A stretch of 64,000 bases of DNA from Candidatus Actinomarina sp. (lineage in GTDB: Bacteria; Actinomycetota; Acidimicrobiia; Actinomarinales; Actinomarinaceae), in the NCBI GenBank assembly GCA_038147085.1, contig JAYQSV010000001.1:608841-672840 (forward strand). The letters run 5' to 3'. Below the pieces are notes generated by a model that was not told the DNA's origin, made no database searches, and saw only the letters and a list, made by a program, of their open reading frames with translations. A program made the position numbers and the translations under genes. Positions 1-64,000 of this stretch are shown here, piece after piece; positions within the stretch are counted from its first letter, which is position 1; every line of letters starts with the position of its first letter.

Positions 1-144
1 TACAACTATATTCTTATAATCTGGATTTAGTTCTTTATAGATTTCAATTTCAAATCCGAGGCTTTCTAAAGCTTCAGAAATTTTATCATTAGAAATATCT
101 TCAAGATTTATCCAATCATTGAGCCAAGACTTAAGAATTTTCAT
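1..144 (-). CDS. pheT: Phenylalanine-tRNA ligase beta subunit, N-terminal part (runs off window)
   Basis: Manual translation gives MKILKSWLNDWINLEDISNDKISEALESLGFEIE, a typical PheT N-terminus. The ATG overlaps the pheS stop (TAATG). Confidence 0.93.
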   Translation of the reverse strand, partial: MKILKSWLNDWINLEDISNDKISEALESLGFEIEIYKELNPDYKNIVV

Positions 145-1136
145 TAAAACTGCCTTAGAAATCTAATATCGTTTTCATAAAAATTTTTAATATGATCAAT
201 TTTGTATCTAAGCATTGCTAGACGTTCTATACCAACACCCCAGGCAAATCCTTGGTATTCTTTATCATATCCAACATTATCTAAAACATTAGGGTCAACC
301 ATTCCACATCCAAGTATCTCTAACCATTCTCCATCATTCCATTTAACTAATACTTCCGCTGAAGGTTCAGTGAATGGAAAGAAATGAGGAATAAATTTTG
401 TTTCTATATTTGTTCCAAAAAATTGTTTAACAAAGTATTCAAGTGTTCCTTTGAGATCTGTAAAAGTTAAATTTTTATCAATAGCAAGTCCTTCTAATTG
501 GTGAAATACTGGTGAATGTGTTGCATCTAATTGGTCAGACCTAAACACTCTTCCCGGTGCAACAATATATACTGGTGGATTATTACTTTCCATGTGTCTA
601 ATTTGTACCGTACTTGTTTGAGTTCTCAATAATTTAGTTAAGTCTTTATTTAGATACAAAGTATCTGATTCGTATCTAGCAGGATGCCATTCAGGAGTGT
701 TCAATGCATCAAAATTATGCCATGAAGTTTCTGCTTCAGGTCCGTACTCTACTTTATAACCAATAGATGAAAATATCTCCACTACCTCTTCCATTACTGA
801 AGTCAGTACATGTTTGTATGTTCCAAAATCTTTTTGCCAATTTACGCTTACATCAAAAAACTGAGATTTTTCTAAATTTTCAAAATATTTATTTTTAAAA
901 GAGATATGAGATTTGGAAATTAATTCATTTATTTCGTTAGTAATATTTGTTAAAGTTTGGCCGTATCTTTTTTTATCTTCAGTAGATAAGTCTTTTAATT
1001 TCTTACGTTCTTCAGATAATAAAGAATCTTTACCTAAATATTCTTTAGAAATATTTTCAAAATCTTCTTCAGCTTTTACACTTTCTAATCTAAGTTTTAA
1101 AGAAGAAATAACTTTATCAAAATTTAATTCAGGCAT
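144..1136 (-). CDS. pheS: Phenylalanine-tRNA ligase alpha subunit
   Basis: Motifs NFDALN, LLRTQTS, PGRVFR, FHQLEG, FPFTEPS and GIERLAM. Confidence 0.98.
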   Translation of the reverse strand: MPELNFDKVISSLKLRLESVKAEEDFENISKEYLGKDSLLSEERKKLKDLSTEDKKRYGQTLTNITNEINELISKSHISFKNKYFENLEKSQFFDVSVNWQKDFGTYKHVLTSVMEEVVEIFSSIGYKVEYGPEAETSWHNFDALNTPEWHPARYESDTLYLNKDLTKLLRTQTSTVQIRHMESNNPPVYIVAPGRVFRSDQLDATHSPVFHQLEGLAIDKNLTFTDLKGTLEYFVKQFFGTNIETKFIPHFFPFTEPSAEVLVKWNDGEWLEILGCGMVDPNVLDNVGYDKEYQGFAWGVGIERLAMLRYKIDHIKNFYENDIRFLRQF

Positions 1137-1488
1137 CTAAATTTTTTTGTGCAACTTCTACAAGTTTTTTAAAACCACTTGGATCGTTAACAGCAATATC
1201 AGCAAGAATTTTTCTATCAACTTTTATTCCAGCTTTAGTAATACCGTTTATAAATTTTGAGTAACTCATACCATTCTGTCTAGATGCTGCATTGATTCTA
1301 GCTATCCAAAGTTTTCTAAAGTCTGATTTTTTATCTCTTCTGTGGGTAAATGCATCAGCACCTGCTTGCATTACCTGTTCTTTAGCAGCCCTAAGTCTTT
1401 TACTACGTGCACCAGTGTAACCTTTTGCACTCTTCATAGTTTTTTTTCTAGACTTTTTGCTATTTACAGATCTTTTTATTCTTACCAT
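1129..1488 (-). CDS. rplT: 50S ribosomal protein L20
   Basis: AKGYTGAR and FRKLWIARINAA; follows rpmI. Confidence 0.98.
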   Translation of the reverse strand: MVRIKRSVNSKKSRKKTMKSAKGYTGARSKRLRAAKEQVMQAGADAFTHRRDKKSDFRKLWIARINAASRQNGMSYSKFINGITKAGIKVDRKILADIAVNDPSGFKKLVEVAQKNLDA

Positions 1489-1490
1489 GA

Positions 1491-1679
1491 CTAACCTAAC
1501 AACTTTCTAATTTTTTTACTGTCACCTTTCGATGATTCAACATCTCTTTTAAGTCTCGCCCATGTTCCAGAACCTTTAGCTAATTTATAATGAGATCTAT
1601 GAGATCTTCTTCTCATAAATTTTCCAGTTCCAGTAACTCTAATTCTTTTAGACATACCTTTGTGTGTTTTATGTTTCAT
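1491..1679 (-). CDS. rpmI: 50S ribosomal protein L35
   Basis: MKHKTHKGMSKRIRVTGTGK; lies between infC and rplT. Confidence 0.97.
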   Translation of the reverse strand: MKHKTHKGMSKRIRVTGTGKFMRRRSHRSHYKLAKGSGTWARLKRDVESSKGDSKKIRKLLG

Positions 1680-2206
1680 TTCTTTCCTCCTAAAGGTGCT
1701 AAGACCATAGTTATTGATCTACCATCAGGCTGAGATGTAGATTCTACAGTTGAAATATCACTCAATTGATCTCTGAAGTTGTCTAATACTTTTTGACCAA
1801 ATTCAGGATGCTCTATTTCCCTTCCTCTAAACCTCAACGTAAACTTTACTTTATCCCCTTCTTTTAAAAATTTTGATGACTGATTCAACTTAATTTTAAA
1901 ATCATGTGAATTGATTTGAGCTTTAAGTTGAATCTCTTTGACGGAAATTTTAACTTGTTTCTTTTTAGATTCCTTAGCTTTTTGAGCTAACTCATATTTG
2001 TACTTACCGTAGTCCATTAATCTTGCTACAGGTGGTTTAGCTTCTGGTGAAATCTCAACAAGGTCTAAATTTAATTCATTTGCAATTACTAATGCTTTTT
2101 TGAGCTCAAGTACACCTATTTGTACTCCATCAGGTGCTATAACTCTTAACTCTTTAGATTTTATTCCATCATTGATTTTTAATTCTGGTATTTTATCCCC
2201 TTTCAT
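1676..2206 (-). CDS. infC: Translation initiation factor IF-3 (true start probably ATA at 2191)
   Basis: LDLVEISPEAKPPVARLMDYGKYKYE and FRGRE. An SD-like AAGGGG lies 5 nt before an in-frame ATA. Confidence 0.97.
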   Translation of the reverse strand: MKGDKIPELKINDGIKSKELRVIAPDGVQIGVLELKKALVIANELNLDLVEISPEAKPPVARLMDYGKYKYELAQKAKESKKKQVKISVKEIQLKAQINSHDFKIKLNQSSKFLKEGDKVKFTLRFRGREIEHPEFGQKVLDNFRDQLSDISTVESTSQPDGRSITMVLAPLGGKK

Positions 2207-2276
2207 AAAAAAAACAGCACGAGGCTGTTCATATTTACCTTACTATTATTCACAGTAGGTGGAACATTGTTCGCTT
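2207..2276 (-). promoter_or_regulatory. L20-type ribosomal protein leader / attenuator upstream of infC
   Basis: Minus strand reads AAGCGAACAATGTTCCACC...AACAGCCTCGTGCTGTTTTTTTT, with a 5' hairpin and a terminator-like stem plus U tract. A TATAAT -10 lies at 2283-2288. Confidence 0.6.
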
Positions 2277-2301
2277 AATTAAATTATACAATAATAAATT
2301 A

Positions 2302-2706
2302 TTAAGTATTAATAAAAAGTTTGTTTAAAGATAGTGCCGCTTCAGAGCCTTTATTGTTAGTACTGCCTGCTCTTTTTTCAGCCTGAGCAAGATCTAAAAC
2401 ATTTAAAACACAGTTTGCAATATAAACATTTTTTGAAATAATTGTATTCATTAACCCACTTGAAACACTCGAAGAAATATATTCATAATGATCAGTGTCT
2501 CCTTTGCAAATAACTCCAATAGCAATAAATTTATTAATTTTTTCAACTTCAATTAAGTCATTTATTTTATACACAAGTTCCCACGCACCAGACACCTCAT
2601 AGACTTGTTTACTAAAATTTTCATCCAAAGTTTTATGAACACCACTTAATAAACCAGAAGTAATTTCTGGATAATAATTAGCAACAACTATGCCAACTTT
2701 ATTCAT
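2302..2706 (-). CDS. ribH: 6,7-dimethyl-8-ribityllumazine synthase
   Basis: VSGAWEL, IGVICKGDTDHYEYI and NKGSEAA. Confidence 0.95.
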   Translation of the reverse strand: MNKVGIVVANYYPEITSGLLSGVHKTLDENFSKQVYEVSGAWELVYKINDLIEVEKINKFIAIGVICKGDTDHYEYISSSVSSGLMNTIISKNVYIANCVLNVLDLAQAEKRAGSTNNKGSEAALSLNKLFINT

Positions 2707-3901
2707 TAGAAAAATTGTGTCCCATTTTATCCTGTTTTGTTTCTAAATACTTTATATTATCTGGTGTCGTAGTTCCTATGAGCGGAGTTCTTTTTACAAT
2801 TTCTAAGCCATATCCTTCAAGGCCAGCTCTTTTAGATGGGTTATTAGTTAATAAATTCATTTTTTCAATACCAAGGCTCCTCAGAATTAGAGCTCCAGTT
2901 CCATAGTCTCTTTGGTCGTTTTTAAATCCTAATTTAATATTCGCATCAACTGTATCATCACCTTGATCTTGTAAAGAATATGCTTTTATTTTATTTCCAA
3001 GTCCTATGCCTCTGCCTTCATGACCACGCATGTAAAGTAATACACCACTATCATTTTCAACAATCATTTTTAACGCATTTTCTAATTGAGAACCACAATC
3101 ACATTTATTTGAAAATAGTGTGTCACCAGTTAAACATTCAGAATGAACACGTACCATAGTTTCATTACCATTCAGAAAATCACCATATGTTAATGCCATA
3201 TGTTCAGTGTTATCATTTGCGTCTTTAAAAACATGCCCCGTAAAATTTCCAAATTTTGTAGGTATATTTGCTTTTGAAATAAATTCAACTGGATTTGAGT
3301 TATTTAACTTGTAATGTATCAAGTCTTTTATCGTTCCAATTTTTAAATTATGGTTGTTTGCAAATTTAATTAAATCATCCAATCTTGCCATGGTTCCATC
3401 TTCATTTATAATTTCACAAATTACTGCAACAGGTTCATGATTAGAGAGGTAACATAACTCTACTGCTGCTTCTGTATGGCCAGCTCTTCTTAAAACTCCT
3501 CCATCCATAGCTTGCAGTGGAAAAATATGTCCCGGAACATTAAATGAATTTCTAGTTGATTCCTCATTTAGCAAACCTTTAATTGTCAAATACCTGTCTT
3601 TAGCTGATATCCCAGTGGTAACTTCAGAATCTTTTAGATCAACAGATGCTGTATATGGAGTTTGCAATTCGTTATTCACACCTTGCATTAAAGGTAATTT
3701 AAGCCTTTTTGCAATTTTAGAAGAAATTGGAGCACAAACTAAACCTTTACCATAAGTTATCATAAAATTGATATGTTCTGGAGTTAAATGGGTAGCTGAA
3801 ACAACTAGGTCTCCTTCATTTTCTCTTTCTTCATCATCAACTAAAATGATCATTTCACCATGACTAAATGATTTAATAATTGATTCAATTTCAGTTATCA
3901 T
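2699..3901 (-). CDS. ribBA: Bifunctional DHBP synthase / GTP cyclohydrolase II
   Basis: DDEERENEGD, RRAGHTEA, RVHSECLTGD, CDCG and EGRGIGL. Confidence 0.98.
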   Translation of the reverse strand: MITEIESIIKSFSHGEMIILVDDEERENEGDLVVSATHLTPEHINFMITYGKGLVCAPISSKIAKRLKLPLMQGVNNELQTPYTASVDLKDSEVTTGISAKDRYLTIKGLLNEESTRNSFNVPGHIFPLQAMDGGVLRRAGHTEAAVELCYLSNHEPVAVICEIINEDGTMARLDDLIKFANNHNLKIGTIKDLIHYKLNNSNPVEFISKANIPTKFGNFTGHVFKDANDNTEHMALTYGDFLNGNETMVRVHSECLTGDTLFSNKCDCGSQLENALKMIVENDSGVLLYMRGHEGRGIGLGNKIKAYSLQDQGDDTVDANIKLGFKNDQRDYGTGALILRSLGIEKMNLLTNNPSKRAGLEGYGLEIVKRTPLIGTTTPDNIKYLETKQDKMGHNFSNE

Positions 3902-4469
3902 TTTGCAATTTTTCCAAATATTTTATTATTATGTCGTATTCAACGTTAACAACATCATTAACTTTCAGGTATTGTAAATTAGTTTTTTTATAAGTCTCAT
4001 TGATTACAGCAACAGAAAATTCATTATTACTTGGATTAACAACAGTCAAAGATATTCCATTTAAAGTTATAGAGCCTTTATCTACAATATATTTGATATT
4101 ATTATTTTCAAATTTAAAAGTCCAAGTTTCATTGCCATGTTCTAATATATCTAAAATTTTTGTTGTACTGTCGATATGACCTTGCACAATATGACCGCTC
4201 ATAAGTGAATTAGGAGTCAACGGCAGCTCTAAATTAACATATCCACAATGATTTTTATTTAATGAAGTTCTATTAAATGTTTCTTCTGAAATCTGAAAGG
4301 ATATGGAAGCTTCATCATCACCTATTAATGTTAAGCAACAACCATCAACAGCAATGCTTGTACCAATTTCTAAATTTCTGAAGTTTGTATTATTTGTCTC
4401 AATGGTTAATACATTTTCACTAATTTTTTTTATTTTTCCAATTGATGATATTATTCCAGTGAACATCAA
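3891..4469 (-). CDS. ribE: Riboflavin synthase (alpha chain)
   Basis: MFTGII, SIAVDGCCLT, GHIVQGHID and GISLTV. Confidence 0.96.
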   Translation of the reverse strand: MMFTGIISSIGKIKKISENVLTIETNNTNFRNLEIGTSIAVDGCCLTLIGDDEASISFQISEETFNRTSLNKNHCGYVNLELPLTPNSLMSGHIVQGHIDSTTKILDILEHGNETWTFKFENNNIKYIVDKGSITLNGISLTVVNPSNNEFSVAVINETYKKTNLQYLKVNDVVNVEYDIIIKYLEKLQNDN

Positions 4470-5521
4470 TATCTAGTATAAATATTTAGAATATTATCAT
4501 TAAGACTAAATTCTTTATTTGAATAATTTTCTCCATTTAAAATATTTATTTTATCTGTAGCTTTTAAACCTTCAATTAAGTTGTTTTTAGACCTAAATAA
4601 ATAAAAATTATCATAATAATCGTTTTCAATAAAATATTTATGTACTTTATTACCACCTTCTATTAACACAGAAAAATTATTAATATCAGTAAAAAAGTTA
4701 TTGATACTTTGAAAATTTATTTTTCCTAAATTTATAACGTTTTTATATCCATCTATTGAAAAATCAGTCAGAAAAATAAAATCTTCACGTAAAAAATTTT
4801 TAATATTTTTGTCACTACCCCAAAGAATAAATTTAATAGGGTCTAGATTATTTGTTTTGTTTTGAATTAAACGAGTATCTAATAATGGTTTATCAATAAT
4901 AAATGTGTTTTTACCAATTAAGATTGAATTATAATTAGCTCTTAAAACATGAGTTAGTAATAAAGATTCTTCGTTCGAAATATATTTATTTTTATTTGAA
5001 TAAATAAAATTATCTTTACTGAGTGCTAATTTACCTGTATAAGTTACTTTTAAATTTTTAATTTTTTGATTTAAATAATGAGGGTTTAATAATTGATGTA
5101 CTCCTTCAATTAATTTTATAGATACTGAGTTTTGTTTTAGTTTATTTATGCTTTTTCCATTTGTTCTACTGTCGACATCAATACCTCCATAATAAATATT
5201 TTTGACACCTTTTTTAATTATTTCATCAGCACATGATGGCGAAGTATCACTGTGAAAACATGGTTCTAATGTAACAAACAAAATATCATTATTTTCAACT
5301 TTGACATTCTTTAACACCTCAATTTCTGCATGAGGTTTACCTGGACCTTTATGAAAGCCTGTTGCTTTAATATTAAAATATTGATCTGTTAAAACAGCAC
5401 CAACTTTTGGATTAGGAAATGGTTTAGAATCAAGTGCCAATTTAAAAGCTTCAATCATCGCATCAGGATAATTAAAACATTTCAATGCTTTATCCAAAAA
5501 TCGCACCACCTTGAACAACAA
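4466..5521 (-). CDS. ribD: Riboflavin deaminase/reductase RibD (true start probably slightly downstream of 5521)
   Basis: PNPKVGAV, HAE, TLEPC..H....PSC and LIEGG; sits in the rib cluster. Confidence 0.92.
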   Translation of the reverse strand: MLFKVVRFLDKALKCFNYPDAMIEAFKLALDSKPFPNPKVGAVLTDQYFNIKATGFHKGPGKPHAEIEVLKNVKVENNDILFVTLEPCFHSDTSPSCADEIIKKGVKNIYYGGIDVDSRTNGKSINKLKQNSVSIKLIEGVHQLLNPHYLNQKIKNLKVTYTGKLALSKDNFIYSNKNKYISNEESLLLTHVLRANYNSILIGKNTFIIDKPLLDTRLIQNKTNNLDPIKFILWGSDKNIKNFLREDFIFLTDFSIDGYKNVINLGKINFQSINNFFTDINNFSVLIEGGNKVHKYFIENDYYDNFYLFRSKNNLIEGLKATDKINILNGENYSNKEFSLNDNILNIYTRY

Positions 5522-6077
5522 TATCTATGCCTAAACTTTTAGTTTCTAGTAGCTTTTCGTAAGTAATTCCACCGTCTAAAACAAGCAATCCTGAATAATC
5601 TTTATATTCATTTTTAAAATGTCTTGCTTTATCAAGTAAGTCAACTGACTGTTTTTGATTTGAATAACCAGGGTTGACCCCAAGTAGTAAAACAGCTTTA
5701 GCATACTTCAAGTAATCTTTAAGCGATTCATTTTGAGTATTCGGTAATGTAGCAATACCTAGCTGAGGGAAGTTATTTTGAAATTCAATAAAGCTGTCTA
5801 ATGTTGTAGATTCTTGGTGTACGTAGACTAAATCAGCACCATTCTCAAAAGCAACTTTTATAAATTTTTCGTTGTTATCGAGCATAAGGTGAACATCAAC
5901 TTTGTAATCAGTGTTTTTCTTAATTAAACTAATGTGGTTAAAAGACATGCTTATATTGTTGGTAAAGTGTCCGTCTGTAATATCAATATGTACTTGATCA
6001 AATTTATGTTTGTTTTTATTAATTTCTTCTAATAGAAATAACTGATTAGCAGCTTGTATGCTAGCTGAAATTATCAT
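5490..6077 (-). CDS. rpe: Ribulose-phosphate 3-epimerase
   Basis: HIDITDGHF, DVHLM, VNPG and DGGI. Confidence 0.93.
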   Translation of the reverse strand: MIISASIQAANQLFLLEEINKNKHKFDQVHIDITDGHFTNNISMSFNHISLIKKNTDYKVDVHLMLDNNEKFIKVAFENGADLVYVHQESTTLDSFIEFQNNFPQLGIATLPNTQNESLKDYLKYAKAVLLLGVNPGYSNQKQSVDLLDKARHFKNEYKDYSGLLVLDGGITYEKLLETKSLGIDIVVQGGAIFG

Positions 6078-6889
6078 CTAAGACCTCTTATATAATCTTG
6101 AAATTCCATTCTTTTTTTTCCTTCTGGGGTAACTTCCTTTGGGTATATAATCCCATCAATTAATTCTATACCTGGAGTATTTTCATCTAGAAAGTAGTTA
6201 TGTATTTTTATGACTTTATCATAATATTTTATAAATGCAGGTCCTATAACATCAAAAGCGCGAATATTTTTTTTTGCTTCAAATAGAGTTAAACCTGTAA
6301 TATCGAAATCATTTTTTGAAAATTTATAAGTTAATGTGACATTATTACTTTGTTTTTGTAATTTTGAATTAAAGTCAATTGAAGAAATGTTCTCTTCAAA
6401 ATGGTTATATATTTTTGTATAAATTTCTGAAGCATAGATTTCTTTACTTATGTCTAATTTATGTTGATATAAAATATTTCCAGTATCAACTCCTTCATCA
6501 ATCTTGAAAATTGTGTATCCACAGTGCATAAAATTATTTAAAATAGTATGTTCTACAGGGGTTGGCCCTCTTAACTCAGGAAGATAGCTTAGATGAATAT
6601 TATATAATTTTTTATGATTCTTAAGGAAATTTTTGTTAAAAATCTTTGCGAAACTAGCAACAATACCATATTGAAAATCGTCTAGAAACATATCATCAGA
6701 AAAATATTTAAAATCTATTTTGTTTTTCTTTGCAAAATCTTCAACGGGATTTGATTTTAATTTCCTTCCCCTGCCTTGTTTTTTAGGTTTTAAAGTAACA
6801 ACTTTTATATTTTTATCTATTTTGAATAAACTTTCCAGAAAAGGTACGCTTCGTATATCAGAACCAAAGAAGTATTTATATTTGTTCAC
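6074..6889 (-). CDS. fmt: Methionyl-tRNA formyltransferase
   Basis: GRGRKL, NIHLSYLPELRGPTP and GVDTG; adjacent to def. Confidence 0.93.
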   Translation of the reverse strand: MNKYKYFFGSDIRSVPFLESLFKIDKNIKVVTLKPKKQGRGRKLKSNPVEDFAKKNKIDFKYFSDDMFLDDFQYGIVASFAKIFNKNFLKNHKKLYNIHLSYLPELRGPTPVEHTILNNFMHCGYTIFKIDEGVDTGNILYQHKLDISKEIYASEIYTKIYNHFEENISSIDFNSKLQKQSNNVTLTYKFSKNDFDITGLTLFEAKKNIRAFDVIGPAFIKYYDKVIKIHNYFLDENTPGIELIDGIIYPKEVTPEGKKRMEFQDYIRGLR

Positions 6890-7370
6890 CTGGAAATCCT
6901 TTTATAGATATTTCTTTTAGAGCAAGTTTCCTTTCTTTTCTTTTCAAACAACTTATTAATAATTTACCGTTTAAATGATCGTATTCATGTTGAAGTACCC
7001 TACCTAAAAGATCATCACCTTCATAAACAACTTTTTCATTTTTTTCATTTAAACATGAAATTTTTGCATATTCATATCTTTCTATATCCCAGTAGTATCC
7101 AGGTAAAGACAAACATCCTTCCATAAATATTACGTCACCACTAACTTCTTCAAGTACAGGATTTATAGCAACTTTAGGACCATCGCCTGCATCAAAAACA
7201 AATATATTTTTATTTATACCAATTTGAGGAGCAGCTAACCCAACCCCTGGAGCTTCATACATGATTTTTATCATCTTTTTTGATAAGTTAATTATGTAAT
7301 CATCAATAACATCAATATCAGATGATTTATGTGTTAGAGAAGGATGACCAAAAATTACTATTTCACTCAT
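6876..7370 (-). CDS. def: Peptide deformylase
   Basis: GVGLAAPQIG, EGCLS and QHEYDHLNG. Confidence 0.98.
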   Translation of the reverse strand: MSEIVIFGHPSLTHKSSDIDVIDDYIINLSKKMIKIMYEAPGVGLAAPQIGINKNIFVFDAGDGPKVAINPVLEEVSGDVIFMEGCLSLPGYYWDIERYEYAKISCLNEKNEKVVYEGDDLLGRVLQHEYDHLNGKLLISCLKRKERKLALKEISIKGFPGEQI

Positions 7371-8707
7371 AAATGTTTAACTCTCTTTACTTCATAATCA
7401 GTTAATTTTGAAAAAATATCGATAGTTTCTAAATATTTTACTTTATTTAACTTCAAATGTAATTCATAAAAATATTCACCATTATCAGAAATTGGACCTA
7501 GCAACTTACCATCTAAGTTATTTTTTATTTGTTCAGTTGCTCTAATTGAAAAAATTTTCAATAATAGATTCGGTCCATATTTTTTTCTAATATCTATTTC
7601 CTTATCAACCCATTTTTGAAAATTTGAACTGTTTAATGATTTATTAATATCTATTTCTTTATTAGAAATAACAAAAATAGACAATTTATTTAGTGTAAAG
7701 TAATTCAACAATCTTAAGAGATAAATTAATCTACTGGAATCTAGTAAATTGTTTCTTGCTATCTTAGGGTTTACTATAATAAGTGCTTCAATTTCCTTGT
7801 TTGAGATATCGGTCAATCTATTGTATGAACTTGGATGATCAAATTCTTCATTAGAATAATAATTCAATTTTTTATATTTATTAAATAGTAAGTGAAAAGA
7901 ATTTTTGATAGAACTTGAAATAAAATATTTAATTTCATAATTGAATACGTTAGTTAATTTGGGTTTTCTATTATCGAATTCAAGATTTTGAAATTCATTT
8001 AAGAAGTAAAAATTACCTCCAAAAATGTTGTTTTTTAGATAAGCTGATTCAATAATATTTAACTGATTTAATTTTGGTAATTTAAATGTAGCTGAATTTG
8101 AATCATAAAAAAAATAACCAGTATCATTCACAATATTTATTTTTTCAAAATTATTTGAAAGTAAAATTACTAATTTATAATCTTTAATCAAAAAAAATTG
8201 TTCTATTTCTTCCTTTCCACCTGTTTTTTGATAAAAGGAAATAGAGATTTTATTTTTTAAAGTGTTATAAATATTTGAGATTTCTTTAAGGGATGATGCA
8301 AAAATAATATTCTTCCTAAATTTGAAATTCATTTCATTTAATTGATTCAAGTTTAAATTTTCAATATTTTTTCTTTCCAAAATATTTTGCTTATTGAATG
8401 TTTCAATATTAATTAAATTATGTATAACAATTCCAATATTTATGTAATTTGATAATGCTAAATATTTAAGATATTCAAGTTTCTTTTGATCAAATGTAAT
8501 ATCAGTAAATTTAAGAATTTCGTTTAATTTTGATAATGAAGTACTTTGTTTTATTTCTAAAACAATCGCACTATAAATCTTGTTTCTAAATTTAACCTCA
8601 ACTATTGAGCCAATTTGTATTTTATTTAAAAAATTACTAGGAATAGAGTATGTAAATAATTTAAATTTATAAGTATTGTTTGAAATAAGTTCAACATCAG
8701 CATACAT
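7367..8707 (-). CDS. priA: Highly degenerate primosomal protein N' (PriA)-like protein
   Basis: N-terminal 3'-DNA-binding-domain pattern FTYSIP...IGSIVEVKFRNK and C-terminal IRKKYGP...LLGP; lies between coaBC and def. No Walker A, DEAH or CxxC motifs. Confidence 0.7.
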   Translation of the reverse strand: MYADVELISNNTYKFKLFTYSIPSNFLNKIQIGSIVEVKFRNKIYSAIVLEIKQSTSLSKLNEILKFTDITFDQKKLEYLKYLALSNYINIGIVIHNLINIETFNKQNILERKNIENLNLNQLNEMNFKFRKNIIFASSLKEISNIYNTLKNKISISFYQKTGGKEEIEQFFLIKDYKLVILLSNNFEKINIVNDTGYFFYDSNSATFKLPKLNQLNIIESAYLKNNIFGGNFYFLNEFQNLEFDNRKPKLTNVFNYEIKYFISSSIKNSFHLLFNKYKKLNYYSNEEFDHPSSYNRLTDISNKEIEALIIVNPKIARNNLLDSSRLIYLLRLLNYFTLNKLSIFVISNKEIDINKSLNSSNFQKWVDKEIDIRKKYGPNLLLKIFSIRATEQIKNNLDGKLLGPISDNGEYFYELHLKLNKVKYLETIDIFSKLTDYEVKRVKHL

Positions 8708-9819
8708 TATTTAATTATTGTATCAATTAACAATTTAGCTATTTCATTTTTATTAAGTGTCTCTGTTACTAGTAACGTTTCATTTTTATTAATGACTGTT
8801 ACTTGGTTATTAGTAGATCCAAATGGATTTTGTAATATATTATTAATAACTAAATAGTCAATATTCTTTTTGCGTAACTTTGCAAAATTTAATTCATTGT
8901 CTACCTGTGCAGAAAATCCAATTGTTATAAGTTTAGGAAATTTTTCCTTAATTGTTTTAACAACATCTACATTAGGATTAAGTAGTAAATTATAGGGACC
9001 ATCGTCTCGACTTATTTTTCCTTGTGTTTTTTCAACTATAAAATCAGATACTGCTGCAGTCATAAATAAATATTTTGAATTTAGAGATTCTGATTCAATA
9101 ATTTCTAACAATGAATGAGAATCAGTAAATGGAACATTCTTAGCATGCGGTAAAGATTCAATTTTTGAAGAGTGAATGTAAACAACTTCGTAACCTCGAG
9201 CTAATAATTCTAAGGCAATAGCTCTACCCTGCTTACCAGATGAGTTATTAGATATTATTTTTACATCATCAATATTTTCTATAGTCGGTCCAGATGTTAT
9301 TAAAATTTTTTCTTTCGACTGTGATATTATTTCGTTAATTTCAATAGGTTCAATTAACCTTCCTTCACCACTATCACCAATATCTAATGATCCGTATCTA
9401 GGACCAATAATCAAATTGTTTTTACTTAATTTAGAAACACTATTTTGAATTAATGGGTTTGTATACATTTCTTCATGCATAGCTGGAGCAATATAGACTG
9501 GTTTTTTATACATTAAGAAAGTCGAAGTTAAAAGGTCATCAGCTATACCACTTGCGAGTTTGGAAATTAAATTTGCTGAAGCAGGATATATAAGGAAAAT
9601 ATCGGCCCATCTAGCTAACTCAATATGAGGAGATCCCGAAGTATCAGACCAATCTGAAAATGGTTTATTTTCTTTAATAAATTCTTTACTTAAATATTTA
9701 AGACCGCTGTAAGTAGATATAAATTTAAAATTGAAATATTTTGAATATTCTTTATAGAAAATTTCAGATTTAGAACATGCAACACTACCCGATAGTCCAA
9801 GTAGTATATTTTTGTTCAT
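8707..9819 (-). CDS. coaBC: Phosphopantothenoylcysteine decarboxylase/synthetase
   Basis: HIELARWAD, APAMH, ITSGPT.E.ID and NNSSGKQG. Confidence 0.96.
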   Translation of the reverse strand: MNKNILLGLSGSVACSKSEIFYKEYSKYFNFKFISTYSGLKYLSKEFIKENKPFSDWSDTSGSPHIELARWADIFLIYPASANLISKLASGIADDLLTSTFLMYKKPVYIAPAMHEEMYTNPLIQNSVSKLSKNNLIIGPRYGSLDIGDSGEGRLIEPIEINEIISQSKEKILITSGPTIENIDDVKIISNNSSGKQGRAIALELLARGYEVVYIHSSKIESLPHAKNVPFTDSHSLLEIIESESLNSKYLFMTAAVSDFIVEKTQGKISRDDGPYNLLLNPNVDVVKTIKEKFPKLITIGFSAQVDNELNFAKLRKKNIDYLVINNILQNPFGSTNNQVTVINKNETLLVTETLNKNEIAKLLIDTIIK

Positions 9820-10046
9820 TAACTTTTTTCTGAAACTTCAACCTTTCCTGCAGCTATTTCTTCAAATGCAACAGTAAGTGGTTTTCTACTTAAACTTTGA
9901 ACTTGCGGTGGTGTATAAGCACCGATACCTTCTCCAAGTTGGTTAAAGTATGAATTAATATCTCTTGCTCTACGCGCAGCAGTTATAACTAAAGCAAATC
10001 TACCAGGTGTTTGTTCTAAAAGTTCTTCAATAGGTGGTTTAATCAT
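9819..10046 (-). CDS. rpoZ: RNA polymerase omega subunit
   Basis: PPIEELL, ALVITAARRARDINSYFNQLGEG and KPLTVAFEEI, the actinobacterial type. Confidence 0.96.
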   Translation of the reverse strand: MIKPPIEELLEQTPGRFALVITAARRARDINSYFNQLGEGIGAYTPPQVQSLSRKPLTVAFEEIAAGKVEVSEKS

Positions 10047-10576
10047 CTTTCCTCCAAGTCATATATTATATCAATAATTTCCTTAACAGAAGTATTTAAA
10101 TCTACATTTTGTATATTAAAATTATATAAATGTTTTTTCTCTCTCTGTAAGTTTGCTAACTTCATCCTTTCTTGAATAAATTCATCATTATGACCTCTAC
10201 TTTTGAGCCTTTCTCTTAATGTTTGGTTATCAATATCTATAAATATTCCAATAAAGTGTGGATATTCTTTAAGAAGCTTTGTAGCACCATTTACTTCTAA
10301 ATCTAATAAAATTACTTCTTTTTTATTTTTGATTTGATTTTTACCAGTCCCATAGAAGTAATCTCCATATTGCTCATACTCAATAAAAAAATTTTTATTA
10401 ATCAATGAATTAAATTCATCTTCAGTAACAAAAAAATAGTCTTTACCATCTACTTCACCATCTCTTTTAGAGCGTGTTGTATGTGATATTGAAAAATGTA
10501 TATTTATGTGATTTGAGAGTTCATTAATAATAGTATTTTTTCCAACACCAGATGGACCTGTAATAATATAAATCAT
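10043..10576 (-). CDS. gmk: Guanylate kinase
   Basis: GPSGVGK, SHTTRSKRDGEVDGKDYFFV and YGT. Confidence 0.97.
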   Translation of the reverse strand: MIYIITGPSGVGKNTIINELSNHINIHFSISHTTRSKRDGEVDGKDYFFVTEDEFNSLINKNFFIEYEQYGDYFYGTGKNQIKNKKEVILLDLEVNGATKLLKEYPHFIGIFIDIDNQTLRERLKSRGHNDEFIQERMKLANLQREKKHLYNFNIQNVDLNTSVKEIIDIIYDLEER

Positions 10577-10854
10577 TTTGTTAAAAAGTTTACAATATTA
10601 TCGATATCTTCGTTAGTTAATTCTTTTAAAATTGTTTTTTCAGTTAAATTTATTGATTCTAAAAATCTTGCTGACTCTACTTTACCTTTTTCTTTGCTAG
10701 AGGTTATATACTTATGAACTCTTATAGAATTTAAAATATCATTATCTCTACCGTGCTTTATATTTTGTTCTAAATCTTTGTTCTTAATACTAAAAGATTC
10801 AATAAACTTATCTCTAGTATTTTTAATAGCTTTTATTTCAATTTTTAAATTCAT
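10573..10854 (-). CDS. mihF: Divergent actinobacterial integration host factor (mIHF, H2TH fold)
   Basis: IRVHKYITS...GKVESARFLESINL...LKELT resembles the mIHF C-terminal pattern, and the gene is at the conserved position upstream of gmk. The ATG at 10854 overlaps the nusB end. Confidence 0.65.
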   Translation of the reverse strand: MNLKIEIKAIKNTRDKFIESFSIKNKDLEQNIKHGRDNDILNSIRVHKYITSSKEKGKVESARFLESINLTEKTILKELTNEDIDNIVNFLTK

Positions 10855-11221
10855 TTTTAGAAATATTATCAAGTATAGCGTTAACAAATTTTGCACCATC
10901 TGAAGTTGAATGTTTATCTGTTAATTTTGTCCATTCAGAAACTATCACTTTTGAAGGAGTAAGATTTAATTGAATTTCGCCTATACCTAATATAAGGGAG
11001 GTTTTCTCTGTTTTTGCAATTCTTTCAAATGACCAATTTTGTGAATATTTTTTTATTAATAAAACTATTTCTTCCAAATTATCAGTAATTTGTTTAATTA
11101 ATTGCTCTGCTCTTAAAGTTTGATTTACGCTTAAATCATTTTTAACTATGATAAATTCATCTGAATTTAAATCTGATTCAAATAATGACTCAAAACAAAC
11201 TGATCTAAAATCTTTATTCAT
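10838..11221 (-). CDS. nusB: Transcription antitermination factor NusB
   Basis: NWSFERIA and KFVNAILD; follows efp. Confidence 0.9.
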   Translation of the reverse strand: MNKDFRSVCFESLFESDLNSDEFIIVKNDLSVNQTLRAEQLIKQITDNLEEIVLLIKKYSQNWSFERIAKTEKTSLILGIGEIQLNLTPSKVIVSEWTKLTDKHSTSDGAKFVNAILDNISKNEFKN

Positions 11222-11775
11222 GCTCTAGTCATGTACGACTTTGTTTTTGTATCTATCTTTATTACATCATTTTCATTTATAAACATTGGAACTTGTAAAG
11301 TTAAACCAGTCTCACAAGTAACTTCCTTTGTTGATGAATTCACAGAATCACCTTTAACTGCTGGTTCAGATTTGGTAACAATAAGAGAAATTGCAGTAGG
11401 TAATATTACTTCTATGGGATTATCTTTGTACATCGCAATAGTAACATCTTGGTTACCTTTAAGCAGCAATTCATCACCATCAAGAAATTGTTGATTTAAA
11501 GATATTTGATTATATGTTTCTGTATTCATAAAAAAATAGTCTTCTCCATCAGAGTACAAAAATTGAAAAGGTTGTTTATCTACAAAAGCTTGTTCTACAT
11601 CTTCATCTGCTCTAAAGGTTTTATCAACTACTCCCCCATTAGTAATATTTTTTAATTTTGTTTTAACAAATGCTCTACCTTTTCCAGGTTTTACATGTTG
11701 GTATTCAAGTATTAAATAAATGTTGTTTTCATAAATAATAGATTGACCAGGTCTAATATCGTTTGTTGAAACCAT
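11218..11775 (-). CDS. efp: Elongation factor P
   Basis: HVKPGKGRAFV, ETGL..QVPMFI and YMTRA. Confidence 0.98.
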   Translation of the reverse strand: MVSTNDIRPGQSIIYENNIYLILEYQHVKPGKGRAFVKTKLKNITNGGVVDKTFRADEDVEQAFVDKQPFQFLYSDGEDYFFMNTETYNQISLNQQFLDGDELLLKGNQDVTIAMYKDNPIEVILPTAISLIVTKSEPAVKGDSVNSSTKEVTCETGLTLQVPMFINENDVIKIDTKTKSYMTRA

Positions 11776-12845
11776 TATGGTATCACTCCTTCTTCTTTAG
11801 CTTTATTCTTAAGATTAATAAACTCTTCATAATCTCCCGTAAATGTCATTTTCCCATTTATATCTGTTAAAAGATAATAAATAAAATCGTTTTCAGGTGT
11901 GTTAAAAATTGCTTTCATAGATCTCTCACCAAATCCAGAAATAGGTGTTGGTGGTAAACCGCTATATTTATAAGTATTATATGGACTATCTGTTTGTAGA
12001 TCTATTAATAACACTGAGGATTTTCTTTTTTGTAATGAATAAAGTACAGTTGCGTCGATTTGTAATATCATATTGTCTTCTAATCTATTTTTAATTACTG
12101 ATGAAACTAAAGGTCTATCTTCATCTAATTTCGATTCTGCTTCAATAAGACTAGAAATTGTAAAGAACTCTGTAGGACTACTTATCCAATTTGGTAAAGT
12201 ATTGCTTTCTAATAAACTAGAGAATCTATATTCTAGTTCATCAACTAGTTTCTGTAGGATTTCTTCGCCATTTGCGTCAACGTTAATTTGATAAGTGTTT
12301 GGAAACAGTAATCCTTCCCAATTTTGAAGTTTTGAATAATCATTATTAGGTAAATAATTACTTACTACCCTTCCAGAAATTAATGAATTTTCTAATTGAA
12401 CAACATCATAACCTGTTTGAGCAGAGATAGTTTCTAAGGTTTCGGATATCCATAAACCTTCAGGTATAGTAATGTTATAGGTTTTTAATGGAGGGCCTTT
12501 TAATAGAAGTGCCGTTAGCTCCTCATACTCAAGATTATTAGGTAGTTCATAAGAACCAGCTCTTAACTTATCAGTTAAATTTTCATTTCTCAGATACAAT
12601 TCAAATGCTAGCTGAGAATTGATTACACCGGATGAGTCAAGAATAGAAGCTATCTGTGATGCTGAAGCACCTTGAGGTATATTAATTTCTATAATTTTAA
12701 AATCTTCATCTATCTGATTTGAAACAATATTCGAAGGTTTGATTCCGTCAGCAATATCGTTAGAAAAATTAAAAATTAAAAATAGAAATAAAAAAAGAAA
12801 TAATAGTTGCAATAGAAGTCGGTTTTTCAGGTAAAAATTACTCAT
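11775..12845 (-). CDS. mltG: Endolytic transglycosylase MltG
   Basis: N-terminal TM, TIPEG, EGLLFPNTY, SLIEAE, LQIDAT and SPYNTY..GLPPTPI. Confidence 0.96.
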   Translation of the reverse strand: MSNFYLKNRLLLQLLFLFLFLFLIFNFSNDIADGIKPSNIVSNQIDEDFKIIEINIPQGASASQIASILDSSGVINSQLAFELYLRNENLTDKLRAGSYELPNNLEYEELTALLLKGPPLKTYNITIPEGLWISETLETISAQTGYDVVQLENSLISGRVVSNYLPNNDYSKLQNWEGLLFPNTYQINVDANGEEILQKLVDELEYRFSSLLESNTLPNWISSPTEFFTISSLIEAESKLDEDRPLVSSVIKNRLEDNMILQIDATVLYSLQKRKSSVLLIDLQTDSPYNTYKYSGLPPTPISGFGERSMKAIFNTPENDFIYYLLTDINGKMTFTGDYEEFINLKNKAKEEGVIP

Positions 12846-13224
12846 TTTTTTTAATATAGCTTTCTAAAATTTCTAAAGCTGACAAATCATCATTTCTTTC
12901 TGTACTGTTATTGGAAATAATATTAGATGTAAACCTTTCGTCTATTTTTTCTATAGGGATATTAAAATTTAAGGAACTTATAAACTTATCTACTACAGCT
13001 GTCATTCTGTTTAACTGTGAGTTTAACCCGATAGGATAACCTATAACAATAAGGTTTATATTATAAAACTCAATAATTGCTTCTAGTTCAGAATTTAAAT
13101 TTGATTTTTTTTGATCAACTATTTTTAAAGGTGTACCAATGTTTGTGTTAGATTTTTTTAAAGCAAAACCAACATATCTTTCACCATAGTCAATTGATAA
13201 AATATTTTGATTATTTAATGTCAT
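12838..13224 (-). CDS. ruvX: YqgF/RuvX family nuclease
   Basis: SIDYGERYVGFA, VIGYP and DERFTS; alaS-ruvX-mltG gene order. Confidence 0.93.
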   Translation of the reverse strand: MTLNNQNILSIDYGERYVGFALKKSNTNIGTPLKIVDQKKSNLNSELEAIIEFYNINLIVIGYPIGLNSQLNRMTAVVDKFISSLNFNIPIEKIDERFTSNIISNNSTERNDDLSALEILESYIKKNE

Positions 13225-15745
13225 TATGAAGAACCTCTTTTATTTTTGCTAGTGCTTCTTCAATATTGTTTAAATTAGGGCCTCCACCAATTGATAAATT
13301 TGGATCTTTTGAAGCTCCACCTCCATATGTTTTAGAGATATTTGATATTAAAACTGAAATATCATAGTTTACTTTATTATTAGTAGCTCCAATTAAAGAT
13401 TTTTTACCATTAATAGAAGAAATCAACACAACTATATCAATATTATGTTCATTGATTAATTCCAATGAAATTTCTTTTAATTCGTTTATGCTTTCAACAT
13501 CAACATGAGAAACAATTGTACTGTAATTTGATAATGGCTCAGATTCTTTTTTACATAACTCAATAATTGAATTTAACTCAAGCTTTCTAAACTTTGATAT
13601 TTTTAATTTATATTCTTCAAAGGTTTCAAGTTGTGAATTGAGTTTTTTATAGACTTCATTAGGCTGTACTTGAAGTAAATTTGCTACATTGTTATATGAT
13701 TTGTAAGCATTATTTAAAAATTCGTAAGCTAATAAACCTGAAAGCATTTCAACTCTTCTGAGGTTTGAACCAATTGAAGATTCTTGAAGTAAAACAATCA
13801 GACCTACATCATGAGAATTATGTACATGGGTACCTCCACAAAGTTCTTTAGAGAAATTACCAATGTTAACTACTCTTACATCGTTATCATATTTATCACC
13901 AAAAAAAGCTAAAGCACCTTCTGCTTTTGCTTTATCAATATTCATAACTTTGGTGTTAACTTCTAGATCTTCGAATATTTTTATATTTGATAGTTGAAAA
14001 ATATCATCCAACTCTTCATCAGATACTTTTGAAGTATGGCTAAAGTCAAATCTAAATTTTCCTGGTGTGACGTTAGAACCTGCTTGTGCAACATGGTCTC
14101 CAAGAATGTCCCTTAGAGATTGATGAACTATATGAGCACCTGTGTGACTTTTAGAAACGCCATTTCTAAATGATGAGTCTACATTTAGTTCAACATTTTG
14201 ACCGACCTCGAAAATATTAGTTTCAAGAACTAAACCTATTGCATTGTTAGAGTTTTTAATTACGTCAGTAACTTTATAGATATTTTCATCTAATTTTACA
14301 AAACCTTCATCAGATATTTGTCCGCCAGCTTCATAATAAAAAGGATTTTCATTTGTAAATATTATTTGTGTTTTTTCTAATGTTTCGACATGGATAATTT
14401 CTGAAGTTACATTTTTGGATTCGTAGCCGATGAAAGAGTTTATTTCGACATCAAAATTGTAAACGTTACTATTGTCTTTATTCACAATTTTTGATTTCTT
14501 TTTATGTTCTTCAAAATATTTAAAATATTCATCGTCATTAATAATAATATTATTTTCCGCAGCAATTTCTTTTGTAAGCTCATATGGGAAACCAAATGTT
14601 TCAAATAATTTAAATGCGTCTTTTGCATCTATTGAATTCTTTTCATTTAATAAATTCTTAATTTCTTGATTTCCTTTAATAAGTGTATTGTTAAATAGAT
14701 TTTCTTCTGTAACAAAAAGTTTTAATATTTTTTCAATATTATTTTGTAAATCAGGATATTGTTCCTTGTACATATCAACAACTATTTCAATTAAAAAAGA
14801 AAGTGATATTTCTTGTGTAGAAACTTGATTAAAAGCTCTAATAGCTCTTCTGATAAGCCTTCTTAGTATATACCCACGACCCTCATTAGTTGGAACAACG
14901 CCATCTGAAATCATGAAAGTTGATGATTTTATATGGTCTAAAATTACTTTTTCATATTTAGAATTTGGTTTGTCTACGTATTTACTAAGTTCTTGACTGA
15001 GAGGAAAAAATAAATCTGTTTCAAAAAGAGTTTCTTTATCTTGCATAATCATAGATATTCTTTCAAGACCCATACCTGTATCAATATTTTTAGAAGGGAG
15101 TGTACCGATAACTTGAAAAGGCTCATCTTGAATAGATTCCATGAATACAAGGTTCCAAATCTCAATAAAACGATCTTCCCCTCCACCTATTGGACCACCG
15201 TCCTCACCATATTTTTCACCTCTATCTATAAAAATTTCAGAACAAGGTCCACATGGTCCTGGAACATTCATATGCCAAAAATTATCAGAGTCCCCTCTTT
15301 GAATTCTCTCTTCTGGAACTCCGACTATATTTTTCCATATATTAAAAGATTCATCATCAGTCTTGTAGACGGTAAACCACAATTTATTTTTATCTATTTT
15401 TAGTTCATCAACAATAAACGAATAAGCTAGCTTAATTGCTTCTTCTTTAAAATATTTACCTACACTGAAGTTACCTAACATTTCAAAAAAGGATAAGTGT
15501 CTATCAGTTTCACCAATAATATCTATATCAATAGTTCTTATACATTTTTGAGATGAAGTCATGTTTGGTGAATCAGGTTTTAATTTTCCTAAAAAGTAAT
15601 CTTTTAAAGGTACCATTCCTGCTGCTGTAAAAAGTAAAGTTGGATCATGCGGTATTAAAGATGATGAAGGAATAATTTTGTGTCCTTTTGATTCAAAGTA
15701 GTTAAGAAAATTTGTTCTAATCTCGTTACTATTCATTATCATCAA
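13211..15745 (-). CDS. alaS: Alanine-tRNA ligase
   Basis: DPTLLFTAAGM, FFEMLGNFS, GPCGPCSEI, DTGMGLER and ELCGGTH. Confidence 0.99.
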   Translation of the reverse strand: MMIMNSNEIRTNFLNYFESKGHKIIPSSSLIPHDPTLLFTAAGMVPLKDYFLGKLKPDSPNMTSSQKCIRTIDIDIIGETDRHLSFFEMLGNFSVGKYFKEEAIKLAYSFIVDELKIDKNKLWFTVYKTDDESFNIWKNIVGVPEERIQRGDSDNFWHMNVPGPCGPCSEIFIDRGEKYGEDGGPIGGGEDRFIEIWNLVFMESIQDEPFQVIGTLPSKNIDTGMGLERISMIMQDKETLFETDLFFPLSQELSKYVDKPNSKYEKVILDHIKSSTFMISDGVVPTNEGRGYILRRLIRRAIRAFNQVSTQEISLSFLIEIVVDMYKEQYPDLQNNIEKILKLFVTEENLFNNTLIKGNQEIKNLLNEKNSIDAKDAFKLFETFGFPYELTKEIAAENNIIINDDEYFKYFEEHKKKSKIVNKDNSNVYNFDVEINSFIGYESKNVTSEIIHVETLEKTQIIFTNENPFYYEAGGQISDEGFVKLDENIYKVTDVIKNSNNAIGLVLETNIFEVGQNVELNVDSSFRNGVSKSHTGAHIVHQSLRDILGDHVAQAGSNVTPGKFRFDFSHTSKVSDEELDDIFQLSNIKIFEDLEVNTKVMNIDKAKAEGALAFFGDKYDNDVRVVNIGNFSKELCGGTHVHNSHDVGLIVLLQESSIGSNLRRVEMLSGLLAYEFLNNAYKSYNNVANLLQVQPNEVYKKLNSQLETFEEYKLKISKFRKLELNSIIELCKKESEPLSNYSTIVSHVDVESINELKEISLELINEHNIDIVVLISSINGKKSLIGATNNKVNYDISVLISNISKTYGGGASKDPNLSIGGGPNLNNIEEALAKIKEVLHNDIK

Positions 15746-17432
15746 TAACTTTTAAATTATATTCTTCTAATAAGTCCGCATCTAGTGTTGTCGGTGCATC
15801 AGTTAAAGGGTCCATTCCAGATTGAGTTTTGGGAAATGGGATAACATCTCTAATAGAGTGCTGTTTCATTACTTCTGCAACTAATCTATCAATTCCAATT
15901 GCAAATCCAGCATGTTGTGGTGTTCCATAAGATAAAGCTTCGATAAACCATCCAAAGCGGTTTTCAATTTCAGAATCGCTTAGACCCCATTTTTTTAATA
16001 CCAAAGTTTGTAAATCGGGATTGTTAATTCTCTGTGATCCAGAACCAAGTTCAACTCCATTTAAAACTAAATCGTAATGCAATGCAATTGCTTCAATTGG
16101 GTTATTTTCAAAGTCTTCTACATTTTGAGGAGAAGTAAATGGATGATGGGAAGGTTGTAAAACATTATTTTCAATTTCAAAATATGGAAAGTCTTCTACC
16201 CATAGAAAAACGTGTTCTTCTTTTTCGCTTCTTTCATACAATTTAGTTCTTAGCATATCCATTGTTTTTGAGATATCTAGTAAATTACCTACTTGAAATA
16301 AGAAAGTACCCTCTCCAAGTGCACTCACAAAAGTTAACTCATTGTCACTCATATGTTTAGCAAGTGGTCCTGAAAAGTTTTGATTTTCATACTTTATCCA
16401 ACCTAATCCATTACTACCTAACTCCTTAGCCAAAGCATCAAAATTATCAATCTCTTTTCTAGTTAGAAATTTTGGTGTAAATAAATATTTAAAAACTCCA
16501 GAACTATCTATTGAGTCTTTAATAAATGAAACGTTACTATTAGAAAAGACATTGGTCGCATCATTAATAGTCTCTTTAATTCTTAAATCGGGTTTATCTG
16601 TTCCGTACAAGTTAATTGCATCATGAAAAGATAAAGAAGGAAAACTAGAATTTATTTTTATGTCAAAAGCTTCACTAAAAATACTTTTAATTATGTTTTC
16701 TACATTATTTTTTACTAAATTAGGATTAGCGTTTGAGAATTCAAGATCTAATTGTGTAAATTCAGGCTGCCTATCTTTACGAGAATCTTCATCTCTATAA
16801 CATTTAGCAATTTGGTAGTAATTAGGGAAACCAGACATCATAAATAATTGCTTATACATTTGTGGTGATTGTGGCAACGCATAAAAAGTTCCAGGATTTT
16901 TTCTAGAAGGTACAAGGAAATCTTTAGCACCTTCTGGTGTTGATTTAATTAAAGTTGGTGTATCGATTTCTAAAACATTCATTTCGTTCATTACATTTCT
17001 TATACTTTTGAATACTTTTGAACGAGCTAAAATATTTTGCTTCATTTCATTTCTTCTTAGGTCTAAATATCGATATTTTAAACGAATACTTTCATCAGTT
17101 TCAATTTTATCTTCGATCTGAAAAGGTAATGTTTTACTCTTATTTATAACATTTAAATTGGTAACTTGAATCTCATAATCTCCAAATTCTTGCTTTTTAT
17201 TTTCTAAACCTGGATCTCTTTTTTTAAAAATTCCAGTAATTGAAATATAAAATTCACTCCTAATTTTTTCAATTTCCTTTATATTGTCATCAATGACTAA
17301 CTGAATAAAAGAGTCATAATCTCTTAAATCGATAAAAGTTAATCCACCGTGATCCCTTACTGTATTTACCCAACCAAATAGATCATTTACTTCTGTATTT
17401 ACTTTTAAATTTTTTAATTCTTTAATATTCAT
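15729..17432 (-). CDS. aspS: Aspartate-tRNA ligase
   Basis: RDHGG, YRYLDLR, ALPQSPQ, DRQPEFTQLD and GIDRL. Confidence 0.99.
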   Translation of the reverse strand: MNIKELKNLKVNTEVNDLFGWVNTVRDHGGLTFIDLRDYDSFIQLVIDDNIKEIEKIRSEFYISITGIFKKRDPGLENKKQEFGDYEIQVTNLNVINKSKTLPFQIEDKIETDESIRLKYRYLDLRRNEMKQNILARSKVFKSIRNVMNEMNVLEIDTPTLIKSTPEGAKDFLVPSRKNPGTFYALPQSPQMYKQLFMMSGFPNYYQIAKCYRDEDSRKDRQPEFTQLDLEFSNANPNLVKNNVENIIKSIFSEAFDIKINSSFPSLSFHDAINLYGTDKPDLRIKETINDATNVFSNSNVSFIKDSIDSSGVFKYLFTPKFLTRKEIDNFDALAKELGSNGLGWIKYENQNFSGPLAKHMSDNELTFVSALGEGTFLFQVGNLLDISKTMDMLRTKLYERSEKEEHVFLWVEDFPYFEIENNVLQPSHHPFTSPQNVEDFENNPIEAIALHYDLVLNGVELGSGSQRINNPDLQTLVLKKWGLSDSEIENRFGWFIEALSYGTPQHAGFAIGIDRLVAEVMKQHSIRDVIPFPKTQSGMDPLTDAPTTLDADLLEEYNLKVIDDNE

Positions 17433-18595
17433 AACAATTCTTTTTCTGAAAATTCAACAGTTGTGTTATCCGCTAAGTTCTTTATTGTATCTTCATCAGA
17501 ATTAATAACATATTGAAAATTATTTGATTTAGCTTCTTTAAATTGAGAGTTAATTTTAGATATTCTTGAAGGTTTACTATAAGGAATGTTTAATAAGTCT
17601 AATTTTTTAGAATATTCAATCATCTTTTCAATATTCGAACCAATAAGGTAATATTTTTTATTACTTTCGTTTAAATCTAGAAGATCCAAAATACGTTCAA
17701 CTCCAAATGCTACTCCTACCCCTTTAAAATTCCCAATTTGTAAAATTTCAGAGAGTTTATCGTATCTTCCACCACCACCAATGACAACTCCTTGTTTACT
17801 AATAAATTCAAAAGTAAGATCGTTGTAGTAATCCAACCCTCTAACTAATCTTTCATTCTTTTTATATTGAATATTTTTAGCATCTAATAAACGCAATAAT
17901 TCATTAAAGTTTTCAATAGATTCTTTTGAAAGAAAATCGTAAATATTAGGTGCATTTTTAATAATATTCAAATCAGCTTCTACATTCGAATCAAGGATTC
18001 GTAATGTATTATTTTCTAGTTTTTCTTGTGATTCTTTAGATAGTTTTTCATAATTCATTTTGAAAAACTTATAAAGTTCTTTTACATATTTTTCTCTATC
18101 AATAATTGAACCAATTGTGTTTATATTTAAAGTAAATTGAACGTTCAATTGTTTTAAAAAGTTAGCTGAATCATTAATTATTTGAAAATCTGAAAATTTA
18201 TCAATGTTACCTATTATTTCAGCTCCAGCTTGTGTAAATTCTCGGTATCTATTTTTTTGTGGATTTTCATATCTGAACATTTGACCAAAGTAGATATATT
18301 TATTTGTAAGGTCTTTATTAAATTGTGCATGATATCTAACAAAACTTGATGTACCTTCGGGCCTCAAAACTATATCTCTTCCTGCTTTGTCTTTGAATTG
18401 ATACATTTGTTTAGTTACAATTTCTGAATATTCTCCAATTGATTTTTGAAACAACTCTGCGTGTTCTATTGTTGGAGTTATAACAAATTCATAGCCATAA
18501 TTAGAAAAATTTTCTATAAAAGATTTTTGGAAAGCAAAATACTTTTTGGACAACTCATTTGAAATATTATTAGTTCCTTTTACTTGTTCAATCAT
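17429..18595 (-). CDS. hisS: Histidine-tRNA ligase
   Basis: LRPEGT, FRYENPQ..RYREF, LVRGLDYY and GGGRYD. Confidence 0.98.
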   Translation of the reverse strand: MIEQVKGTNNISNELSKKYFAFQKSFIENFSNYGYEFVITPTIEHAELFQKSIGEYSEIVTKQMYQFKDKAGRDIVLRPEGTSSFVRYHAQFNKDLTNKYIYFGQMFRYENPQKNRYREFTQAGAEIIGNIDKFSDFQIINDSANFLKQLNVQFTLNINTIGSIIDREKYVKELYKFFKMNYEKLSKESQEKLENNTLRILDSNVEADLNIIKNAPNIYDFLSKESIENFNELLRLLDAKNIQYKKNERLVRGLDYYNDLTFEFISKQGVVIGGGGRYDKLSEILQIGNFKGVGVAFGVERILDLLDLNESNKKYYLIGSNIEKMIEYSKKLDLLNIPYSKPSRISKINSQFKEAKSNNFQYVINSDEDTIKNLADNTTVEFSEKELL

Positions 18596-19208
18596 CTAAT
18601 AATTCCTTTAAAATAATATTATTATTTAAAATATTCTTCACAGAATCATATTCACCATGTCCAGGGAATATATCAAAACTTTTATCAAAATTAACAAAAA
18701 CATTATTTATTGAATCTTTCATACTTTCAATATTTCCACTGTAAAGATCAGTTCTACCAATGCTCTCTTTAAATACAAAATCTCCAGTGAAAATAGCTCC
18801 TAAATTTGGAAACTCAAATGATACACTACCTATAGTATGACCAGGGTTAGAATAAACTTTTAGAAAATCATATTGGTGTGAATAAATATCTATTATTTCA
18901 CCATCATATTGTTCCAAAGTTAAACCATTTAGTAGTTTACCAATTTGATCCTGTGGATTTCTTGCTAGAAACTCATCATCTAAATTCATAAAAATATTCT
19001 TTTTAATTTCTTTCATTCCTAAAGAATGGTCATAATGACCATGTGTAACAAAGGCACCACCTATAGACAGGTTGTTTTTGTTAATGTATTTTAATGTTTC
19101 ATCTAAATCTGGAGGTAAATCAATTAAAAAGCATATTCCACTGTTATCTGGAGTCACAACATAACAATTAGAGGTTGTAAAACTTGTAAATACTTTTATA
19201 TTGTTCAT
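18588..19208 (-). CDS. MBL-fold metallo-hydrolase (YcbL/GloC-like)
   Basis: THGHYDH, PGHT, FTGD and PGHG; rel-MBL-hisS gene order. Confidence 0.9.
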   Translation of the reverse strand: MNNIKVFTSFTTSNCYVVTPDNSGICFLIDLPPDLDETLKYINKNNLSIGGAFVTHGHYDHSLGMKEIKKNIFMNLDDEFLARNPQDQIGKLLNGLTLEQYDGEIIDIYSHQYDFLKVYSNPGHTIGSVSFEFPNLGAIFTGDFVFKESIGRTDLYSGNIESMKDSINNVFVNFDKSFDIFPGHGEYDSVKNILNNNIILKELLDD

Positions 19209-21374
19209 TATTTTTTACCTGGAAAAATTCTAGATGCATCAAAAACATTTTCAATTTTTTTAGCGTCTTCTATAATCGCATCTAATTGATTATTATCGCT
19301 AATTTCAACTTGAAAAATTAATGAAACAATTCTTTTACTATTCGTTACGGATTTTGCTACTAAAATATTTCCACCATTATCAGAAATAGCAATTGTTGCA
19401 TCGCGTAGTAAATAAGGTCTATCAATTGCTTCAATTTCTAGCCAAACAATTGTTCCAGTATTAGCTGTATAACCCCAAGATACATCAATAATTCTTTCAC
19501 CAATCGAAGGATTAATTTGAACATTTAGACAATCGGATCGGTGTATAGCAATACCATTTGAAATAGTTACAAATCCAATAATGTCATCACCTGGTACTGG
19601 AACACAACATTTAGCCATCCTTACTTGTATATCGTCGTAACCCTCAACAATAATTAAATCTGATTTTGAGTCTGGTTTTATTTCAGGTGAAAATAAATCG
19701 TCATCGATTGAAATTTCTTCAGGAAATATTTGTTTTCTAATTTTATTTCCAACAGTATTTATACCTGTATTACCATTGCCAAGATTTTGATAAAGTGTCT
19801 CAATATTAGGCAATTTCATTTCAATTAAAAGTTCCTGGAGAATTGAATCTTTAGCCTTTTTTTTCTAAAACATCTGAATTATCTTCAAGCCAAGTATTTA
19901 AAATAGTTTTTCCTTTTTGAATATCTTCATTTTTAAGTTGTTTCTGATACCATTGTCTAATTTTTGATCTTGCTCTAGTTGTTTTAACAACATTTAACCA
20001 GTCTCTACTTGGTCCTTTATCTTTATCTTTACTAGTTAAAATTTCAATTGTGTCACCAGATTTTAAAATATTTCCTAAATTAACCAATTTTCCATTAACT
20101 TTTGCACCAATTAATTTTTCACCAACTTGAGTATGTATTGCAAAAGCAAAATCAACTGGAGTAGAACCTTGAGGTAATGAAATAACATCCCCTTCTGGAG
20201 TTAAACAAAATACTTCATTTTCATATAAATCTAATTTCATATGCTGCAAGAACTCATTTGGATCGGGATATTCGTTTGAAATTGATGAAAGCTCATTAGT
20301 CCATTTTGTTAAATCGTTTGAAGGTTTTTCTTTATATTTCCAATGTGCAGCTACCCCGTATTCAGCTCGATAATGCATTTCATGAGTTCTAATTTGTATT
20401 TCCATTTTATGGCCAAGTGGAGTAAGCACTGTTGTATGCAAGCTTTGATATAAGTTAAATTTTGGCATTGAAATAAAATCTTTAAATCTACCAAGTACAG
20501 GTTGAAAATTTGCATGAATTAAACCAAGTATTGTATAGCAATTTTTTACATCATCAGTAATTATTCTGATACCAATTAAATCGTTTATTTCGTTAAAAGA
20601 TAGCCCATTGTTTACTATTTTTTTATAAATTGAATAATTATGTTTTGGTCTTCCAGATACATTTGCAGATATTGAATTATCTTCTAAAAGAGTTTTAATA
20701 ATATTTATAGATTCTTCTATTTGCTTTAATCGATTTGGATTTGCAAGAGTTATTTGATCTTGTATTTCTTTATTTTGTTTATTAAAAAGAATTTTAAAAG
20801 AAATATCTTCTAATTCATGTTTAATTGATTGCAAACCTAATCTATGTGCTAAAGGAGCATACACATAAAGTGTTTCACTAGCGATTTTCTCCTGCTTCCA
20901 ATCATTGTGAAATTCAATAGTTTTAATATTATGTAAGCGATCAGCAAGTTTTAGTATTAAAACTCTTATATCTCTTGACATTGCAATAACCATTTTTCTA
21001 ATAGCATCTGCCTTTGCTTCCTCAGTAGTGTTGTATTTAATTTTGTCTAATTTTGTTACGCCATCGACGATGTCTGCAATTTCACTACCAAATTTAGATT
21101 TAATATCTTCATAGGTTATATCAGTATCTTCAATTAAATCATGTAAAAGTGCTGCAATTATTGTTTCTACATCTAAATTTATTTCTGATAAATAAATTGC
21201 AACTTGTAGAGGGTGAGTTATATAAGGCTCTCCAGATTTTCTTTTTTGATTTTTGTGACCTTCATTAGCAAATATAAAACCTTCATTAATAATGGAGTGA
21301 TACTTATTATCCATTTTTGATAATAATTTATCTAATAATTCATTAGTTTGGTTTGTTGGATTTATAGTATCCAT
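19208..21374 (-). CDS. rel: Bifunctional (p)ppGpp synthetase/hydrolase Rel, split by one extra A in an A8 run (~19857-19864)
   Basis: ORF 19851..21374 carries HD (LLHD), synthetase (YQSLHT, EIQIRT) and TGS. ORF 19208..19819 carries ZFD (AKCCVP, HRSDC) and ACT. Removing one A joins the frames (EKKAKDSILQELLIEMKLP). Confidence 0.93.
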
Positions 21375-21392
21375 ATATTTATGGTAGTAAAG

Positions 21393-22302
21393 TTAATTAG
21401 TTTTAATTATTTTTGATAAAAATGGTACAGTTACAAAAATTGAACTATAAGTTCCTGATAATATACCTATCAATAAAGGAATAGCAAAATCAGATAAACT
21501 ACCATCAATCCCTAAATAATTACCTAGAAATAAGATTGAAATTATTGGAAAAGCTGATGTTAGAGAGGTATTTATACTTCTCATTAAAACTTCATTGAAT
21601 GTTTTATTTAATACTTCAGTAGTAAGTTGGTTTCTTTTGAATAACTTTTGAGAATCTTTAAGTTTGTCAAAAAGTATGACAGTATCATACAATGAGTAAC
21701 CAAGAATTGTTAACAAAGCAATTATTGTTGATGGAGTAATCTCAAGTCCCAGTAATTCATAAACTGTATAACTAAGAAATAGATCGTGGAATAAGGCTAT
21801 TAAAGCTATTACTGCATATTTAAATTCATATCTAAACGAAATCAAAATAACAATGATTGATAAAAATATAATTAATGCTCTTAATCCTTTTGAAGTAATT
21901 TCAGCTCCAAAAGTAGGACCTACTCTTTGAAATTCAATATCATCTTTTGAGACATCGAATTTATTGGAAAGATAAGTAAGTAACTCACTTTCTTTTTCTT
22001 GAGTTGATTCAATCTGCTCTAAATAATATAGAATTTGAGTTTTCAAATGTTTGATATCTAGAAACTTTAAGTATTGTATTATTTAAAACATCAGAAATAT
22101 CGTCTTGTGTATAGTTTGCTGATAATTGATAAGTTGTTCCACCAGTAAAATCTACTGATAAATTTAAATCTCGAAATCCTGAAATTGATAAACCAATCAC
22201 AGATACAAAAATAACAATTTCAATTAAAAATATTTTCATAAATCTTTTACCTAATTTATAAAAATCAATCTCAGTTGTTCCTAAAAATAATTTACTAAAC
22301 AT
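21393..22302 (-). CDS. secF: Protein translocase subunit SecF, split by one extra base (~22010)
   Basis: The N-terminal ORF has SVDFTGGT; the C-terminal ORF has VGPTFG, GYSLYDT and GTYSSIF. Confidence 0.93.
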
Positions 22303-23741
22303 TAGTTAAAGCTTCTTTCTTAATAGGAAAAAATGATCTTGAATTATTTGATATTCTTGTAAACAAAGGAACAGCATTTTTAGTAAAGATTCTAGTAAAT
22401 ATTAAATCAAAAACTGTAGCTATACCAAGTGTTAAGGCAAAACCTCGGATTGGTCCAATAGCTAAAATATATAAAATTACAGAAGCAGTAAGGGAAACAA
22501 AATCAGCTGTTAAAATTGTTTTCCAAGCTTCTGTTACGGCTTTTTCAGAAGCATATTGAAAAGATCTACCAATTTTAAGCTCATCTTTAAATTTTTCAAA
22601 TGTGACGATATATGAATCTGCTGCTAATCCAATTGATACAATTACACCAGCAATTCCAGCAAGAGTTAGAGTAAAACCTTGATATTTTCCCAATAGAGAA
22701 ATTGCTGAATAAAATAGCATTCCAAAAGAAGACAATCCAAGAATTGCAATTAATCCATTTAATCTGTAATAAAGTATTAAAAATAAACTTACAATTATAA
22801 GTCCAACTAAACCAGCTTCAAGACCAAGTTTTAATGTATTTTCACCTAATGAAGCAGATACTTTTTGTATAGAGGAACGTTCAAAAGAAACTGGTAAAGC
22901 TCCGTATCTAAGAACAACTGCTAAATTATTTGCTGATTGACCTTGATCAGCATTACCCATAGAAATAGCTGCTGTACCTCCGGTTATTCCAACATTAGGA
23001 TTGACATCTAAAGCAATACCTGGAGCTGAGATAACTTGACTGTCAAGAACTATAGCAAGTTTTCTTTGTTCTCCTGTCAAACTTGCTAATTGTTTAGTTA
23101 ATTCAGTAAATTTATCTGCAGATTCATCTTTAAAAACTAGTTGTACAATCCATTCATTTTGAGGATATACAGCTAAAGCATCACTAATATCATTACCTGT
23201 TAAAACAGCTGGACCTAGTTCGTAAATCACTGGATAGCCACCAGAAAGAGATAATAAATATGAAATTTTATTAGGATCATCATTTATAGTCAGGCCAGTT
23301 AAATTATCTACACCTTCCGGTGCATTTATTGTTGGGTTTTCAGGATCATCAGGATTTTCAATTATTTCTAATGCTGGTGAATAACCAATACTTAATGAAG
23401 AGTCAAGCACTGGTCTAAAAGTTAATAGTCCAGTTGTTCCAACTGCTTCAATTGCTTTTTCTTGATCTGTGATGCCTGGCAATTGTACTAATACAGAATT
23501 TTCTCCACTGATGGATATCTCTGGTTCTTGAACATCTCCAAATGCAGCAATTCTAGATCGCATAATATGTGACAGCTTGTTCTATTAATTCTGAATCGGT
23601 ACCTTCCTCAGCAGTAAGAATTAAAGAGATTCCACCTTGTAAGTCCAATCCTAATTTGGGAGTTATATCATTAAAATAAACATAAATAAACAAGGAGATT
23701 GATAAAACAGGTAATAGTAGAAACTTTAGAATATTTTTCAT
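22295..23741 (-). CDS. secD: Protein translocase subunit SecD, split by one extra base (~23567)
   Basis: The N-terminal ORF has KLGLDLQGG; the C-terminal ORF has VQLPG, LAIVLD, LRYGALP and GPIRGFA. Confidence 0.93.
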
Positions 23742-23744
23742 GAA

Positions 23745-23993
23745 TTACTTAAATGAGATATTGTTCTTTAAGATCTCAATTTCTCCCTTTTTTACAACAA
23801 GAGTAACTCTATCATCTTTAATATTTACGACACGCCCAAAAATCCCAGAATCAGTTAAAACATCATCACCTATTTTTAGTGAACTAACATAATTCTTATG
23901 TTTTTTTTGTCTTCTTCTTTGAGGAATATAAAGAATTATATAAAAAATAATAAATACAAGTATTAAAGGTAATAGTGCTATCAATTCGTTCAT
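23745..23993 (-). CDS. yajC: Preprotein translocase subunit YajC
   Basis: TM followed by PQRRRQKK...GDDVLT.SGIFG; upstream of secD. Confidence 0.95.
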   Translation of the reverse strand: MNELIALLPLILVFIIFYIILYIPQRRRQKKHKNYVSSLKIGDDVLTDSGIFGRVVNIKDDRVTLVVKKGEIEILKNNISFK

Positions 23994-25072
23994 ATTTTTA
24001 AACTTTCTTTATACTTTTCAAAATTTGAGTTTAATATACTTTCTTGTATTTCCTTAAGTATATTTTCTGTTTGGACTATGTTATGTAATGTTAAGTAAAA
24101 CCAAGATGAAGTACTTTCATTAATTAATAAATGTCTTAAATAAGATCTCGAATAGTTTTTACATGTAAAACATGTACAGTTTTGGTCAAGAGGTTTAGAA
24201 TCTGCTGAATATTTTGAATTTTTTAAATTGAAAAATTGTCCTTTAGTTATTATTTTGCCGTGTCTAGCCAATCTAGCAGGCCATACGCAATCAAACATAT
24301 CTATACCAAGCTCTATAAGCTCAATCATCCCCTTAATGTCTCCCAATCCCATTACATAACGTAACTTATCTCCTGGTAGAAATGGAACAGTGTGTTTTAC
24401 AATTTCTATTCTTTGTTCACTTGTTTCACCAATTGCCAAACCTCCAATTGCATAACCATCAAATTCTAAAGAAAGCATCTGTTTTGCTGAGATTTCACGT
24501 AGATCTTTATTTAACCCCCCTTGAACAATACCAAATAAAGATTGAGTTTTATTGTTGTGAATTTCTCTTGCTTCAGTAGCCCATCTAAATGTTACATCTA
24601 TAGCTTTTTTTTGATCTTCGTAAGAAGAATCTACATTTATTAAATTATCTAATATCATGGCAATATCACTGTTTAAAGTACTTTGTATTTCCATAGATAA
24701 CTTAGGAGTCATCTTAAAACTTGAACCATCGTAAATATTTTTAAATTGAATACCATCGTCATGAAGTTTATTTGGTATTGACCAACCTTGGAAACCACCT
24801 GAGTCTGTCAGAATTAAATTATCCCAGTTTATAAATGAATGTAATCCATTAAATTTGGTTATAACATCCAATCCAGGTCTCAAAAATAAGTGATATGTAT
24901 TTCCAAGAATTATTGGTGAGTTATTTAAATAATTGAGAGGTAATGATTTAATTGACCCCCTTGTAGCAACTGGCATAAATATTGGCGTTGTAAATTCTTT
25001 TCCATTTATATTAACTTTATTTACCCTTGCTAATTTATCTTCAGCAATAGTTTCTATTGTGTAATTATTCAT
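23990..25072 (-). CDS. tgt: tRNA-guanine transglycosylase
   Basis: TPIFMPVAT, NTYHL, LTDSGGFQ, GIVQGG, DMFDC and CTCFTC. Confidence 0.97.
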   Translation of the reverse strand: MNNYTIETIAEDKLARVNKVNINGKEFTTPIFMPVATRGSIKSLPLNYLNNSPIILGNTYHLFLRPGLDVITKFNGLHSFINWDNLILTDSGGFQGWSIPNKLHDDGIQFKNIYDGSSFKMTPKLSMEIQSTLNSDIAMILDNLINVDSSYEDQKKAIDVTFRWATEAREIHNNKTQSLFGIVQGGLNKDLREISAKQMLSLEFDGYAIGGLAIGETSEQRIEIVKHTVPFLPGDKLRYVMGLGDIKGMIELIELGIDMFDCVWPARLARHGKIITKGQFFNLKNSKYSADSKPLDQNCTCFTCKNYSRSYLRHLLINESTSSWFYLTLHNIVQTENILKEIQESILNSNFEKYKESLKI

Positions 25073-26062
25073 TTATATCAAATAATACAGCGTCACCAAA
25101 ACTTAAAAATTTCATTTTTTTATTTAATGCAAAGTCATACAGTTCTCTCCATTTATCTCCATAAATATTGTGAACTATTGACAACAAACTACTCTTTGGT
25201 GCATGAAAATTTGTTATTAGTTGATTTGCTAAATTCAATTTAGTATTTGGAAGTATAAATAAATCTGTCTCTCCTTCTAGTTGATTATTAATAAATGCAG
25301 ATTCAATTGCTCTTAATGATGTCGTTCCTATACATAAAATATTTTTATTTAATTTTTTATATTTTAAAATTTTTAAAAAGTCATTTTCTGATATGCTATA
25401 TTTTTCTGAATGAATTTTATGATCTTCTATATATTTTGTTGTTATAGGTTTAAAAGTACCAAGGTTTACATCAAGATTTATAAAAATTATCTCATGACCA
25501 CTTTTTTTTAGTTTTTCAATTTTAGAATTTGAAAAGTGTAAACCAGCTGTTGGTGATGCAACAGAAAATCCTTTATTTGAAAATTGATTGTTATAGTATT
25601 TATATTTATGACTTTCATCTTTTATGTAAGGAGGAAGTGGTACTTTTCCATAATGTTCAATCAGATTTAAAATACTTTCTGAAAATTTTACTTCAAAAAA
25701 TTCAGGATACACATTTATAATTTCAGCATTAAAGCTATTAAAAATGTATTTTTTGCCAATTGTTTTTTTGTCAGTTGATTTAATTAAACATTTTGCATTG
25801 TATTTGCTTAAAATTTCTAATATAAAAAACTCAATTTTTCCACCAGTAGATTTTTCATCAATTATTCTTACTTTTTGTACCTTAGATTTATTAAAAATTA
25901 GTAGAGAATTCGGCGGAATGAAATTTTCAATTTTACTAAAAGGAACAATAGTTTTATCTGAAGCTATTAAGAAGTTTAGATTTTTCAGGTTTCAGAATAA
26001 GGTTCTTGATTTATTGAGATTTCAGGGAGGTAATAATTATAAAATTCTGTTTCATTTTGCAT
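25065..26062 (-). CDS. queA: SAM:tRNA ribosyltransferase-isomerase QueA, with two extra bases near the 5' end
   Basis: The C-terminal ORF has PLPPYI, SVASPTAGLHF, GTTSLRA and FLSFGD. Manual translation extends upstream to IFNKSKV and MQNETEFYNYYLPE, with shifts near 25990 and 25965. Confidence 0.92.
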
Positions 26063-26412
26063 TATTTATTAACTTTATAAATAATTCATAAGACATTGAA
26101 ACTATTTCAGGGATACCATCAGAAGACCTTCTAGTTTTTCCTTCTGTTTTTTTTAATTTTTTCCAAAAAAGTATTGTATTTTTTGAACCTGATTTATTTA
26201 TAGCTTTATCTAAAGATTGATGTGCATTTAAATTTTGTCTAGATTTTGCTTCTATAAAGTATTCTTCATCACCTACAAATAATTGAATATCGCCTAAATC
26301 GTTTGAACCACCTTCTGCAAATCTTTGTGCTTTAAAGTTTTCATTTTCATTTAAATCGTTTAACAATATTTGTTTCATAAGTAGTACCTTGCTTTTTAGC
26401 TTTATTTACCAT
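26052..26412 (-). CDS. Hjc/phage-type PD-(D/E)xK Holliday junction resolvase-like protein (one extra T ~26351)
   Basis: The reconstructed sequence MVNKAKKQGTTYETNIVKRLNENENFKAQRFAEGGSNDLGDIQLFVGDEEYFIEAK has the K-x-G-x3-E, R, D and ExK pattern of the Hjc family. It occupies the ruvCAB position. Confidence 0.72.
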
Positions 26413-26430
26413 AAATAAATTTTACTTTTA

Positions 26431-27175
26431 TTACTCAGAAAGTAACGTTTCTAAATCTTTTTCTTGAATATCAAAATTTGTATATACATCTTGAACATCA
26501 TCTAAATCTTCTAATGCATCTATAAGTTTAGATATTTTTAAAAATTGATCTATCGACAAATTTATTGATGTTGATGGAACATAAGCTATTTCTGAACTAG
26601 ATGGTAAAAAATTATTTTGTAAAAAAGCTTCATTAGCTTTTTTGAAATTTGAAGCAGAAAACTCAAAAGTAATTGATGAAGATTGTTCTATTATATCTTC
26701 TGCATCATTCAAGATAGCTATATTGATTAGTTCTTCACTTGTTTGTTCAAATTGAAATACTGCTTTTCTTTCAAATAAATAACTAACGCTACCTGGAGTA
26801 CCCATTGATCCTCCATGTTTTGATAGTGTTGCTTTTACATCAGAAGAAGCTCTATTTTTATTGTCTGTTAGACAGTTTATTAATATTGCAACACCGTATA
26901 AACCATAACCTTCGTAACTTAACTCAAATAGTTCGTCACTATCTAAATCACCATCTATTCGTTTTAAAGCTCTTTCGATATTTTCATTTGGTACTGAATT
27001 TGATTTTGCTTTAGAAATTGCTTGATATAAAGGAGCATTACTTGACGGATCAGTACCTCCGTTTCTAGCAGCTATTTCAATAGCTTTTACTAAGTTTGGC
27101 AAATAACTTACCTCTTTTAGCATCGTTAGCACCTTTTTTTCTTTTTATAGTTGACCATTTAGAATGTCCCGACAT
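26431..27175 (-). CDS. yebC: YebC/PmpR family protein (one extra base ~27090)
   Basis: Manual translation gives the N-terminus [22 protein letters not shown]; the ORF has YEGYG, TDNKNR and DDVQDVYTN. Confidence 0.95.
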
Positions 27176-27740
27176 ATTCACCACTTTTCAAATATTGCTT
27201 AAGCCATTCAATATAAAATGTATCATTTGTGAGTTCTGGATGATAAGTTAATCCAACTACATTTTGTTGTTGTACTCCAACAACTTCATCATTATGGAAT
27301 GCAATTTGTTTAACGTTGTCAGATAAAATATTTAAAATTTTAGGTGCTCTTATAAAACAATAAATATCTGAGTTATTTAAAAATTTTACATCTCCTTCAA
27401 ATGATTGATTTTGCCTTCCGTAAGCGTTTCTTTGAATCTGGATATCTAAATTTGGAATACAAGTTTCTCCGTCGATTACATCTTTAGAAAGTAAAATAGT
27501 TCCGGCGCAAGTGGTTAAAGTTGGTACACCCTTTTTTATAACTTTATCAACTTCATTAAATAAGTTTTGTTCACGTTGTATAACTTTCATTGATGTAGAT
27601 TCACCACCTGGAATAATAAGAGAATCTATATCTTCTAAATCTTCAATTCTTTTTATAAGAACATAATTAAAATTACAAATCTCTAAAGATTTACAATGAT
27701 TTAAAAAACTACCTTGTAGAGCTAAAACTCCAACTTTCAA
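27159..27740 (-). CDS. pdxT: PLP synthase glutaminase subunit
   Basis: GVLALQG, IPGGEST, TCAG, RNAYGRQ and HPEL; TTG start. Confidence 0.96.
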
Positions 27741-28625
27741 TTACCAACCTCTTTTAGCTAGCTTTTCTTCCTCTGTTAATGTGTCTATATTTATACCAAC
27801 CATAGGTTCACCTAAGTTTTTTGATACTTCTACAAGCACTGATGGATTGTTAAAATTCGTAGTTGCTAAAACAATTGCTTCTGCTCTTGCTGCTGGATCT
27901 CCACTTTTAAAAATTCCAGAACCAACGAAAACACCATCACAACCTAATTGCATCATTAATGCAGCATCAGCTGGAGTTGCAATACCTCCAGCAGCAAAAT
28001 TAACAACTGGAAGTTTCTTTAATGATTTAATTTCTTCTAATACACTAAGTGGTGCTCCAAATTTTTTGCTTAATGAAACAAGCTCATGTTCGTCACAATT
28101 TATAACTTCTTGCATCTCTTTAGTCACAGTTCTCATATGTCTAACTGCTTCAACAACATTTCCTGTTCCAGCTTCTCCTTTAGTTCGTATCATCGAAGCA
28201 CCTTCTGCGATTCTTCTTGTTGCTTCACCTAATCCTGTAGCACCACATACAAATGGAGTTTTAAAACCTTTTTTACTTATATGATTTGTTTCATCAGCAG
28301 GTGTTAGAACTTCTGATTCATCAATGAAATCTATTCCTAGCTCCTGAAGCATCTGAGCTTCAACAAAGTGGCCAATTCTTGCCTTAGCCATTACTGGAAT
28401 GGATACAGATTCCATTACTTCTTTAATTACACCAACAGAAGACATTCGAGCAACCCCACCATTAGCCCGAATATCAGCTGGAATTCTTTCTAAAGCCATT
28501 ACGGCACATGCACCAGCTTTTTCAGCAATAATTGCTTGTTCAGCATTGACAACATCCATAATAACGCCGCCCTTTAGCATTTCTGCTAAACCTTTTTTAA
28601 CTTTTTCAGATGATTCAATTTTCAT
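27741..28625 (-). CDS. pdxS: PLP synthase lyase subunit
   Basis: [21 protein letters not shown] and [15 protein letters not shown]. Confidence 0.99.
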
Positions 28626-28640
28626 AATTAATATATTAAT

Positions 28641-29624
28641 CTAAAAAAGTTTATATATAGATTCGTACTTTTTCATATTTTTAACTAGGTCGTATTGATT
28701 TAGCTTATTATATTGTTTACGCCATAAAGTATTTAAATCTTCTTTGTTTAATTTGCTTAAAACATCAATTAAAGATTTTAAATTGTTGTTTTTAAAAAAG
28801 ATTCCTGAATCTCCAAGTACAAATCTTGTTGATGAAATATCTGATCCTATAGTTAAACAACCGCTATTTATAGCTTCAAGTAAAGTAATTCCAAAACTTT
28901 CAGATTTTTTATTTAAAGAAAGATAGATTCCCGATTTACTTAATATTTTATTTTTTTCTTCCTCTGTAGGATTACAAAACATTTCAATATTTTTGTAATT
29001 TGTATCATCGTTAGTAATTGCTAAAAATTTATAATCATTATTTAATTCAGTTGATAATTTTTTAAAAAGCTTAAAGTTTTTTCTTTTTTCATTTCTTCCG
29101 ATAAATAAATAAGACTTTGATTCATTAAAAGATGCTGATTGATTAATTTTTATAAAGTTAGGAATTAATGTTGTATTTTTATTAAGAGTAAGAGCGTTGT
29201 TTAATGCTAAAGGGCTAACATGTGTGCTTACTGAATTAATATTTCTAAAATAATAAAAAAACTTCATCACTTGTAGATAAATATTTGAGAGAGATGCATG
29301 GTGTGTTGTGATATAATTTTTATTCTTTGGTAGTCTCCAAAATACAATTGGTATAAATGGTTCATGAATATGAACTATGTCTGCCCAATCTAGTGCATTT
29401 TTTAATAATTTTTTATCAGGAAAAAGAGCAACAGTTGAAATTGAGTTATTAAATCTAATTTTAAATGTATTACTAAAAACATAATCTTCGGAATCTGGAG
29501 CAAAAAGTTTTACTTCATAATTTGGATTTGAATCCAAATAGTACTTCATCAACTTAATTTGATTTTGTACACCACCGTGAAATTTAAAACTATATGCTGA
29601 TAAAAGTAATATCTTAGTATTCAC
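28641..29624 (-). CDS. pimA: GT4 glycosyltransferase, PimA-like phosphatidylinositol mannosyltransferase
   Basis: YSF..GGVQ, HIHEP and ESFGITLLEA; pgsA-acyltransferase-pimA gene order. Confidence 0.8.
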   Translation of the reverse strand: MNTKILLLSAYSFKFHGGVQNQIKLMKYYLDSNPNYEVKLFAPDSEDYVFSNTFKIRFNNSISTVALFPDKKLLKNALDWADIVHIHEPFIPIVFWRLPKNKNYITTHHASLSNIYLQVMKFFYYFRNINSVSTHVSPLALNNALTLNKNTTLIPNFIKINQSASFNESKSYLFIGRNEKRKNFKLFKKLSTELNNDYKFLAITNDDTNYKNIEMFCNPTEEEKNKILSKSGIYLSLNKKSESFGITLLEAINSGCLTIGSDISSTRFVLGDSGIFFKNNNLKSLIDVLSKLNKEDLNTLWRKQYNKLNQYDLVKNMKKYESIYKLF

Positions 29625-30507
29625 TTGTCCACACTGGCTGTATTGAATGCCACTGGTTTGGATCTAAAAGAATCAATTTTTCTAATTCTAATGCTAAAAC
29701 TTTTAACCCGTGTTGAATACTTTGTGCTTCGTTATCAAAATTTGGAACAATAAAAGGTGTACCAAATATTAATTTATATTTGTTTTCAATTTTCAAAAAT
29801 GTTGCAGGTAATATCGGAACTTGAGTTTTGAGTGAAAGTGCGACAGGACCTTTTGGAAAAGCTGCTAAGTTGTTAAAAAATTCAACTCCTATGCCACTCT
29901 TTCCTACATGTCTTTCCGATAGTAGACAAACGTGATAACCAGAATTTATCTTACTAACAAGAGTTTCGAATGAGTTTTGTCCTTTTCCTCCTAAAATTAT
30001 TTCACAACCTAAATTTTCTCTAAGTTCAGTAAACCAATTTAAAATATTTTTATCTTCTAACGGCTCTGCTACAGCTAATAATTTGAGTTTGAGTTGTTTG
30101 CCAAATGGAATAGCAAATTCCCAATTTCCTAAATGAGGTAAAGCAATAATAAATCCGCTTTTTTGTTGAGTTAGCTTATCTACAGCTTCCCTATTAACAA
30201 TTTCTGTGTTATTAAGTACATATTTTGAATGACCATTTTTAGTTAACCAAATAGTTTCAAGCCAATATTTAACATAATTTAATTTGACCTTAAAAACTTT
30301 GTAATTATTAAGAAAGTTTTTTCTTTTTGATAATTTATAGTTTTGAAAAGGAAAAAATAGATAATACATTAATGCAATTGGATAAGAAATAATATATAAA
30401 GTATTTAATTTCTTATTTTTTAAAATATTATGTAAAAGTTTGATAATTTTAAATTTCATTTTAGATTTTTGTATAAAAATATAAATCTTTGTAGTGCGGT
30501 TAACCAT
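29614..30507 (-). CDS. Phosphatidylinositol mannoside acyltransferase (PatA-like)
   Basis: ALPHLGNWE, VEFF...FPKGP and QWHSIQPVW; gene order. Confidence 0.85.
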   Translation of the reverse strand: MVNRTTKIYIFIQKSKMKFKIIKLLHNILKNKKLNTLYIISYPIALMYYLFFPFQNYKLSKRKNFLNNYKVFKVKLNYVKYWLETIWLTKNGHSKYVLNNTEIVNREAVDKLTQQKSGFIIALPHLGNWEFAIPFGKQLKLKLLAVAEPLEDKNILNWFTELRENLGCEIILGGKGQNSFETLVSKINSGYHVCLLSERHVGKSGIGVEFFNNLAAFPKGPVALSLKTQVPILPATFLKIENKYKLIFGTPFIVPNFDNEAQSIQHGLKVLALELEKLILLDPNQWHSIQPVWTSEY

Positions 30508-31028
30508 GTTATAAAAGTAAAAACATAAAAATATGTAAAATCTAAATCAAAATACATAAATAAAACTGCAAAAATTACTCTTTCTGGTCTAGAAGCGATA
30601 CCTTTCTTGTTTTCCAATCCATGTAATTCTGACTTAGCTCGCATATAGGGTATTAGATTTGAAGATACAACAACAGAGACTACTGCTAATACTTGAAAAT
30701 CAGATATAGTGTAATTTAAAAGTATTACACTCCAAATTATCATCTCTCCTACTCTATCTAATAAAGAATCAAGGATTGCTCCTTTATCAGATGTTAAATT
30801 GTAAGTTCTAGCATAAGGACCATCTAATCCATCTATAGCACTGCCTATAAAAATTAATATTATTCCTATAGTTCTTTTGTTTGTGTAAAAGTAATAAGAT
30901 CCAATTATTACAACTATTAATCCAATAATTGAAACAGTATTTGGCTTAAGCTTAAGTAATCGTAAAAGCTTTATAAATGGTATTGCAAATTTTTCAGAGT
31001 AAGATTTAAAATATTTTTCAAGCATCAA
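30456..31028 (-). CDS. pgsA: CDP-alcohol phosphatidyltransferase (PI-phosphate synthase)
   Basis: DGLDGPYAR...GAILDSLLDR, YMRAKSE and RPER. Confidence 0.9.
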   Translation of the reverse strand: MMLEKYFKSYSEKFAIPFIKLLRLLKLKPNTVSIIGLIVVIIGSYYFYTNKRTIGIILIFIGSAIDGLDGPYARTYNLTSDKGAILDSLLDRVGEMIIWSVILLNYTISDFQVLAVVSVVVSSNLIPYMRAKSELHGLENKKGIASRPERVIFAVLFMYFDLDFTYFYVFTFITWLTALQRFIFLYKNLK

Positions 31029-31503
31029 GTGTTTCTGTATGTGGATTGTCTATATACTCACCATTAAAAGCATCTATTTCTATTATTGTTCTTTTCTTTG
31101 GAGGATTCTCGCTTGAGTATACGATTACTGTCCAAATAGGTTTAAGAATATTTTTAATATTAAATTGGAATGTTAAAGCTATTGAATAGTAATTTATTGG
31201 ATAATCAATTCTATCTATTATCGACTCAATAACTTGTGATTGGAGAATTTTAAATTTATTGTTAATTAAAAATAAGAACACTGTTACTAATCCCAAAATA
31301 ATAAAAACTGGATTAAAGTTTATGAATTCATAATATATAGAAAAAATATAGAAAATAAAAATTACCAAAATTGTTAAGTATGGATATATATTTCTCTTAA
31401 GGGGAACAGGTACGGTATAGTTGCCAACAGCTAAAGAGTTTAGGTCTTCAGGTAATAGTTCCTTCTCAGCAACTTTTTCTGAAATATTAATTCCATCAAC
31501 CAT
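31018..31503 (-). CDS. Hypothetical membrane protein with two TMs and a PepSY-like C-terminus
   Basis: Coupled to thrS and pgsA; C-terminal PIWTVIVYS...IEIDAFNGE. Confidence 0.7.
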   Translation of the reverse strand: MVDGINISEKVAEKELLPEDLNSLAVGNYTVPVPLKRNIYPYLTILVIFIFYIFSIYYEFINFNPVFIILGLVTVFLFLINNKFKILQSQVIESIIDRIDYPINYYSIALTFQFNIKNILKPIWTVIVYSSENPPKKRTIIEIDAFNGEYIDNPHTETLDA

Positions 31504-33433
31504 TTATATCAAAAATAGGTTCTTTAAGTTGTTCGTGAATAATATTTAATGCTTCAGAAACTTTTACATCTTTCATGTTTTCATCATTGTAGATATTAAG
31601 AGCCAATGTTTCATTCTTAACATCATTAGAGCCAATTATTAATTGTATTGGAGTTTTATTCTTCTCAGATAAATGTATTTTCTCCCCTAATCTAATATTC
31701 CTATTGTCTACATTTATCCTATATCCGCTTAGTTCATTTTTAATCTTTTCTATGTATTCACCAACATCACCAATTGTAAGTATGTCAATTTGAACTGGTG
31801 ACAACCATCCAGGTAAATGTCCTGCGTAATGTTCAAGCAAAACTCCAGTGAATCTTTCAACTGATCCAAGCAAGGCTCTGTGTATCATTACAGGTCTAAC
31901 TTTTTCATTATTTTGGTTTACGAATTCAACATCAAAATTATCAGGTTGTGCAAAATCAATTTGTATTGTTGAAAGTTGCCACCTTCTTCCTATTGCATCT
32001 TTTGCATGAAGATCAATTTTAGGTCCATAAAAAGCTCCTTCGCCTTCAGCTGTTATAAAGGGAATTTCTAATTCAGTTAATGAGTTTTTTAGACTTTCAG
32101 TAGCAACATTCCAATCACTTTCATTTCCAATATATTTTTTAGGTCTTGTTGATAGATCGGCTTCTATATCTGTTAGTCCAAAACTTTTAAGTAATTGTAT
32201 TGAGAATTTAAGTAGAGTTTTAACTTCTTCATTAATTTGATCATTAGAACAAAAGATATGAGCATCATCTTGAGTGAAACCTCTTAATCTTAATAAACCG
32301 TGTAAAACACCTGTTTTTTCATATCTATAAACTGATCCAAACTCAAAATATCTCAATGGTAGCTCTCTGTATGAGTGAATATCACTTTTATAAACAAGAA
32401 TATGGAAAGGACAGTTCATTGGTTTTAGATAGTATGTTTCATTATTTTCAATATGTTCTAAAGGTGGATACATATTTTCTTTATAATGTTTTAAATGACC
32501 AGAAGTCTCCCATAGAATTGATCGACCAATATGTGGAGTATTTACTAAATTATAACCATTGTTTAAATGCGCTTTTTTACTATATGACTCAATAAGATCT
32601 CTTAATATTGCGCCTTTGGGTTTCCATAAAAAATTACCTGAACCTAGTTCGGTTGCACTGGTAAATAAATTTAATTCATTACCAATTTTTCTATGGTCTC
32701 TTTTCTCAGCTTCCTCTTGTTGAATTACATATTTATCTAAGTCATCTTTTGAAAACCATGCTGTACCATATATTCTCTGAAGTTGTGGATTATTTTCATC
32801 TCCTCTCCAATACGCTCCTCCAAGTTTCGTAAGTTTAAAATGTTTTAAAAAATTGGTGTTTGGTACATGTGGACCCATACATAAATCAATAAATGAGTCG
32901 TTAGAGTATGTAGAGACAATATCATTCTCAACACCTTCTGAAGATTCAGCTGAATCAATCAACTCTAATTTGAATGGATGCTTATTAAATATTTTTTTTG
33001 CTTCTTCTTTTGATAATGTTTTACGAATAAATTCTTGTTTACTTTGTGCTATTCGTAACATTTCTTTTTCTACATTTTCTAATTCAACTTCACTAATTGG
33101 ATCAATAAATTTAAAGTCATAATAAAAACCATTTTCAATACTTGGACCTACTCCGTAAGTGGTTCCAGGGTATAAATTAAGCACTGCTTGAGCTAATATA
33201 TGTGCTGCGGAATGTCTTAAAATATGAAGTGCATCTAAATCTTTTACAGTAACAATTCTTACTTTTGCATCAGTAGTAAATTTATATGACAAATCGTAAA
33301 ATTTGTTATTAACTTCAATACAAACTGAGTCTTTTAATAAGCCTCTTGAAATATCTGAAGCAATTTCAAAACCATCAACTGGCTCGCTGTAGTTTTTAAC
33401 TGTTCCATCTGTTAATGTTATGTTAATTGTCAT
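31496..33433 (-). CDS. thrS: Threonine-tRNA ligase
   Basis: RHSAAH, DLCMGPH, RDHRKIG, KPMNCP, GFTQDDAH and HRALLGS.ERF. Confidence 0.99.
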   Translation of the reverse strand: MTINITLTDGTVKNYSEPVDGFEIASDISRGLLKDSVCIEVNNKFYDLSYKFTTDAKVRIVTVKDLDALHILRHSAAHILAQAVLNLYPGTTYGVGPSIENGFYYDFKFIDPISEVELENVEKEMLRIAQSKQEFIRKTLSKEEAKKIFNKHPFKLELIDSAESSEGVENDIVSTYSNDSFIDLCMGPHVPNTNFLKHFKLTKLGGAYWRGDENNPQLQRIYGTAWFSKDDLDKYVIQQEEAEKRDHRKIGNELNLFTSATELGSGNFLWKPKGAILRDLIESYSKKAHLNNGYNLVNTPHIGRSILWETSGHLKHYKENMYPPLEHIENNETYYLKPMNCPFHILVYKSDIHSYRELPLRYFEFGSVYRYEKTGVLHGLLRLRGFTQDDAHIFCSNDQINEEVKTLLKFSIQLLKSFGLTDIEADLSTRPKKYIGNESDWNVATESLKNSLTELEIPFITAEGEGAFYGPKIDLHAKDAIGRRWQLSTIQIDFAQPDNFDVEFVNQNNEKVRPVMIHRALLGSVERFTGVLLEHYAGHLPGWLSPVQIDILTIGDVGEYIEKIKNELSGYRINVDNRNIRLGEKIHLSEKNKTPIQLIIGSNDVKNETLALNIYNDENMKDVKVSEALNIIHEQLKEPIFDING

Positions 33434-33507
33434 ACTCTTTATGTTAATTTAATAGTGACAAATTACTATTTTGCGAAAAGAATAATAATTTTTAATAGAA
33501 TTAATAT

Positions 33508-34086
33508 ATGAAAAATACTGAAATAATACTTGATAATAAATCTATTGAGATTTTGTTTAAGAATATTAGTAGTAGTTTTATTACAAAATTAACTTATAAG
33601 TTCATTAATGACTATCAACTGATACTTGTTAATGTTTCTTTTGAAAGTAAAGATAATAAGTCAATTTCTACTGTCGGTATTAGATCTGTAAATATATATA
33701 CATTAAATAAAAAAGCATTAACACTCATTAGAAAATTCGCAGAATCAGATCCACTATATTTCAAAAATAAAACAAATAATGCGAAATTTAATTCCTTAAA
33801 CATTAACAAAGTAACTAAAGCAATTAAAAATCGTTCTTTTAAAACAAGAGATGAATTTTTAGTTTTATATGCATATCTTTATATTTTCATTTTCGAAACA
33901 ACAAACATTAACATATCATCTACTCTTTCGATAAAAACTGGATACAGTCAGTCTTATATCAAAACATTAAACAAAGAAATAAATCCAAAGTATCTAAAAA
34001 ATTCAACAAAAGGAATATCTGGAGGTATATTCACAGATAAAACTTTAAAATATATTAACTCTCTGAAATTTCAACAGTACTTATAA
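33508..34086 (+). CDS. Hypothetical protein with a possible C-terminal helix-turn-helix
   Basis: 192-aa ORF divergent from thrS with TAGAAT-N6-ATG. The C-terminus LSIKTGYSQSYIKTL...YLKNSTKGISGGIFTDK looks HTH-like. Confidence 0.6.
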   Translation: MKNTEIILDNKSIEILFKNISSSFITKLTYKFINDYQLILVNVSFESKDNKSISTVGIRSVNIYTLNKKALTLIRKFAESDPLYFKNKTNNAKFNSLNINKVTKAIKNRSFKTRDEFLVLYAYLYIFIFETTNINISSTLSIKTGYSQSYIKTLNKEINPKYLKNSTKGISGGIFTDKTLKYINSLKFQQYL

Positions 34087-34687
34087 TTACGTCTTCTAAA
34101 GGTCTATCGCTAGAATCAGTTTCTACTGAAGCTATCTTATCAACCACATCTAGACCATCTACAACTTTACCAAATATTGTGTAATTATATGGTAACGGGT
34201 AGTCAACGTGCATAATAAAAAATTGACTTCCATTGGTATTAGGTCCTCTATTAGCCATAGCAAGAATTCCTTTTGAATAAGGAATTTGATTATTTAATTC
34301 ATCTTCAAATTCATATCCTGGAAATTTACCATACTCACCATGTCCAGTGCCAGATGGATCGCCACCTTGAATCATAAATCCAGATATAACTCTATGAAAA
34401 ATAACACTGTCATAGTAACCATCGTTTGATAGTGTGATGAAGTTATTTACAGTTTTTGGAGCATCGTTTGTAAAAAATTCAACTTTAATATCTCCATAAT
34501 TAGTTTTAATTAAAGCTGTGTAATTTTTAGAAACATCAATAGTCATTGGATGTTCAGAATTGTAAGTTTTATTATTCATATTAACTCCTATCGTTGTTGT
34601 ATCATTTTCAACTATCTCTAAAGCTGGTTCTTCAACTTCACTGCTACAAGCAATAAAAATAATTAAAAAACAGAGTACTTTTTTCAT
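34055..34687 (-). CDS. Cyclophilin-type peptidyl-prolyl isomerase, lipoprotein
   Basis: Lipobox-like FIAC; APKTVNNF, FHRVI.GFMIQGGD and NGSQFFI. Confidence 0.95.
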   Translation of the reverse strand: MKKVLCFLIIFIACSSEVEEPALEIVENDTTTIGVNMNNKTYNSEHPMTIDVSKNYTALIKTNYGDIKVEFFTNDAPKTVNNFITLSNDGYYDSVIFHRVISGFMIQGGDPSGTGHGEYGKFPGYEFEDELNNQIPYSKGILAMANRGPNTNGSQFFIMHVDYPLPYNYTIFGKVVDGLDVVDKIASVETDSSDRPLEDVIISTVEISES

Positions 34688-34723
34688 ATTTAATCTTTAT
34701 AACTATAACATCATGTAAATTAA

Positions 34724-35101
34724 TTACTTAATTTTTTGGAGTCTAACTTTCGATACAGCACATAGATTTTCATGATTATATATTTTGCATTCCCATAATT
34801 GATATGATTTTCCTTTAGATATAGGTTTTGCTTCACATATAAGTTCACCTTCTTGAGCACTTTTTAAAAAATCAGTATTGTTATTTACTCCTACAAATAA
34901 ACCTCCTGCTTCATATGTTGCTCCATAAGAACATATAGTTTCGGCAAGAGAAGCATACGTTCCACCATGCACTAAACCCATTGGTTGTTTGTGTTTATCT
35001 TGAATTATTAGTTTTGACTTAACAAAATCTTTCTTTATTTCTAATAACTCATGTCCTAAATGATGATCTAGAGTGTTAATAGGAAATTTAGTTAAATCCA
35101 T
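34724..35101 (-). CDS. PaaI/hotdog-fold thioesterase
   Basis: HKQPMGLVHGG.YASLAE. Confidence 0.9.
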   Translation of the reverse strand: MDLTKFPINTLDHHLGHELLEIKKDFVKSKLIIQDKHKQPMGLVHGGTYASLAETICSYGATYEAGGLFVGVNNNTDFLKSAQEGELICEAKPISKGKSYQLWECKIYNHENLCAVSKVRLQKIK

Positions 35102-35666
35102 TTTTATATACCTCTGTTAATCTTTCTTCACCAGTATTTCTAACAAACCACCAGTATCCAATTATAAAAGTACCAAATAAAATAGCTATTGATAAATATG
35201 TAAAGTACTTATTTCCTATGAAAAAATAAATGTTATATAAGGAATAAAAATAAAACGAAACTCCGAAAAATGTTATAAATAATGTAACAAAACTAAACCA
35301 AGAAAAATCTTTTCCAATCTTAGCTACAACAATTTTTTTATCATTTATTGGAAAGAAGTATTTGTTTTCAAGTTTATGAGTTACATATACTGTTTTTCCT
35401 GACAGATTATTTATTTTTTTTTCAATAAATTCGGAATAATGTCTAGAAAAAATTAAATAATATGCATGAAAAGCTAACAATACACTTCCAAAAATAGAAG
35501 TTAAATTTATTAGGTAGTGTGAGAAATAGTTATCAAAAGATAAATAAAATAATAAAAGAGTTAAAACAAAAAATATTCTCACATCTATTAAGAACTGATG
35601 GTGGTAAAACCTGTTCATACCTCTCATTCGAGTAAGTTGTTTTTCAAGTAATTTAATTTCTTCCAT
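35088..35666 (-). CDS. Hypothetical membrane protein (about 4 TMs)
   Basis: 192-aa ORF with hydrophobic segments; coupled to the thioesterase gene. Confidence 0.75.
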   Translation of the reverse strand: MEEIKLLEKQLTRMRGMNRFYHHQFLIDVRIFFVLTLLLFYLSFDNYFSHYLINLTSIFGSVLLAFHAYYLIFSRHYSEFIEKKINNLSGKTVYVTHKLENKYFFPINDKKIVVAKIGKDFSWFSFVTLFITFFGVSFYFYSLYNIYFFIGNKYFTYLSIAILFGTFIIGYWWFVRNTGEERLTEVYKNGFN

Positions 35667-35687
35667 TTATTAAAGTGTATTTAGATT

Positions 35688-36062
35688 ATGAATAATAAAA
35701 ATAAATTTATTAATTTTTTAATTGCATTATTTATTTTTTCAATTTTTTACTTATTTAGCGATGTAATTATACGATATGAAGGTGTATCACTTAGAGAATT
35801 TAAAGAGTTTGAATTAAACTGCGGTTCTGTTGTTGATATTTTAATTTATAAAGATCAATATATTGGTAACAGTAGTCTTAGAATGAATGCTTCAGTTTGT
35901 TATAATTTAGCATTACTTAAAGTATTAAATACATCACTTCTCTTGATATTTATAACTATCTCGTTATATTTTGGTTTTAAATACTTTAAAAATAAAAGTA
36001 ATAGAGAAGACTTAACTGATCTAATCAATATATTAAAAAAACGAAATAAACAATCGCTATAA
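35688..36062 (+). CDS. Hypothetical membrane protein (two TMs flanking a loop with 2 Cys)
   Basis: TM-LNCGS...SVC-TM architecture. Confidence 0.65.
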   Translation: MNNKNKFINFLIALFIFSIFYLFSDVIIRYEGVSLREFKEFELNCGSVVDILIYKDQYIGNSSLRMNASVCYNLALLKVLNTSLLLIFITISLYFGFKYFKNKSNREDLTDLINILKKRNKQSL

Positions 36063-36069
36063 TAAAGAC

Positions 36070-37011
36070 ATGAAAATTGGTGGTTTTGTTCCTCAGGGTT
36101 GGCGAATGGATCTTAATGGAATCCCTTTAGAAAAACAATGGAACACAATTATTGATTCTGCTAATAAATTAGAAAATTTAAATTATGAATCTGTTTGGGT
36201 TTATGATCACTTTCATACAGTTCCTAAACCTACACAAGACCCGACTTATGAATGCTGGACACTCATGTCTGCCTTATCACAAACAACTTCAAAAGTAAGA
36301 CTTGGGCAAATGTGTACTTGTAACTCTTATAGAAATCCAGCATATTTAACAAAAGTTGCATCGAATATAGATGTAATGTCAGGTGGACGTTTAGAATACG
36401 CAATTGGTGCCGGTTGGTATGATCATGAATATAAAGCATATGGTTACGAATATCCTTCAGATGGAGAGCGTCTTAAAATGTTAGAAGAATCCTTAATTAT
36501 ATACAAATTAATGACAACTGAGGATTTACCTGAATATAAAGGTAAATATTATTCTATTTCTGGTGCTATAAATCAACCAAAACCAATACAAAAACCTTAT
36601 CCTCCATTATGGGTTTGTGGTGGAGGAGAAAAAGTAACACTTAAATTATTAGCCAAATATGGTGATTATGGAAACTGGGATGTAGATGTTGCTGGATTCA
36701 AACATAAATCTGAGGTACTAAAACAACACTGTGAAGATCAAAATAGAAATTATGAATCTATTGGAAGAACATTACATACAAATGTAGTAATCGGTGAAGA
36801 TAAAGCTGATTTAGACAATAAAATCAAAAAACTAGCGTCATATTCAAATATTCCTGAAGACTATTTTTATAAGAGGCCTTTAATTGGTACTAAAGAACAA
36901 GTTTTCGATAAAATCGATGAATATGAAGCAGAAGGTTGTTCATATTTGATTGCTTATATTCCAGATATTGTTTGGGGTAATACAGCTGAGATTCTTTCTG
37001 AAAAAATTTAA
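36070..37011 (+). CDS. LLM-class (probably F420-dependent) oxidoreductase
   Basis: PQGWRMDL, WVYDHF, YRNPAYL.K, GAGWY..E and GGGEKVTL. Confidence 0.92.
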   Translation: MKIGGFVPQGWRMDLNGIPLEKQWNTIIDSANKLENLNYESVWVYDHFHTVPKPTQDPTYECWTLMSALSQTTSKVRLGQMCTCNSYRNPAYLTKVASNIDVMSGGRLEYAIGAGWYDHEYKAYGYEYPSDGERLKMLEESLIIYKLMTTEDLPEYKGKYYSISGAINQPKPIQKPYPPLWVCGGGEKVTLKLLAKYGDYGNWDVDVAGFKHKSEVLKQHCEDQNRNYESIGRTLHTNVVIGEDKADLDNKIKKLASYSNIPEDYFYKRPLIGTKEQVFDKIDEYEAEGCSYLIAYIPDIVWGNTAEILSEKI

Positions 37012-37838
37012 TACATTGTTTGCTGGTCTATTTTCCCATTCGCTCTAGCTCTGTAAAAAGATATTGAATAAATCATATACCCAAAAATTGAAAATATTAT
37101 TCCTGTACTAAGCAGCGCTCCCCAATCGTATTCAACTGTTCTAAAATTTGGCGAAAGTGCAAATCTATATAAATTAATAAGATGTGATAAAGGTAAGTTT
37201 GTAGCTATTTTTTGAAATACTTCAGGTAAAATCTCTGGTCTAACAATTGACCCCGATATTAAATACAATACTCCAACCAAAGCTTCACCTACTCCAATGG
37301 GATATTTAGGTGTACTAAGTGTTATACCTGCTGTTAATAAACCAAGAAAAAACAAAATTATAAAGCTTAATACAACAGCTAAAAATAAATAATGAAAGTA
37401 TATGTTACTTAACTTTATGCCAAGATCTAAAAGTAAGTTTGAAGTTGTAAGAATTACTGTAAAACTAAATAAACCAAAAGGCAATCCTGCACTTGATCTT
37501 CCTGTTAAATAAACAATAAACGGAGTCGGACTAATTATTACATTTTTAATGTTTCTAAGCCATTCTCTCTCTGAAACTATTGCCCAATACATGAACTCAA
37601 CTTGATTTTGTACAAAACCCCATGTGCTGATACCTATTAAAACCCATATAAGATTTTCTTTTTGTGTACCTTGGGAAGTAATGCTGTACATAAAACTTAA
37701 AATTAATGCAGAAGAAATAGGTCTAGCAGTTCTAACTAATAAAACTGATAGTGGTTTACCCCAGTTAGTCTCTATTCTCCAACCTATTAAAAATGAGGAA
37801 TAAACACCTTTTTTTAAATTTCTATTTTTTATTGCCAT
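37008..37838 (-). CDS. ABC-2 type transporter permease
   Basis: Multi-TM, with WAIVSEREW and LPLSH; in the ABC operon. Confidence 0.88.
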   Translation of the reverse strand: MAIKNRNLKKGVYSSFLIGWRIETNWGKPLSVLLVRTARPISSALILSFMYSITSQGTQKENLIWVLIGISTWGFVQNQVEFMYWAIVSEREWLRNIKNVIISPTPFIVYLTGRSSAGLPFGLFSFTVILTTSNLLLDLGIKLSNIYFHYLFLAVVLSFIILFFLGLLTAGITLSTPKYPIGVGEALVGVLYLISGSIVRPEILPEVFQKIATNLPLSHLINLYRFALSPNFRTVEYDWGALLSTGIIFSIFGYMIYSISFYRARANGKIDQQTMY

Positions 37839-38647
37839 TTTAAAGTTAATGTTCCTTTTTCTCTAGCAGATTTCTCCATCCAAGCTAATGTAAATTTTGC
37901 AAACCTAAGAGCAACAACTGAATATGCAATCATAATTAATGTCTCTATTTTCCAATCTATAAATGTTGGGTATTCACTTAAAACAAGTACTTGTCTTAAA
38001 CCATCAATTCCAAGAGTTATTGGAATAATGCTACAAAATAGACCGAATATTACATTCACAGAAAAAATTGGATAATATGAACCGGATAAAAAGTGAATTG
38101 GTTCGTTTGCTAGTTCTAAATAGTATTCAAAACTTCTACCAAATCTTAGAAACAATGATGATAAGCTCATTCCTACTGCGTAAAGTGAGATCACGCAACT
38201 TATAAATATAAAAATAGCTTTATACCAATTAGACCACAAGAAAGTTGTTCCAAATAAATAAGAAGATATTGTAAAAACAGATATTGAATAGAGTGAAGTT
38301 GCTAATCCTCCTCCAAACATCATTCCAAGAAGTATCCATGATAATTTAGTTGGGCTAGTTATATATATCTCTAAATTTCCACCTTCTTTCTCCCAACGCA
38401 GTTGTAGTGCCATACCAAATACAACATTAAACCAGATAGCCATCATTGATCCACCAATTACAGCAAAAGATTCGAATTCAGGTTTGGCGTTAAAACCTCT
38501 TAAAACATAAATAAACGCAATTATTGAAAGTACAGGTAGTAAAATTTCAAAAAATATCCAAGATGGTTGTCTTATTGTTCCAAATATCCTCGGATAAGCT
38601 CGTCCATAAACTGTTCTTAATAAAAACTTAAAATTATATTTTTTCAA
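37829..38647 (-). CDS. ABC-2 type transporter permease
   Basis: Multi-TM, with WEKEGGNLE, FLSGSYYP and GIDGLRQ. Confidence 0.9.
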   Translation of the reverse strand: MKKYNFKFLLRTVYGRAYPRIFGTIRQPSWIFFEILLPVLSIIAFIYVLRGFNAKPEFESFAVIGGSMMAIWFNVVFGMALQLRWEKEGGNLEIYITSPTKLSWILLGMMFGGGLATSLYSISVFTISSYLFGTTFLWSNWYKAIFIFISCVISLYAVGMSLSSLFLRFGRSFEYYLELANEPIHFLSGSYYPIFSVNVIFGLFCSIIPITLGIDGLRQVLVLSEYPTFIDWKIETLIMIAYSVVALRFAKFTLAWMEKSAREKGTLTLKWQ

Positions 38648-39587
38648 TTAATTGTTTACCTGTTAAAGCTAGAAATGTGTCTTCTAAATTTGGTTTATGA
38701 AGTGCAATTGAAATAACATTTTCAAGTTCTTTAATTTGTTTAAAAATCAAAGAACTTTCATTTGAATCTTGAATCAATACTTCTATAGTTTTAGAATCTA
38801 TAAACTTAGTTTTCAAATTATCTATTGAAATATTTGTATCAATATTTTTTGAAAACTTAACTATATATTTAATATCGAAATTTGATTTATCTTTTAGGTA
38901 CTCTGAGCTTCCAGTATGAAGAATTTTACCTTCATCTATGATAGAAATTGTATCACATAAGTCTTCTGCCTCTTGCATGTAGTGAGTTGTTAGGAGAACT
39001 GTCCTATTTCCCTTTCCTTCCTCCATCCAAATTTTTAAATAACTTCTTACGTCTCTGGCTATTTCAACATCAAGACCTAAAGTAGGTTCATCAAGAAACA
39101 ATACTTCAGGATTGCTCATTAAACCTCTGACTAGATTCATTTTTTGTCTCATACCAGTTGATAATTCCGATAATTTTGTATCTTTTGAATCATTTAAACC
39201 TACAACTTCCATTAATGAATTTATATTATGTTTAGCCTCTTTATTAGAAAGTCCATTAAACATCGCAAACATCCATAATTGTTCGTAGACTGTCAATAAT
39301 CCATATCCTGACATTTCTCCACCAGCAACAAGTGATATCCTCCATCTAATATCATTAGCTTGATTTTTTACATCGTAACCTAGGACAGTAACTCTACCTT
39401 CAGATGGAAGTAAAAGAGTTGAAAAGATACGAATTAAAGTTGATTTACCTGCTCCATTAGGACCTAATAAACCGTAAAAGCTACCTTTTGGTATATTCAG
39501 ATTGACATTATCAAGTGCTATTTTGTCTGGCTTACCTTTTTTAAAATATCTTCTTGTTACAGACTCAGCTTGAACAGCATTATTCAT
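38634..39587 (-). CDS. ABC exporter ATP-binding protein (DrrA-like)
   Basis: GPNGAGKS, LSTGMRQ, FLDEPT and TTHYM. ATG at 39587 with GGAG SD; the longer GTG start runs through the leader hairpins. Confidence 0.95.
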   Translation of the reverse strand: MNNAVQAESVTRRYFKKGKPDKIALDNVNLNIPKGSFYGLLGPNGAGKSTLIRIFSTLLLPSEGRVTVLGYDVKNQANDIRWRISLVAGGEMSGYGLLTVYEQLWMFAMFNGLSNKEAKHNINSLMEVVGLNDSKDTKLSELSTGMRQKMNLVRGLMSNPEVLFLDEPTLGLDVEIARDVRSYLKIWMEEGKGNRTVLLTTHYMQEAEDLCDTISIIDEGKILHTGSSEYLKDKSNFDIKYIVKFSKNIDTNISIDNLKTKFIDSKTIEVLIQDSNESSLIFKQIKELENVISIALHKPNLEDTFLALTGKQLIEKI

Positions 39588-39597
39588 AAAAAACTCC

Positions 39598-39666
39598 AAA
39601 AAAAATGGAAGCCCCCGAAAAGAGGGCTTCCCAACAGGGCTGCGTATCACACTTAATTGAAACGCA
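39598..39666 (-). promoter_or_regulatory. Structured leader RNA with intrinsic terminator upstream of the ABC operon
   Basis: Hairpin 39641-39666 and a 10-bp stem GGAAGCCCTC-TTTTC-GGGGGCTTCC followed by A and T8. Extended -10 TGgTAATCT (hexamer 39672-39677). Confidence 0.65.
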
Positions 39667-39702
39667 ATATAAGATTACCATCACAAGCGGTGAAAAGTAA
39701 AG

Positions 39703-41460
39703 TTAATTATTAAAAGTTGGAGAATATGTAGAAGGAACTAAAGAAATCCATGGTTTTCCTGCAGGTATAAATATATTGTTACCATTCGAATCAACAATAT
39801 GAAATGGATCTAACTCTGAACCTCTTTTCCATTTAACATCTATGTATTTTCCACCATGCATAATTATTGCTCTGCCTTCACCTACAGTTTTGACTGAAGG
39901 TAATTGCAAAGGATGTATGTATGGTTCACAAAATAAAGCGATAACAGTAGTTGTAGAAATTTGTCCAGTGTTTCCGTTTGAATCTATCCAAAAATGTTCA
40001 TTATTGCTATTTGAATTTTTATAAGCATCATAATAAGTTCTAATATACTTAGAACCATTCCAAGTCCAAGTTGTCGTAGTTTGTCCAGAAAATTTTAAAG
40101 ATATAGAATTAAGATTTTTCCAAGAAGAAATATCGGGATTACCCCATGGAAAAAGAGCTTGTGGCGTATCTGTTTTTTTATAACCTTTAGCTACAGCAAG
40201 AGCTTTTAATAACCTAGTATCAGCGTATAAATTGTGCGGTGCACTTCTACTAGATATCCTAAAATACTCTGGTCTTCTATCAGTTATAACTGGAACTCCC
40301 ATTGCTTCAATTTCAGGTACTAATCCACTAGTTGCTCCACTAGCAACCAAAACTCCATTTAAAGGTCTAAGTACGGTAGGATCTGTTGGTCTTGCTGATC
40401 TAATTGGTCCATGGTAACTTGTATCTGATTCATAAAATAAATTAATAAATCGTGTCATGCCGCCTTCTACTAGAACTTCAACTACAGCATCGGCATTTTG
40501 TGGACCAGATTGTGGTCTAGCTCTAACGTTATTATCATTTTTTATGCCAATAACTATAGATTTATTCGCATTACTCGGCATAATTAGCCCATTTAGTGGA
40601 GAGTTTATACCTGGTGTATAATTTTGAGTCTTAACAGGACCTATTGTTACATATGTTTTTTCTTTTTCTAGAGACCATCTATCTCCTAAATATGCATCAA
40701 GTTCGTTTTGTGAATTAACTTGAGCTATTTTTCCAAATCTATAAACAAATACTGGGTAAAAACATGGATCTGGTTGCCATACACCAAAGTTGTCAACATA
40801 TCCAGGTACACAAGTTTTATTAGGATTATAATTTCTTAAATCTAGAGCAGAATTAGTAGAAGCGTTAGTATTGGTCGTATTTTCAGTAACAATAGTATTG
40901 TTTTCATCTGTTGAAGTATTTTGAACATAAGCATCGACTCCTTTATCTAAAGCTGCTTTTGTGTTTGGTCCGAGTACTCCATCAGTAATTAATCCTGATT
41001 TGGCTTGAAATGCTTTTAAAGCAGCTTTAGTACCTGGTCCGTCGATACCATCTACAACAGAAGTATAGAGACCTAATTCTTTCAATACTAGTTGTGCATC
41101 ATATAGTTCTTGGGAAAACTTATCATCATTATTTTCATTAGAATTCTCATTAACTACAAGCTGTGTTTTAGAATTTTTAATTATTTGAGATTTATTTAGT
41201 AAAAGAGTACAAGTTTCATTACCAATAATTCCATCAGGAGATAAATTATTTCTACCTTGAAATAAAATTAAAGCTTTCTTCGAATTTGGACCAAAATCTC
41301 CATCTATTTTTCCTTCATAGTAACCATAAGATTTAAGAACTATTTGCATCATAATATCACTTCGAACAGGGTGGTTAACTACATAATCATTGCATGAATT
41401 TAAATTAGACGTATAGCTTGTAAAATTAAAAAATAATAAACCTATTAGTAGATTTATCAA
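39703..41460 (-). CDS. Secreted protein with two peptidoglycan-binding domains plus a DUF3048 (YerB-like) domain
   Basis: PGBD motifs GKIDGDFGPNSKKAL..FQ and VDGIDGPGTKAALKAFQ; C-terminal KNDN...ARPQSG, VEGGMTR, GPIRSAR and APHNLY. Confidence 0.88.
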   Translation of the reverse strand: MINLLIGLLFFNFTSYTSNLNSCNDYVVNHPVRSDIMMQIVLKSYGYYEGKIDGDFGPNSKKALILFQGRNNLSPDGIIGNETCTLLLNKSQIIKNSKTQLVVNENSNENNDDKFSQELYDAQLVLKELGLYTSVVDGIDGPGTKAALKAFQAKSGLITDGVLGPNTKAALDKGVDAYVQNTSTDENNTIVTENTTNTNASTNSALDLRNYNPNKTCVPGYVDNFGVWQPDPCFYPVFVYRFGKIAQVNSQNELDAYLGDRWSLEKEKTYVTIGPVKTQNYTPGINSPLNGLIMPSNANKSIVIGIKNDNNVRARPQSGPQNADAVVEVLVEGGMTRFINLFYESDTSYHGPIRSARPTDPTVLRPLNGVLVASGATSGLVPEIEAMGVPVITDRRPEYFRISSRSAPHNLYADTRLLKALAVAKGYKKTDTPQALFPWGNPDISSWKNLNSISLKFSGQTTTTWTWNGSKYIRTYYDAYKNSNSNNEHFWIDSNGNTGQISTTTVIALFCEPYIHPLQLPSVKTVGEGRAIIMHGGKYIDVKWKRGSELDPFHIVDSNGNNIFIPAGKPWISLVPSTYSPTFNN

Positions 41461-41462
41461 AA

Positions 41463-42584
41463 CTAGTTATCTGAGATAGTTACTGTACCCTCGTTTGTCA
41501 TTACATGAACCCACTGAGTACTTGGTGGAACATAAATTGGATTTTGATTCTCATCTACAAAATCAAAACTATCAGTTATATCAGATCTTCTCCAAGTGCC
41601 TTTTATAAATTTACCGTCATTAATAACGTATACATCACCTACACCAACAGTTAAAATACTAGGTAGAGTTGTTGCTTTGTCATTATAAAATGGACCTTGA
41701 ATAATTACGATAGTTTCGGTTTTAAGAATATCTGTATATGCACCATCTTGGGTTACGAAATTATGTGCAACAGCTTCTTTTGTGTTTGAATATCCATCAA
41801 TTATAAATCTTGAGTAAGATTCACCATTATTTTTCCAGATAACTGTTGTAAAGTCTGAGTATTTAATCGTTATTCTTTCAGCTCCGTCATTCCAATTTGT
41901 TTGATCTAAACCAAAGGGGTATAAAGGCATTGGTCCAGGCTGTAAGAAATAAAAACCTCTATCATCAATTCTTTGTCTAACTAACTCTGTATCAGCATAA
42001 AGATTATGAGGGGCTTTTCTTGAAGAAATTCTAAACATTGTAGGAGAGGATTGCTCTTCTAAAACTGGAACGCCTAAATCACGAATAGCTGGTATTAATC
42101 CTTCTGTAGCACCTGAAACAACTAATGTTCCACCAAAAGGTCTCACAAGGGTAGGATCAGTAGGTCTTGCTGATCTAATAGGACCTAAGTACGCTGAAGA
42201 TTTATCAAGAAAAAAAGCAAGAAACCTTGTCATACCACCTTCAACTAATACTTCATATACCGCATCAGCTTCTTGTAGTCCAGATTGTGGCCTAGCATTT
42301 AAATTATTATCAATTTTAAAAGCAATTGCTCTCCTTGGACGTTTTAACCATATCTCTGGTGTTAATTCTAAACCTGTGAAAGGCGACATTTTTTCAACAT
42401 CAAATTCATATTTAAAAACATCATTGACTGTTGTAGTTGTTGAATCATTAGTATTTATAGTTGTTTCTGATGATTCTGTAATAGTTGAAGTAACAGTTGA
42501 GTTAGAAGATTCAATTACTTCTTCCGAATTTGAGCCACAACTTACTAATACTAAAATTAAAGCAATAATAGAAAATCTTTTCAT
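41463..42584 (-). CDS. DUF3048 (YerB-like) lipoprotein
   Basis: Lipobox LVSC and a Thr/Ser linker; KIDN..ARPQSGL, VEGGMTR, GPIRSAR and APHNLY. Confidence 0.88.
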   Translation of the reverse strand: MKRFSIIALILVLVSCGSNSEEVIESSNSTVTSTITESSETTINTNDSTTTTVNDVFKYEFDVEKMSPFTGLELTPEIWLKRPRRAIAFKIDNNLNARPQSGLQEADAVYEVLVEGGMTRFLAFFLDKSSAYLGPIRSARPTDPTLVRPFGGTLVVSGATEGLIPAIRDLGVPVLEEQSSPTMFRISSRKAPHNLYADTELVRQRIDDRGFYFLQPGPMPLYPFGLDQTNWNDGAERITIKYSDFTTVIWKNNGESYSRFIIDGYSNTKEAVAHNFVTQDGAYTDILKTETIVIIQGPFYNDKATTLPSILTVGVGDVYVINDGKFIKGTWRRSDITDSFDFVDENQNPIYVPPSTQWVHVMTNEGTVTISDN

Positions 42585-42588
42585 GACT

Positions 42589-44238
42589 TTATACTAGTGT
42601 TGAAAAAATTAATTTCAGTAAGTTTAATTTTGTATTTTCTGCTTGATAGTAAGTTAAGTTCTTAAAAATTTTATGTGATTTTTTATGTGTAACGAACCAT
42701 GGTGGATCTATTAGGCGTGACATTCTAAATTTTGAATATACAACTCCTTTTAGTGGAGATTCAAATAAAAGAGAATTATGTACAAATCCTTGACCACTTT
42801 GTATATTATTATCTTTATTTCCTGGATATCCACCCCAAGGCATTGTAGGTATGATAAATGCTAATGCTGACCATTCATTTATAGCTACAGTACCATAATT
42901 TAATTTGTTTACATATTTATTTAAGTAACTTAAGTTTTTTTCTTTTTTATGGTTTTTAAATAAGACTGATACACCTAAATTACCCCAAACTTCATTGTTA
43001 ACATAACTTATAGCATCATCAACATATTGTGATTTAGAAATATATTCAATATCTTTAAAAAATAGAACTGTGGACCAGGCTTCGTCGTGAGCATATTCCT
43101 TTTCGAGTTCTATGTCAGCAATAAGAAACGGTGTTATACAAGATTCTTCATTTACTTGTGTAAAGTTCTTTTTATTCTTGAGAGTATCTAATTTTTGACT
43201 TGAGCCTGGATAGTAAGAAGTTGTATCACCAATTTTCTTAAGATATTCAACTATATATTTTTTTAGTAAATCTTTTTGTTTCCACTCTTTAGGCAAAACA
43301 ATTATTTGAGCAGCTATGCAATTAAAACCAGAATTATTTAATTTAGCTGTAACTATTTTTTTTGCTTGATGTTTTATCTCAGACGTTGACCATTTATCAG
43401 GATGAACAATAATTGGAGTAACATTTCCTAATTCAGATGTTATTGGAGTTTTATTAACTTTAGATAGAGATTTTAAAGATCTTTCTTTATCGGTTAATAC
43501 TTTTCCATATACGATTTGCTCATAAGTAAAATTTGAACCAGTTAAATGAATTTGGTTAAAACCATTATGGGCTGAAATATACTTAGACCCCTCTAAATTA
43601 GCATTTGTAATAACCATGTAACCTCTACTTATAAATGGTTCAAAAACTTGTTCAAATACTGGTAGAAGATAATCATTAACTGGATTTAGCTTCATATATA
43701 TAACAGATTTGTAAGCAATCATGTGAAATAAAGCATCTAGGAATGGAATAGATGATACATTGCCAGCACCAAGTATTAAAGTTATTTTTGGTTTATTTTC
43801 CTCAAATCTATTACTAAATCCTCTATATTTTTTAATTTTTGGGAAATCAAGGTTTTTTTGAAATATTATTTCACCTTCAAGAAATGGGAATAATAACTTT
43901 TCAATTGATTTTGTTGGAAAAACTTTATAAGAATTATTACTTTTATTAAAATTTTCTTCTTTTAGATTATTTTTATCTGATAAATATTCTATAAAATATT
44001 GAAGTGCAAAAATAGATGCAAAAGGACCACCTATCCACTCTTCTCCTTCCTTTGGTTTATGAGTTATGCCTTTTTTTTCTGTACTTAAGGTGACCCAGTA
44101 GTAAGCGATAGATTTAACATTATTTATTACTTCCTGAAGAAGCAAAATTAGATCTGAATCTGATAGATTTGAAAACTCTTTTGAATGAACTCTTAATTTA
44201 TTAATATTTCTATCTACATCAATTTTTGATGGAATCAT
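42589..44238 (-). CDS. Aldehyde dehydrogenase family protein
   Basis: GAGN, HLTGS, SELGNVTP (catalytic E) and GFNCIA (catalytic C). Confidence 0.88.
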   Translation of the reverse strand: MIPSKIDVDRNINKLRVHSKEFSNLSDSDLILLLQEVINNVKSIAYYWVTLSTEKKGITHKPKEGEEWIGGPFASIFALQYFIEYLSDKNNLKEENFNKSNNSYKVFPTKSIEKLLFPFLEGEIIFQKNLDFPKIKKYRGFSNRFEENKPKITLILGAGNVSSIPFLDALFHMIAYKSVIYMKLNPVNDYLLPVFEQVFEPFISRGYMVITNANLEGSKYISAHNGFNQIHLTGSNFTYEQIVYGKVLTDKERSLKSLSKVNKTPITSELGNVTPIIVHPDKWSTSEIKHQAKKIVTAKLNNSGFNCIAAQIIVLPKEWKQKDLLKKYIVEYLKKIGDTTSYYPGSSQKLDTLKNKKNFTQVNEESCITPFLIADIELEKEYAHDEAWSTVLFFKDIEYISKSQYVDDAISYVNNEVWGNLGVSVLFKNHKKEKNLSYLNKYVNKLNYGTVAINEWSALAFIIPTMPWGGYPGNKDNNIQSGQGFVHNSLLFESPLKGVVYSKFRMSRLIDPPWFVTHKKSHKIFKNLTYYQAENTKLNLLKLIFSTLV

Positions 44239-44247
44239 AGTTTAATT

Positions 44248-45765
44248 TTATTCAGTAATTTCAAGAAGTTCAAAATCTCCCCAGTTAACAGTTAAATGTT
44301 TTGCAGGGATTAATTCATTAGGTCTACCTACTGGTAAATTTTTAGGATATTCCTCAAAGGAAGACTCTGTTTCTTGCAACTCTTGAATTATGGATGACAA
44401 AGTTTCAGCAAGGTCATCCAATGTATCAACTGTTTGTGTTTCTGTTGGCTCAAACATAAGAGCTTCTTCGACAATTAATGGAAAATATATTGTAGGTGAA
44501 TGAAAACCTCTATCTAATAAAGCTTTTCCAACATCATAAGCTTTAATTTTGTGTGTTTTTTTAAGATTTTTTACACTTGCCACAAATTCATGCATGCAAG
44601 GTTCATCATAAGCTAATGGGATTATTTTAGAAACAACAGAACTAAGATATCGAGCATTTAACACAGCATAAGAACCTAAACTATCCAATCCTTCTTTTCC
44701 TAAAAGTTTCATATAAACTAATGCTCTTAATGCAACAAGAAAGTTTCCATGATAACCATGCATTCTACCGATAGAATGTTTTGGTTCATACCATTGAAAC
44801 GTATCGTTACTTTTTATTACTATTGGACCTGGTAAATACTCTTTTAAAAATTCTTTAACAGCAACAGGACCAGATCCAGGACCACCTCCACCGTGTGGTG
44901 TAGCAAATGTCTTGTGTAAATTCGAATGAACTATATCAAAACCCATATCACCAGGTCTACACACCCCTACAATCGCATTTAAATTTGCACCATCGTAATA
45001 AACTAAACCATCTTTATCATGTATAACCTTTGATATCTCAATAATATTTTCTTCAAACAAACCACCAGTATTTGGATTTGTAAGCATTAAACCAGCCGTA
45101 TTTTCATTTACTTTTTCTTTTAAATCTTCAATATTTACCATGCCACGTAAATCTGTTGAAACCTCAACAACTTCAAAACCAGCCATTTTTGCAGATGCTG
45201 GATTGGTTCCATGTGCAGAATCAGGAACGATTATTTGATTTTTATGATTTAAATTATTTTCCTCTAAATATTTTTTTATAATAAGTAATCCAGTTAACTC
45301 TCCTGAAGCACCTGCAGGTGGTTGAAAAGTGGCACAATCCATTCCAGTTATTTCAGTCAAATAACTCTCTAATTCAGCAAGTATTTCTAAATTACCTTGT
45401 GTGAATATAGCTGGTGTTGCTGGGTGTGTGTTTGCATAAGTATTTAAAGAAGCTACAAAATCAGCAAATCTAGGATTGTACTTCATTGTGCATGAACCTA
45501 ATGGATAAAAACCAACATCAACAGCAAAATTTCTATGAGCCAACCTGGAGTAGTGCATGACTAAATCATGTTCTGACACTTCTGGAAGTGTTGGTTTAAT
45601 TGTTGTTAAAGCTGAATTAGTTATCTCTACTTCAGGTACGTCTAATTTAGGAAATCTCGATGCTCTTCTACCAGGTTTAGATAATTGTTTAATTGTAGGC
45701 TCAGCTTTGCCTCCAACTAAAGGCAGTGAGCTAGCATTACCTCCACTATACATTATCAACCTCAA
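44248..45765 (-). CDS. gcvPB: Glycine dehydrogenase subunit 2 (start probably ATG 45753)
   Basis: PLGSCTMKYN, SAHGTNPASA and NLHKTF..PHGGGGPG. Confidence 0.97.
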   Translation of the reverse strand: MRLIMYSGGNASSLPLVGGKAEPTIKQLSKPGRRASRFPKLDVPEVEITNSALTTIKPTLPEVSEHDLVMHYSRLAHRNFAVDVGFYPLGSCTMKYNPRFADFVASLNTYANTHPATPAIFTQGNLEILAELESYLTEITGMDCATFQPPAGASGELTGLLIIKKYLEENNLNHKNQIIVPDSAHGTNPASAKMAGFEVVEVSTDLRGMVNIEDLKEKVNENTAGLMLTNPNTGGLFEENIIEISKVIHDKDGLVYYDGANLNAIVGVCRPGDMGFDIVHSNLHKTFATPHGGGGPGSGPVAVKEFLKEYLPGPIVIKSNDTFQWYEPKHSIGRMHGYHGNFLVALRALVYMKLLGKEGLDSLGSYAVLNARYLSSVVSKIIPLAYDEPCMHEFVASVKNLKKTHKIKAYDVGKALLDRGFHSPTIYFPLIVEEALMFEPTETQTVDTLDDLAETLSSIIQELQETESSFEEYPKNLPVGRPNELIPAKHLTVNWGDFELLEITE

Positions 45766-47056
45766 CTAGACTTTTAACAAAATTATCTATTTCATTTTTT
45801 GTTCTTTTCTCGGTTACTGCAGTCAAAATTTGATTATCAGAATATTTAATACCAGCTAAGAACCCTTTATTACCCATTTTTTCAATTACATTTGATGCTT
45901 CAGATTTTGTATTAATAATAAATTCTCTAAGTGAAGTGGAATCATTTGGAATTGAAAACCCATTTTCTTTTAATATAGTTTTCATATATGCTGCTTTTTG
46001 CATAGCTTGATAGCCAATTTCATACAATCCCTGTGGTCCTAACCAAGATAAATGAATAGTTGAACCAACAGCATTAAGAGTTTGGTTTGTACAAATATTA
46101 GAGGAAGCTTTTTCTCTTCTTATATCCTGTTCCCTTGCTCTTAATGTCATTACATAAGTTTTTGTATTTTTGGCGTCTCTTGATTCACCAATTATTCTTC
46201 CAGGGACTAATCTTGCTAGATCTTTTTTGGTTGCAAACCAACCTACGGTTGGTCCACCAAAACTTAATGGTGAACCCATTGATTGACCTTCAGCTACAAC
46301 AATATCAAAACCCATTGATCCTGGAGTTTTTAAAACACCCATCATCGATGGATCTACATAACAAATAGAAACTAGGCCTTTTTCTTTTGCTTTAGATACT
46401 AAATTAGTTAAATCCTGAGCTGAACCTTCATAATGAGGAAGTGATACTACAAAAGCAGCTTGGCTATCGGAAAATTCATAGTTTTCTGGAAATAAGTAAT
46501 TCTCATCGAGTTCTACAAATTCTATAGGAAATTTATTTTGATCAATTAAAGTTTTAACTACAGTTTTGGTATTTGGATTAAAGCCTGAAGACATAACAAT
46601 AGAATCTTTTTTTGTTTTATTTATAGCTACAGAAATAGCTTCAGCTACTGATGTAGAACCATCATATAGAGATGCGTTGGCTAATTCCATTTCAGTTAAA
46701 TCACAAATTAAAGATTGATACTCAAAAAGTATCTGAAGTATCCCTTGTGAAATTTCAGCTTGATATGGAGTGTAAGAAGTCATAAACTCAGGACGCATAG
46801 TAAGTGTTTTTACTGTATGAGGAAGATAAACATCATAATGACCACCACCTGCAAAGCAGATTAAATCAGATTTATTTTTTGATTCAATATTTTCGAAATA
46901 AGAAATAGCTTCTAGTTCAGATAAACTTGATTCAAGTTCTAGACCATTTTCTAAAAGTAGTTCTTTAGGTAAATGACTAAACAAATCATCTAAAGAATTT
47001 ATAGATAATTCATTAAACATCTTTTTTAAATCTATTTCAGAATGTGGAACAAACAT
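45746..47056 (-). CDS. gcvPA: Glycine dehydrogenase subunit 1
   Basis: YTPYQAEISQG, NASLYDG and REQDIRREKASSNICTNQ. Confidence 0.97.
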   Translation of the reverse strand: MFVPHSEIDLKKMFNELSINSLDDLFSHLPKELLLENGLELESSLSELEAISYFENIESKNKSDLICFAGGGHYDVYLPHTVKTLTMRPEFMTSYTPYQAEISQGILQILFEYQSLICDLTEMELANASLYDGSTSVAEAISVAINKTKKDSIVMSSGFNPNTKTVVKTLIDQNKFPIEFVELDENYLFPENYEFSDSQAAFVVSLPHYEGSAQDLTNLVSKAKEKGLVSICYVDPSMMGVLKTPGSMGFDIVVAEGQSMGSPLSFGGPTVGWFATKKDLARLVPGRIIGESRDAKNTKTYVMTLRAREQDIRREKASSNICTNQTLNAVGSTIHLSWLGPQGLYEIGYQAMQKAAYMKTILKENGFSIPNDSTSLREFIINTKSEASNVIEKMGNKGFLAGIKYSDNQILTAVTEKRTKNEIDNFVKSLVEVDNV

Positions 47057-48078
47057 TAGCTTAAAAACCTTTTATTTATTAAATTTCCTTCTACTAAATT
47101 ACCACGTATATCAAACTCTACTAAATCAGTTGGAGGTTTGGAATCAAATAAAACAAAGCCTATTGGGTGCTCAAGTACTGGTGAAATATTTCCAGATGTT
47201 ACTACCCCATTGACGTCACCAGATTTTGCTACAGTGCCTGTTCTAGGTATTTGTTTACCTTTATATATAAATTTTTTAAGATATTTTCTATCTCCTGTTG
47301 ATATTTGTTGATCTAAGGTCTCTTTTCCTTTGTAATTAGTAGTGTTGGTAACAGTCCATCTTAATCCAGCTTCAACTGGAGAAATATTATCTGTTAGCTC
47401 AAATCCGTATAAAGGTAATGATGCTTCAAGACGTAGAGTGTCTCTAGCACCTAAACCACATGGTTGAATAGATAGATTTTCAAGATAGTTAATAAATTCA
47501 TGAACTTTATTGTTAGGTATCATAAACTCTATTCCATCTTCACCCGTGTAACCAGTTCGAGCATAATAAATATCATCTTTTGAATTGGTATGAAAGTTTT
47601 CTGGAATAGTAAATGAATCTGAAAGTTTATTAATAGAAGTAGGTCCTTGTACTGCGATAAGTGAAGTATCTCCAGTAATATTTTTAAAATTTATAGAATT
47701 ATTATTTAAATGATCCTCAATTTTTTTTGTATTACTTGCATTACAAATAAGAATAAATCTATTTTCAAATTTCCAAAATATTACATCATCTATTGCGTTA
47801 CCGTTATCGTGAGTAAATATTGTATATAAAGCTTTATTGTTTGGTAAAGATATTATCTCTGAACAAATTAAATTACTGATTTCTTCAATTTGTTCATACT
47901 GAAGTTCAATCCTACCCATATGAGATACATCAAAAAAACCTGCATTAGTTCTAACATTCTGATGTTCTTTTAAAGTTCCTTCATATGAAAAAGGCATTGA
48001 CCAACCTGCAAAATTAATAACTTTTGCTCCTTTTGAATTATGATATTCAAAAAGTGATGTGGTTTTTAAATCAGACAT
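47056..48078 (-). CDS. gcvT: Glycine cleavage aminomethyltransferase
   Basis: FAGWSMP, FDVSHMG, RTGYTGEDG.E and GLGARDTLRLEA. Confidence 0.97.
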   Translation of the reverse strand: MSDLKTTSLFEYHNSKGAKVINFAGWSMPFSYEGTLKEHQNVRTNAGFFDVSHMGRIELQYEQIEEISNLICSEIISLPNNKALYTIFTHDNGNAIDDVIFWKFENRFILICNASNTKKIEDHLNNNSINFKNITGDTSLIAVQGPTSINKLSDSFTIPENFHTNSKDDIYYARTGYTGEDGIEFMIPNNKVHEFINYLENLSIQPCGLGARDTLRLEASLPLYGFELTDNISPVEAGLRWTVTNTTNYKGKETLDQQISTGDRKYLKKFIYKGKQIPRTGTVAKSGDVNGVVTSGNISPVLEHPIGFVLFDSKPPTDLVEFDIRGNLVEGNLINKRFLS

Positions 48079-48440
48079 TAAGAAATAAACGACTCATATT
48101 CTGGATAAGACATACCAGTATCGTCTAGTTCTAATATTTCAGCTTTTACCATCCAACCGTCACCAACTGGATCGTTATTAATTATTTCCGGTTCAACATC
48201 TAGTGAGGAGTTAACTTCAATAATTTTGCAATTCATTGGAGCATAGGCTTCTGCAACTGTTTTAGTAGCTTCAACTTCAACCATCGGATCACCCTTTGAA
48301 AATTCTTGGCCAACTTGAGGAAGTGTAATAAAAACAATATCACCAAGTTCTCCTTGAGCAAAATCTGAAATTCCAACTGTTATAACATTTTCTTCGATTT
48401 TGTACCATTCATGAGTTTTAAGATATTTTGTCTCTGACAT
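48078..48440 (-). CDS. gcvH: Glycine cleavage H protein
   Basis: HEW, GISDFAQ.ELGDIVF and VEATKT (lipoyl Lys); AAGGAG SD. Confidence 0.96.
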   Translation of the reverse strand: MSETKYLKTHEWYKIEENVITVGISDFAQGELGDIVFITLPQVGQEFSKGDPMVEVEATKTVAEAYAPMNCKIIEVNSSLDVEPEIINNDPVGDGWMVKAEILELDDTGMSYPEYESFIS

Positions 48441-48448
48441 ATTTCTCC

Positions 48449-49159
48449 TTATCTAGTTTTTACGGTAGATAAACCACCATCTACATGTATGGTTTGACCA
48501 GTTACCCACTTTGAGTCATCACTCAACAACCATTTTACAACAGGAAGTATATCATTTACGTCACCAATTTTGTTAATAGGATGCATGTTTTTAGATATTT
48601 CAATAGCAGTATCACTACTTAATATTTTTTGAGACATATTTGATTGCATTATGCTTGGAGCGATAGCGTTTATACGTAAATTGTCTTTTGCATAAGTAGA
48701 AGCAGATGATCGTACGAAACCCTCTATCCCTGCTTTAGCAGCAGATATAGCTTCGTGATTAGCCAATCCTTTAGAAGCAGCAACAGAAGAAAAAAAGATA
48801 GCCGATCCATTTTTCATTCTTCTTGAAAAACTAGCTAAAAGATAATATGAAGAAAATAAATTAGTTTTTATCACATCATCAAATTCTTCAATTGAAGTTC
48901 CATGAAGTGGTTTTAATAATATCGATCCAATACAATTTATTAAACCTTTTATTTCTACATCTGTTGATAAATTCTCTGAAAATTGTTTAGGTTCAACAAC
49001 ATTATTCAAATCTAGAAGTGTGTAATTACAATTAAGATCAGCTGCTTGATTTTTAAGTTTTTCTTCATCTCTTCCAATTAAATGAATTGCATTATCTTTA
49101 GCTAATTCACTTGCTATAGCACTTCCTGTTGTTCCTGTAGAACCTGCAATTATGTACAT
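48449..49159 (-). CDS. Short-chain dehydrogenase/reductase
   Basis: AGSTGTTG, RINAIAP and VTGQTIHVDGG. The catalytic YxxxK appears as IxxxK (ISAAK). Confidence 0.9.
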   Translation of the reverse strand: MYIIAGSTGTTGSAIASELAKDNAIHLIGRDEEKLKNQAADLNCNYTLLDLNNVVEPKQFSENLSTDVEIKGLINCIGSILLKPLHGTSIEEFDDVIKTNLFSSYYLLASFSRRMKNGSAIFFSSVAASKGLANHEAISAAKAGIEGFVRSSASTYAKDNLRINAIAPSIMQSNMSQKILSSDTAIEISKNMHPINKIGDVNDILPVVKWLLSDDSKWVTGQTIHVDGGLSTVKTR

Positions 49160-49182
49160 GTATTAATTGTAAAATTATAAAT

Positions 49183-50451
49183 TTAAATAGATAAATTATT
49201 AGTACGAGAAATTTCACCAAACCAAGAAGCTGATTTATGTGGTTTTCTCTCAAAATTATTTTTATCTATTTCAACTAGACCAAAGTTCATATTGTATCCA
49301 AGATCCCACTCAAAATTATCTAGTAATGACCAGTAGAGATACCCAATAATTTTTCCATGTTCTTCGTTATATGCATGAACATCTGAAAGAACCTCTTTAA
49401 CAAATTCTATTCTTTCTTCGTCATCATCTGTGGCAATACCATTTTCTGTTACAAAAATATCTTTATCAGGATACAAACTATGTATTCGATGAAAATTATA
49501 TTTAACTGCTTGAGGTCGATATTCGTAACCCATTTTAGTTGTTCGCACACCTGGTGTTACATAATCATTCCTTCCAGAGAAATAATCTAAAAATTTAGGC
49601 AGTAAGTTGTTTCTTAAAAGTGGAATCTTTATGAGCATCCAAGATATTCCTCTAAAAAATGGATTAGGACTTGCTTGTTTAATTGAATAAGTTTGTAAAG
49701 CAATATAATCATCATCTTTTGATGCAAACAAAAATTTATCTTCAAGGTGATATCGTATATATTTTTTTAGAACACTCTGCTCACTGTCATTCCACTCATG
49801 TAATGCATGAGTCATAGCTACTTTTGCATTGGAGTTATGTGACTTAATTATCTTCATTGACTCTTGATGGGCTTTAATAATATTGTCGGAAGCTTTTATG
49901 AATATTTTTTCATTTTGTATTCCTGGTGGAAATTTTTGATTTGAAAAATAACCAAACATTGAAAAAATTCCAGGTTCGTTTATTGTATTGAAATAAGTTA
50001 TTTCTTGTGGTAATTCTTGCATCATTTTATCAACGTAAGCAGTAAACCAACTAACTATATTGTTTGATGCCCATACTCCTTCTGACATTGTCCATTCTGG
50101 AGAGGTAAAGTGATGAAACGTAACAATTGGCGTTATATTATTTTGAATTAATTTTTTTGCTTTGTTGACGTAATGATTAATGGCATCATTATCAAATTCA
50201 CCTTTTTTAGGTTCGACTCTACTCCACTCTATTGAAAATCTAAAAGCCTTTATACCAAGAGTTTTAAGTAGCTCAATATCTTCATCTAAAAGTTGGAAAT
50301 GGTTGCAGGCTTCATTACATGGCTCAGCGCAAATTGTAGATTTTTTATTTTCCCAGTGTGTCCAGTCATTATTATAAATTCCACCTTCTACTTGATATGA
50401 AGCTACTGCTGTTCCAAAAATAAATTCTTTAGGAAACTGTTTATTTGTCAT
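49183..50451 (-). CDS. Glycoside hydrolase family 1 (beta-glycosidase)
   Basis: FIFGTA..SYQVEG, RFSIEWSR, TINEP, VTENG and WSLLDNFEW. Confidence 0.95.
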   Translation of the reverse strand: MTNKQFPKEFIFGTAVASYQVEGGIYNNDWTHWENKKSTICAEPCNEACNHFQLLDEDIELLKTLGIKAFRFSIEWSRVEPKKGEFDNDAINHYVNKAKKLIQNNITPIVTFHHFTSPEWTMSEGVWASNNIVSWFTAYVDKMMQELPQEITYFNTINEPGIFSMFGYFSNQKFPPGIQNEKIFIKASDNIIKAHQESMKIIKSHNSNAKVAMTHALHEWNDSEQSVLKKYIRYHLEDKFLFASKDDDYIALQTYSIKQASPNPFFRGISWMLIKIPLLRNNLLPKFLDYFSGRNDYVTPGVRTTKMGYEYRPQAVKYNFHRIHSLYPDKDIFVTENGIATDDDEERIEFVKEVLSDVHAYNEEHGKIIGYLYWSLLDNFEWDLGYNMNFGLVEIDKNNFERKPHKSASWFGEISRTNNLSI

Positions 50452-50812
50452 ATCTATAAATTACATAAGTTAGCCAGATATATCCGATTTGTATAAAAAA
50501 TCTTATTAAATGTTGTGTATTTGTAAAAACAGTCTTTCCGTAAGGTAATTTATTTATCCAGACATATAAGTTAGCTCCATATATTGCAATGAGAAATAGG
50601 ATCATAATTATTGCAGCTTCTTTTCTCCATTTTGTTAAAAAAAACAGTGGAATAATTACCTCTAAGATCCCAGTAAATTGATGAACTAAACGTGGATATG
50701 GAATAAATGTTGGAACCATAGAATCATAAAATGTTGGATTATAAAAATGATTCAATCCAGCTATAACAAAAAATATTATATAAAGATAAATTAAGATTTT
50801 GACTATGTCCAT
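50441..50812 (-). CDS. DoxX-like small membrane protein
   Basis: AGLNHF..P.FY..MVP, TGILE and ANLY. Confidence 0.75.
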   Translation of the reverse strand: MDIVKILIYLYIIFFVIAGLNHFYNPTFYDSMVPTFIPYPRLVHQFTGILEVIIPLFFLTKWRKEAAIIMILFLIAIYGANLYVWINKLPYGKTVFTNTQHLIRFFIQIGYIWLTYVIYRYDK

Positions 50813-52269
50813 TGTTTTGATTTTTCTATAGCTTTATTCCATTTTTTGATATATTTGTCTCTCAACTGCTGATTCATATTGGGATTCCATGCTGTACTGT
50901 TAGATACAACTTTCGACATAGTGGATAAAGGTAAATTGTTTTGAAATATGTAGCTAGCTGCAGCTACACCTAATGCAGTAATTTCTTGTACTTTTTGTGA
51001 AGAAACTACTCTATCAAAAATATCTGATTGAAATTGCATAAGTAAATTGTTATTTATCATACCCCCATCAACTTTAACAACTTCAAAACGTTCTCCTGTA
51101 TCTCTTTCCATGGAAATTAGTAGTTCATATGATTGATAAGCTACAGACTCTAAAACAGCTCTAGCTACATGAGATTTATTACTAAATCTTGTTAAACCGA
51201 CCAATACACCTCTTGCTGTAGGATCCCAATGAGGTGAAAATAAACCAGAGAACGCAGGAACAAAGTAAACATCACCATTGTCTTTTACTTTCATAGCTAA
51301 AGACTCAATTTCAGAACTTTCATTAATGATATTTAAATTATCTCTTAACCATTGAACAGCTGCACCTGCAATAGACACGGAGCCTTCAATTGCGTACTGT
51401 ATAGGTTGATCTTCTATCTGATATGCAATAGTAGTTAATAAACCATTGTTTGAGTAGATTATATCTTCTCCAGTATTGCTTAATGCAAAACAACCTGTTC
51501 CATATGTATTTTTTATTTCACCTTTTGATAAACAATTATGACCAAACAGTGAAGCTTGTTGATCGCCTAAAACTGCAGTAATAGGTACATTCTTTAATAT
51601 TTGATTATTAGTACCGAAGTTTGATAGTGAAGGTTTTATTTTTGGTAACGAAGTTATTGGAATATCTAAAGTTTCAAGTATTTTCTCAGACCATTTACCT
51701 GTTTCTATATTTAATAATAGAGTTCTACTTGCATTTGTGACATCTGTTAAGTGTTCACCAGTAAGTTTAAATATTAACCAACTATCAATAGTTCCAAAAC
51801 AAACATTGTTTATTTCTAAATTCTTTTCTACTTCTGGAACATTTCTAATTAACCAAAGAATTTTAGATAAAGAAAAATATGTAGCTATAGGTAGTCCTGT
51901 TTTATTAAACTCTTGGGTTAAATTTTTATTACTCGATAATTCATCACAGATAGATTGAGTTCTTGTATCTTGCCAAACTAAAGCGTTATATAAAGGCTCT
52001 CCTGTTAATTTATTCCATGCAACTGTAGTTTCACGTTGATTAGTTATTCCTATACTCGTAAGTTGTTCAATATTGAATTTAGAATCTACAACTTTGATAC
52101 AAGTTTTAACTGATTCCCATATTTCATTAGCGTTATGTTCAACAGAGTGCTCATCAGGAAGTATTTGCATATGTTCTTGTTGGTGTTGTTCAACTATTTC
52201 ACCATTTTCATTAAAAACTATAAACCTAGAACTAGTTGTTCCTTGATCTATAGCACCAAAATATTTCAT
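50803..52269 (-). CDS. glpK: Glycerol kinase
   Basis: AIDQGTTSSR, GITNQRET, TDVTNASRT, GDQQA and KNTYGTGCF. Confidence 0.97.
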   Translation of the reverse strand: MKYFGAIDQGTTSSRFIVFNENGEIVEQHQQEHMQILPDEHSVEHNANEIWESVKTCIKVVDSKFNIEQLTSIGITNQRETTVAWNKLTGEPLYNALVWQDTRTQSICDELSSNKNLTQEFNKTGLPIATYFSLSKILWLIRNVPEVEKNLEINNVCFGTIDSWLIFKLTGEHLTDVTNASRTLLLNIETGKWSEKILETLDIPITSLPKIKPSLSNFGTNNQILKNVPITAVLGDQQASLFGHNCLSKGEIKNTYGTGCFALSNTGEDIIYSNNGLLTTIAYQIEDQPIQYAIEGSVSIAGAAVQWLRDNLNIINESSEIESLAMKVKDNGDVYFVPAFSGLFSPHWDPTARGVLVGLTRFSNKSHVARAVLESVAYQSYELLISMERDTGERFEVVKVDGGMINNNLLMQFQSDIFDRVVSSQKVQEITALGVAAASYIFQNNLPLSTMSKVVSNSTAWNPNMNQQLRDKYIKKWNKAIEKSKQWT

Positions 52270-52290
52270 ATGTATATCTTAAAAATAAAT

Positions 52291-52815
52291 CTAAGAATAA
52301 GCAGTTATAGATAATGTTTTTACTTGATTGGAAGTGGATTTATTTGTTGGAATTACTAATAAGTAATTAATATTTATGTGCTCTTCGAAAATAATAGTTA
52401 TCACTTCCTCAGAACAGTCAAAATTATTTGAGTAAACATTTAATGGAAACTGTTCATAATTTCTTGTTGGTTCTATTGCAGAAGATTTACTGACAATATT
52501 TAAACTACTTGAAGTTTTAATATCTTGAAGTCTAATGCGTACAAGATTTGAACTATTTCTTAAAGTACCATAAACATAAATTTCACCTGTTGAACATATG
52601 TTCTCTTGACTTGAAATGTATATATCTTTAATAGTTAAATCTAGTTCTATAACGTTAAGAATGTTGAGTTCTATTTTTGAATCAGTATTTTCTTTTATTG
52701 AAAACACTCCTAGATTTATCGAATCTAATTGCTTATATTGAAAAATAAATAAAGTAGCAAAAAATACGATGACGATTAAATAAAAGAAAAAATATTTTGG
52801 ACCTTTATATCGCAC
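52291..52815 (-). CDS. Hypothetical membrane-anchored protein
   Basis: N-terminal TM; the GTG start overlaps the upstream stop. Confidence 0.6.
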   Translation of the reverse strand: MRYKGPKYFFFYLIVIVFFATLFIFQYKQLDSINLGVFSIKENTDSKIELNILNVIELDLTIKDIYISSQENICSTGEIYVYGTLRNSSNLVRIRLQDIKTSSSLNIVSKSSAIEPTRNYEQFPLNVYSNNFDCSEEVITIIFEEHININYLLVIPTNKSTSNQVKTLSITAYS

Positions 52816-53075
52816 TATATCCCGTTAAGTGCTCCGAATGGACCAATAATTGTTCCAACGATAAAACCGTATGTAAACCCATACATTAAACCTAATTTAA
52901 AAAATTTAACTGTCTCTTTGTTAAATTTTTCTTTTCCATCTTGATTAAATCTGTATTTGTACCTGTAATTTCTTGAAGACATATGTCTTAAAATAGGATA
53001 AAAATAAAATAATGTTCCAATACCAATTCCAGAAAATAAACCCTGAACGATTCTAGATAAAACAACATCTAACAT
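52815..53075 (-). CDS. Hypothetical small membrane protein
   Basis: Two Gly-rich TMs; TAGATT-N6-ATG upstream. Confidence 0.65.
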   Translation of the reverse strand: MLDVVLSRIVQGLFSGIGIGTLFYFYPILRHMSSRNYRYKYRFNQDGKEKFNKETVKFFKLGLMYGFTYGFIVGTIIGPFGALNGI

Positions 53076-53134
53076 TTTCTAAATCTAATATTGTTAATGA
53101 ATAAATACTAATAAAATGAATTGATTTTAGAAAA

Positions 53135-53887
53135 ATGGAATATATTTACGAGCAAAACACTGTTTATTTAATACTTTTTGTTGTTGCATTTTTTGCATCT
53201 TTGATAGATTCTATTGCAGGAGGAGGTGGATTACTAACTACGCCATCAATGCTTTTAGTTGGAATACAACCTCTTAATGTATTAGCAACTAATAAATTCC
53301 AATCTTGTTTTGGAACATTTACATCAACTTACAACTATTTTAAAAACGGATTACTTGTTGATGAGAAAAGAAAATTTTATTTTGTTTTATCTTTTTTAGG
53401 ATCAGGTTTAGGAACTTTATTAGTAAGCAGAATATCTAATGAAACTTTAGAATCAATAATTCCAATTTTATTAATAGGTGCTGCAATATTTTTTATTACC
53501 AATAAAGGACCCAAAAACGCTAATGCAAATAGTAAATTGCTTATTGTATTTAATTTAATAGTCTTTGGAATTGGTTTTTATGATGGATTTTTCGGACCTG
53601 GTACTGGTTCATTTTTTGTTCTTAGTTTTGTAATAATCAAAGGCGTAAATATTATGCAAGCTACTGCAGTAACTAAACTATTAAACTTCGCTTCTAATTT
53701 TGCAGCTTTCATTGTTTTTGCAATTCAAGGTTACGTTATATGGTCTCTTGGTCTAACTATGGCTGTTGCACAAATTGCAGGAGCTTATACTGGTTCAAAA
53801 TTCGCAATAAAAAATGGTGAAAAGCTAGTACGTCCAGTATTAGTCGTAGTGTCTATATTGTTATCAATTAGAATTTTATTCTCTTAA
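53135..53887 (+). CDS. TSUP (TauE/SafE, YfcA-like) transporter
   Basis: IDSIAGGGGL, ATNKFQS and GFYDGFFGPGTGSF. Confidence 0.93.
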   Translation: MEYIYEQNTVYLILFVVAFFASLIDSIAGGGGLLTTPSMLLVGIQPLNVLATNKFQSCFGTFTSTYNYFKNGLLVDEKRKFYFVLSFLGSGLGTLLVSRISNETLESIIPILLIGAAIFFITNKGPKNANANSKLLIVFNLIVFGIGFYDGFFGPGTGSFFVLSFVIIKGVNIMQATAVTKLLNFASNFAAFIVFAIQGYVIWSLGLTMAVAQIAGAYTGSKFAIKNGEKLVRPVLVVVSILLSIRILFS

Positions 53888-54207
53888 ATACGAGAAAGAA
53901 CTTCACCATCTTTATTTTTAAATTTTCCTACGATTATTAAAATTAAGTCAATAAAAGTCCAAATACCTAAACCACCTAAGGTGAACACCATTAAAAGTCC
54001 TGTTCCAATTTTTCCAACATAAAATCGGTGTGCTCCAATTACTCCTATAAAAAAACATAATAACAAAGCAACAAGCCAATCCTGTTGTGATGAAGAAATA
54101 GAATTAGAATTTAGCAATTTATCTTTTTGTTTATCGAACTCTTCTTGCGTTAAAACACCATCACGCAAAAGATCGTTTAATTTTTTAATTTCATCAGCTG
54201 TACTCAT
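53884..54207 (-). CDS. SHOCT + TM2 domain protein
   Basis: ADEIKKLNDLLRDGVLTQEEF (SHOCT) and LLCFFIGVIGAHRFYVGKIGTG (TM2). Confidence 0.88.
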   Translation of the reverse strand: MSTADEIKKLNDLLRDGVLTQEEFDKQKDKLLNSNSISSSQQDWLVALLLCFFIGVIGAHRFYVGKIGTGLLMVFTLGGLGIWTFIDLILIIVGKFKNKDGEVLSRI

Positions 54208-54224
54208 AAAATACACTCTACCAT

Positions 54225-54253
54225 AAAAAAAACCGGTAGATTAACTACCGGTT
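54225..54253 (-). terminator. Intrinsic terminator after cspA
   Basis: AACCGGTAG-TTAAT-CTACCGGTT followed by a T tract. Confidence 0.85.
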
Positions 54254-54272
54254 CAAAACTAAGCGGTTTATC

Positions 54273-54470
54273 TTATTTAAGATTTTCTGCTGATGTTTTT
54301 CCATTGTTTTCTTTTAACTCAAACTCAAGTTCTTGACCTTCTGCAAGATCTTGCATACCAGCACTTTTTACTGCTGATATGTGAACAAAAACATCTTTAC
54401 CGCCATCATTAGGTTCAATAAATCCATATCCTTTTGTTGAGTTAAACCATTTAACTTTGCCTTTCGGCAT
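54273..54470 (-). CDS. cspA: Cold-shock protein
   Basis: GKVKWFN..KGYGFI and [11 protein letters not shown] at 54470 with AAGGAG SD; -10 TATAGT at 54511-54516. Confidence 0.96.
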
Positions 54471-54542
54471 ATGTCTCCTTGTTTGACTTGTCTTTTGCAA
54501 GACAGAAATAACTATACAGTATTTTGAATCTTTAATGGTAAT

Positions 54543-55487
54543 TTATAACAAATTTATGGCTTCACGAATTACTTGTACAGTCTCATCTCTTTTTTCAGGT
54601 TCTAAACTTAATAGTTGAAGATAGACTCCATCAATTCCAACTTCATTCCACATTGATAATGTTTCTGCTACCTGTTCTGGAGTTCCATAGAGATAACTTC
54701 TCTCTTGCCAGTTTTTTGCAATTTCATCTTCTGGTTGAATTAAAGCTTTTGCAGCAGTTATTAAAGAGTCATCGACACTTTCTTTAGTAAGTCCAACAAC
54801 AGGAGGACATGCTGTAGTTATCTGAATTGAGTTTTTATCTCTACCCTCTTGTTCTGCAACTGAATAACAAAGTTCTATACCACTTTGTAAATTATCTTTT
54901 GGACCAGCATAAATATTAAATTCCTCTGAATACTTTCCTGCAAGTGTTGGAGTTTTTACTTTTCCACCACCTCCAATAATTATTGGAACTTGATCTAAAC
55001 AAGCTGGTTCTACTGGAAATTTTTCTAGCTGATAATATTTACCTTTAAATCCATTACTGTTTCCTGAAAGTGCTTCTCTGATATAAATTAAAGATTCTTC
55101 AAGCATTTCAAATCTTGTTTTAAGGTCTGGAAAATCTATTCCATATAGTTCATGTTCAATCTCTAACCAACCAGTACCAACACCAAGTCGAAAACGATCA
55201 GGACCCATTTCGTTAATAGTTGCAGCCATCTTTACTAAAACACTTGGATGTCTAAAGGTAATTGGAGATACCAATATGGAATAAATCATTGAATCTGTAT
55301 CTCTTACTAAACCTGCAGCTGCTGTGAGTAAATCTAATGCTGGTGCTGCATCATCTTTGTTAGCTCTTTGTTTTCCAACAATATAGTGATCTGGAAGACC
55401 AATTCTTTCAATATCATTATTTTCACACCATTTTGATAAATCTAAGAGTGTTTGATAGCTTCCTCTAGCTTGTAAGTAAATTTTCAT
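54543..55487 (-). CDS. LLM-class (probably F420-dependent) oxidoreductase
   Basis: PDHY, VSPITFRHP, GVGTGW..EH and IIGGGG..KTP. Confidence 0.9.
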   Translation of the reverse strand: MKIYLQARGSYQTLLDLSKWCENNDIERIGLPDHYIVGKQRANKDDAAPALDLLTAAAGLVRDTDSMIYSILVSPITFRHPSVLVKMAATINEMGPDRFRLGVGTGWLEIEHELYGIDFPDLKTRFEMLEESLIYIREALSGNSNGFKGKYYQLEKFPVEPACLDQVPIIIGGGGKVKTPTLAGKYSEEFNIYAGPKDNLQSGIELCYSVAEQEGRDKNSIQITTACPPVVGLTKESVDDSLITAAKALIQPEDEIAKNWQERSYLYGTPEQVAETLSMWNEVGIDGVYLQLLSLEPEKRDETVQVIREAINLL

Positions 55488-55717
55488 TATGCTGATTTCT
55501 TTTTACTTTTTTGTTCTTCTTCTTCATAAAATCTTCTTGTAAGTGTAGCAAGTTCATTCGCATCAATATCAAAATCTCTACAAAAATTTTTAACAGCTAT
55601 ATATGCTGCATTTTCTTCTCTATAAGGTACATCTTTAAAATATATTTGATTAAAACTTTTTAAAAATTCATTTATATCTTTAAAACTTATTGCGTCATCA
55701 TCATCTAATTTTTCCAT
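55487..55717 (-). CDS. Hypothetical protein (5' end uncertain)
   Basis: 76-aa charged ORF whose stop overlaps the LLM start (TAATG). Confidence 0.55.
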   Translation of the reverse strand: MEKLDDDDAISFKDINEFLKSFNQIYFKDVPYREENAAYIAVKNFCRDFDIDANELATLTRRFYEEEEQKSKKKSA

Positions 55718-55859
55718 TGCTTTATCTAAAACTCGGTTGTACTACTATTGCATATTTTGGTACATATGTGTCGAATAGTTGATTTTTTCTATAGTTTATT
55801 TCAGCAAGTAGTAAACCTACAAATGTTTTTAAAACTTAAAATAACCTTCTACTATATTA

Positions 55860-57330
55860 AAATTTTGTTCAGATTTGAATAATCTGTTATTTATCAAATC
55901 TCTATTGTTAATATAGTAAAATTGATCATTCTTATGATTTGTTGTAAATAAAATATTTCTTTTTTTAAGAAGTCCTTGTTGCCGATTTTAAAAGTCCCAA
56001 TAGTCGTTTATAAGCTTTTAGTAATCAAAACCAGCTCAAAATTATGGTCTAACAGTTTCAGCAAAGGTCATCTTTTAGTCTTTTAGAATTAAAATCATTA
56101 TTTTCAACTTCTGTAAAAGTTTAAATCATTTAGGTTTTCAACATAATCCAAGCCGGCCTGTATTCTTGAATCAATCTTGAAATCATCAAGTAATGTTATG
56201 CTGAATGACCATATTTGAAAAGATAAAATCAAAATAATCAGAATATTGCTGAATCTTGGTTTAATAATTTTTAAATTACTACTAATTCCTACGGTTAGTA
56301 ACAGTAACACAAAAGGTATTAAAAAGTTTATATTTCTATTAACAAGTGTGCCATAACTCCCAAAATACAGACTTAAAATTAAAGGAACACCAATAAATAA
56401 GTAAGCTAAAAACCAACTCTTATCGTTAATAAGCTTAATTATTGCGATTATTAAAAAGGGGGCTGAAAAAATTGAAAATGGAACTAAAAATAAGAAGACA
56501 AATGGATAAGGAAACCTTCTAAATCTAAACTTGACTGACCATAATTTATTAAGTTTGCATTAAAATCATAAAGAAATTTTTCAAAGTTCAGAAAAATACT
56601 AAAATTTAATAAAGAAAAAAAGAAAAAAGCAAATAAAATATACTTGCTCACTAAATAGAAACGGTTTAATGAGTTTTTAAATTCTAAAGAATTAAAGAAT
56701 ACATAAGCTAAGCAAAGGGAATTTTATTTGTAATTACAATAAACCACTGTATTAGGTTTTGGCAAAGAAAAATAAATGCAATTATTAAAAAATATAAATC
56801 CATACTTAATTTTTTTTTGTCTGTATATTTTTAAAATAAGGTAGATAACTATAGAGGAAAAAAATATTTGGTAGTGATCTGGATACCAAATTCTACTCTG
56901 TGAAAAAAAATATCCTGAAAGAGAAAAAATTGATAAAAAGTGTTCTTTATAATTGTATTTTTTTGTATACAAATTTCCCTCAATTGCCAAATCAATAAAT
57001 GATTGATTATGAACTCCTGTAAAATGTTCCCTTTTCCAAAAAGAATTGGTCAGAATTAATTTGAACCTGTGACTGTAAAGATTGTAAAAATCTTAAAAGG
57101 ATTCTACTAATATAGAAAATCCTGCCTAAATGATTTTGTAGGTAAAACAACCAACATACAGTATTTTTCTCCAAAAAATAGATTGGGATCACAAATGAAA
57201 AACTTTTATTATTCTTTTTAAACTTGATTCTTTTACATTAAAAAAATAACTGGTATGAAATTTTGGAAAACCAATTCAATTTAGTTCTGAAGTGTTTTAC
57301 AAAATAAAGATTTAACTTAAACAAATCAGA
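55860..57330 (-). pseudogene. Fragmented multi-TM membrane protein gene (ArnT/PMT-like glycosyltransferase remnant?)
   Basis: Several short hydrophobic minus-strand fragments in different frames, e.g. SQSRIWYPDHYQIFF and DSRIQAG. Boundaries are approximate. Confidence 0.45.
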
Positions 57331-57397
57331 TTTGAGATATTAAGTTGGTATTTATTAAAAAATTATTTAGAAATATTATTTATTAATATAAAAATTA

Positions 57398-57760
57398 ATG
57401 AAAAACTATTTTTATATCATAATCTTTTTTATAAGCTGCACAGGTAGTTCGTATGAAACATTAGACCAATCTACAGCTTATAAAGAGCTAATGACTGACA
57501 GCAGTATTAATTTAATTGATGTAAGAGAACCATCAGAATTTGCTACAGGATATATTTTCGGTGCTCAATTAGTTCCATTAAATACAATCGAAAGCTCAAT
57601 ACAAAATATGATTACAAATAAAGATACAAAAATATTTGTATATTGTCGAAGTGGAAATAGGAGTGCTCAAGCAGCACAAATTCTTGTAGATTTAGGTTAT
57701 ACAAATGTTTTTGACATTGGTGGAATTATCGACTGGGAGTATGGAATAGTAAATAATTAA
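57398..57760 (+). CDS. Rhodanese-like lipoprotein
   Basis: FISC lipobox, LIDVRE..EF and YCRSGNRS active-site loop. Confidence 0.93.
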   Translation: MKNYFYIIIFFISCTGSSYETLDQSTAYKELMTDSSINLIDVREPSEFATGYIFGAQLVPLNTIESSIQNMITNKDTKIFVYCRSGNRSAQAAQILVDLGYTNVFDIGGIIDWEYGIVNN

Positions 57761-57825
57761 TTTTTATTTCTATGACAACAATACTTAATACTTAAGTTAT
57801 TCTTTCAAAATTAATAATAGAACTT

Positions 57826-57900
57826 TAAAGATAAGAGGGTTCCCATCCTGGAGAAACCCCTTATCCAGTTGACTATTTAAATTCCTCAAAAGAAATAGCC
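57826..57900 (-). ncRNA. Candidate two-hairpin small RNA or structured terminator region
   Basis: Hairpins at 57871-57900 and 57830-57865; TACTAT lies 6 nt upstream. Confidence 0.35.
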
Positions 57901-57946
57901 TCTGTAATAGTAATTAAAAATTTATTGTATTTATGAAAAATTTAAT

Positions 57947-59872
57947 TTAAACCGATGAGATTACAATATTTTTTATTCTCTCATAGCTTTCAGATGTTCC
58001 AAAAAAAGTAAGAATATCACCTGATTGTAAAACAAGTGATCCATTAGCTATAAGTTCTTCATTTTCTCTAGAAACAGAAACTAAAACAGATTGACTTGGT
58101 AATTTAATACTTGCTAATTGCTTATTTTTAATTGGAGAATTAGAAGGAACTGAAACTTCGAAAAATTTATTTGATGATGTTTTTAATTTTCTAGAGTTTA
58201 CAGTTTCTATGTTTGTTAATAGATATGCTGAAGAGACATGTGATTTTGAAAAAATAGCAACAAAATCATCATTTGAAGAAAATACAGGTACTCTATCGTA
58301 ACCAAATTTAACCATTTGAGATACTACGTCCGATACAGAATCTTCTTCATAAACTTTAAAAGGAATAGTTATTAAATATTCATGCAGTGTTGAAGATTGT
58401 TCACCAGATTGTAAAGAACGAAGCGATACCATTCCTTTATAAGTGCCTTCATCAATTACAGCTGTTCCTAATATTTTTAAACTTTGTAATGTTTTAATTG
58501 CATCTGAACTTGAAATGTCAATGTTAAGAGTATCGATATTATAAGCAGCTACTTGTTTAACCATTACACTCTCCAATACATCAACAGTTTGAAATGATTT
58601 TATTTGTTTACCTTTTTGAAGAATTGGCCATTCGTACATACCGTATTTAACTACTCTTTCTGAAACAATGGTTGAAATAATAGCTCCAAACATAAGTGGA
58701 ACAACTAAACCATAATCACCAGTAATTTCAAAAACCATAATGATTGAAGTCATAGGTGCTCGAGATATTCCAGCAAACAAAGATGCCATGCCGACTATTG
58801 CTAATGCACCTGGAGTAATAGATGAAAACATTGATGTGGTAGAAAAAATATTATGCATAATTGAGCCAAGTAGAGCTCCAATTAATAGAGATGGCATCAT
58901 TGCACCAACAGATAGATTAGATCCTATTGATAATGTCGTAAGTAAGAATCTTGAGATCAAAAGAATTGTTAGAGTAATCAGAGTATATGTTAAAGCATCT
59001 CCGTTGATGAGATTACTTAACAACACTTCTCCTGTACCAAAACTTTCTGGAATAAAGTAAATACTTATTGCAAAAACAAGACCTAATAATATTGAATAAT
59101 ATGGTTTTACAATTTGTTGTTTAAAGAACTTTGAACTTTGTGAAGTTAATTGAATAAAAAAACCTGCAAGAAGACCTGAAAATATTGCTAAAAGCATGTA
59201 TCCAACTAACTCAACTGCTTGACCTAATTGATATTCTGGTGCAGTTAAAATATCTACATTGAATCCAAAATTTTTAGCAACAACAGCTGCAGATACTGAA
59301 GATACAACAACTACACTTAAATGCTTGATAGATAGCTGTTTAAAAATTACTTCCATTGCAAACAATATTCCAGCAAGTGGTGCGTTAAAACTAGCTCCAA
59401 TTGCTGCACTAACTCCAGCTCCTGTAAATGATTTACGTTCATCTTCAGTTAAATTAAATAGTTTAGAAATTTTAGAACCAATAGATCCTCCAATATGCAC
59501 TAAAGGACCCTCTTTTCCTCCAGGAACTCCAACACCAAGTAGTAATGATGTAACAAAAGTTTTAACTAAAGATACTCTCCCCTTTAGATTTGCATCTTCA
59601 ATATTGACTAATTCAATGACTTCAGAAGTTCCATCTCCTTTTGCTTCAGGAAACCTCTTAAGTAATAAATTTGAAAGTACTAGAGCAAAAGGTATAGCTA
59701 AAAATAATAATTTTGAATCTAATGAAAAAGTTATTTCTTCCCAAAAAATTGTGAGATTATCTAAAGCAATAACAAATACACCAACTGTTAATCCAATGAA
59801 TAATGCAATTAAAATTAAAGAAATCTGAGGCGGTATGAGAGAAAAATATTTTTTAATTTTATTAATCATCAA
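57947..59872 (-). CDS. ClC chloride channel/antiporter family protein with CBS and TrkA-C domains
   Basis: GKEGP, FNAPLAG.LFAME, APMTS..MVFEIT and a C-terminal RCK_C pattern. Confidence 0.93.
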   Translation of the reverse strand: MMINKIKKYFSLIPPQISLILIALFIGLTVGVFVIALDNLTIFWEEITFSLDSKLLFLAIPFALVLSNLLLKRFPEAKGDGTSEVIELVNIEDANLKGRVSLVKTFVTSLLLGVGVPGGKEGPLVHIGGSIGSKISKLFNLTEDERKSFTGAGVSAAIGASFNAPLAGILFAMEVIFKQLSIKHLSVVVVSSVSAAVVAKNFGFNVDILTAPEYQLGQAVELVGYMLLAIFSGLLAGFFIQLTSQSSKFFKQQIVKPYYSILLGLVFAISIYFIPESFGTGEVLLSNLINGDALTYTLITLTILLISRFLLTTLSIGSNLSVGAMMPSLLIGALLGSIMHNIFSTTSMFSSITPGALAIVGMASLFAGISRAPMTSIIMVFEITGDYGLVVPLMFGAIISTIVSERVVKYGMYEWPILQKGKQIKSFQTVDVLESVMVKQVAAYNIDTLNIDISSSDAIKTLQSLKILGTAVIDEGTYKGMVSLRSLQSGEQSSTLHEYLITIPFKVYEEDSVSDVVSQMVKFGYDRVPVFSSNDDFVAIFSKSHVSSAYLLTNIETVNSRKLKTSSNKFFEVSVPSNSPIKNKQLASIKLPSQSVLVSVSRENEELIANGSLVLQSGDILTFFGTSESYERIKNIVISSV

Positions 59873-59912
59873 GAAAAGAATAACCTCAAAAACTTCTTAA
59901 TCGTCAATAAAT

Positions 59913-60095
59913 CTATTTGTAAAATATGCCATATATAAATACAACTAAATAAATTGTCACAGCTATCCAACCTCCAATTTTGAATATTTTTTTATTTGGA
60001 TAACCAAATTGTCCACAGTTTAAACAGTTTTTTAATAAGGATGAAGGTAAGAATTGCAACCAAATTTCATCAGTTATGCAATATTTACATCTCAC
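59913..60095 (-). CDS. Possible small Zn-ribbon membrane protein
   Basis: CKYC-x17-CLNC followed by a C-terminal TM; fills the gap between ydeI-like and ClC genes on the same strand. Confidence 0.5.
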   Translation of the reverse strand: MRCKYCITDEIWLQFLPSSLLKNCLNCGQFGYPNKKIFKIGGWIAVTIYLVVFIYGIFYK

Positions 60096-60103
60096 GAAAA
60101 TGG

Positions 60104-60737
60104 TTACCTTTCGTTAAATCCCTTACCTTTAAATATATTTTCTTTAGACTTTTCAATTCTATTAACTTTTGTTTCACTCTGTTTTGCACCATTGAAATGT
60201 AATAGGTAACTTCTTTTCCTACCTGGTGTTAATCGATCGAATGCTTCAGCAAATTGTTTATCTTTACTGAACGCCAAAGTTAGTTCAGATGGAATTTCAT
60301 AATCTTCTAATTTTTTTAATGTTACTTTTTTACCAGAATCTTCAATTTCAATAGCTTCATTGATGTACTCAATTATTAATTTTTTGCTTTGTTTTGCCTC
60401 ATCTAAAGTTTCAAACTTTAAATATCTACTTGATTGTGAAGTTCTCAGTACGTTGAATTAATTTTTTATATGTATCTTTAAAAAGTTTACCTTTCATGAA
60501 TTCAATACTGACATAATCCTTAAACGCTGACAAAATGAAAATATTTTTACCCTTATATGTATAACAAGGTACATGCCACTTAATTTCCTCTACAGCATCT
60601 GTTTTGTTAATAGTGCTTCTAAGCTCTTTAAGAATTGTTGTCCAATTATGTACTTTGCAATCAGGTGTACTACCTTTTGGACATCTGCCACAACCAATTT
60701 CTAAATATTCAGATACAGTTACTGGATGTTTTGGCAT
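60104..60737 (-). CDS. YdeI/OmpD-associated (DUF1801) protein, one extra base ~60440
   Basis: The N-terminal ORF has EEIKWHVPCY. Manual translation continues EAFDRLTPGRKRSYLLHFNGAKQSETKVNRIEK...GKGFNER. Confidence 0.88.
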
Positions 60738-60791
60738 AGTAAGTTTGATACTAATTTAAAAAAATATTTTAATTCATTAGAATTAAAAAAA

Positions 60792-61229
60792 ATGCTTAAA
60801 AATATAACTTCTATACTTTTATTTTTATTTTTTATTTCTTGTACAAATGAACCAGTAACGATATCCGGTATAGAATCTAAATCTCTCGAAGAGTACATAT
60901 TAAATGGTGAAAAAATATACACAGCAAATTGTATTGAGTGTCATAAATCAAATCTAGAAGGAGCAGATAATTGGAAATCTGGAAAAGATGTCGATGGTCA
61001 CAGACTACCACCACCAATAAACGGTACGGGCCATGCATGGCATCATTCTCCAGAACAGTTGTTTAATACAATTAAATATGGTTTAGTTTATTTTGATCTC
61101 AAATATGAAGGAAAAATGAACGGTTTTGAAAAGCTGAGCGATGATGAAATCTGGATGGTAATTGAGTTTATATATTCTAAGTGGCCAGAAGATATTAAAA
61201 ATATATATAATGAAAATTTTTTAGAGTAA
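60792..61229 (+). CDS. Class I c-type cytochrome, lipoprotein
   Basis: FISC lipobox, CIECH heme motif, GHAWHH and distal Met (KMNGF). Confidence 0.88.
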   Translation: MLKNITSILLFLFFISCTNEPVTISGIESKSLEEYILNGEKIYTANCIECHKSNLEGADNWKSGKDVDGHRLPPPINGTGHAWHHSPEQLFNTIKYGLVYFDLKYEGKMNGFEKLSDDEIWMVIEFIYSKWPEDIKNIYNENFLE

Positions 61230-61245
61230 GCTTACAATATTTTCT

Positions 61246-61743
61246 ATGGAGACTCCAAAATACCCTAATCCATCCCTAGATTTCAAAATTGATTTATTAA
61301 ATCATCTCAATTACGCAAGAGATTATGTGATTTTTAAAGTTAAGGGAACTTCTTATGAAAGCGGTATTAAAAAGCTTGGTCACACTAATACATCGATATT
61401 TGGTGTGATACAACACTTAACGTATACAGATGAATATTGGATTAAAAACATATTTAACGGAGAAGATGTATGGGGTCCTTGGAGTGATGATAATCCAGAT
61501 GCAGATTATCAAATAAATTCTGACGAGACTGCTGACACGCTAATAGATAAATATATAAAAATTATTAAAGAAACGAATGAAATAATAAATAATAATAATC
61601 TGGAGCAATTAGCTGCCAGTAAACGTGAAAATGGGACTCATCCAACACTTTATTGGATAATTCTTCATTTAATCGATCATACTGCTAGTCATAACGGTCA
61701 GCTAGAAATTTATAAAGAGATCATTGATAAAAAAACTTATTAA
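61246..61743 (+). CDS. DinB/DUF664 family protein
   Basis: IQHL...EYW and LYWIILHLIDHTASHNGQ. Confidence 0.85.
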   Translation: METPKYPNPSLDFKIDLLNHLNYARDYVIFKVKGTSYESGIKKLGHTNTSIFGVIQHLTYTDEYWIKNIFNGEDVWGPWSDDNPDADYQINSDETADTLIDKYIKIIKETNEIINNNNLEQLAASKRENGTHPTLYWIILHLIDHTASHNGQLEIYKEIIDKKTY

Positions 61744-61779
61744 ATACTCATAAAATATTTATTAACATAGTCTTTATTC

Positions 61780-63117
61780 ATGGATTTTTTCGATATTGCA
61801 TTACTACTTATAACTTTTGAACTAATTTTTCATAGATTTATATCAGAGAAAGTATTTTTATACTCACTATATTTGGGTGTAGTTACAGTATTAGCCCAAT
61901 TTTTTGCTGTTGGATATAAATGGCAGTATATGCCTCTATATTTTATTATCATTATTTTTTCTATAAAATATACATTCCAATTTGCTCTCTCTAATAAGAT
62001 TTTAAAGTTTTTTAGTATGATGTTCTTCTTAATTCTCTTTTTTTTATCAGGAATATTAATTTATTTCCTACCAGTACCTGAATTTTCAAATGAGAATGGT
62101 GAATATTCAGTAGGCATTCAACAAATTATAATTGATCTTGATAAAGAAAACCCCAATGCATTTGTAGAAATAAGTACTTTAGATCCTAAATCAAAGCGAA
62201 GTTTACCCGTTGATATTTATTATCCTTCTAATGAATCAACAGAGCCAATTCAGTTAGTTCGTAGTAGTCAGAGTAACTGGGGACAATCTGTTGTTAAATA
62301 TTTAAACCGTGCATGGGAAATCGCAATTCCAGAGTTTATTTTAAATCACTTACAACTCTCATCATTTAACGTAGGTGTTGAAATTGAACCAATAAGTAAC
62401 ACCTTACCAATATTGGTCTATTCACATGGATGGGCTGGTGAAAAAATTTTTGCTGCAGATCAGTTAATGAATTTAGCAGCTAATGGCTACTACGTAATAG
62501 CAATTGATCATACTGGACTTGCAATGTTTAGCGATTTACCAACCGGAACTGTTTTTAATACAGGTTCTTCAGAACAATCTTCAGATGTTGTAGAAGTTAT
62601 GGATGCAATGGCGACTGATATTGAAGATACAATTAAATTTTTGCAAGATAAAGACTTTAATGCAGATTTTAATAATATTTCTGTGATGGGACATTCAACT
62701 GGAGCTGGAGCTATTCATCTCTATTGTCTTGAAAATAACTGTAAAACATTAATTTTTCAAGATCCTTTCCTTACACCTATATATGAAAAATATGGTTCAT
62801 TTGAAGTGCTTAACAATACATATTTTATTTATAGCGAGGATTGGTACTCAGGATATTTAGATTCAGAAGATATTACTGAGATCGGAGTTTTCAATAGTAT
62901 TAAATCTGATAAAAATTATGTTGGTTATTACTTAAGTGACTCTAAACATTATGATTTTGTTGCATTTGGCTCTGTAAGTCCTCTAACTAGTTACACATTC
63001 TTAAAAGGCTCAATAGATTACAAAGACTCTGTTACTACAAATAACTATTTTAATTTACAAGCAATAAAAAATGTTTCAATCCAAGAAACAGCATTTTTAC
63101 ACAAAATTAATAATTAA
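61780..63117 (+). CDS. Membrane-anchored alpha/beta hydrolase (PAF-AH-like)
   Basis: N-terminal TMs, YSHGW, IAIDH, GHSTG nucleophile elbow and HYDF. Confidence 0.85.
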   Translation: MDFFDIALLLITFELIFHRFISEKVFLYSLYLGVVTVLAQFFAVGYKWQYMPLYFIIIIFSIKYTFQFALSNKILKFFSMMFFLILFFLSGILIYFLPVPEFSNENGEYSVGIQQIIIDLDKENPNAFVEISTLDPKSKRSLPVDIYYPSNESTEPIQLVRSSQSNWGQSVVKYLNRAWEIAIPEFILNHLQLSSFNVGVEIEPISNTLPILVYSHGWAGEKIFAADQLMNLAANGYYVIAIDHTGLAMFSDLPTGTVFNTGSSEQSSDVVEVMDAMATDIEDTIKFLQDKDFNADFNNISVMGHSTGAGAIHLYCLENNCKTLIFQDPFLTPIYEKYGSFEVLNNTYFIYSEDWYSGYLDSEDITEIGVFNSIKSDKNYVGYYLSDSKHYDFVAFGSVSPLTSYTFLKGSIDYKDSVTTNNYFNLQAIKNVSIQETAFLHKINN

Positions 63118-63392
63118 TGAAATTAGAAGGAACTGCTTTTCAAATACTTGTCTGGAAAGAAATTGCAAAAATTCCATATGGAGAGACAAGAACCTATAAG
63201 GAACTTGCTCGAGCGATAGGGAGACCAAAAAGTGCAAGAGCTGTAGCAAATGCATGTGGTAAAAATCCTTATGCTCCAACTATTCCATGTCATAGAGTTA
63301 TCAGATCTGATGGAAAACTTGGTGGCTATAGCGGAAAAGGTGGAATTAATACAAAAAAGAAACTACTAAAACTTGAAGGATTTAAATTTTAA
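63117..63392 (+). CDS. Minimal O6-alkylguanine-DNA alkyltransferase (C-terminal domain only)
   Basis: IPYGETRTY, ARAVANAC and IPCHRV active site. Confidence 0.92.
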   Translation: MKLEGTAFQILVWKEIAKIPYGETRTYKELARAIGRPKSARAVANACGKNPYAPTIPCHRVIRSDGKLGGYSGKGGINTKKKLLKLEGFKF

Positions 63393-63397
63393 ATAAT

Positions 63398-64000
63398 TTA
63401 AGTTTTTACGTTTAAATTTGATTTTCTTAAACGAATTGATTTTGGTGTAATTTCTACAAATTCATCATCACTAATAAATTCAAGACATTGATCTAATGAC
63501 ATTAGCTGAGGTGGACGTAGTGGAATTGTCTCGTCAGATCCTGAAGCCCTATGGTTAGTTAATTTCTTTTCTTTAGTTATATTAACAACTAAGTCTCCTT
63601 CATTATTCCTCTCACCAACAATCATTCCTTTATAAACCATTGTTCCAGGCGGAACAAATAAAATTCCTCTATCAGCCATAGCTAAGCTTGCATATGAAGT
63701 AACTTTGCCATCTCTATCAGAGACCAATACACCATTTGAACGTTGAGGAATTTCACCTTTCCATGGTTCATATCCATCAAATAATGTATTCATTATGCCA
63801 GAGCCTCTAGTCTCTGTTAAAAAATGATTTCTAAAGCCAATCAAACCTCTTGAGGGAATTTTGAATTCTAGAGTTGCTCTACCAAATCCATTATTCATTA
63901 AAGTAACCATTTTTCCTTTTCGTTGTGAAAGGTTTTTAGTTACTGTACCGACATACTCTTCAGGTACATCAATAAAAACATGTTCGATAGGTTCATTTTT
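63398..64000 (-). CDS. typA: Translational GTPase TypA/BipA, C-terminal part (5' end outside window)
   Basis: IPSRGLIGFR, KKLTNHRASG.D and VEITPKSIRLRK. Confidence 0.97.
   Translation of the reverse strand, partial: KNEPIEHVFIDVPEEYVGTVTKNLSQRKGKMVTLMNNGFGRATLEFKIPSRGLIGFRNHFLTETRGSGIMNTLFDGYEPWKGEIPQRSNGVLVSDRDGKVTSYASLAMADRGILFVPPGTMVYKGMIVGERNNEGDLVVNITKEKKLTNHRASGSDETIPLRPPQLMSLDQCLEFISDDEFVEITPKSIRLRKSNLNVKT

Follow-up and report, generated by a model that had tools for sequence, protein, structure and literature searches.

Which enzyme resolves Holliday junctions in Actinomarinales is the question raised by one small gene of Candidatus Actinomarina sp., referred to here as gene X. These bacteria are free-living and very abundant in the sea. 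We analysed a stretch of 64,000 nucleotides (the window), in which the local order is pdxS-pdxT-yebC-X-queA-tgt-yajC-secD-secF and the relevant features are the following.

26431 to 27187 (start approximate), minus strand: yebC (TACO1/YebC family), upstream neighbour as in ruvC-bearing relatives; from open reading frames, and Pfam in relatives.
26413 to 26430, minus strand: 18-nt spacer from the yebC stop to the gene X start, with a -10-like TAAAAT; from the sequence and the relatives' loci.
26052 to 26412, minus strand: gene X, 119 codons, Hjc/phage-type PD-(D/E)xK nuclease and putative Holliday junction resolvase; from reading frames, intact orthologues, motifs, profile and fold.
25065 to 26062, minus strand: queA; from open reading frames, with an intact frame of about 330 aa in relatives.
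23990 to 25072, minus strand: 360-aa open reading frame next after queA, which we take to be tgt from reading its sequence and from its conserved place in relatives, named without a Pfam scan.
23745 to 23993, minus strand: yajC, which bounds the slot downstream; 82-aa open reading frame.

No gene other than gene X separates the yebC stop (26433-26431) from queA, whose ATG (26062-26060) overlaps the final 11 bases of gene X. Gene X starts with the ATG at 26412-26410 on the minus strand, opening MVNKAKKQGTTYETNIVKRFK*, and the 108-aa open reading frame listed at 26378-26052 lies in the frame next to that of this ATG; one extra base in the deposited assembly divides the gene into a 21-codon head and the 108-aa frame. 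When one T is skipped (CGAT read as R), a 119-aa protein is obtained (...NIVKRLNENENFKAQRFAEGG...), identical to the one reconstructed in an earlier note on this DNA, and the single gene of about 119 aa described there, with an N-terminus missed through an extra T, was found as claimed. Intact orthologues read NIVKRLNEHSQFKAQRF or NIVNRLNKN... in the region of the break. The layout G-x3-E, R, D and ExK, also described in the note, is present as G9-x3-E13, R30, D41 and E54-A-K56. In an alignment of 72 family sequences D41 is invariant, at least 90% of the rows share G9, E13, R30 and E54, and K56 is the consensus residue, absent from the list drawn up at that 90% level. In the C-terminal half of the protein, W83-K84, R95 and G99 are conserved in the same alignment.

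The position of gene X was compared with that of the ruv genes in the same class. All three other Acidimicrobiia examined have the order pdxS-pdxT-yebC-(one gene)-ruvC-ruvA-ruvB-yajC-secD-secF, with yajC after ruvB in each and an unscanned gap at that point in one of the loci (L037). Gene X thus occupies the ruvC-ruvA-ruvB slot, as had been proposed; the order that the note gave as usual holds only in part, since queA and tgt do not follow ruvB in the three relatives. Signatures of RuvC, RuvA_N and RuvB_C were each found in 0/65 Actinomarinales genomes. The 1.01-Mb single-contig genome from which the window comes has no ruvC, ruvA or ruvB signature either, its four weak RuvB_N matches being DnaX, ClpX, FtsH and DnaA; the ends of this contig do not overlap, and the absence of RuvABC rests on the consistent 0/65 and not on a proven closed genome. 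Thus, an intact ruvABC elsewhere, which the note had named as evidence against its own proposal, left no signature in this genome or in the 65 of the order. RuvC is present in 88/88 other class genomes that are at least 90% complete. The gene X profile matches 12/12 Actinomarinales of the same class draw, with only 3 weak matches in the other 88, and across these 100 class genomes the presence of gene X is complementary to that of RuvC. In the phylum draw 14 candidates were scored per genome, and weak matches may be undercounted there. For comparison, fewer than 2% of the bacteria sequenced are reported to lack RuvAB, and most of these are parasites whose genomes are reduced (PMC3403352).

The remaining recombination kit of this genome includes RecG (664.7 bits) and RecA (464 bits), and RecG proper was found in 58/65 genomes of the order. 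RadA, RecU and RusA were not found in the genome. We also considered whether RecQ and topoisomerase III might dissolve junctions and rejected this, as RecQ was not found and the only topB match in the genome falls far below the cut-off. One further feature of the window belongs here.

12850 to 13206, minus strand: RuvX/YqgF homologue (PF03652, 76.9 bits; positions 621690-622046 of the contig); no candidate junction nuclease besides this one and gene X was found in the genome.

The identity of the gene X protein was approached by profile and by fold. With the family profile searched against all PDB sequences, the 7 best matches were all Hjc (1hh1 at E=7e-4). The E, R, D and ExK residues line up, within an alignment confined to the N-terminal ~62 positions. 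The AlphaFold model has a pLDDT of 92.2 and a pTM of 0.84, and the predicted secondary structure is alpha-beta-beta-beta-alpha-beta-beta-alpha. The top 10 Foldseek matches in the PDB were all Hjc (E 7e-5 to 1e-3), at a TM of only ~0.45 and an rmsd of 7-9 Å. A VIA-align search of 48,161 chains placed Hjc 1gef first (rmsd 3.3, 95 aligned) with a Z of 8.6, which is near the level said by the tool to be frequent among best matches of unrelated proteins, followed by 2wcw (7.9) and the Hje 1ob8 (7.6); other members of the PD-(D/E)xK fold, which is common to many kinds of nuclease, follow Hjc within 1.5 Z units, a small margin, and restriction, homing and tRNA-splicing endonucleases are close behind at Z 5-7. 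A PD-(D/E)xK enzyme of the Hjc type, the outcome that the note had expected of a fold test, is therefore the best match by PDB profile, Foldseek and VIA-align. The curated cut-offs were missed for Pfam Hjc PF01870 (12.8 bits vs 21.1; 2/72 family members match at E<=0.01), for NCBIfam Hjc NF040854 (14.2 bits vs 70, with no other gain from NCBIfam) and for Pfam PDDEXK_15 PF24608 (19 bits vs 27 over profile positions 1-73 of 164; 14/72 members at E<=0.01). The name 'Holliday junction resolvase' has already been attached automatically to some database entries.

Other resolvase families were tried and rejected. RuvC (PF02075, RNase H fold) gave no Pfam match at E<=10, and the predicted fold is PD-(D/E)xK; RusA (PF05866) had no match to gene X at E<=10 and none in the genome; RecU (PF03838) matched neither gene X nor the genome, its structure 1y1o reaching only Z 5.3. 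YraN/UPF0102 was absent from the Pfam matches at E<=10 and from the 6 families matched by the 72 members.

With archaeal Hjc and Hje (PF01870, NF040854; 1gef, 1hh1, 2wcw, 1ob8) the gene X protein shares a size of ~120-140 aa, the PD-(D/E)xK core and a nearly equal spacing of E...R...D...ExK: E13, R30, D41, E54 and K56 here, and E9, R25, D33, E46 and K48 reported for Pyrococcus furiosus Hjc (PMC10956419, PMC10140301). It differs from them in having GD where they have PD ahead of the second strand and T14 in place of Hjc R10, in a C-terminal half that does not align with theirs by sequence, in its bacterial host, and in its scores under the Pfam and NCBIfam cut-offs and TM of ~0.45. An archaeal Hjc is reported to restore repair in E. 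coli without RuvC (PMC10956419).

The missed cut-offs and the restriction, homing and tRNA-splicing endonucleases found so near to Hjc could also be read in another way, namely that gene X is a conserved PD-(D/E)xK nuclease with a different job (flap, mismatch, restriction-like, or RNA/tRNA-related), while junctions are left to RuvX/YqgF or to RecG-driven reversal with no dedicated resolvase. A bacterial Hjc/UPF0102 homologue is indeed reported to bind DNA and cut nothing in vitro (PMC10140301). We regard such a job as improbable, though deserving consideration. The stop of gene X overlaps the start of queA, suggesting a tRNA-related role; however, linkage to queA is typical of the ruv genes themselves, QueA being the rank-4 STRING partner of RuvB (PMC3403352). 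RuvX could contribute to junction processing, but it does not explain the loss of RuvABC, because it is also present in 10/14 RuvC-bearing control genomes. Neither RecQ nor topoisomerase III was found for dissolution. Moreover, Hjc enzymes come out best by three independent routes, gene X occupies the ruvCAB slot in complement to RuvC, and its closest full-length kin are phage proteins that bear the name of junction resolvases and whose genes neighbour replication genes, all of which argues for a resolvase.

Gene X is conserved throughout the order. It was matched in 56/65 Actinomarinales genomes (most of them 60-94% complete by marker count) and in 12/12 of those at least 90% complete; the gene is thus near-universal and not sporadic, the latter being another outcome that the note had set against itself. 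The full-length frame is uninterrupted in 53/56 matching genomes, which is far beyond chance, and at the genus level uninterrupted orthologues of 117-119 aa are present in 22/24 genomes. Gene X is under strong purifying selection, with a median dN/dS of 0.084 (130 usable of 135 pairs), or 0.032 when only the 32 pairs at dS<1 are taken. The position between yebC and queA is fixed in 11/11 loci read.

The 18-nt spacer upstream of gene X was claimed to hold its own TAAAAT-N6-ATG promoter. The hexamer is present at 26424-26419, six bases before the ATG, but only as a -10-like element: scanning, with the sigma-70 consensus for promoters, found neither a full sigma-70-type site nor a terminator-like one before gene X, and the promoter-scan sites in the region number 7 vs 11.3 in shuffles, i.e., fewer than in shuffled sequence. 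Among the relatives' loci printed, a TAnnnT hexamer lies at N6 in 10/11 and at N8 in the remaining one (L014), in genomes that are related and not independent. No Shine-Dalgarno-like purine run is found in the spacer. Gene X may have a leaderless start here, or may simply be co-transcribed with yebC.

The interrupted frame in the deposited assembly was traced to the following site.

26353 to 26355, no strand assigned: AAA on the plus strand (TTT on the gene X strand), containing the frame-breaking extra base; from the DNA alignment and metagenome contigs.

In the DNA alignment the sequence at the break is CGA-TTT-AAATG here vs AGA-TT-AAATG in relatives, i.e., one extra T. Metagenome contigs were obtained from 4 runs of 4 studies, and every contig over the site omits 1 base at 26353. 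The same contigs also omit the two extra bases that interrupt queA (25967 and 25990/25991) and the one near 27091-27094 that interrupts the 5' part of yebC, a gene that is intact at 251 aa in relatives; secD and secF are split in the window as well. Such a series of single-base indels in core genes fits consensus error, and we conclude that the frameshift in gene X is an assembly error and not biology. A frameshift confirmed by reads had also been named as evidence against the note's proposal; the independent contigs are free of it.

It could be argued that gene X is a real pseudogene in this strain, the extra T being genuine and the cell living without this resolvase. The extra base is, after all, carried by the deposited assembly, a database entry (P0113) from a 1,012,864-base contig is the 108-aa truncated product, and contigs of other samples, with at most 0.63 of words shared by any run, cannot reveal the source reads. 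Nevertheless, with the base missing from every contig over the site, the neighbours' extra bases missing in the same way, secD and secF likewise split, and a 97%-identical cluster (P0022, 43 members) intact at 119 aa in 14 of the 15 members listed, we consider this very unlikely.

Compared by sequence, the full-length relatives of gene X are phage proteins. PHROG 244 (phrog_244), from a collection without curated cut-offs, matches at E=5.3e-11 with residues 1-118 on profile positions 4-113 of 186, and is matched by 70/72 family members; its label 'RusA-like' is a misnomer for gene X, which has no Pfam RusA match. Phage models named Holliday junction resolvase have a TM of 0.6-0.72 to the gene X model. 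A tblastn search of 50,697 phage records gave a single weak match, to a protein of Microbacterium phage Caron (gp47) that is annotated as a holliday junction resolvase and shows 40% identity over 63 aa; the family is hardly sampled by cultured-phage genomes. On IMG/VR contigs, close copies of relatives with 45-49% identity lie next to genes for replication initiation or primase/helicase. Where members of the nearest Atlas clusters have a taxonomic record, 80-100% of them are viral. For the closest representative from outside Actinomarinales (P0133), no relative was found in IMG/VR. The closest phage systems known are PHROG 244, PDDEXK_15 (PF24608), Caron gp47 and Hjc_15-6 of Thermus phage Tth15-6 (7bgs; Z 7.0 to the gene X model by VIA-align), the last of which, with E10-SD40-EVK55, is reported to cleave junctions (PMC8805305). 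Unlike these phage resolvases, gene X is chromosomal, with a fixed place in a core operon, strong purifying selection and one cellular clade. In the tree (75 rows, 127 columns) the cellular sequences form that clade with short internal branches on a long stem; 39/72 inner branches are open, and no donor, root or attachment point of the cellular clade is given. A viral origin of gene X is well supported; the tree is unrooted, and the transfer would presumably have run from phage to cell.

That gene X does nothing for the host and is a selfish phage gene or a phage remnant, as members on viral contigs and largely viral Atlas clusters might suggest, is scarcely credible for a gene that is carried by every high-quality genome at a constant place between yebC and queA, has a dN/dS of 0.084, forms a single clade with short internal branches, has no phage genes adjoining it among the window's open reading frames, and would otherwise be dead weight across the whole order in a streamlined 1-Mb genome.

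We therefore consider it probable that gene X is a phage-derived nuclease of the Hjc-type PD-(D/E)xK fold that now serves as the Holliday junction resolvase of Actinomarinales. The proposal of the earlier note, displacement of RuvABC in situ by a domesticated virus-type resolvase, is supported by the slot, the 0/65 RuvABC, the conservation and the fold. With somewhat less assurance, we also favour the view that the order lacks a complete RuvABC (~2.3 kb) and that all junction processing falls to RecG and one 0.36-kb phage-captured resolvase in the vacated ruvCAB slot. In such a pathway RecA would form the joint molecule, and RecG, as the sole junction motor left and the presumed partner of the gene X protein, would shift the branch point. 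The gene X protein, presumably a dimer and specific for junctions, would bind the four-way junction and make two paired nicks by means of a metal site formed by E13, D41, E54 and K56, while R30 and the N-terminus, which is basic, would contact the DNA. Ligase would then close the resolved products.

Known systems offer partial counterparts. RecU of Firmicutes and Mollicutes (PF03838) is likewise a resolvase of the PD-(D/E)xK fold and is reported to have taken the place of RuvC throughout one bacterial lineage (PMC3403352); however, the RecU lineages retain RuvAB, whereas Actinomarinales are without RuvA and RuvB too, and the gene X protein is smaller than RecU. In E. coli, RusA is reported to suppress ruv mutants when RecG is present (PMC10956419), i.e., a small prophage-derived resolvase together with RecG makes RuvABC dispensable (PMC10956419, PMC3403352). 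A phage-type resolvase with RecG and no RuvABC in Actinomarinales would be the natural counterpart, although RusA is of another fold and family, and its route is a laboratory suppressor, while that of gene X would be wild type and fixed across an order. In the accessible parts of the Actinomarina-specific literature and of the order's genome paper, nothing was found on replacement of RuvABC by an Hjc-type enzyme. The cohesion of Actinomarinales populations is said to depend heavily on homologous recombination (PMC7771536).

If our reading is true, this would be the first lineage-wide swap in bacteria of the entire RuvABC, and not of RuvC alone as with RecU, for an Hjc-type enzyme, and the E. 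coli rus suppressor in a natural and fixed form. It would define a minimal, testable recombination kit of RecA, RecG and a 119-aa nuclease, and would clearly illustrate the domestication of a phage gene, which became part of a core operon as the genome shrank. RuvAB would then be dispensable outside parasites, and phage genes could serve genome streamlining.

The genome that holds the window is a single contig of 1,012,864 bases (G+C 28.9%). The gene under study, here called X, starts there at an ATG (26412-26410, - strand), from which the frame gives MVNKAKKQGTTYETNIVKRFK and then a stop, and its remainder is a 108-aa ORF (26378-26052) in the next frame. When one T is skipped, read-through translation yields the 119-aa protein P0001, identical to the reconstruction made in an earlier note from the sequence alone. 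As claimed there, X is the only gene between the yebC stop (26433-26431) and queA; the latter begins within X, its ATG at 26062-26060 giving an overlap of 11 bases with the end of X.

The gene order in the window is glycosyltransferase, pdxS, pdxT, yebC, X, queA, tgt, yajC, secD, secF. In three other Acidimicrobiia, Pfam searches around ruvC identified a glycosyltransferase, LemA, M48 peptidase, DUF3048, pdxS, pdxT, yebC and one small gene, followed by ruvC, ruvA, ruvB, yajC, secD, secF and relA (the L037 locus excludes the ruvB-secD stretch). Since the flanking order matches in the window and in these genomes, it can be concluded that X-queA-tgt stands in the same place where relatives have the ruvCAB genes of about 2.3 kb, which were replaced in place. 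In two of these loci (L033:6236-6913 and L037:7491-8168) the small gene between yebC and ruvC encodes a 226-aa protein that no Pfam family matches at E<=1e-5; in the third (L034:6373-6843) it encodes an AhpC/TSA peroxiredoxin. A linkage of queA with ruv genes is already known, QueA being ranked fourth among the STRING partners of RuvB (PMC3403352).

The absence of RuvABC, proposed in the earlier note, extends to the whole order: RuvC (PF02075), RuvB_C (PF05491) and RuvA_N (PF01330) were found neither in the genome of the window nor across all 65 Actinomarinales genomes, with controls behaving as expected. Four RuvB_N matches in the former, all weak, are DnaX, ClpX, FtsH and DnaA and not RuvB. 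In a draw of 100 genomes of the class, each at least 90% complete, RuvC was present in 88/88 outside the family and 0/12 inside, and the X profile matched 12/12 inside, with three weak matches (3e-12, 1e-6 and 3e-3) among the 88 outside. Among 300 other genomes of the phylum, this profile gave only two weak matches at E<=1e-5, one of them from a genome flagged as unpublished, with at most 14 candidates scored per genome.

We also assessed which other recombination genes are present in this genome. RecA (464 bits) and RecG (664.7 bits, over the cut-off) were found; RadA/Sms, RecU, RusA and RecQ were not. As RecQ had no match and the sole match to the topB model, in a 914-aa frame, was far under the cut-off (154.8 vs 515.75 bits), there is no visible sign here of junction dissolution by RecQ and topoisomerase III. 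Across the order, the RecG model matched at E<=1e-100 in 59/65 genomes, including all 12 of high quality; RecG proper is present in 58, the sole match in the remaining one (G058) being a second helicase of about 1050 aa. In the genome of the window this second RecG-like superfamily-2 helicase lies outside the window (G000:C1:957773-958948, ~1051-aa frame), reaches 342.6 bits with the recG model, which is under the cut-off, and is kept in many genomes of the order; judged by its length, it may be Mfd-like. The sole other candidate junction nuclease found in this genome is the following:

Window ~12850-13206 (G000:C1:621690-622046), - strand: RuvX/YqgF homologue (PF03652, 76.9 bits)

A profile searched exhaustively against 1.84 billion representatives placed X in a family of 245 clusters at E<=0.001, 123 of them at E<=1e-10. 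The phage family PHROG 244 matches X over its whole length (E=5e-11) and is matched by 70 of the 72 full-length members that we aligned. In this alignment T10 and D41 are invariant, K6, G9, E13, R30, E33, G35, D38, G40, E54, K73, W83, K84, R95 and G99 are conserved in at least 90%, and IEAK stands in the consensus. When the family profile was compared with all PDB sequences, the seven best matches were Hjc resolvases (1hh1/4tkk at E=7e-4; 2eo0, 7bgs, 2wcz). The Hjc/phage-type PD-(D/E)xK layout described in the earlier note was borne out, as E13, R30, D41, E54 and K56 fall on Hjc catalytic residues, with a spacing nearly equal to that of P. furiosus Hjc, in which E9, R10, R25, D33, E46, K48 and K81 are reported as essential (PMC10956419; also PMC10140301). 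The AlphaFold model of X is confident (pLDDT 92.2, pTM 0.84) and runs from a first helix through three strands, a second helix and two strands to a final helix. Both PDB searches place the predicted fold closest to Hjc: Foldseek gave Hjc entries in places 1-10 (TM ~0.45), and an independent search of 48,161 chains gave 1gef at the top (Z 8.6, rmsd 3.3, 95 aligned), then 2wcw (7.9) and 1ob8 (7.6), while Hjc of a Thermus phage (7bgs) scored 7.0. Predicted phage proteins fit better (TM 0.6-0.72), and several are named Holliday junction resolvase. Some JGI entries of the X family already carry this name, given automatically.

Nevertheless, several points speak against a resolvase. Taken alone, X misses every curated cut-off (Pfam PDDEXK_15, 19 vs 27 bits; Pfam Hjc, 12.8 vs 21.1; NCBIfam Hjc, 14.2 vs 70), the Hjc similarity is confined to the catalytic half (the PDB profile match covers the first ~62 positions), and the structural margin is modest, with further PD-(D/E)xK nucleases close behind Hjc in the 48,161-chain search. 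Moreover, RuvX is present, and a bacterial Hjc/UPF0102 homologue is reported to bind DNA without cutting it (PMC10140301). On the other side, a phage Hjc with E10-SD40-EVK55 is reported to cleave junctions (PMC8805305), and an archaeal Hjc to restore repair in E. coli without RuvC (PMC10956419). Taken together, profile matches and predicted structure support X as a new, cellular branch of phage Hjc-like nucleases. In the proposed mechanism, RecA would generate joint molecules, RecG would migrate the joints, and X, acting as a dimer with a metal site of E13, D41, E54 and K56, would resolve junctions by paired nicks; here we infer dimerisation, junction specificity and the partnership with RecG. 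Such a route would mirror the suppression of E. coli ruv mutants by RusA, reported to occur if RecG is present (PMC10956419).

The single extra T that splits X, pointed out previously, is seen in the DNA alignment, where the window has TTT at the break whereas three orthologues have TT. Contigs from four public runs of four studies, compared over window 25700-27200, lack it: one base at 26353 is absent in every covering contig, the deletion depth equalling the total depth in 4/4 runs. These contigs likewise lack one base each at 25967 and 25990/25991, where queA is broken twice, and at 27091-27094, where yebC is broken once. All 11 relatives' loci that were read carry an intact yebC (~251 aa), X (117-119 aa) and queA (~330 aa) in the same arrangement, and the cluster around a 97%-identical protein has 43 members, 119 aa long in 14 of the 15 listed. 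We conclude that the frameshift is an assembly artefact; because contigs of other samples cannot prove the content of the source reads, there is still a small probability of a real pseudogene private to this strain. P0315, a 110-aa partial member of this cluster, bears the NCBI label of a Pelagibacteraceae MAG (1.6-kb contig), which probably reflects misbinning and not a gene of SAR11. On the - strand at window 21393-23741, secD is split into ORFs of 62 aa (23553-23741) and 422 aa (22295-23563), and secF into 97 aa and 217 aa; these splits probably come from indel errors like those in queA and yebC.

X is widely conserved. With P0001 as the query, one uninterrupted match was obtained in 22/24 other genomes of the genus and in none of 16 class members from other families. 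An orthologue profile matched 56/65 genomes of the order, including 12/12 with a completeness of at least 90%. The match is uninterrupted in 53 of these 56, the exceptions being the genome of the window, G003 (partial) and G053 (split). Pairwise dN/dS was computed for 17 orthologues, which comprise 16 distinct DNA sequences; identical pairs were dropped, and 130 of 135 pairs were usable. The median was 0.084 overall and 0.032 among the 32 pairs that had dS<1.

Viral-contig copies exist in IMG/VR for family representatives 45-49% identical to X, three of the four groups tried being positive. Two contigs carry genes 82% identical to P0138, adjoining a replication initiation protein on L047, the one scanned; P0131 (49% identical to X) has a 48% relative adjoining a primase/helicase on L049, a marine phage replication module (G+C 38%); a 60% relative of P0140 lies on a contig of 47.7 kb; and for P0133 no IMG/VR relative was found. 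At L049:1905-2375 and 3022-3291, next to the primase/helicase, are a gene resembling a sigma factor and a small gene that matches PHROGs with the label 'phosphofructokinase'. In the nearest ESM Atlas clusters, 80-100% of the members with a taxonomic record are viral, which is a lead only. A quick maximum-likelihood tree of 75 rows groups the six Actinomarinales rows in one clade (SH-aLRT 100) with a long stem (0.79) and internal branches that are short, given that end branches elsewhere have a median of 0.79; this unrooted tree does not resolve where the clade attaches. Since X is near-absent from other Actinomycetota chromosomes and has viral relatives, phage-to-cell capture would be the simplest history.

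Homologous recombination is emphasised in the genome paper on the order, whose searched passages contain no mention of ruv, resolvase, Holliday, recA or DNA repair (PMC7771536); a search of main texts in the full-text literature gave no paper on Actinomarinales with ruvC or Actinomarina with Holliday junction. RuvAB is reported missing in <2% of bacteria, mostly parasites, and Firmicutes are reported to have RecU in place of RuvC with RuvAB kept (PMC3403352). The observation of the earlier note is confirmed, and its interpretation, that RuvABC was displaced by a virus-type resolvase, is supported, with junction cleavage as a prediction. While RecU replaced RuvC only, sequence comparison and modelling support a system that would replace the whole RuvABC set in Actinomarinales.
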